A stretch of DNA of 64,000 nt from Leucoraja ocellata (Eukaryota), in assembly GCA_036785375.1 (NCBI GenBank), contig JAWMAR010000152.1, forward strand, positions 2,914,001-2,978,000, written 5' to 3'. Shown piece after piece: positions 1 through 64,000 of the stretch (position 1 is its first letter; every line of letters begins with the position of its first letter). The notes below the pieces were generated by a model. The model made no database searches and was not told where the DNA came from. It saw only the letters and a program-made list of their open reading frames with translations. Position numbers and translations under genes: made by a program.

Positions 1-352
1 AGAGCTTCACACAGATTCTGTAAGGCATTTACTTGACACTTAGCAAGTAGCATCTTCTGGAATGTTGCCAAACATGCAAGTTTTTGACAAGATCAACCTG
101 AACCACAGAAAGGCAATCTTAAGATTTTAAAGGAGCGTGCCAAAATGTACAACTATTGCCCTTTTGCAAAGTCGAGAAACCACAAATGACTGCAAAGAGG
201 CAGATGCTCAGATCTAAACTTCTCGTCTTCTATTTTTAAGTTGTATTATTTTGAATTGATATACTTAAATTTCAGTGTTATATTTAAAAGAAAATTCTAA
301 ACAGCAAGATTTCAAACTGCCACACAGTTCACTAATAAAGCCAAACACTTAC

Positions 353-416
353 TTACGAACCCCTGGACAAAGGTTGGTGGATTTGGCCGAGTCTGCACCT
401 GTTCACTATTAGTTTC
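353..416 (-). CDS. KMT2D: KMT2D exon (64 nt)
   Basis: ETNSEQVQTRPNPPTFVQGFV(N); two overlapping GTAAGT donors, the phase-1 one chosen by analogy with human. Confidence 0.88.
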
Positions 417-1144
417 CTGTTGGGAAAATGGAAACCCTAATCATTAGTGGATTTGGACTTGTGCAGAACCAGATCTACGCATTTTGATGATTTCCGAATA
501 AATTAATACTGAACTTTTGAAATGGGAAACAAACAAAAACCAGGTGAAGCCAAGTGAACACAAGCAATAAGGAATGCAAAAGGAAGTATCAACTCCCTTT
601 ATACCTTTAAAATGTAAATATGCTCAGGAGTGAATCAAGTTACATAATTTCAACAACATTGCTATTTTTTAGTATGCAGGTGGAATGACACATTTTAAAC
701 TTCAATTAAATTAATTAGTTTTGAAAACTAATGACAAGTTTTGTTAAAACCCTGAATCAATGTGATTTCAGATGCTGGACCTTTACCAATGCTTATCTGG
801 TAATTCCCAAGTGCCTTGCAATTATTTTTTGCTGAACCTTAGCTGAGGGAAGGGCAATGGGCAAGGTAATGATTGCTGGGGATAAAAGAACCCAAAGGAA
901 TAAAAGCATACACATCATATTTTAGCTGAACAAAACAAAATACAATCCTCTTACCAACACCCCCCAAAACACCTTTGAGGATGAGAATTCTTTTACGGTA
1001 CATTGCACTCCTTGCTCGAAAAAATGTGAACAGCTATTTTTCTTATTTTATTTTTCTTTTATTGCTTATTCTTTTCCTGTACTCAACGCATGACTAAGAA
1101 TATTAAAAAAGTGATGAGCGAGTTTTTAAAGAGAGGTGACATAC

Positions 1145-1232
1145 CTGACTGTTTCCAGGTGGCAATTTAGTCTGGGCCTCATTTGCTCCTGGAGCTCCAG
1201 CCAACCTCTGCGCTAATAATGAAACTTGCTGC
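1145..1232 (-). CDS. KMT2D: KMT2D exon (88 nt)
   Basis: QQVSLLAQRLAGAPGANEAQTKLPPGNSQ. Confidence 0.93.
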
Positions 1233-1429
1233 CTAAGCAACCATAAAAATTGATTAACTGTGAATATTGCAAAGTGACTTTTTAAAAATTCAATATTCTT
1301 TAAGCTTAAATCCGATTTTCACTGAAACATAAATCGAATTCTGGATTACGAAATAAAATATTTCCATTTGTATTAAATCTGCCTAATCCTATTTTTTATT
1401 ATTCTGCACAAAATCAAATTAAAACCTAC

Positions 1430-1553
1430 CTATTCATCCCTGGTGCTACAGTGATGTTTCCTTGGGCCATAACCTTTTTAATTCCCTTCAACGCCACCAT
1501 CTTTGCTTTGGCAATGGGATCCATGATATCATCGGCTGCAAATTTATCCAAAT
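1430..1553 (-). CDS. KMT2D: KMT2D exon (124 nt)
   Basis: DLDKFAADDIMDPIAKAKMVALKGIKKVMAQGNITVAPGMN(R). Confidence 0.96.
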
Positions 1554-2589
1554 CTACAAAGAAAGAGATTCTGGTAAAACCGTTCAAAATGTAGGTTGTT
1601 TAGAACTTTAACATTTCAATTTCAAAAATATTCCTTCACATCATCATCCCAGTCATTCATTGGTAAACATTTCCAAAAGATAACTAATAATGTGGAACAT
1701 TTTAAAATCATATCTTTCAAAGCAGTTCACCGTTTTGTACAGATAGTACTAAATAAATTACCAGTCAAAAGCTCGTTAAACAAATAATGGGGGTGAAGGG
1801 AGAGGACAGGGTTGTAGTTGTTTCATGTGAACCTTGGTGTTTTGCATATGCTGTATTTTTTAAAAGGGAACACAATTATAACTGGGTTGGGAATGACATG
1901 ATTCAATTCAAATTTAGCCCAAGTTTCAACTTGTGCAACTGAGAAGTAATTGTCAGACTTTGTATAACCTGCTCAAATTATGTATCTACTGGATGTGTCT
2001 TTGGCAAATCATTTTAAATATCAGATTTCCCACTTCAGGAATTAATCCTGGAGTCATCAAGCACATTTAAATACTGTTATGTTTGCTGATGGTCAAAATC
2101 TTTTCAAACTGTGCAACACACCAAGTTAAAACATGGGTCCCCATGTCCATTTCCCATTGTGGAGGATTCACAATAATTTCCAACTGAATTGATGTTTGGC
2201 AATATGTGAAAAAGCATGTAGCTGCCCTGCAACAGAGATAAATAACTGCTGATATGGTTCGATTCCAAATAGATGTGATAAGAACAAAGCCTACAAGACT
2301 GAAAGAAGTGAGAGAGGAGGTGGTCAAAGTAAATTACCTACCTGGTAGAGAATCTTCACTGTTCCATTGGTGTTCATCCTTCACATACTGTAGGAGTAAA
2401 GCCTAACTTGGTAGTATGAGGAAACCATGCCTGGCAATCACATGAGAATGTTGTCCTGGTGTTGCAGGTAGGTGATGCTGCAGATATTTCCTTCCACATT
2501 GTATAATACAATCCTAAAACTTGTACAACTGCACCAATTCATCTAAATCTGAAGTTAACTGAAACTAGTTAACCAGAATGTTTAGCACA

Positions 2590-2785
2590 AGTAGAAAATA
2601 CAAGGGTTACATCCCAGGTCAAGCAGCATCTGTGGAGAGAGAAAGTGTGGCTTTTCCAGTGACTGACCTGAAACATTCATTGTTTTGCTCTCTCTGCAGA
2701 TGCTGCTTGATCTGCAGTGTTATGCCCAGCATTTTGTTCTTCTAAATATCAGATTTTTTGCACCTTCAGCATTTTTATTTTTCAA
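2590..2785. mobile_element. Old Penelope-derived inverted repeat (similar remnants near 10290-10380, 22735-22880, 38080-38200)
   Basis: CAAGCAGCATCTGTGGAGAGAG ... CTCTCTGCAGATGCTGCTTG. Confidence 0.6.
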
Positions 2786-2919
2786 TAATCAAAAAATGAA
2801 TTCCTATTCCACTACTTTCCTGCATAGATGAAGGTGAATACACAAATAATGAAAATTGTCCACTGGACAAGGCCAACTATCATCTTCATAGACATTCCTT
2901 CAAAGAACATTAAAGCATA

Positions 2920-3087
2920 GGTACACAAAAATGCTGGAGAAACTCAGCGGGTGCAGCAGCATCTATGGAGCGAAGGAAATAGGCAACGTTGCCCATCTCC
3001 TTCACTCCATAGATGCTGCTGCACCCGCTGAGTTTCTCCAGCATTTTTGTGTACCTTCGATTTTCCAGCATCTGCAGTTCCTTCTTA
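2920..3087. mobile_element. Penelope-derived hairpin insertion with 14-bp TSD
   Basis: ~140-bp inverted repeat centred on GGCAACGTTGCC; AACATTAAAGCATA at 2906-2919 and 3088-3101. Confidence 0.85.
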
Positions 3088-4166
3088 AACATTAAAGCAT
3101 ACCTATGTGATGGTGATTTAGGATGGGGGGAAAAAAGCCTCTGCATAAAGAATCACAACACAAACTGTTGATAGCAATTTGCAAAAGCTGCTGCCACTGT
3201 TGCTATTTAAATGTGGTCATATTTAGTAAATTTGTAATTCCTGGAAGTGGTATTTTGGACTTGACTTGCTCTATTTGAAACCTGATTGAGAAATGCCCAT
3301 GAATCAGCCATAAAACACAAACTAACACTATAACTTGCAACCTATCATTCTGCCAAACAAGATCATCCAACACGTTTTCATTTTCCTCAAATATTCCAGT
3401 TATTTTCACATATAAATTACTGACACCTATATAATAGAAAACAGCAGGGGTTTTTTTTTGCATACAGCAGTAAGCTAAAAACACCATTGATAAATGATGT
3501 TATTCTCTTTTTTGGCAGATATGAAGAAGAAACGCTCATTATCAGATTAACCAGATCTTTTAACAATGAACTCAAACATCCATTTCACTATTCTGTTCCG
3601 TTATTCATTGTTATTTGTTTTCACAGTTCATCAATGTGAACTGAAGTAATCACCAACAATGCCAATTTAAATGCAAGGAAGAAACCCGTGCACTAAAAAT
3701 ATTTCTGGTGATAGATAGAAGGATAAATCCATCGAATGTAACTCAGTGAAAGCCTAATTTTAAACAAGTCTCACAACACTAATGGACTCATCAGTTCTGG
3801 TAAAGTTTCACTGCACTTTTTGATCAGTTTGCCCAAAACTGTACACAATGTTCTAATTGTTGCCTTAAGATGCTGTCCAGTTCAACGTTTTAACTCGTCT
3901 TTGTATTCTTTTCCTAAGATTTGAAAAAAATCAAGTATTTAATTTGTCCTTTTCTAAAATCAAAATTGCCACATCTTATGGTCCATCGCCAACTTGAATA
4001 GTTTTGTATAGCTGTATATACAAAACTGTATATTGTATATACAAAAGCTGTATATCGAAATCACTTTGTTCCTTTCACTTATCTAAAATGTTGTATTTTC
4101 AGTTAACTATTCTTATTATCAGTCTATTATTTAATAATTTCCCATTTTGAGATGCAAATCATCTAA

Positions 4167-4593
4167 AGGGCCTGTCCCACTTAAGCTATTTTTAGGCGAG
4201 TGCCATAGTCGTAGCAGGTCACCGAAAACCCGGCGACTGGACACCCCTTTGACATAAAATTTGAAATAGAATCATTACTTTAACAACAAAAAAAACCAAA
4301 GTCAGCACCAGCGACAACCTACATTAACTTGGTGACAACCTCCGTTAACCTGGCGACAACTACAACAGCACCTACGTCAGGAGAAGTCAAGCTACGCTCA
4401 TTGGCGTCAAACCCACTGTCACCGACTGTCTCTGAAAAATTTTCAACATGCTGAAAATCCAGCGGTGACCAGAAAGACGCTACGACTCTTTGGGCGACTG
4501 AGGAGACGACTCACGACCATACAGGCGACACCCCCGGTCACCATGTGGCAACAGCCTAGTTGCCTAAAACATAGCCTAAGTGGGACAGGCCCT
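4167..4593. mobile_element. PIF/Harbinger-type MITE
   Basis: TAA|AGGGCCTGTCCCACTTA ... TAAGTGGGACAGGCCCT|TAA; imperfect TIR extends ~30 bp; 3-bp TAA TSD. Confidence 0.88.
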
Positions 4594-5169
4594 TAAGACT
4601 TTCATCAAGTCAAAAACAAAACACTCAGAAATTCCTTTAAATACAAATACATGATCTGGAATGCACAATTGGAAAATATGATTAAAAGGAATTCAACTGA
4701 ATCTCAGTGGATATGTATTTTTAAATGCAACATTTGCGGGGATACAGGGAGTGAATAGGAGAGTAGCATTCCATCTCCCAAAGAGACACTTGAGATTATA
4801 CGGGCAAAAATGCTTCTTCTTGTGCTCGATGACACAAAGGGCAGCCTCTTTTTTAAGGGTGTGGTGGGCATTGGGACTGTCCATTAATTTGAAGATGTTC
4901 TTGAGAGTTGCGACGCTCTGTTGATCCAATCCATCCGAGGTGAGATTGAGGGTTGGCCACCGGATTCTTTGCAAAAAATACTGTACAAAAACATTATTAA
5001 CTTTTCCCATTGCCTTTTGTCATTCTTTCCTTTCTCAATATCCTGTGGCATGGATAAATAAATGGTGACGGAGAAGCATCAGAACAATTGGTAATGGGTT
5101 CAGAAAAATGCAGTGTACAGCTTACCCAAATAAATGCAGTCAACCAGATTACTTATGCCAGCAGTCAAA

Positions 5170-5530
5170 ATAAACTCATATCCTTGGCTGTCATGACCTG
5201 GGAGATTAGAAGTCTCATGGACAACAAAAGATCAGAAAGAGAAACTGCTCTTACTGTTAAGGAATTATCCAAACAGAGCACCAATTTCACATAATCACCA
5301 AGTCAAGACTTTCTGATGAAAAACACAACACTACATATTTCTCCTGGAAGGGCAAATCGGGTAATGATCATTAAACGCTTCATGCGAGTTACTATTAACA
5401 CCTTTGCACGTTATTCGTTCAGCACAAAGCTTGGTGGCATCAACAAAAGGTTTTTGACTCCACACTTCACAATCTTGTATACAGCTTGCTTCAGCGGCCA
5501 GAGGTTGCCAACTGCTTCAGAAGGGCATCC
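5170..5530 (+). mobile_element. Possible RTE-clade endonuclease fragment
   Basis: TWEIRSLMDNKRSERETAL..KEL resembles the RTE APE N-terminus (WNVRTL..ERRTAL..EL). Confidence 0.45.
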
Positions 5531-5544
5531 ATGACCAAGAGGAG

Positions 5545-6005
5545 CATAATAACCTGCCTTACAATCACCACAATGAAATGCTTCGAGATGATGGTTATGG
5601 CGCTAATTAATTCCTGCCTCAGAAATGACCTGGCTCACTTTCAATTTGCCAATCGCTACGAGTCACAGCAAATGCTGTCTCACTGCTCTCCATTCTGCTC
5701 TGGACCATCTGGATATCAGGAACACAATGTCAAGCTGTTGTTCATCGACTGCAGCTACAGTTCAACACAATGATCCCGTTCAAACTCTATCACTAAGCTC
5801 CAAGACATGGGCCACTGTACCTCCTACTGCAACTGGATCCACATCTGCAGACCTCAATCAGTGCGCATTGGAAGCAACCTCACCTCCGCCTTCCTAACAA
5901 AGGTACACCTGTGTGTACTCAGCCCCCTGCTCTAATCTCTTCACACCCATGACCGTGTGGCTAAGAACAACTCCAATGCCATCTACAAATTTACTGACGG
6001 CAATA
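5545..6005 (+). mobile_element. Rex1/Babar-type LINE RT fragment
   Basis: LTITTMKCFE..QFA, ALHSALDHLD, VKLLFID.S, GC-like VLSPLL, KFTD across frameshifts. Confidence 0.7.
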
Positions 6006-6624
6006 AACTCAACTTGACGGCATACATGTGATGTAACAATGAACACAACAAAAAGGTCAAGAGAAACTGCCACTCTGAATTATCAAAATTATCTTTACAG
6101 GGAATTTCAGCATATGATTGGCTAAGGTGTACTTCAAGTTGGGACAGCCACCTGTTTTGCTTCAGTAAATATGCTAAACATATTGATCACACACGTACTT
6201 GGGCAAAATGATAGAAATAATGGCATATGCAAGATGAAAGGACTGAGAGTTTTTGGACTGCAACTTTTGATCGGAATCACAGAATGCTCCAATTGGTAGG
6301 GTCCCAAGTGGCAAACTGAACTATTGGACTACTCCCAAAAATGCCAGAACAAACTTATCTTCTATTTAAACAAGCCTTACAAATACCAGACAGGGAGGAA
6401 ATAAAGTTAAAAACATGGCAAAGCCGAGGTTGCAAAAAGGGAGCATCATTAAACTCACCTGAACAAGACATGATGATAGGTGAGAAATTAGCAAAGGTAC
6501 TTTGATGTCAGTTTGCCAGCAAACTATGCAATTTTCCAGAAACAAAAAGCGCAGAACTAACATTTAATGTAATTGGAAACCAAATAGTCCATATCCCTGA
6601 CAGCCAAAATCTCCAATTTCTAGA

Positions 6625-6930
6625 GTGTCGCTGGACGAAACAGGCCCTGTAGCCCACCAAGTCCATCTCAACTATCAAACCCATACACCAATGCTATATT
6701 ACTCCAATTTTATTCTCCCCACATTCCCATCAACTTCAAGATTCGACCACTCACCAATATGCTTGGAGCAATTTACAGCAGCCAATTAAACTACCAATTG
6801 GCACATCTTTGGAATGTGGGAGGAAACACATGCAGTCACAGGAAGAACATGTCAACTCCACAGAGAAAGCATCAGAGATCAGGATCAGTGTTGCTGTAAG
6901 TGCGAGTCGGTGGCTCTGCTCATCCCATTG
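6625..6930 (-). mobile_element. V-SINE (HE1-like), older; another remnant near 10555-10790
   Basis: AAACAGGCCC..CTTTGGAATGTGGGAGGAAAC..CAACTCCACAGAG. Confidence 0.75.
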
Positions 6931-8066
6931 GCACAACTACTGAATGGAGGTAAAGAAAATTCTAAAATATTCTCTGAACCTCCATCTTTAATATAGGAAT
7001 TGTGATTAATAAGACCACCTTTATAACTGCCTCAATAAATTCAAGTTAGTCAGGCATGATCTTTCTTTAATAAATCTATGCTGACTGCAGGTGGTTTAGA
7101 CTCTCAGAAATTCTTCCAATAACGCATCAGCTGTTCGAATAACTGTCCTAATTAAAAGAGGTGCACCTCGTTCTACAATTTTTGAACAAGAGTTTGGTTC
7201 ATTGAGAAGGAACAGAATTTTAAAAACCCAATCAATTGTGAGCATTAAACATTTGCTAATTGGCAGAAAAGTCCTAATCAATTGATAGAGACAGAATACT
7301 ACTAACAAAAACAATTCCAGCATGAATTGCATTTAACAAAAAATTGGTAAAGTATTTAGAAAGCCAAGACTAAGATGATCACGAGATGAGAATTATACAG
7401 TACGTTGAAGTTAGCCGTGTGTCCTATGTGCCATGTTTTAACAGATCAGCACCCAAGGAATTTCAAACAGTAATCAAGTAGAAACATAATAAATCTGTGG
7501 TGCTTAACACAAGATGAATCGCCTGTCCCACTTCAGCAAGTATCCTGAATTTGACAATCTCCGACCTGGTGCAGAAATTCAAAGGCCAAGGTATCAGAAG
7601 AAATGATGTTACAATTCCCTTGATCTCTTTTTCTTTCCCCCCTTAAACATAAAATGCTTGCCTGTCTTCTGCTATAAACGTTCCTTTTTTATTGAATGTT
7701 ATTAGAACTGTCAATGAATCAGTCAAGCGGTGCAAATGCAAAGGGAAATTATTTAGACATGACCAGGTAAAATTACAGTTGCCAGATACACACTTATCAC
7801 TACAGATTCTAAGCCAAGCTAGATGTTCATTTATCTGTATCTCAAAGGAAAAGAACCTGCCTTGTCTTAAGACTATACCAATATATCAGCAGCAGTGGCT
7901 TAATTCTGAACTTTCATAAACTAGCAAGTCACCCCAAGTCCATCTCATTCCCAGAGACCTCCTTTCCTCATTCTCCACATCCTACCAGGCTGATTTCAAA
8001 CAAGAATATTGTACAATATAGGGAAACCCCCAGACTAACAAATGTCTTTCCAATATATATCATTTA

Positions 8067-9695
8067 CAGTGCCATCCATAATGTTTGGGACAAAGACCCA
8101 TCATTTATTTATTTGCCTCTGTACTCCACAATTTGAGATTTGTAATAGAAAAAACTTCATGTGGTTAAAGTGCACATTGTCAGATTTTATTAAAGGCAAT
8201 TTTTATACATTTTCGTTTCACCATGTAGAAATTACAGCTGTGTTTATACATAGTCTCCCCCCCCCCCCCCCCCCCATATTTCAGGGCACCATAATGTTTG
8301 GGACACATGGCTTCACAGGTGTGTTTAAATGCCTCCTTAATGCAGGTATAAGAGAGCTCTCAGCACCTAGTCTCCAGTCTTTCCATCACCTTTGGAAACT
8401 TTTATTGCTGCTTATCAAAATGAGAACCAAAGTTGTGCCAATGAAAGTCAAAGAAGCCATCATGCGACTGAGAAACAAGAATAATACTGTTAGAGACATC
8501 AGCCAAACATTGGGCTTACCAAAATCAACTGTTTGGAACATCATTAAGAAGAAAGAGAGCACTGGTGAGGTGACTAATCGCAAAGGGACTGTCAGGCCAA
8601 GGAAGACCTCCACAGCTGATGACAGAAGAATTCTCTCTACATAATAAAGAAAAATCCCCAAACACTTGTCCGACAGATCGGAAACACTCGGGTGTTGATT
8701 TGTCAATGACCATTGTCCGCAGAAGACGTCATGAACAGAAATACAGAGGCTACACTGCAATATGCAAACCATTGGTTAGCCGCAAAAATAGGATGGCCTT
8801 GTTACAGTTTGCCAAGAAGTACTTAAAAGAGCAACCACAGTTCTGGAAAAAAGTCTTGTGGACAGATGAGACGAAGATTAACTTATATCAGAGTGATGGC
8901 AAGAGCAAAGTATGGAGGAGAGAAGGAACTGCCCAAGATCCAAAGCATACCACCTCATCTGTGGGGTATGGTGGTGGGGGTGTTATGGCCTGGGCATGTA
9001 TGGCTACTGAAGGTACTGGCTCACTTATCTTCATTGATGATACAACTGCTGATGGTAGTAGCATAATGAATTCTGAAGTGTATAGACACATCCTATCTGC
9101 TCAAGGTCAAACAAATGCCTCAAAACACATTGGCCTGCAGTTCATTCTACCGCAAGACAATGATCCCAAACATATTGCTAAAGCAACAAAGGGGTTTTTC
9201 AAAGCTAAAAAATGGTCATTTCTTGAATGGATAAGTCAATCACCCAATCTGAACCCAATTGAGCATGGTTTTTATATGCTGAAGAGAAAACTGAAGGTGA
9301 CTAGCCCCCATAAGCTAAAGATGGCTGCAATACAGGCCTGGCAGAGCATCACCAGAGAGACATCCAGCAACTGGTGATGTCCATGAATCACAGACTTCAA
9401 GCAGTTATTGCATGCAAAGGATATGCAACAAAATACTAAACATGGCTACTTTCATTTACATGACATTGCTGTGTCCCAAACGTTACGGTGCCCTGAAATG
9501 TGGGGGACTATGTATAAACACTGCTGTAATTTCTACATGGTGAAACCAAAATGTATAAAAATGGCCTTTATTAAAATTTGACCATGTGCACTTTAACCAC
9601 ATGTGATTTTTTTCTATTACAAATCTCAAATTGTGGAGTACAGAGGCAAATAAATAAATGATGGGTCTTTGTACCAAACATTATGGAGGGCACTG
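8067..9695 (+). mobile_element. Tc1-family (DD34E) DNA transposon, near full length, IR/DR-type ~230-bp TIRs
   Basis: TA|CAGTGCCATCCATAATGTTTGGGACAAAGACCC ... GGGTCTTTGTACCAAACATTATGGAGGGCACTG|CA; inner direct repeat CACCATAATGTTTGGGACA near 8287. Confidence 0.95.
8420..9439 (+). pseudogene. Tc1 transposase, frameshifted
   Basis: HTH (RDISQTLGLPKSTVWNII) and RPRKT in one frame with stop at 8642. VLWTDE, QDNDPKH and SPNLNPIEH (34 residues between D and E) lie in another frame, with a further shift near the C-terminus. Confidence 0.92.
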
Positions 9696-12600
9696 CATAT
9701 AGCCTGGTTTGACCTTTACAACTATTTACAAACTCATGGAATATGGAAAAAACCACCAGAAATATGTGCGTTGATGAAAATGAGTGTGTGTCTAATGCCC
9801 ATGTGTGCAAGAATTAATAACAGCCCAAAACATCCTCAATTACCTACAAAGTGCTTTCTTTCAAAGTAATTCACGGAAGTGGACACTGCTGAATGCTTCA
9901 CTTGTGGCCTATTTTTAATTCTGTGACATTTCAGCCGTTTGCTCTACCATTTTAAAGATCAGTTAAGAGTCAAGCACATTGTTTCGGGATAAAGTTACGT
10001 ATGGACCAGACCTGGAGGACATCGAACTATGTAGTAGCACGGTCATTAAATAACATCAAATAACTCAGAGGCATGGACTAACAATCCACATACCAGAATT
10101 TAAATCCTAGCATGGAGCTTGTGGAATTTAAAATCAATTAAAGGTGTAATTTTTTAATTTATTTTTTAAAAGAGGGACTAGGGGGAGGGGAGAGAAGCAA
10201 TACAGTTAAGCCTTAAATAATATGAATCTACTAGATTGTGGCAAAAAAAGCACCTGATCCACCAACATCCTTCAAGGGAGGAAATCTGGTAATATAAAAG
10301 CTAAAAATATTGGAAACACTCAGCTGGTCAGGCAGCACGTGGGAAAAGAAAAACAGTTATTACTTCAAGTCAAAGACTGTTGTCATCCGGACATGACTAT
10401 ATATGTTATCAGACCCATCAGGGTGGTTGACTTAAATTTCTTCGTAAGCCACTATGTTCAAACAATAAATGCTGGCCTTATCAATGATGCCTAGATCGTG
10501 AAGAATGAATAAATGAAGAACAAGATCTGCTTAACATGGCATTATAGAAAGAAATACAGAACTGACACTAGCCTTTTAGCCAAAGTAGTCCATACATAGC
10601 GTCAACTGCCATCAACACTAATCCTCAATTAATCCTATTCTGTATTCTCTCCACATTCTCAACAACTCCTCCCCCACCCCACCCTTGCACACCTCATCTA
10701 GTCTATCACTCACCTACACACTCGGGTCAATTAACCTCTCAACCACGCATCTTGTGGGAGGAAACTAGAGCTCCCTACCTCTCCTGCCTATGGACTGCAT
10801 GGGCGATCTTAGGAATAGTATCTTGAGAGCCGCCACAATCAACAACATGCTAACAGGAAATGTCTTACACTACATCTGCCACTTGTGACATCCTGCACAT
10901 TTGAGGTTTGGTACAACGCATTTATTTTTGAACAAACTACACACAGTATATGTCTACTCCCTCGCAACTGGAGCAAACTCATTCTCAAGTCCACAATGCT
11001 CACACTTTGTCTTGCGTCTGACAGTCCTGCTAACATGATAGTGCCCTAAATATTGCATGATGGTTACGGCTCCCCGGAGATGCATTTCAGAAATGATGAA
11101 TAATCTCAATGCGGCTGCAAATTCCTGCAGGACGTTCCAATGCGCATGCAGTATTCAGCAATCCATAATCATCGAGAGATGTCTAGAAATGGATTATCGT
11201 TCAGAAGCCTGTAAGCAACCCTGGGCTGCAGACAAAGAACCGCAGTTATGAATGGCTTTTTCATAGCTGCTCTATTGAGGGACGGGAGATCTCAAAGGAT
11301 TCTGCTCTTTTTCCTATGCATCCCTGTAAAACAATCCATTTTCTGTCAGCTTCTAGTTTTAATCAAATTTCCATATGTCCTATATCTGCCTTATTAATGA
11401 GAAGCTATATCCATCATAATATTAAAGGAAGTCATATTAAATGCAGGTAGCAGTTTGTGGACCAATAAATTGAACGCCATGGATTTGATATTGAGACCAG
11501 GGTTAATGATGCACCCTCTAATCAGGTTTAGCAGACACAAGGTTGCTTGGCCATGAAGTAGTTCCTGAAACTCATGAACATTTATGATAACTGCTGCATG
11601 TTTAAGAAGCAAGCATCAATACCACGATCCCCAAAGTCTGCAAATGAGAATGGTCGACTGGAAATATGATTAGCCTGATGTAGGAATCGGGGCAGATGTC
11701 CTCCCCCATTCATGAAACCGCTGAGTTAATTTTGTTTTGTTGCATTATCACGGGCATTGAGAAAGATGCAACTAACACGAGTCAGTTTGAAAACTGTATG
11801 AAGAGCATAAAGGTTCAAAATTATTGCTTCACTCATGTGTTTATCATCGATTTCTGACCACTTTCCCCCCCATAATCACAGTCAAAGAAGCACTGATGTT
11901 GCTATATAATCTAAAGAACAAGAACATTGCCATTAACCTAGTGGCAGCATTGCTGCCTGAAACTCCCAGGTCGAGCTTCAGCCTACACTCCTAATAGCAC
12001 CAGTTCAGGTTAACATCTTACACGATACCCAATATCAGAGGGAAACACCAGTCCCTCATCACAAGTTACTGAAATCCCCCCAAAAACTCCCAATGTATAT
12101 GACCAGCTGAGGCAACATGCACATTCCATAGATGAACCTTTTTTGCAAAGCATCAACTTTGAACTTTTTCACTCCAAAAGAAAACTAAAGAACATGTCGT
12201 CTTCTCGAAACAGCAGCTGAAAGGGACAACATTGTGTTTTGACTCTGTGCTAGCCCATTGAACTTAAAAAAAAAACATGCTATAAATCACCTGAACAAAC
12301 TAGAACAAAATTGTTTAACACTCTCTCATCAAACCTAGACCTGAAGTGACGCCTGTCAACATTTTTGTAGACTAGCACGTGATATGAAGAGTACAGAATA
12401 TACAATTGGGAAAGACGGAAGCAGTACGATGAAACAGTTCCGAGAAGTACACATGTTGCAAGGGAAATCGTTCGAAGCATCACCTTTCTGCAACATCACG
12501 GTAACTTTTTTTGTGAGCAAACATGACACATGGTTTCCTGAGAGCATACAAAAATAGGCAATTCTCCTATAGTATGTGGAGGAGGAGGAAGACTGAAAAA

Positions 12601-13327
12601 TGAACTGGATTGAACCAAATGAATGACTATGATTGATCTGCAATGAATCCAGAATACACACAAGCTCCACTTGTGTATTCAGTTAGTCGTAGTCATTCCA
12701 GAAGGAGAGCTCTGATAAGATGCTAATGTGTGTATTTCCCTACATTTTGCAGGTTTTCTTTTTAAATCTGTTGCCTCCATTTGTTAATGGTAATTTCTTC
12801 AAATTATTCAATGCTATCATTTTCATTCACACAATAATGTGAAATGTATTAAATAGCATTGCAAAGCCCAAAAGAATTTTGACTAGTTGGAGGTTAACAA
12901 AACAGGTTTTAAAAAGGAACACAAAAGCCCATCCTAACCTACTTTCTGCACAACAGCAATTGAAATGAAACAAGTAAACAGTCACTTGCTTTTACATAGC
13001 GCATTATCGTGTCTCTCAGAAATGTCTCAAAGCACTTCACGTACATTACTTTGAAGCACAGTGATGGTAATTGCAACAGCATTTTGCGCACCACAAGATC
13101 CCTTAAACAGCTTTGAGATCTATGATAGGTTACATTCTACTTTTGGTGCTGATTCCAAGGGGAATATTAGCCAAGACACAGTGACATGGGATTTTTACTG
13201 ACCACCTGAACAAGGAATCATGAAGACCAGAGCTTGACATTTCTATTACTAATTCAGTGCAGCCGCCACTAACAGACAACCAGAAAGAAGCCGACATTAT
13301 TTGTAACTTGCTCATTACCTACTGTAC

Positions 13328-15723
13328 CTGTATCTGGGAAGAAAGCATTGGCCAACTGTTGCTGTTGCATCACAACTTGCTGCGTCTGCTGCATGATGCC
13401 TATTTGCGATACAGCCAACTGCTGAGTTGGCAATAACTGCGGTGAGGTCAAATGTTGACTCTGCTGTGAGGCCACTATCTGCTGAGTTGGATGTTGCCCT
13501 GTTGCCACGTGCTGCTGCTGCTGCTGCTGTTGGGACATGGCTACATGTGGTGAGGCTCCAAGGCGTTGCTGCGATGCTGTCAATTGTTGCTGCTGTGAAG
13601 ATGCAAGGGATCTTGGGATCCCCAACTGATGATGCTGTATCACCCCTAGGAGATGTGGCTGTGGCAGGTTTAAATTCTGAGGTGGCCCCTCAAGATGCTG
13701 CGACTGCTGTGTTGTTGGAAGATGTTGGGAGAGCCCTGGATGAGTCGGTTGATGTGAAACCTCGAGCTGTTGCTGCTGATGCAGAACTGGAAGGTGGGCC
13801 TTTGGTCCTGAATGCTGCTGCTGCTGCTGTTGAGCAGATATACACTGTGATCCTCCCAACTGCTGCTGCTGTTGCTGCTGCTGCAGTTCCATTTTCTCTT
13901 GTTCGAGTAAATCATGGAGAAGCAGTGGAAGTTCACTTGCCTCCAAAGAGCTCTCCACTTTGACAAGGTCATCCACAGACCGCCGTTTCGGTTCCATACT
14001 GGGCACATGTTGACACATTTCATCAAGTCCAAATTTAGTCAATGATGGCCGAGACTGGACGACCAGTGGCAACTTGGAAATGATCTGTGTTGAAGATGTG
14101 CACGGAACACTTTCTAAATCCACATTCGAATGCTCATTGTTAGGCATCCGCGGAGTCCCATGGCTACCTGAAACAACCGTACCACTTTGAGTAGATGTCT
14201 GTGTTCCACTGGTGGTACACGTAGAACTCTGACACAGTGCTACACTTGTGTTGACATTAAGTCCAGTACCCAGATTGAGTAGCATTGACACGGCTCCTCT
14301 CTCATCATCCCCCTTCGGTGGGCTTTCCGCTTTTATCAGAACCGTCTGAGCCGCAGAAGTATTTGCAACAAACTGGCAAGCTGAATTTTGGGAAACATTC
14401 TCTTCAACCTTCAATACTAAGTCAAGAGTTGGCTTTGGAGAATTATCAGTAGACGGGGCCCTAGTGGCTGGATCACTGCATTGACTGTTAGTGATCGTTT
14501 CCGAGTTGACATTATTCACCGACTCACAAGTAATCCTATCAGAAGTGGATAGAGTATCTGCAATATCAGATTTAGCTTTTGCTTTTTCATTCTCTTCTTC
14601 CTTCGTAGTCTTTTCTGTATCAGAGCGGCTGATATTATCTGTTGTACATTCACCAGCTGGGCCAACAGCATCCTGATCAGCTAGAATATCCTGATTTTCT
14701 TCTGCTTTCTCATTTGCAGATTCTACTAAACGCAGTTGTTCTGTAAATATGTCCTTTTTGTCACCAGTGTCTAGCTCGGGGTCAGTATAAGCTAATAGAT
14801 CAAATTCCTCACATTTCAGAAGGTCGTCGAGGTGGGGATCATTGGTTTCTAGGTTATCGAGGTTACCAAGCTCATCGTCTGTCTTACTGTCTGGGTCAAG
14901 ACTCAAATTGGCAAGGTCATCTTCTTCATCTAGCTCTTTTGGTGAATCAAGTTCTTCATCCAAAGCTTTTACAACTGAATCATCGCAAGAAATCTTCCGA
15001 GGATCTAACTCGGTGTGCTGTCTGACTACACTGGAGATGGATGAGACAGAGTTAAGTGGAAAAGGTACCGTGTTATCCTTCAAGGCATCAGTGCTGCAAC
15101 TTGAAGTGGACGTTGTAGTCGATGAACTAGACTGAAATGTCTGTTGTGCTTCACCCTGTCCTGTAGTTGCCAATGGATCTTTTGTCTGGATGTGCTGATG
15201 GGCACTTGATACTTCCACCGAATGAGGTGAAGATGGCAATGGAGCAGAAATATTCTGCTGGGGTAAGAGTGCTATCCCAACTGGTGACTGTGGCAAAGGT
15301 GTACTTGGACCTCTTGATATAACCTTGCATCCCTGCATTTGATGCACAAATGAACCAATTTCTTGGTTTGGTAATGGAAGGCGTGGTCTTGGCTGGGGAC
15401 CACGCTGTACCAGTTGGGTACCAATGGGTAATCGTTGGGAATTGTGCCTCAGTTCTATATACTGAGGACTCACCGGAATTGGAGAAGCTACAATTTGTTG
15501 TTGTGCATTTTGAAAAGTGATTTGAGTGGCAATTCTTGGGTTAAGCCCAGCTGTGCTGTTCATTTGCATGGTCATTCCAGGCCTGTTCACATGCAAAGAT
15601 TCAGGTTGCTGGAAACGGGTCTGCCCAGGAAGCCTTTGTATTAACTGCTGCTGCCACTGTTGCTGTTGACTAGCTGGTTTGCCTCTCGGGTGGAATCCTT
15701 GTGGGTTACCAACCCCTGGTTGC
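13328..15723 (-). CDS. KMT2D: KMT2D large exon (2396 nt), LXXLL motifs and polyQ
   Basis: ORF 13269..15596 extended in frame to ttttccag acceptor; PQYIELRHN, LETNDPHLDDLL, ELPLLLHDLLEQEK, QQLANAFFPDT. Confidence 0.95.
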
Positions 15724-16129
15724 CTGGAAAATAAAACATTTATTGTAGATACAAGTAATGAAAGGCAGCAGTACTTAGTGCCCTCTTTTCAAATGGGGGT
15801 AATTTGATATAGGTGAGAAAACAAAGTCTTTAAAATGTGCAAGTGACCACTAGCACAAAATGCTCTTTAATATTATAGTCCCCAAGATCTTCAATATATA
15901 TAGAAATGCATTCAATGAAAATGCGATGTCAGCAAACCTTTGAAACCAGAACTCAGCTGAGCCAATGCTCGGCAATTATGCCATCAGTATGTGTCCAACA
16001 ACTACTTTCAAGATCAAATACCAGACCTCACTGCTTGCTGGCTGCACAACATATGCTACAATTCCTTTGGATAAAATGCAGTATTTGGATAATGCTGAAT
16101 TACAATGCACATAGGAAAATGAACACTTA

Positions 16130-16505
16130 CAGGACAGGGACTGTTTTCCCTGGAACGAAGGAAGCTGAGGGTGAACTTATAGATGTATAGATAATCACAG
16201 TCTTTCTCTCAGGATAGTGGCATTTAAAACTAGAGGGTCGAGGTTTTGGTGGGAGGGGAAAGATTTTAAGAGGATCTGAGGGTGTAATTTTTTTCTACAC
16301 TGGGGATGGAGGGAATATGGAATGAGCTGCTAGAAGAGATAGCAGAAGAAAGTACTATTACAATGTTTTTTTAAATATTTGGACAAGTACATGGATAGGA
16401 AGGAATATGAAGGATATGGATCAACCAAGATTAGCTTAGATAAGCATCTCAGTTGACATGAACAAGTTGGGGCGAAGTGCCTATGTGTTTCTATGTGTGC
16501 GGCTC
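16130..16505 (+). mobile_element. Old CR1 3' end (similar remnants near 27870-28450, 40620-40790 and 60495-60680)
   Basis: GCTGAGGGTGAACTTATAGATGTAT..AAAACTAGAGGG..TGGAATGAGCTGC..TTGGACAAGTACATGGATAGG. Confidence 0.7.
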
Positions 16506-17066
16506 TGTGAATCTATAGCTCTTCTGTGGCAAACGCGTTATTTTATCTCTGCCTTCTCTGTTTTTAAGAACATTTTAGGATTAAAGTTAAAGGAACAGAA
16601 TACCCTTGATTTATATTTAGATGAAAACGGGTGGCTTGGGGGCTTTACAAAGGAACAATTCTAAAATTCCAGAATGTCGTGATCAATTGGAATTTTATAT
16701 TTTCTAGTTATTAAATCAGTTGTGATTGGGCCTCTTACCCCATGTACTTACATGACAGGAGAACACTTAATGTAAACTAGTGCAGGGATATAATGTACAT
16801 ATGCACATATACTCAGTCATTCAAAAGATTAAATGTATTAACGGACAACTTGAATTGGAATTTATAAAAAATAGCACACAGACGAATACAACAGTCGTAA
16901 GCAATTCTGCTCGATCTAGCTGAAGAGCATTATGCTTTTTTTTTTTGTATATCCACAAGTAATCACATGCTTTGAACACTATCCTCTACATGCTTTGACA
17001 AACGACACTACTAAATCAACCAGCGTGCATTTTGATGCATGCAGATGTTTATTAAATCGCACATAC

Positions 17067-17224
17067 CTGGGAGTGTTCACTTCACCAGCAGGGGAAATGC
17101 CTGGTTGTTGAGGCCGACACAGACTCTCGTCCTGAGGAAATAAATGCTGTTTTTCTATTACCACTGGATTCATTAACCTGCCGTTTCCAGAGCCAGGGAT
17201 CAGACCTCGCAGACCAGACCGATC
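17067..17224 (-). CDS. KMT2D: KMT2D exon (158 nt)
   Basis: ttttgcag|GAT..CCAG|gtatgt; DRSGLRGLIPG..DESLCRP..VNTP(R). Confidence 0.87.
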
Positions 17225-17646
17225 CTGCAAAACAAAATAACTTTTAGCCCTTAAACTGCAAACATTAAACCTCAACACAAAGTGCTTGTGACGTATTTGC
17301 GACAACATAATTTGGCACTGAAATATTGAACTCATTCTTCCCACGTTTTCTTACAAACCATCTTCAAGCTTGATTCGTTCAGTAATTTTAATACAAGAGA
17401 TTCCAAGTGTTCAAACTCAAAGCATAGTCCATTTAATAATTCCAGGGAGTAAATACACGAGGTACAGCTAGATGGACAAACATAGGGACAAAAGATATTG
17501 CACTAAACAATTCTACAAGTGAAAGCTTCAACCTTTCCAGATGAGGATACAAAGCTTTATTAGATATCAGCTGATGGAGATCTACAGAAGAAAACCTTTA
17601 TTTGAAAAGTTGTTTAAAGTATCGGATATCCAGTATCAGTCAGTAC

Positions 17647-17826
17647 CTGAGAGAGGGGGTATGGAGGTGGTGCTCTTGTTTGCAGCTCATGAGGCTGACT
17701 GGAATTTTCTTGCGACCAATTTGTTGTAGCAGTGCTGCTACCACATGCAGCAGCCTGTTCCTTCTCCTGTCGCAAGTTATTCCGTTGAATTTGCTGACGT
17801 ATCAAAAGCTGACGTAACCTCTGGCG
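17647..17826 (-). CDS. KMT2D: KMT2D exon (180 nt), LXXLL (LRQLL) and PPPY motifs
   Basis: RQRLRQLLIRQQIQRNNLRQEKE..RAPPPYPLSQ. Confidence 0.95.
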
Positions 17827-18439
17827 CTGAGGAAACGCAAAGTATTTTAGTTTTCTTCTTTCAAATCCGAATAGCAAACATTTCCATTGCCACGGGTTGA
17901 CAATGCAACAATAACAGTATTTGTTTATCAGCTTGAGGTTACAGAAGTCAGATCTAACTTTGCCAATGCCCCCTATCAGCTGGCTGAATGTCCTCAGTCC
18001 ACACATTACTTCATGGTATATTGAGAGTTTTACAAACCAGGATCCAACGCCACTCACAGAACTACGTCAAGTAGCACAATTTTTCTATCGTTGGGTAAGG
18101 GGGAGAAGAAACAGTTATTTATGTGATGCCTTTTGTAACCCCGGGACCATGAAAACACTTTATAGCTAATTAAGGTCTTCTTAACAAGTGCAGTCCCCAC
18201 TCTATTGTAGGAAATTAGGTAGCAATCTTTTGCACAACATGCTTCCACCAAAAGCAATGTAATAATGACCAGATCATGCGTTTTACTGGTTACAGGTCAT
18301 TATTGTCCAGCAGATAATTATTGTCCAGAACACTGAAAACCTGCCTGTTCTGGTTCAAAATAGTGCCATGGGACTTTTAAATCAACCAGAAGGAGCAGGC
18401 AAAATCTCAATTTAAATGTTTAATTTAAAATACATCAGC

Positions 18440-18740
18440 TCAGCACAGTGGAGCAGCTGGTAGAGCAGCTGCCTCACAGCACCAGTCAGGCTTAATCCTG
18501 ACCTTGGGTGCTATCTGTGTGGAGTTTGCATGTTCTCCTTGCGACCACATGGGTTTCCTCCCACATCCCAAATACTTGTGGTTTTGTACGTCAATTGGCT
18601 GCTGTGGATTGCCCCCAATGTATAGGGGGCTATACATCGAAAGTGGGATGACACAGAACTAGGGTGAACGGGTGGTCAATGGCAGTGCGGTCTCGGTGGG
18701 CCAATGGGCCTGTTTCCATGCTGTACCTTTAAACTAAACT
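18440..18740 (+). mobile_element. tRNA-derived V-SINE (HE1-like)
   Basis: A-box TGGAGCAGCTGG, GCTGCCTCACAGC, V domain TGTGTGGAGTTTGCATGTTCTCC, CR1-type tail GGGCCTGTTTCCATGCTGTA. Confidence 0.85.
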
Positions 18741-18944
18741 CAGATGGTGTAGCAACTCTCTCCCATGGCATACTGGGAATGCATATGCCGCCCAGTATGC
18801 CATATTGACACCTTTAACTGGTCTTTTACTACTTAAAATTTCACAGTTCCTATTAGTCTACTGCGATAACGCAGTTAAAACGTCAGTAACATGGTAGCTA
18901 CGTACATGCACCCACAAGCGTACTCCAATGTTACATATCATTAC

Positions 18945-20876
18945 CTGTCTTTGTTTCTCCAGCTCCGTCTGACTCAGATTTCCTGTTTGTGCTCCCCGGT
19001 TGAATGGAAGATCATGCAAATCTCTGCTGGGAGACGCAGGAGTGTGGACCTGTGTGGAACTCTCGCTGCTTCTCTCTGATGGAGATGAATTACTCACTGA
19101 TCGAGTGTTAGAAGAAGTCTGGTATGAGCAATCTTGCTGTAAAGGTAGCGTATCTTGCTTGATCAAGGATGGCCTTAAAGGCATATTGGTGAAAGCTTCA
19201 TCTCTTGCAACAGATGCTGCATCTTGAGGTCCTGACTGATTACTGGCATTGAGTTGAGAGCAATGAGCATCAGTTACATTGAGCTGATTTCCCATTAGAT
19301 GACTTGGTGGAAAATTATTTGTTCGAGGCATTTGAGATACTGACTGCTGAGAATGGGATTCTTTAAGCATATCTCCGGGTGAAGAAGTGAAAGGAAATTG
19401 ATTTTGTGGTTGACCGCTGGCAAATGTCTTGGCACATGGCTCAAAAGTGTGAGGCCTTGGAGACTGGGGCTGCATTACATAAGCTGCTTTTGGATGTGGG
19501 TCACTGTGCTGAGAAAACATTGCTGAATGCTGAATGGTACTACTTGGCACTGGTGAGGATTTAAATCCAGTGTCAACCATTTGGGATCTCTGTGGTTTGT
19601 GAAGCTGAGCGTAAGGATCTCTTGAAGGTGGCCTTGAGTAAGGATCTGGTGATTGGAATCTGGAAGCAATGGGAGATTGAGGAAACCCCTCATTGGAATG
19701 CGGCCTGGGTGTCAATGGTGAACTGCATTGCGACTGCGGACTCATTGGTACCCTGGAGAGAGAATCAGCTGGAAGTGATTTTGGAGGTAATGGAGAGCAA
19801 CTCTCACTGGATGGTGGTCTTGGTGGCAATGAAGATTGATGATATGGATCAGAAAATGGGGTGGAAGGGGACTGGCGGTACAAATCGGTCTGGCTCTGTG
19901 GCGAGACACCCTGAGATTGAGGGTGTAGTTCCTGAGAACGTTGAGTAGGTACTGTAGGTGTTTGGTCCACATATGATGATCTGGGAGTTAAAGGTGCTTT
20001 GAAGATATCTCTATCTCTCCCATCCGAAAGTGACCGTACATTCATATTCGGATCCAACATTGCAGCTCTGTAAAGGGATGCCAAGGAATTTGTACTTAAA
20101 TCTTGTCTCATAACTCCGGCAAACTGTTCATTTCTTGGATGCTGTGCTCCAATTTCTGTATCGGTAAGTCGCCTTAACTGGTCACTAGTTGGTGATGCCA
20201 GCGTTAATGCTTCAAGTGGCTTTGTGTAGCAGTCTGTCGACTGCGATGATCGAAAGCCTGGACTTCCTAAAGGCTGATCAATTGTATGGGTATCATGTGA
20301 TTCACCAAGCATTCTAGATCGGAGGAACGAGTCTGGGGCGAGAGGATGCTGATGATGAGACATCCCTGGCACGGCAGAGTGTAGCTCTGAAGAGGCAAGT
20401 AACTGTGGTCGGCCTGGAACAACAGGGCGAGGTACACTTGACTGGTGATGAGAACTATTCCATGCCGAAGCTTGACTTGGATTACTGGAAGACTGAACAT
20501 TTGGTTCCTGAGGATACGATGATAGTGAATGCCCAAAAGGATCTTGGGCTACAACCCCAGTCGGAGACTGCAAATGCAGATTCGGGAACAGGTCACTGCT
20601 GGAGTCCTTTGGGGATGGGCTGGTTGTCTGCAGTTTGACAAATTCATTAGTCGAGGTAGCAAATGATTTATTACCATGTAATGAAGCATTCTGGCCTAAA
20701 CCTTCAATCCTCATTTCTGCTGGAGAACCAGAATTCCCCACAACTAATGTTGCTGGAGTGAGACTGGTGACTGTAGGACTCGGAGTCAGGCCATGCGGAT
20801 GACGGGGTGGTTTACGATCCTGCTTTGAATCTTGTCTCTCAATTTTCGGCTGCTTGTTACCTTGCATGTCAACCTG
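18945..20876 (-). CDS. KMT2D: KMT2D large exon (1932 nt), S/P-rich
   Basis: ORF 18858..20882; DIFKAPLTPR, RFQSPDPYSRPPSRDPYAQLHKP, LSQTELEKQRQ|gtaatg. Confidence 0.95.
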
Positions 20877-21043
20877 CTGCAAAAATAAAGAACAGATTAT
20901 ATTTCATGTTAATCGAGGTGGACCAAGGTGTAAAAAGACAAAGCACACATCAGGGCATCACAGGCTGCCAAGTAAGAAAATAATTTTCAGTAAATGAACA
21001 AAAAGCACGACTACAAGCTAGATAACTCAATAACATCATTTAC

Positions 21044-21094
21044 CTTTTGTGCTTTGTTGATGCGCTGAGCTGCCCTGTTGTCTTTGGCCTTTTG
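21044..21094 (-). CDS. KMT2D: KMT2D exon (51 nt), end of HMG box
   Basis: QKAKDNRAAQRINKAQK. Confidence 0.95.
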
Positions 21095-21581
21095 CTGAAA
21101 AACAAGATAAGATTCTGAATTAAACAAAATAATATTTTGAGGAGCAAAAGAATATCGATCACCAACAAAATCTGTGCAAAAAATATGCTTTGCAGTTCAA
21201 GTCAGCAGAGATTTTTATCTGTACAATGACAATTGGTCTCAAAAACCACGCATGGTCATAACTCAATTTCCAATCCAACCACGCATGGTCATTGCCCACT
21301 AAAATCAAGGACTCCAATCATCTTTACAAGCTATTCGAATAAATAAGAAACACTAATTGGATATGCAACATATCAGCACATCTAATCCCTATAACATCTT
21401 TTAAAATACATCTCCTTCAAGGAAACAATTTTAAAAAACAAACCAATTATTTTATTTTACCAAAGCAGTTTTTAGTGCCAGTGCACAATAATCCCGCTGT
21501 GCTAAAACCAATATAGTACCACATCGGGGCATAGAAAACAAGTGTAGGGAGTAGTTGGTATAGTCTCATTGAAGAGAAGGG

Positions 21582-21896
21582 CAGGACAAGGGGTCACAGC
21601 TTAAGGATAAGGGGGAAATCCTTTAAAACCGAGATGAGAAGAACTTTTTTCACACATAGAGTGGTGAATCTCTGGAACTCTCTGCCACAGAGGGTAGTTG
21701 AGGCCAGTTCATTGGCTATATTTAAGAGGGAGTTAGATGTGGCCCTTGTGGCTAAGGGGATCAGGCGGTATGGAGAGAAGGCAGGTACGGGATACTGAGT
21801 TGGATGATCAGCCATGATCATATTGAATGGCGGTGCAGGCTCGAAGGGCCGAATGGCCTCTACTCCTGCACCTATTTTCTATGTATCTATGTTTCT
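21582..21896 (+). mobile_element. Short 3' copy of the same CR1 family
   Basis: Nearly identical to 47682-47994; AAGGG on both flanks. Confidence 0.9.
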
Positions 21897-22505
21897 AAGG
21901 GATAGATTGGAGACGGGTCTTGCTTCGACTCCCTACTGAACACTGGGAAAGCATGAAAAAAGTGACCACAAAAAGACCCTCTCAACACTTTAGGAGAGAT
22001 TCTTCCATTCAAAGGGAAGCCACAAGTCTGACTGAGACTAATCACCGTTTGTCTTGACAGGACGTGTTACAGTGCAAGGTGAGAATAGACATACTTTGTC
22101 TATGGGATTAAGAATCGGAATAAAGCGTGCATTTTGTAATTTATCTCATAGTGTGACTCCAGCATATGTAAATATGGCATAACATAAATTCGTACTGAAT
22201 AAACGTATTAATCAAACCGTTAATCGAATTTATTCAGGAATTGAATGTGGGTAATCACATATAGCACCATATCGAAATGCATTTTAGCAAGTGTGCAAAT
22301 GAAGATAAAATCACCCTCTAGAGCCAAAAACACCGATACCTCTGGATGAAACCACAAAACGACAAGGGAAAAAGTATAAACTTCCTCTCATTGCTTTGCT
22401 CAATTACTCTGTGGAGAGAGATACAACCAGAATTTTTTTTTCTCTCTCTTTACATTTGTACCAAAAATGTTTACTCTGATGAGATCTCAAGATCGTGTGC
22501 CTTAC

Positions 22506-22579
22506 CAGAAATGGTGCTTTATCAGCTGCTGGTACCTTCCTCCAAATCTTAGTGATCTGTTTACAACGACTTGCCCAAT
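22506..22579 (-). CDS. KMT2D: KMT2D exon (74 nt), HMG box
   Basis: DWASRCKQITKIWRKVPAADKAPFL. Confidence 0.96.
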
Positions 22580-22911
22580 CTAAAGAAATTTACACAGGAA
22601 AATAAAAATCAATGACTTTCTACTTATTTAAGATTACCAGCAATTAAAATAAGATTTAAATATCTTCATAATCTATTCCACAACTAAATCTACAGTGAGA
22701 ATCTTGTTAATTAACTAATTACACATAAAAGTTCACATGCTGGAAATCTGAAATAAACAACACTCCGCAGCATCTGTGGAACGAGCAACAGCCATAGCAT
22801 TTGCAGTTGTAGACAGTTCGTCAGAACATCCGATTAAAAGTTTTTCAACCTAAAATGTTAACAGTTTTTCTTTCAACTAATCTTATAAACTAGAAATTAG
22901 AGATAGCATAC

Positions 22912-23162
22912 CTGGGTAGTCCTGTCTCAAGTTAGGGAAATTGATATTTGCGTAGAGAACGGGTGATATGGTTGATAATTCTCCCAAAGCCTCATCTTTT
23001 TCCCATCTCAATATACTTCGCTGGTTATACGAAAGTCCATCGCCTTCTCCCTCCGTGGGAGTGGTGGGTGTGGTCGGAGTGGTTGGGGTAGCTGGGGTAG
23101 CAGGAGTTGTCCACGGGCTCTGTTGCTCTCCACTGTCTGGGCTGAAAGGAATACTCCTTTCC
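22912..23162 (-). CDS. KMT2D: KMT2D exon (251 nt), TP repeat and start of HMG-box region
   Basis: ERSIPFSPDSGEQQSPWTTPATPATPTTPTTPTTPTEGEGDGLSYNQRSILRWEKDEALGELSTISPVLYANINFPNLRQDYP. Confidence 0.97.
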
Positions 23163-23979
23163 CTGCACATCAATCAAAGATGTTATTTTATGCATCCTCA
23201 ATGTGTTTTGTACTTAACAATCTGTCCAAAATAAACCAATTTGGCCTGGGGAACATAGGTATAGGAATGACAGGTTGAAGAACAGCATGTTGTATATGGG
23301 ATTCAGTAGCTGCCACTGATGCACAAACGGTCACTGCTGTAGCTCTGCACCTATACCTGACGAAGCAACTGCAAGGTGGGATATGATATATCTTTAAGGT
23401 GGTACATAATTCAATATTCAGTCATGATTCGCATCTTCCCGTTCACCTGGCACTGTTATAAACTCAGCAAATGTTAGAATTAACAGTTGAGATGAACAGT
23501 TTGTTTGGGGCACTCATGACAGATTCTAAGGCAGGGAGCTTGCATCATTTCTGAAATCTGATGATTGATTATTGGTATTTTCATAGCTTAACTTCAATTA
23601 TGGTTTTTAGCCAATGGAGTAAGTAGGGTTTTTGAGCGAGTGACACAGCAGGAAATGATCACTGGTTAATTTCAGGAGTAATCTTGCACATTCTTCATAA
23701 TGGGCTCCTTAAATTTGCACCGTTTCTTCATTGCAAGTATGTACTCTACAGATCCAGCTGGCTGGGTAAACCCTTGAGAAGACGAGATGAACATATGACA
23801 TTACACAATGTTCAATTTGCAAGCTGTTTTGCTTGCTTTTCCCCGAGGCTCTTTCTGCAGCACATGTTGGGACTATGATCGGAGAAGCAAAATTGAGCTT
23901 TCAGAACAGCTTGAAATCTGTTAATAATCAATAGCATTATTCGTAAGGAGACCAAAAATAAAATCATGGCAAAAATTAC

Positions 23980-24091
23980 CTGCTTTCAAGAAATGGTGAC
24001 CGACAGACATTGGGAAAAGACTCTCCTGTTGCACATGAAGCCTGCGCCAGAGAACCACCAAGAGCAAGTTGCCCAACAGCCACTGCCCCTC
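23980..24091 (-). CDS. KMT2D: KMT2D exon (112 nt)
   Basis: GGAVAVGQLALGG..ESFPNVCRSPFLES(R). Confidence 0.88.
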
Positions 24092-24618
24092 CTAAGGAAC
24101 ACAACAGAAAATAGAATCCCTACTTAGGTCCAAGATGCATAAGGTACACAGAGTAAATAAGTGGAAGTAGCCTAACAAATGTCTTGAGTTGTATGCAGTT
24201 TACATTACCTATTGCTTTAGCTAATAACAGCTACTGTAAATTCAAACGTAATCATTATTTCCCTTAGCCACGATTGTCCATGACTATCTCCTTCAATTAA
24301 TATTTCACATTTTCACTGTGTCCAAATTGTCACTTTGTTCCAGATTTCCGTACTACCAGGAATTCTTCCCAATTTATACACAATTATCGATTATTTTCAA
24401 GTCAATCAAATCATCCTATCAACTCTTAGGTAAACCCCTAGGTAGGACATTTAAACTCAGCGTTGCAGGACAACATAAGGAAAAAGATGAGACAACAAAA
24501 GAATGTGGGCATTAATCGTGGATGAATTGGAATGAAACAAGTAATGTGCAAAAGAATAAAAAAGAGAAAAACTCAAACTAATATGGTTAAATTTGCTGCC
24601 AAGTATTCTATTAAATGG

Positions 24619-24830
24619 AAGACACCCAAAAAGCTGGAGTAACTCAGCAGGTCAGTCGGCATCTCTGGAGAAAAGGAATAGGTGACATTTCGGGTCGAGG
24701 CTGAAGAAAGGTCTCGACCCGAAACGTCACCTAATCCTTTTCTCCAGAGATGCTGTCTGACCCGCTGAGTTACTCCAACTTTTTGTGTCTATCTTCAGTT
24801 TATACCAGCATCTGCCGTTCCTTCCTACAC
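24619..24830. mobile_element. Penelope-derived hairpin insertion with hammerhead core and 14-bp TSD
   Basis: ATTCTATTAAATGG at 24605-24618 and 24831-24844; CTGAAGAAAGGTCTCGACCCGAAACGTC at 24701-24728. Confidence 0.85.
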
Positions 24831-24899
24831 ATTCTATTAAATGGTCCAATATGTGCTAGCTAAGACCAAACAACATTAAAAAATACATATTTTCTTTAC

Positions 24900-25088
24900 C
24901 AGAAAGAAGAGACTGCTGGCTTAATGAAGGTCTGATGAGTTCGCCCAACCCATGAGAAGTGAGAAGATGACTTTCAGAAACTGTTTTGACACTACTCAGC
25001 GTTGATTCTGGAAGTGGATGATTTCCCTGTGATCCCAGAACATCAGTGAAGAGCTGCTGTACATCTTTACTCTCCATTTGTGCCAGTT
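24900..25088 (-). CDS. KMT2D: KMT2D exon (189 nt)
   Basis: ELAQMESKDVQQLFTDVLGS..QQSLLS. Confidence 0.9.
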
Positions 25089-26707
25089 CTGATGAAGAAA
25101 GATGTAACATTGAAGCAGCTGTATCAATTAAATTATTAAACATATTCTAAACGTCAACATGCTAGAAAATTAATCAGATAAAAACATATAAATGAATACA
25201 ATCCTTTATCACCAACTCCTCTTTGGTATAATGTATTCTTTAAGAATAAACTAATTTTCAAAATGGATTTTCACAATCTGCCTTTGGGTGATTAGCATAG
25301 ATAAAACAACGCTACAACTCTCCCTCTCAAATGCTTGGAAATAATATCTTGGGTACTGAGTGCTATATTCTACGTGGAACAAGTCGAAGAGTAGGAGGAA
25401 GGAGGGAGTGGAGCGAGGGAAACTGACCAAAAATTCCTGAGAATCACATTGGCAAGTTTAGTGCCAAGAGCAATAGCGCTTTTATCAAAGAAAAACATGC
25501 CAAGGCACTTCACATATTTGTTACCATGCAAACACAGACATCAAATACTATAAAAATAAATACCAAAGAGGTTGGTAGAAAATGCGGTTTAAGGCAAGCC
25601 CTGAAAGGAAATAAATACTAAAAGTACATAAGTGCTTTCTGGTTGCAGAGGGGTTTGAATTCCAGCACAACTAATGGCAAAGTCAAAAGGAAATGTTATT
25701 TTGGAAAGTGAGGATGACAAAGGGATATGCAACACTGAATAATGTATCAAATGCCTTAAAGATTGAACGAGAAATCCAACAGCAGATGGGCTGCAGCAGA
25801 AATTGACTCAACTGAGGTGATGAGATAGAAGTAAACCATCTTAGTGGAGGACAACACAAGATAAAAAAGCTTAGCTTCAGAGGTTTATTGAAGCTACATG
25901 CTTCCTGATCGAGGCAGAGACCAAGGTTGGGAACGGGAACAGATTTTTAAATATTTTTTTTTAAAATAAGGTATCGTAGACTGTGACTGGAATCAAAGGC
26001 ATTAACTTTGGTTCTCCCTACATTAACTGGAAGAAAGCACGACTCTGCCAAACCATAGACATTCAATACAACTGGGGAGAAAGTGAAATTATATCCCATC
26101 ATTGGCAATAGCAGCTTCAGTTGTGGCTATTTCCAGGGCCAAAGTGTTGATTGGAGAAATTCACATTTTAAAATGTGGAAAAGCAAACAGATTTGGAAGA
26201 TAACACCACTTTCAAAGACTAGAGGGGGGTCATTGCATATAGAAAAGTCGTTTGCAAGGACAGAGGTGTCAAGATTGATTTTTTAAACTAAAAAGAATTT
26301 GGTCTTTTTGAAATAAAGCAAAATCAACATTTGAGGAAACAAAACCATTTATGTCAGTTGGCATGAGAGTTATGTTATATGTAAACAAGTTATATGCCTG
26401 AATAAGCAAGTTTAGCAAGTGCTAGAAAGGTTCAAGGGTTCATATTAGGGAAAACAAGATGGGTTGAGTGAAAGGGAGAGATGAATGGTCAGGGAAGGAA
26501 AAGCCGTCAGTCTGAAAGTCCAACTCCAGGTGACTTGTCGCTTTTAATCTTTGACTTCAGTATTCTAAAAGGTTATATGGACAAATATTAAAACTTTAGA
26601 GAAACTCTATACATCCTTAACTTGTAAAATGTAACTTCAACAAGACCCAAAAGCAATTCCAATCCAATTGACCCCAGGATCTGTTCCAAACAAATTCTAA
26701 TACCTAC

Positions 26708-26845
26708 CCTCGGTTACAATCTTGTCAAGATCAGAGCTGAGGGCACCCTCCACTGGAGCATCATTAAAAGCTTGGTTTCGCTTTGAGCTCTCATCAGGAT
26801 GACTGGATGAAAGCTCATCCGTAATGGATGAGACGTCAATCCCAG
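26708..26845 (-). CDS. KMT2D: KMT2D exon (138 nt)
   Basis: AGIDVSSITDELSS..EGALSSDLDKIVTE. Confidence 0.88.
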
Positions 26846-29296
26846 CTTAAAGAAAGGAGCACCATAAGTTACTGAACAGAATTTTTGGCAGCATGCAAAC
26901 AAAATGGAGTTATAATTTCAGTGACATAAAACAGATGGGAAATGGGAGGAAAATAGAGGATGACTCCTCAGGTGCAAAAGTTAAATATGATTTTTTTTTA
27001 ATTTATGCCAAAGAAAACAACAAAAATAGTTTTTAAAAAATGATAAACATCTACTGATTTGTGGGAAATTAGTCAAATAATAACAAATACAAATACAAAA
27101 TATGACATGACTGATACTGTTAACACTCACAACAACATAATGGCAGGTTTCAGTCTTAGGCCTGCTTATCAATCAAATTCATTAGCAGTCCTATTTCCAC
27201 TCAAAATACAAGGTGGAGCACAACACAGCGAGGCTCTTTACTCATGGTTGGGGAAACAGACTACGCGCACAACATATTACAACAATTATTGCTTCATGTT
27301 CAACACTGAAATTTAATGGCTTTGTCATCTTCAGCCCATGAACGGAGGGAGCAAAACTCAAAAATGATCAGCATTTGGAATTTAAAAAAGATCCTTTTAG
27401 GAAGTGAACTAAAGCTCCCTCAGTGGCTCAGTTGATGCAATCAATGTCTAACAACTATCCAAACCAGTGATTGTGTGCTATTGCTTGCTTATAGTTGGAG
27501 CGGGATAAATGGCCCCTGTGCCCTCAAACCCTAAAAAGACTAAAATAAATACAAGGTAAGGATTTGCTATGAAATAATTTCCCTAATTTTAGTGAGATTT
27601 CAATAACAGCAATTAAAGCATGCACAACTTAGATTTCAAGAAGAAATCTACATTTTCCAAATTGTTATAAAGCTAGAAACTATAAAAATGTATAAAATAT
27701 GAATTAAATTTAGGAAATGCTCAAACTGGTAAAGCTAAGAACGGCACCATGTTCGACTTCCTCAATGATTACCTGTCTTGGCAGATCAACTGTAAGTTAT
27801 CATAAGAGAAAGAGGGTAGTATTTGGCATGGTGACTGCAACAAACATGAGCAACACACCAGATAAAAGCCAATCCTGAGAAATGTTGAGGCAATGCATTT
27901 GGACAAGTACATGACAAATAGCAAAATACAGAGGCATGGAAAAAGAACCTCGAGGAGCATGCCCACTGTTTCCTGAAGGCAGCAGAGTAGTTAATGTGGT
28001 GATTAAGAATGCTCAGAAGATACTTTTCTTTACTGGCCGAGATACAAAAGACAAGGTAAGGTATGGGGAAGGAAAGAAGGACAATGTGCTAGCACTAACA
28101 TAGTTTCAGGAGAAGAACCAAAAGGATTTTGATGGGGCTGGAGAATTTCAGTTGTGAGGAGAGATTGGAAGAGTTTGGATTTAAATTTTGGAAATAAAGT
28201 TTGGATTTAATTGAGGTGAATAAAATTATGACAGGCCTAGACAAAGGCGGACCCAATTTCCTTAGTACAAAAGTCAGTAACTCGGGGACAAAGATTTTTT
28301 GTCAGCTGGTGAAATGACAGCTGGAAAACCTTTCCACCTTGGAAGTAGAGGAGGTCTGGAATACACTTCCTCAAAAGATGACACCAGCAGAAATATTCAA
28401 TTGCATTTAAGTACTACTGGGTAAGTACTGTGTTGTAGCCTTTAATGGTTACAGCTCAAGAGTTGGAAGTGGAATTAGACCACATAGCTATTTTGTTTGG
28501 CTCGCATGGATACCTTGGAATTTCTATGATTCCTTCAGAGTGGAACAAGAGGTGTATACATATCAAGAAGAATGCATTTCAAAGGCTATGTGCGCTATTT
28601 CCCAGGAAGACATCTCAACACTTTCATTCTGAATTAAATCCAATGTCTGCAGACACAAACTTTCACTTGCCAGTGTAACTTATTCCCAGGTCGTGACTTT
28701 ATTTGGAACGTGCTTTGTATGCATACGGTTAAATACTGGATTAACCATCAATTTCTGAAGCAGGAACAAATATGTGAAATATCGCTGCTCAACAACTTCT
28801 TGGGGTAGTAACTAATCAGGTAAAATTGTGACTGAGCTACCCTTGGTTACTAAATAAAGAGTAGATGCAAGTCCGACATTATTAGTCTCGCCATCGGATC
28901 AAATTAATTCTAGTGGAACAACTATACATACATGACTCTTGATTCTAAACCAAAAACAATCTGCCACCCAAAGGAAAAATGTACAAATGAAAGTAGTCAG
29001 TTTGAGACATAAGTTAAAAAGCTCAGCAAGTAAAACAAGGGGGAAAAAAACTACCGTAAAAATTTTGAATAGTTCCCAAATTATTTCCCTACTTAAGACT
29101 TTTCCATTCTCATACACCTTTCAGCTTAAATCTCAGACCAGGTTCTGGATCATAGCTGGAGGTTTTCACGCTACTGTACAGAATACAACAAACCAATCAA
29201 AACGTTCATGAACTATTTCCTATTGAATTGCCCAGCTCCAAAAAACAAGTTTGTCCTGATAAACACAAGATGGCTAGATTAACAATCAAACCAATG

Positions 29297-29400
29297 GGTC
29301 TGAGGATGGGTCTCGACCCGAAAAGTCACCGATTCCTTCTCTCCAGAGATGTTGCCTGTCCCGCTGACTTACTCCGGCTTTTTGTGTCTATCTTCAGTTT
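29297..29400 (+). mobile_element. Short Penelope-derived insertion beginning at the hammerhead motif
   Basis: AAACCAATG at 29288-29296 and 29401-29409; CTGAGGATGGGTCTCGACCCGAAAAGTC. Confidence 0.8.
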
Positions 29401-29978
29401 AAACCAATGACCCCATTATATTTTCAAATTACTAGTTGTTAAAATCTGCTTTTGGAAAAAAGTCTCAGTATCAAAACTAATGATAACGGATAACATAACA
29501 GATAAACCCAACTCCTTGTGGAAGTACTTCTTTCATTATAATTCAGATTGGTTACTTTTGGTAATTTGGTTTTAATTTCCTAAAAGTTTACCCCATTCAA
29601 TACTGGTATCCCAGTGGAACATTTTACCTTCATGTAGGCTGGATTTGCTCATCTTCACATGAATTGCAAAAGAATTTGCAAGCTATTCAGATGGATAACA
29701 ATGCCTAAAAGAAATCCGGCAATAAAGTGAATCTCCACTGACTAAATTATAAAGAATTGAATGGAAGATGGATGTTGTGCCACCATGTCTTTAGGACATT
29801 CACAGGACACCAGTCAACACATTCTATAAAACGCCATCAATAAGTATAATTAGCAGAGTTCCAGATTTACATCTGCAACCTTCTTGTAATCTCAATGTTC
29901 AACTCTCTACCAGACAGGTAGCAAAATAAAATGGGATTTGCCAACAATCTCAAACAGTGAACTGAACTGCTTGTACAT

Positions 29979-30210
29979 CACGAAATGCTAGAGTACATCA
30001 GCGGGACAGGCAGCATCTCTGGAGAGAAGGAATGGGTGGCGTTTCGGATCGAGACCCTTCTTCACCTTCTTTGTCTGTCGAAGGGTCTTGACCCGAAACG
30101 TCACCCATCCCCCCCCTCTCCAGATATCCTGCCTATGCCGCTGAGTTACTCCAGCATTTTGTGATCTACCTTCGATTTAAACCAGCATCTGCAGTTCTTC
30201 CCTACACATC
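29979..30210. mobile_element. Penelope-derived hairpin insertion with 14-bp TSD
   Basis: AACTGCTTGTACAT at 29965-29978 and 30211-30224; two opposed mutated hammerhead cores. Confidence 0.85.
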
Positions 30211-30271
30211 AACTGCTTGTACATTGATTAGCTTGGATGCAATAATATCGACTCCGAAATCTAGCAACGTA

Positions 30272-30443
30272 CAGTGCCCTCCATAATGTTTGGGACAAAG
30301 ACCCATCATTTATTTATTTGCCTCTGTGCTCCACAATTTGAGATTTGTAATAGAAAAAACTTCATGTGGTTAAAGTGGACATTGTCAGATTTTATTAAAG
30401 GCCATTTTTATACATTTTGGTTTTACCATTATGGAGGGCACTG
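30272..30443. mobile_element. 172-bp internally deleted derivative of the same Tc1
   Basis: TA|CAGTGCCCTCCATAATG..ACCATTATGGAGGGCACTG|TA. Confidence 0.92.
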
Positions 30444-31403
30444 TACTTCACTCTGTGCTGATCACAATTATAACCCCCTTATATTAAAAGAAAATCCCAA
30501 ACCTCCTCTGCTGAATGCACCTGACCCTCCCTGACAAAGTCAAAATGGTGCTGACAACTTTAATTCATTTTGAGTGGCCATTACCCAATCAAGCTCTGTA
30601 GCCCATTAATATTAGAGCACATCACAGCCAAGTCCAATGGTGAACTTGCCCAAAAGTCACACGGCACACAGGCGGTAGGGTTGATTGGTGGTGATCAGCT
30701 GCGAGAGGAATGGAACACCACAACTACAACCCATTTGAAATCAGCCAGTTCACCACAGGCAAAGCTTCACATTTTGGATATTTAACGAGCACTCAATTTT
30801 GTGTAATTATCAACTTGGAGAACCATCATAACATTTTTATACTTATACAGGAGACTGAAAAAGCTTTGAACAAACTGCCAAATCAGCTGATAAATAAACG
30901 CTATGGTGCAAAAGAAATCATTGTTTGCACATTTAATACAATGAATGAAATTTGCACCAATAATCAGTGACAAACTTGTGCATGCTCAGTCTACCAATAA
31001 TTGCCAAATGACTCCCATGCCTCAAAACAGTTTTTATATTCAACTCACTACACCTTTACAGCCATACAAATATTTGATTAAGTATGAACTATGACGCAGG
31101 ACAATCTATGTTCACAATTGTTACTTCTGAGATATTTTGTGAATGCAAACTGATTTTGACATGCATTTTACAGACAAAATTTCAGAAGATTTAAGGCAGG
31201 AAAGCAAACAAAAAAAAAATTACGTTCACAATTGCTAAAAAATATTTTTTTTTAGCATTTGACCAGTCACTCGCCGAATAGACTGGTGATGTCACGCAAA
31301 TATCCTCTATGAAAATGCAAGCAGACATACAAGCACCCAGGTACAAACTACTGATGTTAACACGTGAACACGCAAATAGTGGCGAGAGGGTCTGACTGCT
31401 TAC

Positions 31404-31451
31404 CAAAGGGAGAGAGGGAGCTGTCTGCGTGGAAAGGACTGAGATCGAAAC
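31404..31451 (-). CDS. KMT2D: KMT2D small exon (48 nt), candidate cassette exon
   Basis: Long pyrimidine tract, tttttag|GT..TTTG|gtaagc; GFDLSPFHADSSLSPF, phase 1/1. Confidence 0.7.
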
Positions 31452-32424
31452 CTAAAAACCCAAAAGTACAATAAAAACAAAAGGGTAAAAATGAACAGTA
31501 GCAAGAAAAAAGCCATTTACTCTTTCCAACCAAGAGTCCACAACCATCCCTGTGCAACGACACAGCCCATTCACTGTGCACAGACCAAACAAGTTTCATG
31601 ACAAACATCAAAGTGCTACGGAGCATTCCAGGGTCTCTACCGTTATCAGTATGTTAGCCAAAAAACTTACATTCTAGGAATAACTGTAGTCAGTGTAGTT
31701 AACCAAACTGCAAACAGACTAATATACTCATAAATAAATAGACAAGAGCAAATGGGTCCTGGTCTGACATTTACAGTCAAATCATCAGCTGAGTGCACAT
31801 TTACAAAGCCCATAAGTTGATATCCAAGCTGCTGTATTAGCAGTGCAAATAGTAGTCCAAGCTCTACAATCAAATTGATAGAAAGTTGGATGACGATAAC
31901 TGTGGCTATAGCCCAATTCAGGGAATGTTCTTCCTGGAAAAGGGTCAATAGTAATCAACTTAAGTTTTAGAGTTGGAAATAGAAACATCGCAAATAAAGT
32001 GACTTTAAAGCAAGATTAAAAGACTGCAGAAGAAAAATATTAATACACAATATTCAAAAGCAGCATAACTTTACTGTTATAACCACTGTCCTTAAACTAT
32101 TGCCCAGGAGTGATATATTCTAAGACATAATTATAAATGAAATTGTCTTGTTAATTTTCAACAATGGCAATGAAGACGTTTCATTATGCCCTGTCTTTCC
32201 ATAGGTACCCACACCATTTCAATAAAGTAGAATGATACCAAAGAGTAAGCAAGAAGACATAGTCCTCCAGCTCGTTTCTGTGAGCCACAAATAATGGTGA
32301 AAGCAAGGAGCTTGAAAAAGCATGTTAAATGCTGGAAACCAGACCATCGATTTAAAATGAAATAACCGCACCGAAAATCAGACATCGGAGGAAGCTTAAT
32401 TTTTAAGTGCATGCCAATTATTCA

Positions 32425-32910
32425 GTTCCACTCTGACCCCACTGCATTGGCAAAACAAAGCACATCATGAGCTTGAGAAGGAGAACACATCTTTCATGTG
32501 GGCATGTTGCAGCCATCTTGACTCAATATCAGACTCTAGAACTTCAGGAAAGTCTCCGCATCAGAAGTGGTGACTTCTGTTGTAGGGCGGCCTGTAAGAT
32601 TAACCCACTGGGAGTCCCTCCAGCTGGACATGTTTGCAGCTCTTGCATTCCTTTGTTTTATATATATATTCCCTCTCCTTCTCCCTCCTCAACAGGTTCA
32701 CTTAATTAACAGTTTATCTACACCATGATCACACAAGAGATGATCTCTTTTTTCATCCATTCCATCCATTCCAAACCTTCCATTCTCTCTGTAATTTATC
32801 GTTTTCTCTTTTCCCCCAGTTCCGACAATTTCTTTACTCAAAACACGGACTATTATTTGTTCCAAGAAGCAACCTACTGAGTGATTTCAGTATTTTGCAT
32901 TTGTTATCAT
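32425..32910 (+). mobile_element. Highly decayed Penelope-like 3' end
   Basis: Frame-broken LHWQNKAHHELE..HIFHVGMLQP..LNI resembles the peptide at 58727-58878. Confidence 0.5.
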
Positions 32911-35777
32911 TTTAATTGCCATGGGAAAAATTGAAAATTGCATAAAACTAGATTAGATCCTCATTTCTATTTTCTCAAAATTTATAACAATATTTACAAT
33001 GCTTCATAATATAGATTAAATGTAGGAATGCATACTAGTTATTGGATTTCTATCTCTTAAAATATATATTTGCCACTTTCCTGTGGTCCATCTTCAAACA
33101 CTCACGGACATTTCTAATGGCCACATGCCAAGATAGAACAAACTTAGTGGCCTGTTTTTCCCCAAAGCCAATTCCCTCTTGTACAACCTGTAGCAAATGG
33201 TCCAAGCCATACAATCCAAAACATACAATGTGTAACTTCTACGTTCCTCCAGTTAATCAAGGGGCATTTAAGGCTGCCTCAAAGTAACTCCACCTAGACC
33301 AGAAAATGAATGGATAAAATGCCTGACTTTTATTTTAAGAAAAATAAACCTTTAAGCCTGCTCTGTCATTTAATAAGATCATGGCTAAGCTGACTGGCAA
33401 CTTGACTCCACATTCCCATCCACCTTCAGTTACATCTCAGCGCCTTGCTTGTCAAGAATCTATCTCTACCTTCAAAATGTTCAAATATTCTGTGTCTGCT
33501 CCGACCCTGGTGGAAGAGCATTTCAAGGGTTCACGCTCCTCAAAAAAAATCTCTGCATTAAATTAAAAAAATAATAATTTTGAAACCACTCATTTTTTAA
33601 ACAGCGTACAGTTCTACAATTTTTGCCACGAGGAAATATTCTATCCATGTCCACATTCAATACACTAGAATAAAGGCTGGTGAAAGGCAATTAACAGAAG
33701 TTCTAAGTACATCTTCAAAGAAAGACCATTAAACACTTGGAAAGCTTGACTGCGCAAGCTAGCATGAAACATATGATGGGCATTTTTATTTCTTCTATAT
33801 TGATAACAGAATTCAGACTCTGTTTAGTACTCACAAAATCTCCACCTAACACACTCATTTAAAAATTCTTGATATTCCTTTCATGTTTTGTTATTCATCT
33901 AGTCAATCACTAACTCCATCATCATTAACATAAATATCAACTATGAGAAAAACAAAATATCTTTGGCACTTGTTCAAGGCTACAAGGGCAATCTCAGTGC
34001 ATTTACAAGCTTTACAGAATGAAAGGTCATCATTGTGTTATGGGAAGAAATAATTTGAGATTAAAAAGCACATTGATCAGACCAAATGTACCAGAAACAA
34101 AGGATAAGCAAATATACACATGGCTAGTCTGCCCTCAATGTGGAATGGCAACAGATGTTGCAGGAGTCAGCAGGCCCAAGGCCCAATTTCCAGAACCCAA
34201 GGATAGGCTTCAAAATCAAACCACGCCATAAAATGGATTTTAGCCTCACAAGCAAAACTATACCTTCAAGGGACAGAGAATAGAATAGGAAGCAGCAAGT
34301 TCGTGAATACTACATGGACAACGTGCTTTTGAAAATGGGAATGTAGGTGTTTCCTAAAGGCGCATCACATTCCTCAACTCCCTGAGCTTTACCTTCCTCT
34401 GTCCCTCACCTCATCTCTTCCACTTTAGAATTCAACTCTCAACATCTCCACCTTTCCCAGTATTTCTGTTGAATGGTCAATAAATGTACTGCAGGTTAAA
34501 GAGCAGGGAATGCTGAGCAGAGGCAGGGACATATATACTCAATGTCAAGATGATGAACCTGGGATCAGTAAGTAGAAATAGGTGCCGGGTCACACATAAG
34601 CATATTGAGGGAACCAGTCCAAACACTACTACCACAGTCTCCAGTAGCATCTCCTCCTCCCCAGACTCTTCCACAACTGGACTTGTATTCTCCATCTCAA
34701 AGTCCAAACACCTGATCTACAACAACAAATCTGAAGTTCCTCAAACTCATTTTCTGCAGTTATACAATTTTAGAATAGTGAAAATACAGATGATCTTTTA
34801 GCCAATTTGTGGGAACACTAAGCAAAGAGCTTTAAAAAAAAAAAAAAAAAAACGCAATTGGTGGTTATAAAGCTAGAGGTAGCAGAAAGCAAGCAAGAAG
34901 ACCAGTATTACCCCCTCCAAAACAGGTAACGTTGTGAACAGTGCCACCAATTTTGAAATCTATCCGTGAATTGCCAGAGTTAAGCTCATACAATAAGCGC
35001 CTTGTATGGAAACTGAATGTGAAGAACCAATAAAAAGTCATCGCAAAGTGTAATCAAACCAGACATATAGTTACAATGGAAAAGTAGTAGATTTAAGTGA
35101 TGCCTCAGTGATCGCTGCAAATAATGGTAGTGCTGTGGAATTAAATTGGTTTATTTCAGACATCCTATTGTCGACAAGACAGTGCCATTAAAAAAAAAAA
35201 AATAGCACGGTGAAGGTATAACAAAGCTCTTTTCAAACTGTTTCAATATTGTGCTTCTGCACCGACTTAACGAGGTTGTAGTTGAGTCTCCCATGAACAG
35301 GACTGAGAATGTATCTATATTTCCCTGGTCTGCTAGTGCCTTATGATCTACAGAAACTATCCAACCATCTGTAGGGTTTCTATTTGACCAATGTGTGTTA
35401 CATACACTTCCCAAAGGATGCATCCCACTACCCCAAGTTTAGAAAATTTAATATTGGCAGAAATCTGCACATTGTGGAAGGATTCTGTGGTACATTGTTA
35501 CAGTTCAACAGTTTATCATAATTACAATTGTTAAATCGATTGATCATTTATTTAATTTTGAATTCAATTCAAAAGCTTTTGTACTGTACACGTGTTCTCG
35601 TGTTTATAATCTTGAAATCTTATCGGAAGACAACCTGGTTCAGGTTTTACTACAAAGTGCTACCTAAACCCAAACATGAGGTAAATAGAGCTGCAAGAGC
35701 ATTCTGTTTAGATAGTCTACAAAAAGAACAATTAAATATACTACAAAATTAAAGATTTTCTCAACACTTTGACTTAC

Positions 35778-35876
35778 CTATTCCATCTGGCTGAGTTTCT
35801 TCAGGTTTAGGTGGGTCATCTGGAATTGGATCTCCATTATGTTCGATGGGGCCTTGGATTGTCTTTGCATCAGGAA
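35778..35876 (-). CDS. KMT2D: KMT2D exon (99 nt)
   Basis: ttttggcag|TT..ATAG|gtaagt; VPDAKTIQGPIEHNGDPIPDDPPKPEETQPDGI, phase 1/1. Confidence 0.8.
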   Translation of the reverse strand, partial: FLMQRQSKAPSNIMEIQFQMTHLNLKKLSQME

Positions 35877-35899
35877 CTGCCAAAATTAAATGAAAACGG

Positions 35900-36193
35900 T
35901 AGCTTAGTTTAGAGATACAGTGTTGAAACAGGCCGTACAGCCCACCGAGTCCACACCGGCCATCGATCACCCATATACTAGTTCTGTGTCCTACTTACAA
36001 GGGGCAATTGATAGAAGCCAATTAACCTACAAACTTGCATGTCTTTGGAATGTGGGAAGAAACCGGAGCACCCGGAGAAAACCCACGCAGTCACTGGGAG
36101 AATATACAAACTCCACACAGACAGCACCCGGGGTCAGAATCAATCCAGGTCTCTGGCGCTGTGAAGCTCTATTGCCGCGCCACAGTGCCGCCC
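35900..36193 (-). mobile_element. tRNA-derived V-SINE (HE1-like)
   Basis: TTTGGAATGTGGGAAGAAACCGGAGCACCCGG..AAACTCCACACAGACAGCACCCG. Confidence 0.88.
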
Positions 36194-36399
36194 TTCAGTA
36201 ATAGGTATTTAAAAAATGATCTTTAACACCAATCAAGAGGGAAATGAAACTAACTGGAATCTGAAATATTTTCTCCCAATTTGGCAGAACTTTTTATTTG
36301 GTGACCATCAAAGTTGAGGTACTGCATCATTTTGTTTGCATCCTCAGAAGACCGATTAGCATCACCATTTGAGTGATAGGTTGAAGTTGTTAGGATTTA

Positions 36400-37812
36400 C
36401 AGTGCCCTCCATAATGTTTGGGACAAAGACCCATCATTTGCCTCTGTACGCCACAATTTGAGATTTATAATAGAAAAAGTCACATGTGGTTAAAGTACAC
36501 ATCGTCCGATGTTAATAAAGGCTATTTTTATACACAGTGTTTAAGAAGGAACTGCAGATGCTGGAGAATCGAAGGTACACAAAAAAGCTGGAGAAACTCA
36601 GCGGGTGCAGCAGCATCCACATTTCAGGGCACCATCATGTTTGGTACACAGCAATGTCGTGTAAATTAAAGTAGTCATGTTTAGTATTTTGTTGCATGTC
36701 CTTTACATGCAATGACTGCTTGAAGTCTGTGATTCATGGACATCACCAGTTGTTCGGTGTCTTCTCTGGTGATGCTCTGCCAGGCCTGTATTGCAGCATC
36801 TTTAGCTTATGCTTGTTCTGGGGGCTAGTCCCTTTGTTTTCTCTTCCGCGTATAAAAGGCATGCTCAATTGGGTTCAGATCAGGCGATTGACTTGGCCAC
36901 TCAAGAATTGACATTTTTTTAGCCTTGAAAAACTCCTCTGTTGCTTTATTATTTGAGGCATTTGTCTGAACTTGAGCATATAGGATGTGTCTATACACTT
37001 CAGAATGTATTATGCTACTACCATCAGCAGTTGTATCATCAATGAAGATAAGCGAGCCAGTAGCTTCAGCAGCCATACATGCCCAGGTCATAACACCCCC
37101 CCACCCCCACCATAACACCACCACCACAGATGAGGTGGCATGCTTTAGATCTTGGGCAGTTCCTTCTCTCCTCCATACTTTGCTCTTACCATCACTCTGA
37201 TATGTTCATCTTCATCTCATCTGTCCACAAGACTTTTTTCCAGAACTGTGGTTGCTCTTGGCAAAGTACTTCTTGGCAAACCGTCACTTGCAGTTTGCAT
37301 CTTGCAGTGTAGTCTCTGTATTTCTGTTCATGAACTCTTCTGCAGACAGTAGTCATTGACGAATCTGCACCCAACTCCTGAAGAATGTTTCTGATCTGTC
37401 AGACAGGTGTTTGGGGATTTTTCTTTATAATAGAGAGAATGATTCTGTCATCAGCTGTGGAGGTCTTCCTTGGCCTGCCAGTCATTTGTGATTAGTAAGC
37501 TCACCAGTGCTCTCGTTCATCTTAATGATGTTCCAAACAGTTGATTTTGGTAAGCCTAAGGTTTGGCTGATGCCTCTGACAGTTTTATTCTTGTTTCTCA
37601 CTCATAATGGCTTCATTGACTTTCATTGGCACAACCTTGGTTCTCATGTTGATAAACAGCAATACAAGTTTCCAAAGGTGATGGAAAGACTAGAGGAAAG
37701 ACTAGGTGCTGAGAGCTCTCTTATACCTGCATTGAGGAGGCACTTAAACACACCTGAGCAATTACAAACGCCTGTGAAGCTATGCGTCCCAAACATTATG
37801 GTGCCTTGAAAT

Positions 37813-37845
<33 letters not shown>

Positions 37846-38038
37846 GAAACTATGTCTTAACACAGCTGTAATTTCTACATGGTGAAACCAAAATGTATAA
37901 AAATGGCCTTTAATAAAATCTGACAATGTGCACTTTAACCACATGTGATTTTTTTTCTATTACATATCTCAAATTGTGGAGTACAGAGGCAAATAAATAA
38001 ATGATGGGTCTTTGTCCCAAACATTATGAAGGGCACTG
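36400..38038 (-). mobile_element. Second copy of the same Tc1 family, opposite orientation, degraded transposase
   Basis: TA|CAGTGCCCTCCATAATGTTTGGGAC ... GTCCCAAACATTATGAAGGGCACTG|TA; minus-strand fragments FWKKVLWTDE and WPSQSPDLNPIEHAF. Confidence 0.95.
36535..36618 (-). mobile_element. Penelope terminal fragment nested in a Tc1 TIR
   Basis: TTTAAGAAGGAACTGCAGATGCTGGAGAATCGAAGGTACAC..CAGCAGCATC, reverse complement of the 59050-59124 unit. Confidence 0.8.
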
Positions 38039-39265
38039 TATTTACTTAGAAGATACCATGGTTGTATTTATCATTCAAGCTGATGAAAGATTATCAACCT
38101 GAAATGTTTATTCCGTTTCTCTCTCCGCAGAAGGTCCTTGATCTGCTGAATATTTCTTGTATTCTGTGTTTTTATTTTATTTTAAAACCTGCGGTTCTTT
38201 GCTTTGAAGCAATATATCAAGTCCCATAAAAGTGGCACCAATCAGGTGAACAATTCCAAAATAGGTGATGCTGAGCTTTTGTAGTGGTGTTGCGGCTGTA
38301 CATGCGCAAGTCAATAATCAATATTGCTTTTTCCAAACAAACTACAATTTTGTGGAATCTTATGGATGATGGGAAGGCTTTGAGGAGTAAAAACACTGTC
38401 TCACTCTTTTTAAAATATGAAGCTTCTGTCCTGGTCTAATATATGGGCCATCCAAAAACAAAACTCAAGAACGGTAGTGCCCTTGACGATTTCGGGGGAA
38501 ATAGCTGGAAACTCTTAAGATGGTCATTGCACCAAACAGTGAAATAGTGCAAATGTTATCTGCAAATGCACAAGGGCTTCATAATCAGATGAACTGCTCT
38601 CATCAGTGAAGAGTCCCACTCATAATTTTATAATAAGGGAAAATCATCAATGATGATTAGGCCTAGAATATTTCCCTATGAAATACCAGCAGAAATTGCT
38701 CTGGGGACAGTAATTGGCTTCTAGCAATACCTCCCTGCAAATCGAAAATGGTGGATCATTTTCGCTTGAATCCAGTTTTGCTAAAACTCAAATACTGCCT
38801 TCATACAGGGCCAGCTAGCCTATACTCTCGTTCAGTATTCAAGCTATTGCATTCACATGTGGAGCCACATAGTTGTGGCAACAGAACAATAAATAGATTA
38901 TTGATAAGACAGTATTAATTGATGAGACTGCTGTTAAGTACATTCAATTGATAATTAGAAAGTCAAAATAGTAATTGTCTGTTTTAGATTGATCATTTTT
39001 TCGGTTTTGTTCTAAATGAACATCTTGGGAAATAACCAGTCCAAAAGGTTCTGAAATGCAGTCCACTTGCTTACCATTAACATACTGAATTTGATCACTG
39101 AATGGAACAACACCGAGTTGACATTGAACTGTTAGTCAGTTGTTTCAAAAGGAGGCCCAAATCCAAAATTCTAACATTTTACAATTGTTGATCTTTTACT
39201 ATTCATGGTAATATCCAGAATTGAAATATATTCACAATTAGCAAGTACTGTTGCCAAGCCCTCAC

Positions 39266-39437
39266 CCCTCTCCAGGACTCCATCACGTTTTTCATCTGTT
39301 GGGTCCTTCTGCTGAGGTGCTGGCTCCGATTGAGAGGTGCCTTGTGGAAATTCAGTGCTTTCACTGTCAGAGAAACCCTCTGAGCTGAGGCAAACTTTCC
39401 GACTGCTGTCCAGCAGTGACTTTCCAAAGAACGCTTC
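39266..39437 (-). CDS. KMT2D: KMT2D exon (172 nt)
   Basis: EAFFGKSLLDSSRK..GVLER; continues FPAYLQ|EAFFGK. Confidence 0.9.
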
Positions 39438-40218
39438 CTGTCAGATATGGAAGGTTAAGAAAAAAATCTCGGCTAACCTACAAATCATTACGGAAAATAA
39501 AATGTGTGAACACGTTGAATTAATTTTCAGTGCCTAATATGAGAAACTCCAATCTTAAATATAGATGTAATTTACAACAAATGTAAATTACCTACCTTTG
39601 GGTACTATTGTCTTCATTTTTATTTTAAGGTGGTTCAAAGTCCACATACAAATGAGCCCTCGCTGAAATGAGGTGGTAAAAATACCAGGACTGTGTACCT
39701 TATAAAAGTTTGGCACCACACAAGGCCATGACGGTCACGTGACCGCCCCCCACTCCACATATATATATATATACGCATAATTCTGGGAGTATACCTCAGT
39801 TTGCTTGAAAGAAGGCTGCGGCAGATTTAGAGAGTTGTAATCAGAGAGTTAAATACAAGACTTAAAGGAAGTTGCTTTGCACCGTATTAAATGGAGGAAG
39901 CTTTGCATGTGGAGGCTGAACTACAAGAGAGTGAGGAACTCCATACCAAATGTAACATTCTTCCTCGGTGTTCAAACTCCACACACAAAAATTGCAGTTA
40001 ACAAGAATTCACAAAAGCACTACAATGTCACGGAAAAGCTACGTCTCTTGGCTTATGTGATCACAAGTGTAACAAGCTCACTAAATTATTGCTGGTATCC
40101 AATAAGAAAAGCAATGACATTTTCTCCCTGGCTCTTTAATCTCAAAGTTTATTGGGTTTAATGGGTGTTATTAATGCTTTACCACTAAATAAAGTTCAGT
40201 GGAATAATGGTGGGTTTC

Positions 40219-40270
40219 TATATATATATATATAGAGAGAGATAGATAGATAGAGAGAGAGGGAGAGAGA
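40219..40270. repeat. Compound (TA)n/(GA)n/(GATA)n microsatellite
   Basis: Direct reading. Confidence 0.9.
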
Positions 40271-43200
40271 ATTACAACTAAGAGGATAAATGAAGATACT
40301 TCCTTTGAATGCAACAGTAAATTAAACATCAAAAGAAACCCAAACATATTTGCTCAAACAAAAATCCAATGGCAATGAGCAGCAATGCTCCCAATTATTC
40401 AGTGTAGATCCTAAGACAAATACTATTTCTGGGTGCATGTGCCTGATTTGGTCCTGTTAATTCCCAAGTTGAAGATGAATTATGGGACCACATCTGATAT
40501 TTGGATCCAAACAGAACACATAAAGTTAGTTAATGGAGCTAAGTGGTACGATCATGAGCAGTAGAGGGGCTCTGGTCATTTCAGACTGCAATTAAGCCAC
40601 AATGGGGATTGCCTGTAAATATTTGCCCGTTTTTTTGCCACTAGTCTGTGTTTGGCCCATATCCCTCTAAACGTTTGCTATCCATGGACCTGTCCAAATA
40701 TCTTTTAAATGCTATTATAGTACCTGCCACTACTACCTCCTCTGGCAGCTCATTCCATAAACCCACCACTCTCTGTGTGAAAAAGCTTACTAATGTCAAA
40801 CTAATTTCCAATTTAGGTATCTGCCATTAACTTCAAGTATCTTTACTTTCCTGAAAAACAAGCAACTGAGAAATCCAATAAATACTTCCAAACTCATGCA
40901 AGCAAATCAGCAGCTGGAGAGAGGATGAGTCCATGCAACTGCAATCAGGATCCAAAAACTCAATCATCGCTAAATGGTAGATCAATTAGGTTTGACAAAC
41001 AGAACAAATTTACCGACTGACCTCAATTTTGCCATGTTGCTAATAACAACTTTGGGTTAGTGCTCTCTAATGGAAACCTCTAGTTGTAGTGGCAGCTATA
41101 GTTTGGAACGTCTACCACATTTTTTCCCTCTCGGTACCTATGGTTGCAAATACACTATTCAATGGACTGCTTTGCTGATTGCACAGTGCCTTGTAACTGC
41201 TGCCTGCTGGATGACTAGAGTGTGTCAAAAAATATATATATTGGTGTTCTAACTGTAGTACAGTAACTACAGCTCCGAGTATACGTGTCTAAGTAATGGA
41301 TATTGCGTTTAGTCAGTTGAATTTTAATGATCCTTTATGGCCTAGAATTCAATAGAGTTATGCAGAGAATTCAGATAGCATTTTGGTGCAGAAAAATTAT
41401 AGAGCCTATTTCAGGACCAAAGCTGGTTCTGCAAAACATGGAAAGGACAGAATTTTTTAAAAGCAAGAGTAAAAGCTGCAAGAGAAATCATAAGTACATA
41501 AAGTAATGCTGATGCATTCTCCTGCAAGCATCATACAATTAAACCGCATAACAGCTTAAAAATAACTTTAAAATAACCTTCTTTCCACAAGGTACTGGAA
41601 CCAACAGCAAGAGTGCAAACTGAGAAATACTTCCACAACAAAGCTTAGATACATTACATCACCTCTCGCAATTAGAATAGAGCAGTCCCATTGGTATGGA
41701 TGCACCAAGATACAAAGCATTCCATCTTTGTGATTTTTTTTCAGTTTGGACAAAAAGACGACTTATCGGTATGTGGAGGCTGAATTCATGAAACATTGCT
41801 CTGCCCAGATTTCTTAAAATATAATCATCAATACATCAGCCTAAGTGGCATCAAAATACAAACTCCAAAAGATAAAGGATGCAGAGCTTCCAGTTTACAG
41901 AAAACAATAATTTTGTCACATCAGTTTTGTAATAGTTATCCCAATAACTAACCAAATGGAGTATCGAGCACATACCATCAACAAGATGCACTAAATCAAT
42001 TCATCTAAATTTTAACAGAATCCCCCAAAAGGAAGTGGCAGGTGCATCTTTTCCTAAAATCCCACATCATTCTGATTTGGACATGTATGGTTGTTTCTTC
42101 TTCGCTGCTGGGTCAAATTCTTGGAGCTTTACGTCAGGGACTGAATGCTACAGTTTGAAACATCAGCTCACCAGCACATCAAGGGTAGTTTTGGATGGGC
42201 AATAAACAGCAACCTTGCCAGCAACATTCAAACTCATGAACGGATAAAAATCTGGATTCATTTAATCAGCAGAGTGCAGACGTACATTAGAGTTTAGGAT
42301 GAAGATGTCAGATGAAATTAACCATTCTCTAACCTACCTCGTAGAGAGGTGCTACCTAGTTTTGCCCACACCTCCTTTACTCCATTTACCTTCTTCATTT
42401 GAATTCCTCCAAATAAGATGTCTGGAGATCTTACTCATAAAATTCGGTGTCATTTTTAACATAAAAAAAAACTGGCAACAGATCATCTTAAACTCCTCAA
42501 ATAGCAGAATTGCCATCTTCTTGTCCATATTCAAAGTTAACTTGGAAATGAAAATAAATAGTTGGATCAAAACCTGACCAGAAATGATGTAGGACAGAAA
42601 AGGTGACTAACAATGCATTTAAACCAGAGGAGGAAGTCGGCTAGCAAAAAAAAAAAAACCAACAAGGGGTTAGCAGATGGAATCCAATTCTGCTATATCC
42701 TGACCAAACTAATATATGCCAGTTGTAGTGCTGCAACATGAAGTCTCAAGTTAGTCTAATTCCTTAGTGGTGTCATCAGTTTAAAACAAGAAAACAATGC
42801 TTTATACAATGCTTTGATGCAACGCACTTATAATCATTACATTCACTGGTAAGAACAATTTTGCATATAAATACGGAGATAAATACGCAAATATTAATAC
42901 AAAGTTAACAAAGAGATGCAATTAATAAGCAATACAATAGAAAATGCACAATAGCCACTACAAACAGTATCTAAATTAAACACCAATTATAATGCACATA
43001 TTCATTATTCTTGTAAACCACCAAAGTTGTCTCAAACCTGCCTGTGGGATCTTGGTGCACAGAGAATAGCAAATGCATTTCGCAACACATGTCACAATAT
43101 TTCAGTTATTCATTGTATGTGAAGTGCTTTGAGACATTTGAGACACATGATAAGATAACAACACTATTAACACGTAGAGCCTCTGAATTTGGGAGGCGAG

Positions 43201-43759
43201 CAAGAAAAGCAGGAAAGGAAGTTTTAAAGAACACACAAGACTAAATTAAAATGTACAATTCATGTAACTGTTGAGTCTCAGCCTTTTGGGACAAAAGTAA
43301 ACAGAATGTTCAATCAATCCATGCTATAAATAAAACATTTAGAACACTAGCAGCTACAAAGTCTAGGTTGACAGAACTGAGGATCTGTCAGGATCAAAAC
43401 AGTGTCCTTTTTGAAGCAGAGTAAATTCCATGAAACGTACAGACTACACACAGCAAGGAATTAGACAACTTTACAAGTACTGAACGCGAGTACAGTCAAT
43501 TCTTAAATGAAGCAATCTTTCACCACCATCACTATTCTCACCAAAGAGTAACAAAAATGTGTGCACCATCTCTTTGACTATGATCTCTTGATTAACTTTA
43601 ATAACATATAGTAATCACCCTCAATTAAGAACAGTTAAAGTGAGGTTTAGATAGAAAGGCATCTGAAATCAGAGTAGCAACTTTGCCTAGGTACAGGTAA
43701 TTATTTTGTCAAATGGAGTGCTCTCCATACTTGCCACCTCCTAATTTGTATCGAACACA

Positions 43760-44640
43760 CTCAGTTTGCGCCAATGCAACAAGTACTGCCCCTACACCAC
43801 GCCAACGTAACTGGCCTGGCCCCCTTTCTACACCAATGCAGCCACTCGGACTTGGTTTTGCGCCAATGCAGCTGCTCAGACTGTGCTTCGTGCCAATGCA
43901 ACCCTTTAGACCGTGCTTCATGCCAATGTAACAGCTCAGACTGTTTCGCACCAATGCAACCACTCAGACTCAGTTTCCCCAACAACGCATAGCTCAGACG
44001 CAGTGTTGCGCCAATGCAACCGCTCAGATGCAGTTTCGCGCCAATGCAACCGCTCAGATGCAGTTTTGCGCCAATGCAACCGCTCAAACGTAGTTTTGCG
44101 CCAATGCAACCGCTCAGATGCAGTTTTGCGCCAATGCAACTGCTCAGATGCAGTTTCGTGCCAATGCAACCGCTCAGATGCAGTTTCGCGCCAATGCAAC
44201 TGCTCAAACGCAGTTTTGCGCCAATGCAACCGCTCAGACGCAGTTTTGCGCCAATGCAACCCCTCAGATGCAATTTTCGCGCCAATGCAGCCGCTAAGAC
44301 AGGTTTGCGCCAAATGCAACTGCTCGGATGCAATTTTGCATCAATTCAACCGCTAAAATGCAGTTTTGCGCCAATGTAACTGCTCAGATATAATTTTGCA
44401 TAAATGAAACCACTATGAAACAGTTTTGCGCCAATACAATTGCTCAGACCCAGTTTTGAGCCAATGCCACTACTCAGCCAATTTTGTCATTACAACCGCT
44501 ACGCCTAGATTTGCATAAATCTAAACACTCAGCCCAATTTTGCGCCAATGCAAACCCCACAACCCAATTTTGCACAAATTCAAACTGCACAGTCCAAATT
44601 GGCGCCAATGCATCTAGCCTAATTTTGCACTAATGCGCTT
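43760..44640. repeat. 30-bp minisatellite, ~29 units
   Basis: Consensus GCGCCAATGCAACCGCTCAGATGCAGTTTT; homogeneous core ~44005-44275, degenerate flanks. Confidence 0.95.
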
Positions 44641-45725
44641 CGGATGACCGACTCAACAGCGATGCAACCGGTCCGACCCCATTCTGCTCCAAAGCAACCA
44701 AACAGAATGCCTGAGCGTAAAAACAAAATGATAATGTCCCTTTTACAACAGTACAAAGGGTTAGAGCTTTGTATGGAAATTTAAAACATATTAAAAAGCT
44801 TATATGAAATGAAGTATTTTATACTTTCATCGCTTACCAATCAGAAAAAGACTTAACTAAGAATGCAATTAAGAAAACTGACGAACATTCACAAGAATTG
44901 AAGAGAGTACACTTTAGATTTCATTACTGGTGTGGCAGTTTTAGGCTGATTTAAACTTGAAGCAACAATACACTGATGAGGCTCTGGGGTAAAGCTGAAC
45001 TTGGAAACTTATACCATGACCCCGAATCTGAGACCAATGACAGCTACATCAGTTTCAGTTAAGTCTGCAACAACCAGGAACAAATGTATACGTTGCCCTC
45101 ATTATTCTGCTTCCAAAGAATACCAAGATCCAAACAATCAATGTTAAAATCAGTTTGATGTCGCCCATTTTAAGAGAGAATGTGCAAGAACCACCTGAAA
45201 TAAAGCACTGTTGGTTGCAACTAAAGCATTGGAAGGAATTATTTAACAAACACCAGAGGCTCCATCACAGGCATGACATTATTGAGAGAGACTTACCGTT
45301 TACCTGAATAATTCCACCTGATGGTCTGGCTAAGAATATGAATATGCTGCTGTGATAATAGTATGCCAATTACTTTGTAGCTTTGAGAAGAACTCAACAG
45401 TTTATGAAGAAAGATCAGCAGCAATAGAAATAAAATTACAAATATAATTAACCCTAACGTCAAATTCTGTACATTTCCATCCAAATACCTATTAATATTC
45501 GATTACAATTAAGAAAACAAATGACATTCACAACATTTTACGAGGAATGATTAAGAAAGAATATAATGCAGAATTGCTAATGCAAAGGACTTAGAGACCA
45601 GACGCATGGACAAATCACTTAGCTGCAAACTCGGCATCATGGCATATTAATCTTCAAGACGTTTTTCTCTGAGAAATGTCGTCAGAGTTGAACAATCACC
45701 TATGTGCATAGTAAAATGGCAGTAC

Positions 45726-45859
45726 CTGCAGATATGCTGGAAAGGAATCCTCCAACTTGCTTTTCTTTCGGCGCTGCCGTTTCTTTGCTTTCTCACCTAC
45801 ATCTGGTCCTGCCATAGGTATATCACTGGCGCTCTCGGGTGGAAGTTCCATCTGAGTCC
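45726..45859 (-). CDS. KMT2D: KMT2D exon (134 nt)
   Basis: GTQMELPP..EKAKKRQRRKKSKLEDSFPAYLQ. Confidence 0.92.
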
Positions 45860-45912
45860 CTATCAAATCAAGAGAAAATGAGCAATGATAAGGATTAGGA
45901 AAGCTCACCTAA

Positions 45913-46072
45913 TGCCCCTGCCCCACCCAAGGTTTCCATGTGGTTCCTGGAGGTTTTTGTCAGTCTCCCTACCTGCAACCTCCGGCAACCACCAGGAACC
46001 GCACGCAAACCTTGGGTGGGGCGCAAAGTCTCCAGAGGTTTCCGTTCGGGTTTCCTAAGTGGGGCAGGGGCA
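45913..46072. mobile_element. PIF/Harbinger-type MITE (160 bp)
   Basis: TAA|TGCCCCTGCCCCAC ... GTGGGGCAGGGGCA|TAA; 14-bp perfect TIR; TAA TSD. Confidence 0.85.
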
Positions 46073-46961
46073 TAACCGCTCTCAAGCAGTGCCAAGCAGC
46101 TGCATCATGAGTGAGAGCTACTAATTCTAGATTAACGACGGCCCTTCATGCTAATAGTTCAGTCCGTTACACTAAAATAAGATTTAAATAACATCTGAAA
46201 ATAGGTGTAAAAGGTCATCGGTTCTCTTGGTTTAAATACAAGTAGAAGCTGGTTATACTGATTTTAAACTGCACTCTTAAGAGTAGGATTCTTCTTCAAG
46301 GTTCAATCAGAACTTGGAAGGTACAGCCACAATATTAAATTGTTGCGGCAATTGGCAGCACTTCCATTCCAGATCATAGCTTGGGCGCAACTAACAATGC
46401 AGTACAATCTTGAGCCGGAGCCAAAATGCATCTCTTTTCATGGCTTTTGAAATTTTCTGTGGGCAAGCACGAGTGTCCTACAGTTTTCTTCAAAGCTCAG
46501 AGCTTGAAAATGGTTCTGAGATTGAAGGACAGTATTAGTTGCAGAAACCTTACATTACTCCACTGCTGGACAGTCTGTGTTTTCCTAAATTATAACATTT
46601 TATTAAAATGTAATTGACACAGACTATGGAGAATAAGAACTGTGTTTCCACCACCCCCACTCCCACTGTAGGTAATCTTCCCATCACATTTTAGATAAAC
46701 AAGTGAGATGGCAGACCCATTTGTAAGATTAAGAAACCCTTCCATCCTAAGAGGCAAAACAAGTCAGTTTACAATGTGTAGCCCATAAATCTGTCTTGGA
46801 ACAGTGGCTAAATATGTAGCTCAAGTGATTTTAAAACAGAACAAAGCCTTTGGCCTGAAGGTGTATTAATTCGTAAAAATCAATTTACAAACAGCTAAAA
46901 CTTCACACAAGCCATGCAGCAACTCCATGTCTATATTGTTCTTAAAGAGATGTACACACAC

Positions 46962-47081
46962 CTTCTTCTTTGTTGCTGTCAATATTTGGACAGTCAATGG
47001 ACATTCCAGGCTGTGTCACTGACATTTTATTCAAATTCTTCATCCGTGACTGCCTCTGACGGACCATAAATCCACCAATTC
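46962..47081 (-). CDS. KMT2D: KMT2D exon (120 nt)
   Basis: GIGGFMVRQRQSRMK..NKEE. Confidence 0.9.
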
Positions 47082-47195
47082 CTAAAACAAAAATCAGAAG
47101 TGTGTTTGTTCTGTCTTCTTAATACCATTTACTTTCCCTTTCATAATTCACCCCTATTATTTAGCTTTACCAGTCAAGATATGGTGCAGCAGGCT

Positions 47196-47994
47196 AATTT
47201 TGGTGGCAAAAACGGGAAAGCAGACTATTATCTAAATGGTGGCCGATTGGGAAAGGGGGAGATGCAACGAGACCTGGGTGTCATGGTACACCAGTCATTG
47301 AAGGTAGGCATGCAGGTGCAGCAGGCAGTAAAGAAAGCGAATGGTATGTTAGCTTTCATTGCAAAAGGATTTGAGTATAGGAGCAGAGAGGTTCTACTGC
47401 AGTTGTACAGGGTCTTGGTGAGACCACACCTGGAGTATTGCGTACAGTTTTGGTCTCCAAATCTGAGGAAGGACATTATTGCCAAAGAGGGAGTGCAGAG
47501 ACGGTTCACCAGACTGATTCCTGGGATGTCAGGACTGTCTTATGAAGAAAGACTGGATGGACTTGGTTTATACTCTCTAGAATTTAGAAGATTGAGAGTG
47601 GATCTTATATAAACTTACAAAATTCTTAAGGGGTTGGACAGGCTAGATACAGGAAGATTGTTCCCGATGTTAGGGAAGTCCAGGACAAGGGGTCACAGCT
47701 TAAGGATAAAGGGGAAATCCTTTAAAACCGAGATGAGAAGAACTTTTTTCACACAGAGAGTGGTGAATCTCTGGAACACTCTGCCACAGAGGGTAGTTGA
47801 GGCCAGTTCATTGGCTATATTTAAGAGGGAGTTAGATGTGGCCCTTGTGGCTAAGGGGATCAGGGGGTATGGAGAGAAGGCAGGTACGGGATACTGAGTT
47901 GGATGATCAGCCATGATCATATTGAATGGCGGTGCAGGCTCGAAGGGCCGAATGGCCTACTCCTGCACCTAATTTCTATGTTTCTATGTTTCTA
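47196..47994 (+). mobile_element. CR1-clade LINE, 5'-truncated, young
   Basis: RDLGV..KANGMLAFI..LYRVLVRPHLEYCVQFWSP..EGVQRRFTRLIPG; one TAA at 47610; (TTTCTATG)n tail. Confidence 0.92.
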
Positions 47995-48404
47995 AAGACA
48001 TTCCAATAAATATCAACCAAAGAGGGTAAAGGGAACACTTTGTTCAAGCTGCAGCCATGGCATCCTGTCAGTTTCCTTCAGTTAGTTATAACCCATTCCA
48101 TTAGCACGTAACAAGGCGTACAAATGCAGCATTCTGATTGGAAACCAAACATGGATTGCTTCTTTTAAATGAACCGTAAAAAAAAAAAAAAAATGAATGC
48201 TGAATTATGCCATTTGCTTGCAGATTTAAATTAAATTGAGAGGAACAAGTCTACTGGATAGGTTGGGCCTTCCAATAAGAAATAGAAACCTTAATAATAA
48301 AGTATGCTATCAAATAGACATCAAAACATTTTAAAAAGCTTTTTGACCTGCTTGCAGGAAAGTTGCTTTTATAAAGGGGTTTTGCAACACGACATGTCAC
48401 TTAC

Positions 48405-48548
48405 CAGGTCGGTATGGCTTCCTCTTCCTCTTTTTCCCTTCTTCAGATTCCTCACTTATTTTTCCGGGATTGTTTACTGCACACATGTCATGTTCCTGGC
48501 AGACAGGTGCATCAGGTTTTATGTCACATTCTCCTGGTTCCATGGCAA
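48405..48548 (-). CDS. KMT2D: KMT2D exon (144 nt)
   Basis: VAMEPGECDIK..EEGKKRKRKPYRP; CTG|gtaagt donor. Confidence 0.9.
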
Positions 48549-49455
48549 CTTTAAAAGAATCAGAACGCAAACCGCAAATTCAGTCAAATCAAAAAACAAA
48601 ATTTACCATGGGACTTAGCACAGATAAGCAACTCCATTTAATTTTTTCTCCCGATTCTTTAAAATCATTGCAAAAGACTTCAATCTGTATAGTCCTCATC
48701 CGCATCCACTACATGCAACGGATTTTACTATTTTTGTCCCGTCAGTTCTTCAATTGTCGAATGTTCAAAATAAGTGCTAACTAAAATAAATATTTTTTCG
48801 ATCTACATATTTCACAATTTGGTTACATGTATCCACTATTCTTGTTTGTCTGTGAATGGTTTCATGATTTTTTTTTAACTTGGCCTCTGAATCCACCCTT
48901 TTGGGAGAAGCTGAGTTGATATTTTTGTCTGGAGGTGTGAAGCTGCAAGACAAATTTGGATTCTGCCATCTGAAATCTTCAATGGATCTAACTTCCAGAA
49001 TGAACCATAGTATGCAAGGGTTTCCAATTAGCTTCCAGTCTATGCTAAAAAAAACTAAAAAACAACTTCACATTGAAACCGTTTTAAAGGCACAATTCAG
49101 CATTTCTCTGAATTTTTGTTCCAGAAAAGCAGTGGTTTAAACCACATATCTGTTGTAACCCTTGTCCCGTGTTCCGTCAACAATGGGGGGGGGGATGAAA
49201 GTGCAGCTTTCTTCATGCAAATGTCATCTCAATACTTTGTTTTTTGTTTTTTTTTTAAAGTTAGGCTTTTAAGTTAGCTCAATACCTCAGTGGAGATTTT
49301 GTTGACAATTAGAAATTTGTTGACAAATCGAAAGAGAAATCCCAACTTCTAAGATTGCACTAGATTACAAGTTTTAGAAATAAAAATCTGCGAAAAGAGG
49401 TTTAACATTATGGAACAACACAGTTTTCAAGGTAACTACACAATCTCCATCTCAC

Positions 49456-49668
49456 CTTTTTCCTCCTCTCCATCACCTTCTTCTTTCTTTATTTCTATAG
49501 ATGAGCCATCTATACTGACCAACATTGGTTCGCTACATGGGTTTGAAGGTTTGTTCTTTAATTTTGGCTTTGGTCCTTTCTTGTGCGGTGGTGAGAGTAC
49601 CATACTTCGGAACTGTGACATTCCTGATTCCGTCAGCCATACTCCATCCTGATTATAAAACCGTGGTT
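49456..49668 (-). CDS. KMT2D: KMT2D exon (213 nt)
   Basis: EPRFYNQDGVWLTESGMSQFRSMVLSPPHKK..EEEK. Confidence 0.92.
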
Positions 49669-49762
49669 CTACAAACGAATATATTAAGTCTACAATAAAT
49701 TTAGCATAATAAAAGAACCAAACAGTGTGAACATAAACTCCTCAAATAAAATAGGTGCTCAC

Positions 49763-49813
49763 CTGGATCCTTCACTTTGATGATAGGTGTAATCACAGGG
49801 GATTCACTTCGAA
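49763..49813 (-). CDS. KMT2D: KMT2D exon (51 nt)
   Basis: tttacag|TT..CCAG|gtgag; VRSESPVITPIIKVKDP. Confidence 0.88.
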
Positions 49814-50223
49814 CTGTAAATACAAATGAAACTAGGAACCCTCATGCCAAATATCAAAAACTAAAAACTAGAAATAGCAAGCACATGTCAATAATTTGAT
49901 TAGCTTGGAGACTCGCCCAATAAAGCAACAAGAACTTTAACACTACATTAAAATGCATTTCAAGAAACAACATGAATTCCTTAAAAGATGGATAAACATG
50001 AAGAATTTTGTGGTGTAATATCCAGAGTACAGATCTGACTGCATTGCAGGTTTTCATCACCTGCAAAATAAGGCAACTCAGTCTTTTTGTCATGAAGTTG
50101 AAGAGAGTTGCACAAATACATTGAAAAACTATTTTAGAATTGCAATCTGGTTTTTATCTCCAAATTAAGTAAAGGATTGTCACTACATTCCAAGTACTGA
50201 AAGTGGCCAACACTGTCACTCAC

Positions 50224-50333
50224 CAATCGGACGGACCACAAATGGCTCACATGCAGTACAATCAAAGCCCTCGTCTGCCGCTTGCTCCACTTCCTCTTCG
50301 GTGAAAAGATTTTCACAAATTGCATGGACCCAC
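50224..50333 (-). CDS. KMT2D: KMT2D exon (110 nt), end of second PHD cluster
   Basis: WVHAICENLFTEEEVEQAADEGFDCTACEPFVVRPI. Confidence 0.95.
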
Positions 50334-50896
50334 CTGCAAGCAACAATCCGATTATATTTATGAAAACATAATTCAGACAACTGATGCACCAGCCAATCAC
50401 TTTAAACGTTCCTATTATTCTTTTCATTTACAATGAGTGTTGAAAGGGTTAAAACCATTGTGCCGTCTCTAAAGTCCATAACAATTTTGCACTCTGAGCT
50501 CAGTGTAGGCAATAACCTGAGAATATCACAGTCGTAATATAAATAAATTGAAGCTTCCATACTTGGCTATTATCGGCAGTCAGGCCCGTCACTAAGCATC
50601 TGGCTTTCCATGCAACAGAGTTAAGAGGTACCAATAAATTCTGCCAATGCACTCTATGGGATTATTCATTCAAAGATCAATTTCCTTCCCCATCTTCAAA
50701 ACAGTCATTCCTCTCCCCTCCCCCCCCCAAAAAAAACAAAATACTATGATTTTTAAGGAAAAGCTAGATAAACAAATGTTTTTTTTTAATACTAACATTT
50801 TATAGTATACAAATTACACACTCAAAACGATGCAACGTCAGGACAATATAAAACTTGGTTTATGAAACTAGTGGTACCTATATTTCTCTGGCCTAC

Positions 50897-51061
50897 CTAT
50901 CACAATGGTGACACTGTATGAGAAGGTCCTCTTCTTCATAGTCTTCATTGCAGCTTGGACAAGTAACAAGGCTGCCACAAGGTGCACAGTGAGTGTAGTT
51001 ATTCTGCCATTCACAATGAAAACCAGGTGTTGTGGCACCACATTGTGTACAGCAAACACAC
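50897..51061 (-). CDS. KMT2D: KMT2D exon (165 nt), second PHD cluster
   Basis: CVCCTQCGATTPGFHCEWQNNYTHCAPCGSLVTCPSCNEDYEEEDLLIQCHHCDR. Confidence 0.96.
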
Positions 51062-51340
51062 CTGTATGACAAAGTATGAAGTTACACTTTCATATTTCCT
51101 TAACATACAGAATCATATTTCCTTTACATATGGAAAAAAAACAGTTGATACTCCCCAACTCTGAGGAGGATGTTCAATTGGCTTTAAACACAAGGGTTGG
51201 GTGGAGGAAAGAATGGAGGGAAACATCCAAGACTGTGGTCACAAATATTGCAGAGTTAACTGTATTCAGGGAAAAAATGTACTCACAAATGAAACATTAT
51301 TTGTGTGTGCTGTCACACCAAAAATGAATTGTGCACTCAC

Positions 51341-51522
51341 CACTTGCATTTCCAACCACCCTTTGGTACAGTTTGCAATGGTGGATCCAGGCAGTATGTG
51401 TGGTAACTTATATCGCAATCATCACACAACAATAAACGAGCAGGATCAGATGCTTTGCCACATGCTTCACACACAATACATTCCAAGCAACGCCATCCTT
51501 TGCTCAACATGACTTTTGTGAT
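51341..51522 (-). CDS. KMT2D: KMT2D exon (182 nt), second PHD cluster
   Basis: [61 protein letters not shown]. Confidence 0.97.
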
Positions 51523-51654
51523 CTGCAAGGCAAACAGAAGGGTCAGAAAAACACACGGTTTTATACAGCATTCTGATGAAAGATCAGAATAAACTCAAAA
51601 TTGACAGTGTCTGTCACAAACGACGATTTGAAATATATAATGATGCCAATGATA

Positions 51655-51988
51655 CAGTAAAGCTCCAATAATACAGCAGGTTCAAACTATAGTGATGCCA
51701 GACTATCAGAATTTCTGGACTGGAAGGGTCGAGATGGCCTGTTTCCGTGCTGTAATTGTTATATGGTTACTCTATTCTATTCGCATTAATACTTCAATGC
51801 ACTCTTAATTCGTTATTTTCCACGGGTTATATGTTGGAATGATAAATGTTCCTGTAAATTTTAAGGATGCGCAGGTACAGGAGTCTTGGTGACCATTAAG
51901 GGAGCAGAGGGACCAGAGCCCCGATGATCTATGTGCCGCATCTTTAGGATTTCCGATTTGTCAGATAATGATTATCAGAGTTATACTG
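51655..51988. mobile_element. Old Tigger/pogo-like MITE with a short CR1/SINE tail inserted (~51725-51770)
   Basis: TA|CAGTAAAGCTCCAATAAT versus reverse complement of the right end CAGTATAACTCTGATAAT. Confidence 0.5.
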
Positions 51989-52307
51989 TGTTACTCTCTT
52001 TACATTTTGTTTTAATATTCTGGGAAAAAATTACCCTGCATCTGACATAAAAAATGCTGCTGTTGTTTGATATGGTGCACAAAAGATTTCCATGTTTTTT
52101 TTGCAAAGATGCACGCAGAACAGTCTTTAGTTTGTACCTGTGTGCTGCCACTGGATGCATTAAAAAAAGGGTTTCATGGATGCAAATATTCAAGCAGTTT
52201 TTCAAAAAATAAACAGGTTTATTGTATTTTCTCTCCATACCAAAGCATCAAAAGAGGAAGCTTGGTTCTTGGTATACTGAATGATCTCCATTGGAGATGT
52301 TCAATGA

Positions 52308-52449
52308 TTTAAGAAGGAACTGCAGATGCTGGTAAATCGAAGGTACACAAAAAGGTCTGAAGCAGGGTTTCGGCACGAAACGTTGCCTTTTCTTTCGCTC
52401 CATAGATGCTGCTGCACCTGCTGAGTTTCTCCAGCATTTTTGTGTACCT
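52308..52449. mobile_element. Penelope-derived partial hairpin with degenerate hammerhead
   Basis: AAGGAACTGCAGATGCTGG..GGTCTGAAGCAGGGTTTCGGCACGAAACGTTGCC..TTTTTGTGTACCT. Confidence 0.8.
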
Positions 52450-52732
52450 ACCATTTTATTTTATTTATTTATTTCATAACTTATTAAAACAAGAAAATGT
52501 TGCTGTTCAAAGGGTGGTCTTATGCTGGTACTTCTTTAGCCTGCTATGATTTGCTCATCCTTTATTATGCAGAAGCATCTGGCATTAATTGTGAACCGCT
52601 GGTCAATGTGCAATGCAACAGGTCTTTATGTGCAAAGAATAAATAACTCTGCCTTCATCCTTGTTAAATGTTTAATAACCTCATCACTGCAAATATAACA
52701 ATCATCAATCTTCTTTTTTTCTTCCTCCATAC

Positions 52733-52837
52733 CTTGCTATTGACGCAGTACGGATGATAGCACTGCCCACACTGTGAACAGGCCAACAGTTGTCCTTCTA
52801 TTCCCCGTCCAAAGCTCCCACATACCACACACATATC
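52733..52837 (-). CDS. KMT2D: KMT2D exon (105 nt), second PHD cluster
   Basis: DMCVVCGSFGRGIEGQLLACSQCGQCYHPYCVNSK. Confidence 0.96.
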
Positions 52838-52896
52838 CTGAAAAATAACAAAACCGTAGCATTACAAGTTATTCTGAAACAAATCCTCTAAAAAAA

Positions 52897-52915
52897 ACAC
52901 ACACACACACACACA
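52897..52915. repeat. (AC)n microsatellite
   Basis: Direct reading. Confidence 0.85.
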
Positions 52916-53311
52916 ATTCTGTAGATATATTACTGAATTAATTACTGCTGATGTATTACTGCACATGTTTACACAGAAGTGTGATGTTCCAAAACATTTA
53001 AGTGCGATCAAACATTACTGACAGCTGTAGTATAACTGTCCACATTCAGGAAAAACACAGTGCTGCACAATAGGCTGAAGTTCAATGCTGAATGCAAATT
53101 TTAGATCAAACAAATGAAAAACTTCAGTCAGCCTAAGATTTCAAATCACATTACTTTTAAATTAATATGCAACCATTAAAAAAATAATCCTGTAGATTAG
53201 TCCCCAGCAAAAGATTAGCAAGCATCTGTTCAACATGCAGAACTGATCATGCGCAGAGTACCCAGCATCAACAATCCAATTATCCTTGGAAGTCAGTGCA
53301 ATCTCTGAAAG

Positions 53312-54470
53312 ATTAAAAGAATTGGCAAATTGGATCCAAAATTGACTTCATGACGGGAGACAGAGGTTGATGGTGGATGGGTTTTTTGTGATCGCAAGGC
53401 TGTGACCAGTTATGTACCACAGGGATCGCTGCTGGGACCCCAACTTTTATCATATACATTAACAATTTGGATATGAATGTAGTAAGTATAATTAATAAAT
53501 TTGCAGATGACATGAAAATTGGTAGTGTTGTTGATTGTGAGGAGGATAGTCTTACATTATAGAAAGATACCGAGCAGTTTGTTAAATGGGCAGAACAATG
53601 ACAGATGTAATTTAGTCCCGACAAGTGTGAAATGAAATAAAAGCAGAAAATGGTGGGAAAACTTAGCAGGTATTTGTGGAAATAGAAACAGGTTAAGTTT
53701 CAAACTTGATCATATGTGACGAGAGAGATAAATTAATCCTGGTAAAAGCGCAGGTTGGGGGGAAAGGAAAAGGTGGATCAAAACAGATCCCCTGAGATGC
53801 GGTGAAATAACACACGAGCTGTTAAGCTTCTTCGCGTTGCTTTGTTGTAAATGTTTTGTCTATTAGGACGTACCCTATAGTCCACACAAGTGTGAGGTAA
53901 TGTACTTTGGGAAGACTCATTAGGGTAGGACATGCAGGCAGGGGAGAGGATAGGGTGGATCAAGGGGATCTTCTGGGATGGGGTGAAATAACGTACGAGC
54001 TGTTAAGCCTCAGTGTTGTAAATGTTTCATCTACTGGGACATGCCTAAAGTGCACACAAGTGTGAGGTAATGCACTTTGGGGAGAACTCATTAGGGTAGG
54101 ACATGCACAATGAATGGTAGACCATATGGAATATTGAGCAATAGAGAGATCTCGGGTGTACAAGACGAAGGATCCCAGAAGCTGGCAGCACCGGTAGATA
54201 AATAACGAAGAAGGTGTAGGGATATGAGCCTTCATTAGTCATGGCATAGAAATAAAAGATCAGGGGACAATGGCACAGCTTTGTAAATCATTGATTGGTC
54301 CACAGCTAGAGAACAGTGTGAGGTTCTAGTAACCACACAATAGGAAAGATATGTTTGCACTGAAATGAGTGCAAAGAAGATTTAATAGTACATTGACTGG
54401 GATGGAGTGTTCATGAGGAAAGATTGCAGAGACTGCTTGCGTTCCTTCAGGTAGAGAAGGCCAGCATGAT
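53312..54470 (+). mobile_element. Old CR1 RT fragment interrupted by an insertion and a local duplication
   Basis: VPQGSLLGP.LFIIYINNLD..INKFADDMKIG; interrupted after ACAAGTGTGA at 53630. Confidence 0.8.
53772..54106. repeat. Diverged two-copy tandem duplication (~180-bp period)
   Basis: GGTGGATCAA..GGTGAAATAAC..CGAGCTGTTAAGC..CACACAAGTGTGAGGTAATG..CTCATTAGGGTAGGACATGCA at 53772-53936 and 53954-54106. Confidence 0.9.
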
Positions 54471-54870
54471 ACTCAAAAAAACATGCACAGGTTGATGTGG
54501 CATCCAGCAAGTTCACGTATCCAAATCAACATTGTTTGCTGCATTGAATTAATAACTTACGATATCTCCTCTAACAATCCAATGCCACAGTTGCTCTCAG
54601 GAACATCCATTGCCATATTCTGCTAGTTAGTTCATAACACAACATTTACAAGTGCACACAAAAAAGTGGAAAGACCCATCAACAATCCAACCCAAGGAGC
54701 CTCGGCTCCCTTGCCGAACCTAGATATCAGGTACATTGGCAGGAAATTGAGCCAGGCACTCAACACCCAGGTGCCAACTTGCTTTCTTTCCCCTACAAGA
54801 TGTCAGAATCTACATAAACAAACACAACCATTATAGCCACATACATCATTGTGAGGAGAAGATATCCTAC

Positions 54871-54978
54871 CTGCAGGAGAATGAATTTGTCTTCAGTAGA
54901 GAAGAGGACCACTGTGTTGTGCATTGTATCATCGTCATCGTCATCATCTTTACTTGGAGATGTATCTACTCCTGTAGA
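54871..54978 (-). CDS. KMT2D: KMT2D exon (108 nt)
   Basis: STGVDTSPSKDDDDDDDTMHNTVVLFSTEDKFILLQ; CAG|gtagg donor. Confidence 0.92.
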
Positions 54979-55346
54979 CTACGACAGGAAACAAATAGTT
55001 CAGCACTAGAAAACCGGCATCAAATTATAGTTAGTTTAAATAATTTCCACAGTAGATTTCCCTGAATTTCTTTTCAGGTCATGAAATGCTACCAGAAAAA
55101 TATTCTGAATTTGACAGGATAACATTTTCTCTTTGTTCTCTCATACAAGATCAAATTCAGGAATGTGCCATCCCACCACCATGCATGGTGCCTGGTGCTA
55201 TAGCTCAGAAATAATGTATATTATTGTGCATTCTGGGCTCAGTTTTCAATAGGAAACAATGAGCATTTTAAAATTTGTATACTTGGATCAGCTTTAGGTA
55301 TACAGTAAGCATTGCTCTATAATTACCCAAACCATTCATTTCTTAC

Positions 55347-55457
55347 CCCCAGAGACTCCAAGATTCCAGATACAGACTTCAAACGTGATCGCCCTCGTCC
55401 CCTTCCCACGTGTCCACCACGTGGTCGCTTTTTACCTGGAAAACTGTTACAACGACC
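55347..55457 (-). CDS. KMT2D: KMT2D exon (111 nt), basic RG-rich motif
   Basis: GRCNSFPGKKRPRGGHVGRGRGRSRLKSVSGILESLG; AG/GT boundaries. Confidence 0.92.
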
Positions 55458-55519
55458 CTGTTGAAGCAAAATAAAGCATTTGCAAATCACCCTTTTTAAA
55501 AAAGACAATTTCTATTGAG

Positions 55520-56420
55520 TTTAACTCAACAGAATCTCGATATCCTCTTGACTTTTTATGCTTGGAGTCAGAGGATGTAGATACAAACAAATCAAGAAGG
55601 ACATGGAGGATAGAGGATTAGCATGGGGTATGCTAATATGCAAGGGCATTTTTGGATCAAGGAGGTGGTGATGTTGAGTCTCCTGAAGAGCATTAAGGCG
55701 CATGTTTTCAGGGCATGATGGAATTTATTCCAGGTTATTGAGAGAGGCAGCAGGAGTTTGCTGAGGCCTTGATAAAGATATTTATGTCCTCCCTAGCCAC
55801 AGGAAGGCCATGGAGGAATAGAGAGTAGCCAATTTTGTTCATTGATTTAAGAAGGGAAATTGGGTTAATCCAGGAAATTATAGGCCAGTGTGCCTCAAAT
55901 CAGTGGTAGGAAACATTTCTATAGATTTTTTAAAACGAGCTGATAAAGCAAACACTAGCCTTATAGAAAGTCTGGTAATTAGTATTAGTCTTCAATGTAG
56001 AGGGTACAAGTAACCAATGGCTCTTTTAACTGGGAATGGTAAGGGAGGGAGGAACTCAGGAAAATTACAATCACAGGGAGAGTGGGGTTGCACAAATTAT
56101 TAGAGATGCAGACTGACAGATCTGTGTGTTGATGGGTTTTGTTTTAGGATCCTAAAAGTGACTGGTGAGAGTTGATACAATAATTTCACTTTTCCAGCAT
56201 TATCTAGATTCAGGTAATGCTCCACTGAAATAGCATACGTAATGATTTTATCAAAAAGGGAGACAAAGAATAAAACAACAGCCAGTTGCCTTTATATCTG
56301 TCATAGGAAAAACATTAGGAGCTTTTACTAAAGATGCTATAGCAGGGCACTTATAAAAATTCAATGTAATCAGGCAAAGTCAGCATGGTTTTGTGAAAAG
56401 GAAATGGTGTCTGACCATTA
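55520..56420 (+). mobile_element. Decayed CR1 fragments
   Basis: Remnants of FKKG..NPGNYRPV.L.SVVG and IRQSQHGFVK..CLT. Confidence 0.7.
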
Positions 56421-56575
56421 TGTCAGAGCCAAACTTTGAGGGGAGAAAAATAGTATGTGCACTCGCATGCCGACACATTTAATCACGCTTATCGGCAGCC
56501 ATCTCCCCAAGTATTCAACCTCGTTCCCATTTTAACTGCCTAAAGGCAGAAACAACTATTTTCCCCTGTCCTCAC

Positions 56576-57669
56576 CTGTTTGACCCGAGGTCGACCTGGT
56601 GAGAAACGTCGCTTCATAACTGCAGGCTTGCCAGATTCACCTTTCATCATACCAGGGTCAGCTGGCAAGGAATCCTCGGTTTCTGTTAGCCGCAAGTCTG
56701 AATTTGATTTTTCAGCCTCATCGTCCAGCCTTGGAGAAATATCATCTGTTGCCGTCATACAAACGTCCATTGAAACCAAACCAGCATCACGGTCCAAAGT
56801 ATTTGAAAAATCTGGTTCCAAGCAGGTGCTATTTGAGTCGGTTTGACTTTGATTTGACATCTCCTCCACAATCTCAGATTTAATGAGCATGTTACAGGCA
56901 GAGTCTGTGCTTACAGCATCCTGCACTTCCATCTGAGTATCTTGCTCAGTCTTCACCCTATTGCCTGCAGGTACAACCTCCATAGGAGTCGCTTCATCAT
57001 TATTGTCCATCTCAACAGGCTCTCGCTTAGTCTCCATTCCATCAGAGACCAAGTCAGAAACATCACCTCTGTCCACAGACCCACAAGTTGAATCAGCAGG
57101 AATATCACAGAGTTCAGTTTTATCTTTATGGATTTTGTCAGTCTCCTGCTTGATAACAAAGGAAGCACCATCTTGCTGTGTTTCAGCAGAAGCACTGACA
57201 GAATCCATCAAGTCAGGGTCTGTGGCAAGGTGATTGGCTTTTGTCTCCTGCGGAATGGAACTATTGGGATGAGCATCGGTGTCTGCTTGAATGCAGGTCT
57301 CCTCCGCCTGGTCTAAGCTTTCCATTTTTATTTCCTTTGTCTGTAAGAAATGTTCTGGTTGATCTGTCTTATCTGAACTAGAGTGTTCTGTAAATTCGGT
57401 TTCTGTAGACTCCAGTGAACTTTTAATGCTCTCTGATGGTGGTCCATCTGTCCCACCTTCACAGGTCTTATGAATCTCTGTGTTATGAGAAGACTGGGAT
57501 CCCTCAGTGAGATGTTCATGTTCAGTTTCTTTCTCTGCAGTCGAGACTCCAACTCCATTTTCCTCCAAAGGAGCAAGAGACGGAGATTCTACCCGTTCCA
57601 CGGCGTCAACGCCAGAAATTTGTTGCTTTGGATTTTCCAGTTCCACGTTACCACCTGCGTTGATAGAAT
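56576..57669 (-). CDS. KMT2D: KMT2D exon (1094 nt), acidic disordered region ending RRFSPGRPRVKQ
   Basis: ORF 56540..57694; gtttttgttag acceptor and CAG|gtgag donor; LIKSEIVEEMSNQSQ.D and KRRFSPGRPRVKQ motifs. Confidence 0.9.
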
Positions 57670-58726
57670 CTAACAAAAACATTTCAATTAGCACAGTATT
57701 GGTAAGCTCTCCATCACCTATCCTCCACCGACATCATTAACCTTCTTTATAACTATGCCATTGACGGGTTTAAAAACTAATTATTACAAATTAAGTTTGA
57801 AGAACAAAGGAGTTCTTGAAATCATTAGAATCCGAGTACATGATGCAGTAGAGTTATTTGGTTTGGATTCGAAATACCAGTTTTCAGGAGCTCCATAACA
57901 ATTTGTGCGAGATGGCATAAATGAAGAAAACATTTCACAATATTTAAATGCTTCAGTTGCAATGCCCACTGGCATTTCAGTAAGGTACGTATGTGAATTT
58001 ATAAAGAATTTGTAATTCCCTCCCATGTTTTGTTTTCCAAAAGCTGTCTACCTCACTGTGTTACCTGCAAGACTAAAAAAAAATGTGGGTTCAAAAGCCA
58101 TAATGGGTACAAGCTCAGTCTAAGTCAACATTTGATGTTGTATAAAATATATTCTGCAAACAAGTTTAAAACCTAGATTCCTTGTTGCCCTTCAATAGCC
58201 TATGGGAATATGGTAAACATTAACAAAATATTGGTATATGATATGCTGGTCAACATTTCTCACAAGCAAAAACAGATAAAGTGTTTCTCTTATATCTTTC
58301 CACAGAGTATTGTTAGTACAGAATGGTGCTGAATTAACCTGCGTAACAGTAACTTCTACATAAACGAGTAAGAGTCTCCAAACTAAAATAATCCATTGTG
58401 CAATCTTCCCAGGTCACCTTGTGGACATCGTTTTTTCATTGCATTCATTGATGTATTAGTGGCAGCACTCAATGGAAACAGTAACAGCCAAACAAATTAT
58501 TAGTGATGAAATGCAGGTTCAAGTGGCCAGTGAGGCCAACCAGTAGACTTGATTCTGAAGAGCATAAACAGTGGCATCCAAGCACCAGGTGTGGTTGAAG
58601 ATGCAGTGTAATGAGTGGGTGATTTACAAAACTGCAAAATGTAGTAGGCCCACAAAAAGACAAAGATGGATCTTAAGCATGGAATTAACTTGGTGATGGA
58701 ACTGTTACAAGCAAGGCAAAACATCA

Positions 58727-59124
58727 CCCCCTCCCATTCCCAATCCGACCTCTCTGTCCTGGGTCTCCTCCATTGCCAGAGTGAGCAACAGCGGAAATTG
58801 GAGGAACAGCACCTCATATTCCGCCTGGGGACCTTGCATTCGGATGGCATTAACATTGAATTCTCCCAAATTTGCTAGCCCTTGCTGTCTCCTCCCCTTC
58901 CTTAACCCTCTAGCTGTCTCCTGCCACCCTCCTATCCGCCCGCCCTCGGGCTCCTCCTCCTCCCCTTTTCCTTCCTTCTCCCCCCCCAGCCCCCATCAGT
59001 CTGAAGAAGGGTTTCGGCCCGAAACGTCGCCTATTTCCTTCACTCCATAGATGCTGCTGCACCCGCTGAGTTTCTCCAGCAATTTTGTGTACCTTCGATT
59101 TTCCAGCATCTGCAGTTCCTTCTT
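58727..59124 (+). mobile_element. Penelope-like element 3' end: C-terminus of GIY-YIG endonuclease ORF plus terminal repeat
   Basis: PSHSQSDLSVLGLLHCQSEQQRKLEEQHLIFRLGTLHSDGINIEFS*, then a pyrimidine-rich tract and the terminal unit repeated elsewhere in the window. Confidence 0.85.
58995..59034 (+). ncRNA. Minimal type I hammerhead ribozyme-like motif in Penelope terminal repeat
   Basis: CTGAAGA-A-GGGT(TTCG)GCCC-GAAA-CGTC: core boxes, stem II, palindromic ACGT stem III and GUC triplet; stem I weak. Confidence 0.65.
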
Positions 59125-59294
59125 GGACAACATTAGTAATCTTATTAGTGCTCCATGAAATTGGTACACATAAAGGTTTGGATATTTTCAATATGGTCAA
59201 TTAAAAAACATTTAGACGGTTTCAATGGAGTGTACGTGGAAGTCTGATGTTTTTCCCCTGAACCCTCCTTAATTGGATTAGCAATGCAAGATCA

Positions 59295-59400
59295 CAAGAG
59301 ACTGCAGAAGCTGCAATTTTGAGCAAAAGTGCTGAAGGAACTTCACGGATCAGGTAGCATTTGTGGAGAGAATGGACAGATGACATTTCGGGTGGGGACT
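59295..59400 (-). mobile_element. Older Penelope terminal fragment
   Basis: ACTGCAGAAGCTGC..GTGCTGAAGGAACT..CAGGTAGCATTTGTGGAG..GACATTTCGGG. Confidence 0.6.
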
Positions 59401-59900
59401 GGTTGTGTTTCATTAGAAATGTTGTTTTTCAATAATTCTATTCCCATCCACCCACACACAACATTAATTCTGCTTTCTCCTAATTCAATATGTTAATGTA
59501 TGTGAAAGCATTAATTCCTCCTGCGCGCCGCTTTTCCTAACAAATGGTCATATTCCAACAGCAGTCTCAGGTTGTCTGAATGATGAAAATCAGTAGAGTA
59601 CAGGGGGCAGGGTAGAGAGAAAAATCAGTTAAGCTACGCACTCTGCAAGCGATTATTTTATTGCACTGGGTTAATAGTCTAGAATTACATACCCAAAAAC
59701 ATGCAAGCTCAATCAAAGGATTCTAGCAGGACAAAAACTAAGACAGAATGGATGTTTCAGGCAGCAAATATTGAAACTATTTGATTTTGTTTATGAAAAT
59801 AAATTCAGTTGTACAAAAGGGACATGAAAATAACAGTTACAAGTCTAGAGCACATGTCACAACAGATTAAACAACCACAGTTTAAGAGGAGATTTCTCAC

Positions 59901-60011
59901 CCTCGTGTTCATGCAAAGAGTCTTCAGCACTACATTCACTCGTCAATTGCTGTTCTGGTTTCAAATCTTTTTGCTGCCTTTCAGTCCACTCACTTAGATC
60001 TTTCATTTTCT
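59901..60011 (-). CDS. KMT2D: KMT2D exon (111 nt), charged low-complexity
   Basis: ttttctgttgaacag|AG..GAGG|gtgaga; open phase 1/1 frame EKMKDLSEWTERQQKDLKPEQQLTSECSAEDSLHEHE; supported by splice sites and frame only. Confidence 0.7.
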
Positions 60012-60324
60012 CTGTTCAACAGAAAATAATATTTTACATGTTATTTAAAATAATGATTGTAAATAACCCCAGAGACTTCAAGAGCAGTCCTTTGATTTAA
60101 CAAATGTGCTGTTTAAAAAGCATGAATTTGCAATTCCACAAGCCACGGTAAATTCAATCCTTACATCTTGATCTTAGTAATATCACTGGAGAGGATATGC
60201 AAAAGTCATCATGACTTCTGTTATGCTTCACTTATTAGATCAGAAAAGCAAAACAGACTGCCATCCATTTTGTTGCATTGAGAGGAATAAATTAGTCCCT
60301 TCAAAACAAATTAATGGAGTGCAT

Positions 60325-60415
60325 GGACACAAAGTGCTGGAGTAACTCAGCGGGTCAGGCAGCATCTCTGGAGAAAAGGAATAGGTGACATTTTGGGTCG
60401 AGAATCTTCTTCAGT
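60325..60415 (-). mobile_element. Penelope terminal fragment with mutated hammerhead
   Basis: GACACAAAGTGCTGGAGTAACTCAGCGGGTCAGGCAGCATCTC..GGTGACATTTTGGGTCGAGAATCTTCTTCAG. Confidence 0.75.
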
Positions 60416-61662
60416 GTTGCACTACTGACTTTGGTATTGTACTATTATTGTTACCTAGCATTACAGTTATTAGTTTGTTGTATGTAGATGCAACAAGCTG
60501 TCAGAGAAAGTGGTTGAGACTGGTATAATAACAACATGTAAAGGACATTTGGACAGGCACATTGTCAGGAAAGGTTTGGAGGACTATGGGTCAAATGTGG
60601 GCAAATGGAACTAGCATAGGTCAGCATGGAATGTTTGGCGGAAAGGTTTGTTTCCATGCTATATTCCTGTATGACTCTAAAAGAGCAACCAATCTACAAA
60701 AGGCACAATAATCAGGAACAGCAGAAGAAATAGTAACAAATGACAAATCATTCTGTGCCAGAGTGCCATCACCTGTCAACTGGCCCACATAAAAGGAACT
60801 ATTTGCAGACTAAATGACCACTGCAGTATCATAGACATTTATAGTAATTGAAACAGCAAAAATGTAATTCAAAATCATGTCACAGATCATAACAGATGAC
60901 CATACTCAAGACTATATGGATTAGCTTGTTAAAAGCAAAATAAAAAAGCAAAATAATTGTGCGCAAACCATTCTAGCAAGGAAATGCTATAATTCCAAGA
61001 ACTGTTGGCAAGCCTTTGGCAAGTGAAGATATAGTCTAATGAATAGGCAAATGGGATAGAAGGAGACCTCACAGGGCAAAAAGGATACCAAGTGCTTATG
61101 TGTAGGATGATCCCACCCAATGGGACAGATGTGGCTCATGAGCCCTATATGCTAAAGGTGAACTGAGAGCTAAAGGTGAAGTGGAAAGTTGAAGAGCTAG
61201 TTGTAATATTGGAATTTAATAATTGCAAGATGCGAATTCTGTCAAAAGTCAGGAATTTCTCATCCCTAATGTGTGGACATCACAAAAGGTAGGCCAGCTC
61301 CTTAATGAGATCAACATTCAAACAATTACATAACGTTGCTGAAAGTCGCAAGAGGAACTTGCATCAAAATGACTGACTGACTAAAATGATCACTTTGTTA
61401 AACTATGCTAGATTTTATTGCCAGTCAAATGAAGCATGCATTCAATGCGGTCATGACAATACATTGAAAGTCGTAGCTCCAATTCCTTCAAGGTTACAGT
61501 GTGATTAATAACAGCTAAAGTCTGCAGTGCAACAGGATCCAAGTGATCAAATAAAACAGGTACACTATATTCTGTGACTTGGCTTGCAAAAGCATTTTCA
61601 ATGTTGCCAGGCCAGTGCAATTAAACTTTTCAGAGCAAACAAGTAAATCTATTCAACCATAC

Positions 61663-61814
61663 CCGATGCCGCTGGCTCAAGTTTCAATTGCCTTTCATCA
61701 ACCGGCTCAGCAGATGAAAGCCCTGTATGTTGCAGTGAGTTCTTACACGTTGCACATGTGTACTGTTGCCCTGGCAAATTGAGAGATGAAGGGCCACAGT
61801 CTGTATGGATCCAC
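61663..61814 (-). CDS. KMT2D: KMT2D exon (152 nt), end of the extra PHD finger
   Basis: tctcag|G..G|gtatgg; (K)WIHTDCGPSSLNLPGQQYTCATCKN..EPAAS; phase matches both neighbours. Confidence 0.88.
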
Positions 61815-62481
61815 CTGAGAATAAGAAATCCAACAAGCTCATGAAAAACATAAAACTTTAAACTGCAAAGATAAAATAGACGTATGAACTAAATACTGGA
61901 AAGAATATTATTACAACTCAATCCTAATCAGAATCTCTGATATCATTTGAATCCCGGATTGCAAATTGGAAAAATAAAAACATCGGACTTCCCTGAAGGA
62001 GGGTAAAAGCTGTGGACAAGCATTACTGATCTCACACTCCAGCTAAGAACTAGAGTGGATGACGGACTCTTAAAATGAGGAGGATATTACAGTAATATGT
62101 CACCTAAAACTAATTGAAAAGGATTGAATGAAAGTGCAAATAGCGCAAATACCAAAAAATGTTACTGCCGATCACGTGAAAGCGTGGCCAGTTAGCTTAA
62201 ATGGGATAGTTACCGAGGCAAAAGTTCTACACAATTGTATACAAGACTTCACTAACTACGTTCTTGGTTGAAGAACATTAAAATTCACCAACATTCACTT
62301 GTAACCCAAATATGTTATCACTAAACAACAGGAAGGGAAAGAAAAAAAGCTCTTAAACGGTTTAAAAAAAACTATGTATGCTATGCTGTGATTTATGATG
62401 GAACCAATTGACAATAATGGCTGTTGCTAATCTAACAGTCTTTCCAGACCAAATTAATAACTAACGTCAGAAGCCACTTAC

Positions 62482-62669
62482 TTTTGGCAGATATGGCAGT
62501 TTAAAGTGTCATCTGTTTGTCCATTTGTTTTACCACATATCGTACACACAGCACTGTCCCTGTTCCTTTGCCAGTAACATTTCTCACAAACGGAGTAGTT
62601 CTGATGCCACTGCGTATTGGCATGTTTCCCTGCAGATCTTGAACCACAATCACTGCACACACGACAGTT
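62482..62669 (-). CDS. KMT2D: KMT2D exon (188 nt), Zn-knuckle plus start of an extra PHD finger
   Basis: ttttctgcag|AAC..AA|gtaagt; NCRVCSDCG..WHQNYSVCEKC..CTICGK..CHICQ. Confidence 0.92.
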
Positions 62670-62789
62670 CTGCAGAAAAGAATTTGGAAGTGAAATTGGT
62701 TTGAATATGTCAAATCCCATCTTTTAACCATATGACAATGGCAGCTTCTCAAACGAGTAAAATAAGGTTGGAACAGTTCCATAAGTTGC

Positions 62790-63545
62790 ACTGAAAACAA
62801 AACGCAACACAAGACTTTCAGTCTCACAATCGTTCCACGATGTACATGAAGGATAGAAGATAATGTGGAAAAATGTGGGGCCATATACTTTGGTAGAAAA
62901 AAAATAGAAGGGCTGAGATTTTGTTTTAAATAGTGGCAGATTGAAAGGGATTGCCATTCATTAAATCTGGGTGGTCTGTAAACAAACAATTGGAAGTTAA
63001 TCTGGAGGTACAGCAAGCAATTTAAAAGGTAAACAGTAAATTGGTGTTTATTGCAAGAGGATGCCAGTGCATGAGTAAAGTTGTCTTACTGACATTACAC
63101 AAGACTGTCAGCACTGCAAATATCCCATATACAGGTCTCCCTCACTAAGAAAGGAATTGCTTTCAGTAAATGCAAGGAAGCCTCCCAGGATTGATTCCTT
63201 GAGGAGAACGAGAGGCGATCCCAATGAAATTTACGGGATTAATACATATTCAGAGATGATATTGGCTGGGGCATCTATGAGCAAAGATCCACGTCCCAGA
63301 ATAAGGAGTCGGCATTCAGGAATAAGATGAGAAGTGTTTTCCTCACCAAAGTGTTTTCCGCACATAAATCTTTCAAATTCTCTACCCAAGAATATTCGAG
63401 AGCTTCAGTCACTGACAGTTTTGAGACAAAGATACATTTATGGAAACTGAGTTAATGTAAGAATATGCTGGTTCAGTTAAGGATCACCATGATTTTATTG
63501 AATGACACAGTAAGGACAAGGGTTTAACTGACCACTCCTGATTTT
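62790..63545. mobile_element. Decayed CR1 fragments with an inverted 5' part
   Basis: AAAAGGTAAACAGTAAATTGGTGTTTATTGCAAGAGG and 3' tail ACTCCTGATTTT. Confidence 0.55.
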
Positions 63546-63760
63546 GTTACTTTAATCATCATCCAAGAAAACAGTTAATCCCAGATTCCCAGTGTCAAAA
63601 GCAAGAGTGCTTAGAAAAAGATTGCAATTTCTCAACCATCATTGTACGTGGAAATGTTTAGACTCCATCGCGAATGATACAAACACAACAGATTGAAGTC
63701 ATCATGCACATGATTACTTTGTCATCTACATCTGCTTCTGATACACACAGACAGACGAAC

Positions 63761-63875
63761 CTTGCATTTCCAGCTGTCCGTAGGTAGCGACTCCATTGCT
63801 GGTTTCAAGCAAAACGTATGATAGCCCTTGTCACACGCGTCACACACAAGCATCATAGTGTCTGCACCAGGCTGC
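63761..63875 (-). CDS. KMT2D: KMT2D exon (115 nt), C-terminal half of a PHD finger
   Basis: catag|G..AAG|gttcgt; QPGADTMMLVCDACDKGYHTFCLKPAMESLPTDSWKCK. Confidence 0.93.
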
Positions 63876-64000
63876 CTATGTGGATGCAACAGGAGATGTT
63901 ACAAACTAATCTACACAAATTTATAACATTACTGTAGTGCCAAAATATTTTACGGGTGTTATCATAAATGTGAACGCTAATTTTCCATAAAATGTATTGC

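What the first reader, a model, noticed from the sequence alone, without database searches (positions are those of the whole stretch)
58727..59124. Penelope-like retroelement end carrying a hammerhead ribozyme core inside a KMT2D intron
Seen: a GIY-YIG-type C-terminal peptide ends at 58878. At 59001-59028 comes CTGAAGA-A-GGGT(TTCG)GCCC-GAAA-CGTC, which has the CUGANGA and GAAA boxes, a UUCG-capped stem II, a self-complementary ACGU in place of stem III and a GUC triplet. Known: Penelope-like elements carry minimal type I hammerheads in their pseudo-LTRs, which are thought to cleave as dimers through the palindromic stem III. Inference: this copy shows the parent structure of the short repeats scattered through the window. 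Caveats: stem I is weak here (ATCAGT vs GCCTAT) and there is one extra A after the CUGANGA box.
Basis: partly seen in the sequence, partly recalled or inferred. Interest (0 to 1): 0.75.

Follow-up and report, generated by a model that had tools for sequence, protein, structure and literature searches.

The report
Penelope retroelement tail with minimal hammerhead
This is the broken-off end of a very common jumping gene (a Penelope-like retroelement) lying backwards in an intron of the KMT2D gene of what is likely a skate or ray; it carries a known type of minimal self-cutting RNA motif that is likely inert here, and the family's many short copies begin just before that motif, likely at a capped transcript start.

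Summary
Observation confirmed. Window 58727-~59128 (+) is a 5'-truncated Penelope-like element (PLE): the last 49 residues of a GIY-YIG endonuclease, a pyrimidine-rich 3' UTR, a minimal type I hammerhead (59001-59028) and the pLTR tail. It lies antisense in a KMT2D intron, so the ribozyme is not in the host pre-mRNA. One public run holds the empty site. The core fits the published PLE min-HHR consensus; the 'extra A' is part of that consensus, not a flaw. Stem I is truly weak (2 bp), there is no intact partner on the same strand, and the active fold is not predicted. The same core sits within 300 nt downstream of PLE endonuclease ends in 31 of 107 outside matches, with covarying stem I. The family is huge (about 100,000 contigs laid per run). 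One new lead: many short copies start at A58998/G58999, the +1/+2 of a TCAGTC initiator match 3 nt before the core, often behind an extra G. They do not start at the cut site in the rows shown. This suggests capped, uncleaved RNA as the template. Known kind, new member; cleavage untested.

The parts
58727..58878 (+). 3' end of the PLE ORF: last 49 residues of a GIY-YIG endonuclease (58729-58875) plus stop; 5' truncation point at 58727
   Evidence: 86% identical to a skate fragment whose upstream part hits Pfam GIY-YIG weakly (E 0.008); 66 relatives; aligns to the C-terminus of 38 of 54 full-length RT+EN relatives; family reads continue upstream of 58727 with ORF sequence (table 7)
58879..58997 (+). 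pyrimidine-rich 3' UTR / upstream part of the pLTR (83% C+T over 58879-58999, ending in CAG)
   Evidence: variable in length among family copies (tables 4-5)
58996..59001 (+). TCAGTC, exact TCAKTY initiator match with A+1 = 58998; the place where many short copies begin (inferred transcription start)
   Evidence: loose ends before 58998/58999 with non-consensus flanks in 4 of 4 runs (table 7); motif from 10.1101/2025.11.21.689830; 0.002 matches per position in the window
58999..59030 (+). minimal type I hammerhead: stem I 2 bp (58999-59000 with 59029-59030), CUGAAGA, extra A, 4-bp stem II, GAAA, ACGU palindrome, GUC with predicted cut after 59028
   Evidence: covariation in relatives
59031..59093 (+). 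rest of the pLTR; inverted sibling arms end at about 59089-59093
   Evidence: alignment of 14 window segments
59094..59128 (+). ~35-nt tail, the 3' end of the insertion; 59118-59124 is predicted to pair with the ribozyme core 59004-59010
56543..57733 (-). downstream KMT2D exon region (stop-to-stop ORF; true exon limits not mapped)
62460..62693 (-). upstream KMT2D exon region

Best explanation
This is the 3' end of a Penelope-like retroelement with a minimal hammerhead motif in its pseudo-LTR, lying antisense in a KMT2D intron; it was likely inserted by target-primed reverse transcription that stopped early, and it is likely inert at this site. In the parent element (inferred) the pLTR drives a Pol II transcript from the initiator at A58998. 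The RT-endonuclease starts cDNA synthesis inside the RNA at the tail. Starting at a downstream tail gives copies that run back into the ORF and break off, like this one. Starting at the 5'-most tail gives the ~130-nt hammerhead-to-tail copies that litter the window. The hammerhead would cut after GUC only when two motifs pair through ACGU and probably with help from the element's protein; it would not be needed for insertion.
For: Shown: anatomy and coordinates. Endonuclease C-terminus; P0034, which shares this C-terminus at 58%, leads to 54 proteins of 734-1126 aa, and the three scanned all hit RVT_1 and GIY-YIG. Empty site in run X1: one 2617-nt contig joins 58724 to 59129 across one base, with 12 differences in 397 flank bases; X7 bridges the 5' junction. 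16 family segments in the window in about 12 insertions, 5 of them head-to-head inverted pairs (the fifth pair), with 14-, 14-, 14- and 9-nt target-site duplications in 4 of 8 insertions examined. Outside relatives: 123 core matches in 120 metagenome loci; 31 of the 107 with enough upstream DNA have a PLE endonuclease end within 300 nt on the same strand, against 1 of 77 downstream. N17 is A/C/U in 66 of 67 distinct sequences, and stem I averages 2.85 bp against 1.77 for shuffled partners (0 of 2000 shuffles reach it). From papers: consensus CUGANGAH...GAAAN-palindrome-NUH, no monomer activity and low dimer activity (PMC4209133); internal initiation at the tail, protein-assisted cleavage, cleavage not needed for insertion (PMC11167929).
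Against: No cleavage was measured. No RT or catalytic GIY-YIG motif is left in this copy, so the ORF link runs through homologs. Rfam gives no hammerhead hit. Stem I is 2 bp, shorter than in 45 of 67 distinct relatives (3 bp or more). The hammerhead fold has pairing probability of about 0.01 or less, and no folded stretch beats shuffles (z +1.0 to -1.2). Stem II shows no two-sided change in the 31-row alignment, but the search pattern fixed 3 of its 4 pairs. This copy has no real target-site duplication (2 nt at most). The outside relatives were selected by a pattern containing the core, so core conservation there is circular; only stem I, N17 and ORF position are free tests.
Confidence: 0.88

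Rival explanations
1. The hammerhead is a vestige in this subfamily: the sequence is kept because it overlaps the internal promoter and the protein-binding RNA fold, and it no longer cuts.
For: 2-bp stem I; the tail is predicted to pair with the core at p about 0.88; C17 reads T in 33-57% of depth across the four runs; no read start or end pile-up in RNA run X24 (table 6); 6 of 7 window cores are broken.
Against: Published min-HHRs include 2-bp stems I and U17; Anolis PLE HHR is inactive alone yet cuts with protein (PMC11167929); broken cores are expected in dead copies; poly(A) fragment reads are a weak test.
Confidence: 0.35
2. The short copies begin at 58998-58999 because of a 3' splice site (pyrimidine tract then CAG) or a reverse-transcriptase block, not a transcription start.
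For: 120-nt pyrimidine tract ending in CAG at 58997-58999; in D. virilis an intron ends at helix I (PMC4209133); the cDNA strand there is rich in G runs.
Against: Spliced templates would share an upstream exon, but loose ends before 58998/58999 have agreement 0.31-0.35 and look like A/T-rich flank. An acceptor would start the exon at 59000. Neither route explains the extra G.
Confidence: 0.25
3. The copy has been co-opted by KMT2D, for example as a ribozyme that cuts or a signal that regulates the pre-mRNA.
For: It sits in an intron of a dosage-sensitive gene (recalled); it is the only intact core in the window; present in at least organism C as well as the window.
Against: It is antisense, so the ribozyme is not in KMT2D RNA; none of the host-sense segments carries an intact core; it is absent in organism A at about 3% flank divergence; it differs from a sibling at only 4 of 102 bases, so intactness is what a young copy shows.
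Confidence: 0.03
4. The short copies are an independent SINE or retrozyme family and the ORF fragment is a chance neighbour.
For: The hammerhead-to-tail part is laid about 3-9 times deeper than the ORF end.
Against: One insertion event brought both parts (empty site); the same order and similar spacing recur in 31 of 107 outside matches; no tandem array at the locus; siblings show PLE-type inverted arms and tails.
Confidence: 0.04

Closest known systems
[quoted passage not shown]
   Same: CUGANGA plus one extra base, G10.1-C11.1, GAAA, palindromic 15.2-16.2 with no loop 3, NUH; the Acropora, Culex, fugu and lamprey rows have the same C-G-U-C ending.
   Different: No cartilaginous fish is among the 56 aligned rows; stem I is 2 bp and stem II 4 bp, at the short end of the published range.
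EN+ PLEs of the Neptune/Nematis type (Craig et al. 2021, PMC8557442)
   Same: C-terminal GIY-YIG; relatives carry the CX2-5CxxC linker (45 of 54 full-length hits by pattern; also P0009, P0034); pLTR with HHR, 30-40-nt tail, inverted 5' arms.
   Different: This copy keeps only 49 residues; clade not tested by an RT tree.
PAc, Poseidon from Anolis (Frangieh et al. 2024, PMC11167929)
   Same: HHR at the pLTR, tail marking the RT start, A/T-rich targets, uncleaved RNA as insertion substrate in vitro.
   Different: Different clade by linker motif; in the parts read no capped start or extra G at 5' junctions is reported.
Non-LTR retrozymes (Li, Clavereau and Pollet 2026, 10.64898/2026.07.22.740005)
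   Same: Non-coding, type I HHR-bearing derivatives of PLE pLTRs; also found in the one chondrichthyan sampled.
   Different: Retrozymes are head-to-tail tandem arrays with two or more complete HHRs; the copies here are solo or head-to-head.

Membership tests
EN+ Penelope-like element | C-terminal GIY-YIG endonuclease | tested here: met
   49-aa peptide aligns to C-termini of GIY-YIG proteins; the catalytic motif itself is truncated away
EN+ Penelope-like element | telomerase-like RT in the same ORF | tested here: inconclusive
   absent from this truncated copy; present in homologs reached through P0034; no full-length copy from this genome available
EN+ Penelope-like element | pLTR with hammerhead downstream of the ORF | tested here: met
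   core starts 123 nt after the stop; same arrangement in 31 of 107 outside matches
EN+ Penelope-like element | optional 30-40-nt tail | tested here: met
   copies end either near 59089-59093 or near 59128
EN+ Penelope-like element | inverted 5' pLTR arms and target-site duplications among copies | tested here: met
   5 head-to-head pairs in about 12 window insertions; 9-14-nt duplications in 4 of 8 examined; this copy has neither, which is also reported for PLEs (PMC3846280)
Neptune/Nematis clade | CX2-5CxxC linker before GIY-YIG | tested here: inconclusive
   seen in homologs only
Neptune/Nematis clade | RT phylogeny | not tested
   no RT from this family in hand
min-HHR (type I) | CUGANGA, extra base, G10.1-C11.1 stem II, GAAA, palindromic 15.2-16.2, NUH | tested here: met
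min-HHR (type I) | helix I closing the core | tested here: inconclusive
   2 bp (G-C, U-G) here; 3 bp or more in 45 of 67 distinct relatives, with two-sided changes
min-HHR (type I) | self-cleavage as dimer or with protein | not testable with these tools
   needs bench assay; RNA run showed no end pile-up, a weak test
Rfam hammerhead families | score at gathering threshold | tested here: not met
non-LTR retrozyme | head-to-tail array with two or more complete HHRs | tested here: not met
   no tandem array at the locus; one intact core in the window

The most novel reading that the evidence does not exclude
In this family the genome records the 5' end of the RNA that was copied: short copies start at the initiator A+1/G+2 three bases before the hammerhead core and carry an extra G from the reverse-transcribed cap. 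Most insertions then come from capped, uncleaved RNA primed at the 5'-most tail, the tail folds back to shut the core, and the ribozyme acts as a decapping brake or release step, not as the maker of the template. The many copies make the open question of what PLE hammerheads do countable from sequence alone.
Probability: 0.45. Interest if true: 0.55.

Novelty: new member of a known kind. Interest (0 to 1): 0.3.

Why it matters
The locus itself is ordinary: a dead, antisense retroelement fragment. The PLE-hammerhead link is published, though I found no description for cartilaginous fish PLE pLTRs. The family matters more than the copy. The role of PLE hammerheads is stated as unclear (PMC8557442), and one in vitro study found cleavage unnecessary for insertion (PMC11167929). 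A family this large with a sharp 5' boundary before the core would give in vivo, genome-wide evidence on whether cleaved or uncleaved RNA is inserted, and would explain how solo pLTR copies arise. The presence/absence of this copy among close relatives is also a usable phylogenetic marker.

Tried and rejected
No whole genome is held, so no genome-wide copy collection or family consensus could be made. Rfam: nothing. Pfam on the window peptide alone: nothing. PDB sequence search with P0034: 0. Folding gives no thermodynamic support for the ribozyme. AACAT on both sides of the insertion looked like a target-site duplication but both copies are in the empty allele. pLTR translation shows no credible match to ORF N-termini. 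The RT domain in the top hit P0001 sits in a chimeric-looking protein, so I did not use it as evidence for a PLE RT. The initiator idea did not generalise to the outside loci (TCAKT in 2 of 67; no clear extra G in the two families listed). Four searches found no paper that states the cap-derived G; that mechanism is recalled. Earlier scan findings: none by sequence or place; those listed concern other PLE types.

Full report
Observation. A descriptor demanding both boxes, a G-C-closed stem II, a palindromic 15.2/16.2 and NUH finds only this site in 64 kb and none in 200 resampled windows. Rfam has no hit.

Host. An 839-aa minus-strand ORF gives 30 hits, best 78% to whale-shark KMT2D-like, and no hit named KMT2C. 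Seven KMT2D homologs map minus-strand exons in order from 63877 down to 345, with the element between the exons near 62.5 kb and 57.7 kb. The element reads on the plus strand, so it is antisense and its ribozyme is not part of KMT2D pre-mRNA. The animal is likely a skate or ray (inference from 86% and 69% peptide identity to Leucoraja and Rhinoraja fragments). No assembly is held.

The ORF fragment. The 49 residues at 58729-58875 found 6 proteins among 13 candidates and 66 cluster representatives. Of 21 of these scanned against Pfam, 5 hit GIY-YIG at E 0.002 or better, 2 of them above the curated cut-off. One, P0034, carries RT-like motifs, the Cys linker and the endonuclease in one frame. It retrieved 54 long proteins. 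The three scanned hit both RVT_1 and GIY-YIG, the window peptide aligns to the C-terminus of 38 of the 54, and 45 of 54 show a CX2-5CxxC linker, the mark of Neptune and Nematis PLEs in PMC8557442 (passages). The clade is therefore likely Neptune-type but untested.

Limits and age. I laid 4 of 24 listed runs on 58500-59300. In X1 (organism A) one 2617-nt contig joins 58724 to 59129 across a single base: the empty site, with 12 differences in 397 flank bases. In X7 (organism C) a contig runs 58 nt into the element. In X2 (organism B) flanks are identical and a contig crosses the 3' junction by 25 nt, short of the tool's 31-nt bridging rule. So the insertion is about 403 nt, 58727-59128, has at most a 2-nt duplication, and likely postdates the split from organism A. 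The family is huge: 96,764-134,323 contigs laid per DNA run and 10,587 of 7.3 million RNA reads, 94% of which run on into unrelated sequence.

Siblings. The window holds 16 family segments in about 12 insertions, 8 segments on each strand (the profile was built from 14 of them). Five are head-to-head pairs, and 4 of 8 examined have 9-14-nt duplications. Inverted arms stop near 59089-59093 while primary arms run ~35 nt further: the pLTR-plus-tail pattern described in PMC3846280 and PMC8557442 (passages). Of 7 core-bearing copies only this one passes every min-HHR feature; the two on the host-sense strand are broken at C3/U16.1 and at G12.

The ribozyme. PMC4209133 (main text parts 1-2 of 4, supplement parts 1-2 of 3) gives the consensus CUGANGAH, G...C, GAAAN, palindrome, NUH and lists the extra base as a conserved trait. 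Monomers were inactive and dimers weakly active. These belong to distant families. Among 67 distinct sequences N17 is A, C or U in 66; stem I averages 2.85 bp against 1.77 with shuffled partners (0 of 2000); pair 2.2-1.2 is C-G 40, U-A 9, G-C 4. A PLE endonuclease end lies within 300 nt upstream on the same strand in 31 of 107, opposite strand in 4, downstream in 1 of 77. A hand-picked 31-row alignment (27 of the 67 plus 4 window copies) shows two-sided changes in all four stem I pairs and none in stem II, which the pattern largely fixed. Relatedness inflates these shuffle tests. Against function in this copy: stem I is 2 bp, the active fold has probability near 0.01 or less, a dimer target of -13.3 kcal/mol loses to a -24.2 alternative, and the tail is predicted to pair with the core. 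Within the family, stem II position 59017 alternates G/A opposite U, which keeps the pair, and C17 often reads T (117 variant rows were not shown, so core conservation could not be counted).

How it likely works. PMC11167929 (parts 1-2 of 4; supplement search empty) shows for an Anolis PLE that RT starts inside the RNA at the tail, that the HHR cuts only with the protein, and that cleavage is not needed for insertion. Applied here (inference): priming at a downstream tail gave this copy, which broke off 400 nt later; priming at the first tail copies only as far as the RNA's 5' end.

The new lead. Depth over the hammerhead-to-tail part is about 3-9 times that over the ORF end, with the step in the bin 58986-59012. 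Among the 24 loose-end rows shown (1814 hidden), all four runs have ends before 58999 and two before 58998, with flank-like consensus. None is shown before 59029, the cut site. The consensus letter next to the element is G in 4 of 4 rows at 58999 and 1 of 2 at 58998, and all 3 shown joints into 58998 carry a single G (12 of 525 rows shown). Longer copies read through TCAGT here. T-C-A-G-T-C at 58996-59001 is an exact TCAKTY match, the strongest initiator with A as +1 (10.1101/2025.11.21.689830, passages); such matches occur at 0.002 per position. Penelope has an internal promoter with an Inr (PMC2377424, passages). An extra G from copying the cap is recalled knowledge; four searches did not find it in the library. 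Against: in the window one copy clearly shows the G (29297), two are ambiguous (52354, 24699), one lacks it (30073) and two start at C3/U4. At 58999 the neighbouring letter cannot be A by construction. Depth also rises between 59013-59039 and 59040-59066 in the contig runs, which could hide copies starting at the cut. The pair at 2912-3092 joins at the AACGTT palindrome, so one arm may start at the cut. TCAKT precedes only 2 of 67 outside cores, though I count it by eye in 10 of 56 published rows. RNA run X24 shows no start or end pile-up. I put the capped-uncleaved reading at 0.45.

Comparison and verdict. It works like, and by every feature testable here is, a published PLE min-HHR at the 3' pLTR. 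It is not a non-LTR retrozyme as defined in 10.64898/2026.07.22.740005 (part 1 of 5 and passages; its supplements are closed and may list related chondrichthyan families). I found no paper describing hammerheads in cartilaginous-fish PLE pLTRs (PMC6155905, PMC6431247 and PMC13000458 passages gave nothing on this). New member of a known kind; interest 0.3, carried mostly by the 5'-end lead.

Noticed in passing
window 58996-59001, 29297-29300, 52354-52357: Short family copies start at an initiator-like TCAGTC three bases before the hammerhead core, often behind an extra G; possible record of a capped transcript end.
   Followed up: partly
window 2906-3101: Head-to-head pair with a 14-nt duplication whose junction is the ribozyme's own stem III palindrome (AACGTT), next to the cut site.
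   Followed up: partly
window 59004-59010 with 59118-59124; 59049-59057 with 59104-59112: The tail is predicted to pair with the ribozyme core and to close a long hairpin over the whole short unit; z only -1.2.
   Followed up: partly
window 58716-58931, RNA run X24: Reads over the ORF end and 3' UTR lie 1.4-2.4 times more often with the first mate on +, against about 1.1 over the hammerhead part. If the library is dUTP-stranded, long copies are under-represented in sense orientation in host transcripts.
   Followed up: no
window 2595-2739, 10303-10388, 38078-38167, 59312-59403: Old, decayed members of the same pLTR family, pointing to several waves of activity.
   Followed up: no
window 8065-9701 and 36617-38044: Two Tc1/mariner DNA transposon copies in opposite orientation with long terminal inverted repeats; ORF 8574-9374 hits HTH_Tnp_Tc3_2 and DDE_3.
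   Followed up: no
window 43833-44612: 30-nt minisatellite, about 21 copies, open in several frames on both strands; may or may not be part of a KMT2D exon.
   Followed up: no
window 21573-21859, 47070-47958, 53390-53631: LINE-like 3' fragments: a 287-nt pair at 98% identity and an RT-like stretch.
   Followed up: no
L006, L010, L020, L039, L049, L094, L110: In a distant family short and inverted copies also start at one place about 15-19 nt before the hammerhead core, without a clear extra G.
   Followed up: partly
L073:540-583 (-): An outside hammerhead with the same TCAGT upstream but a perfect 3-bp stem I (AGU/ACU).
   Followed up: no
P0001, P0002, P0009: Database gene models in cartilaginous fish (P0001, P0002; P0009 unnamed) end in this element's endonuclease fragment, either annotation artefacts or exonisation.
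   Followed up: no
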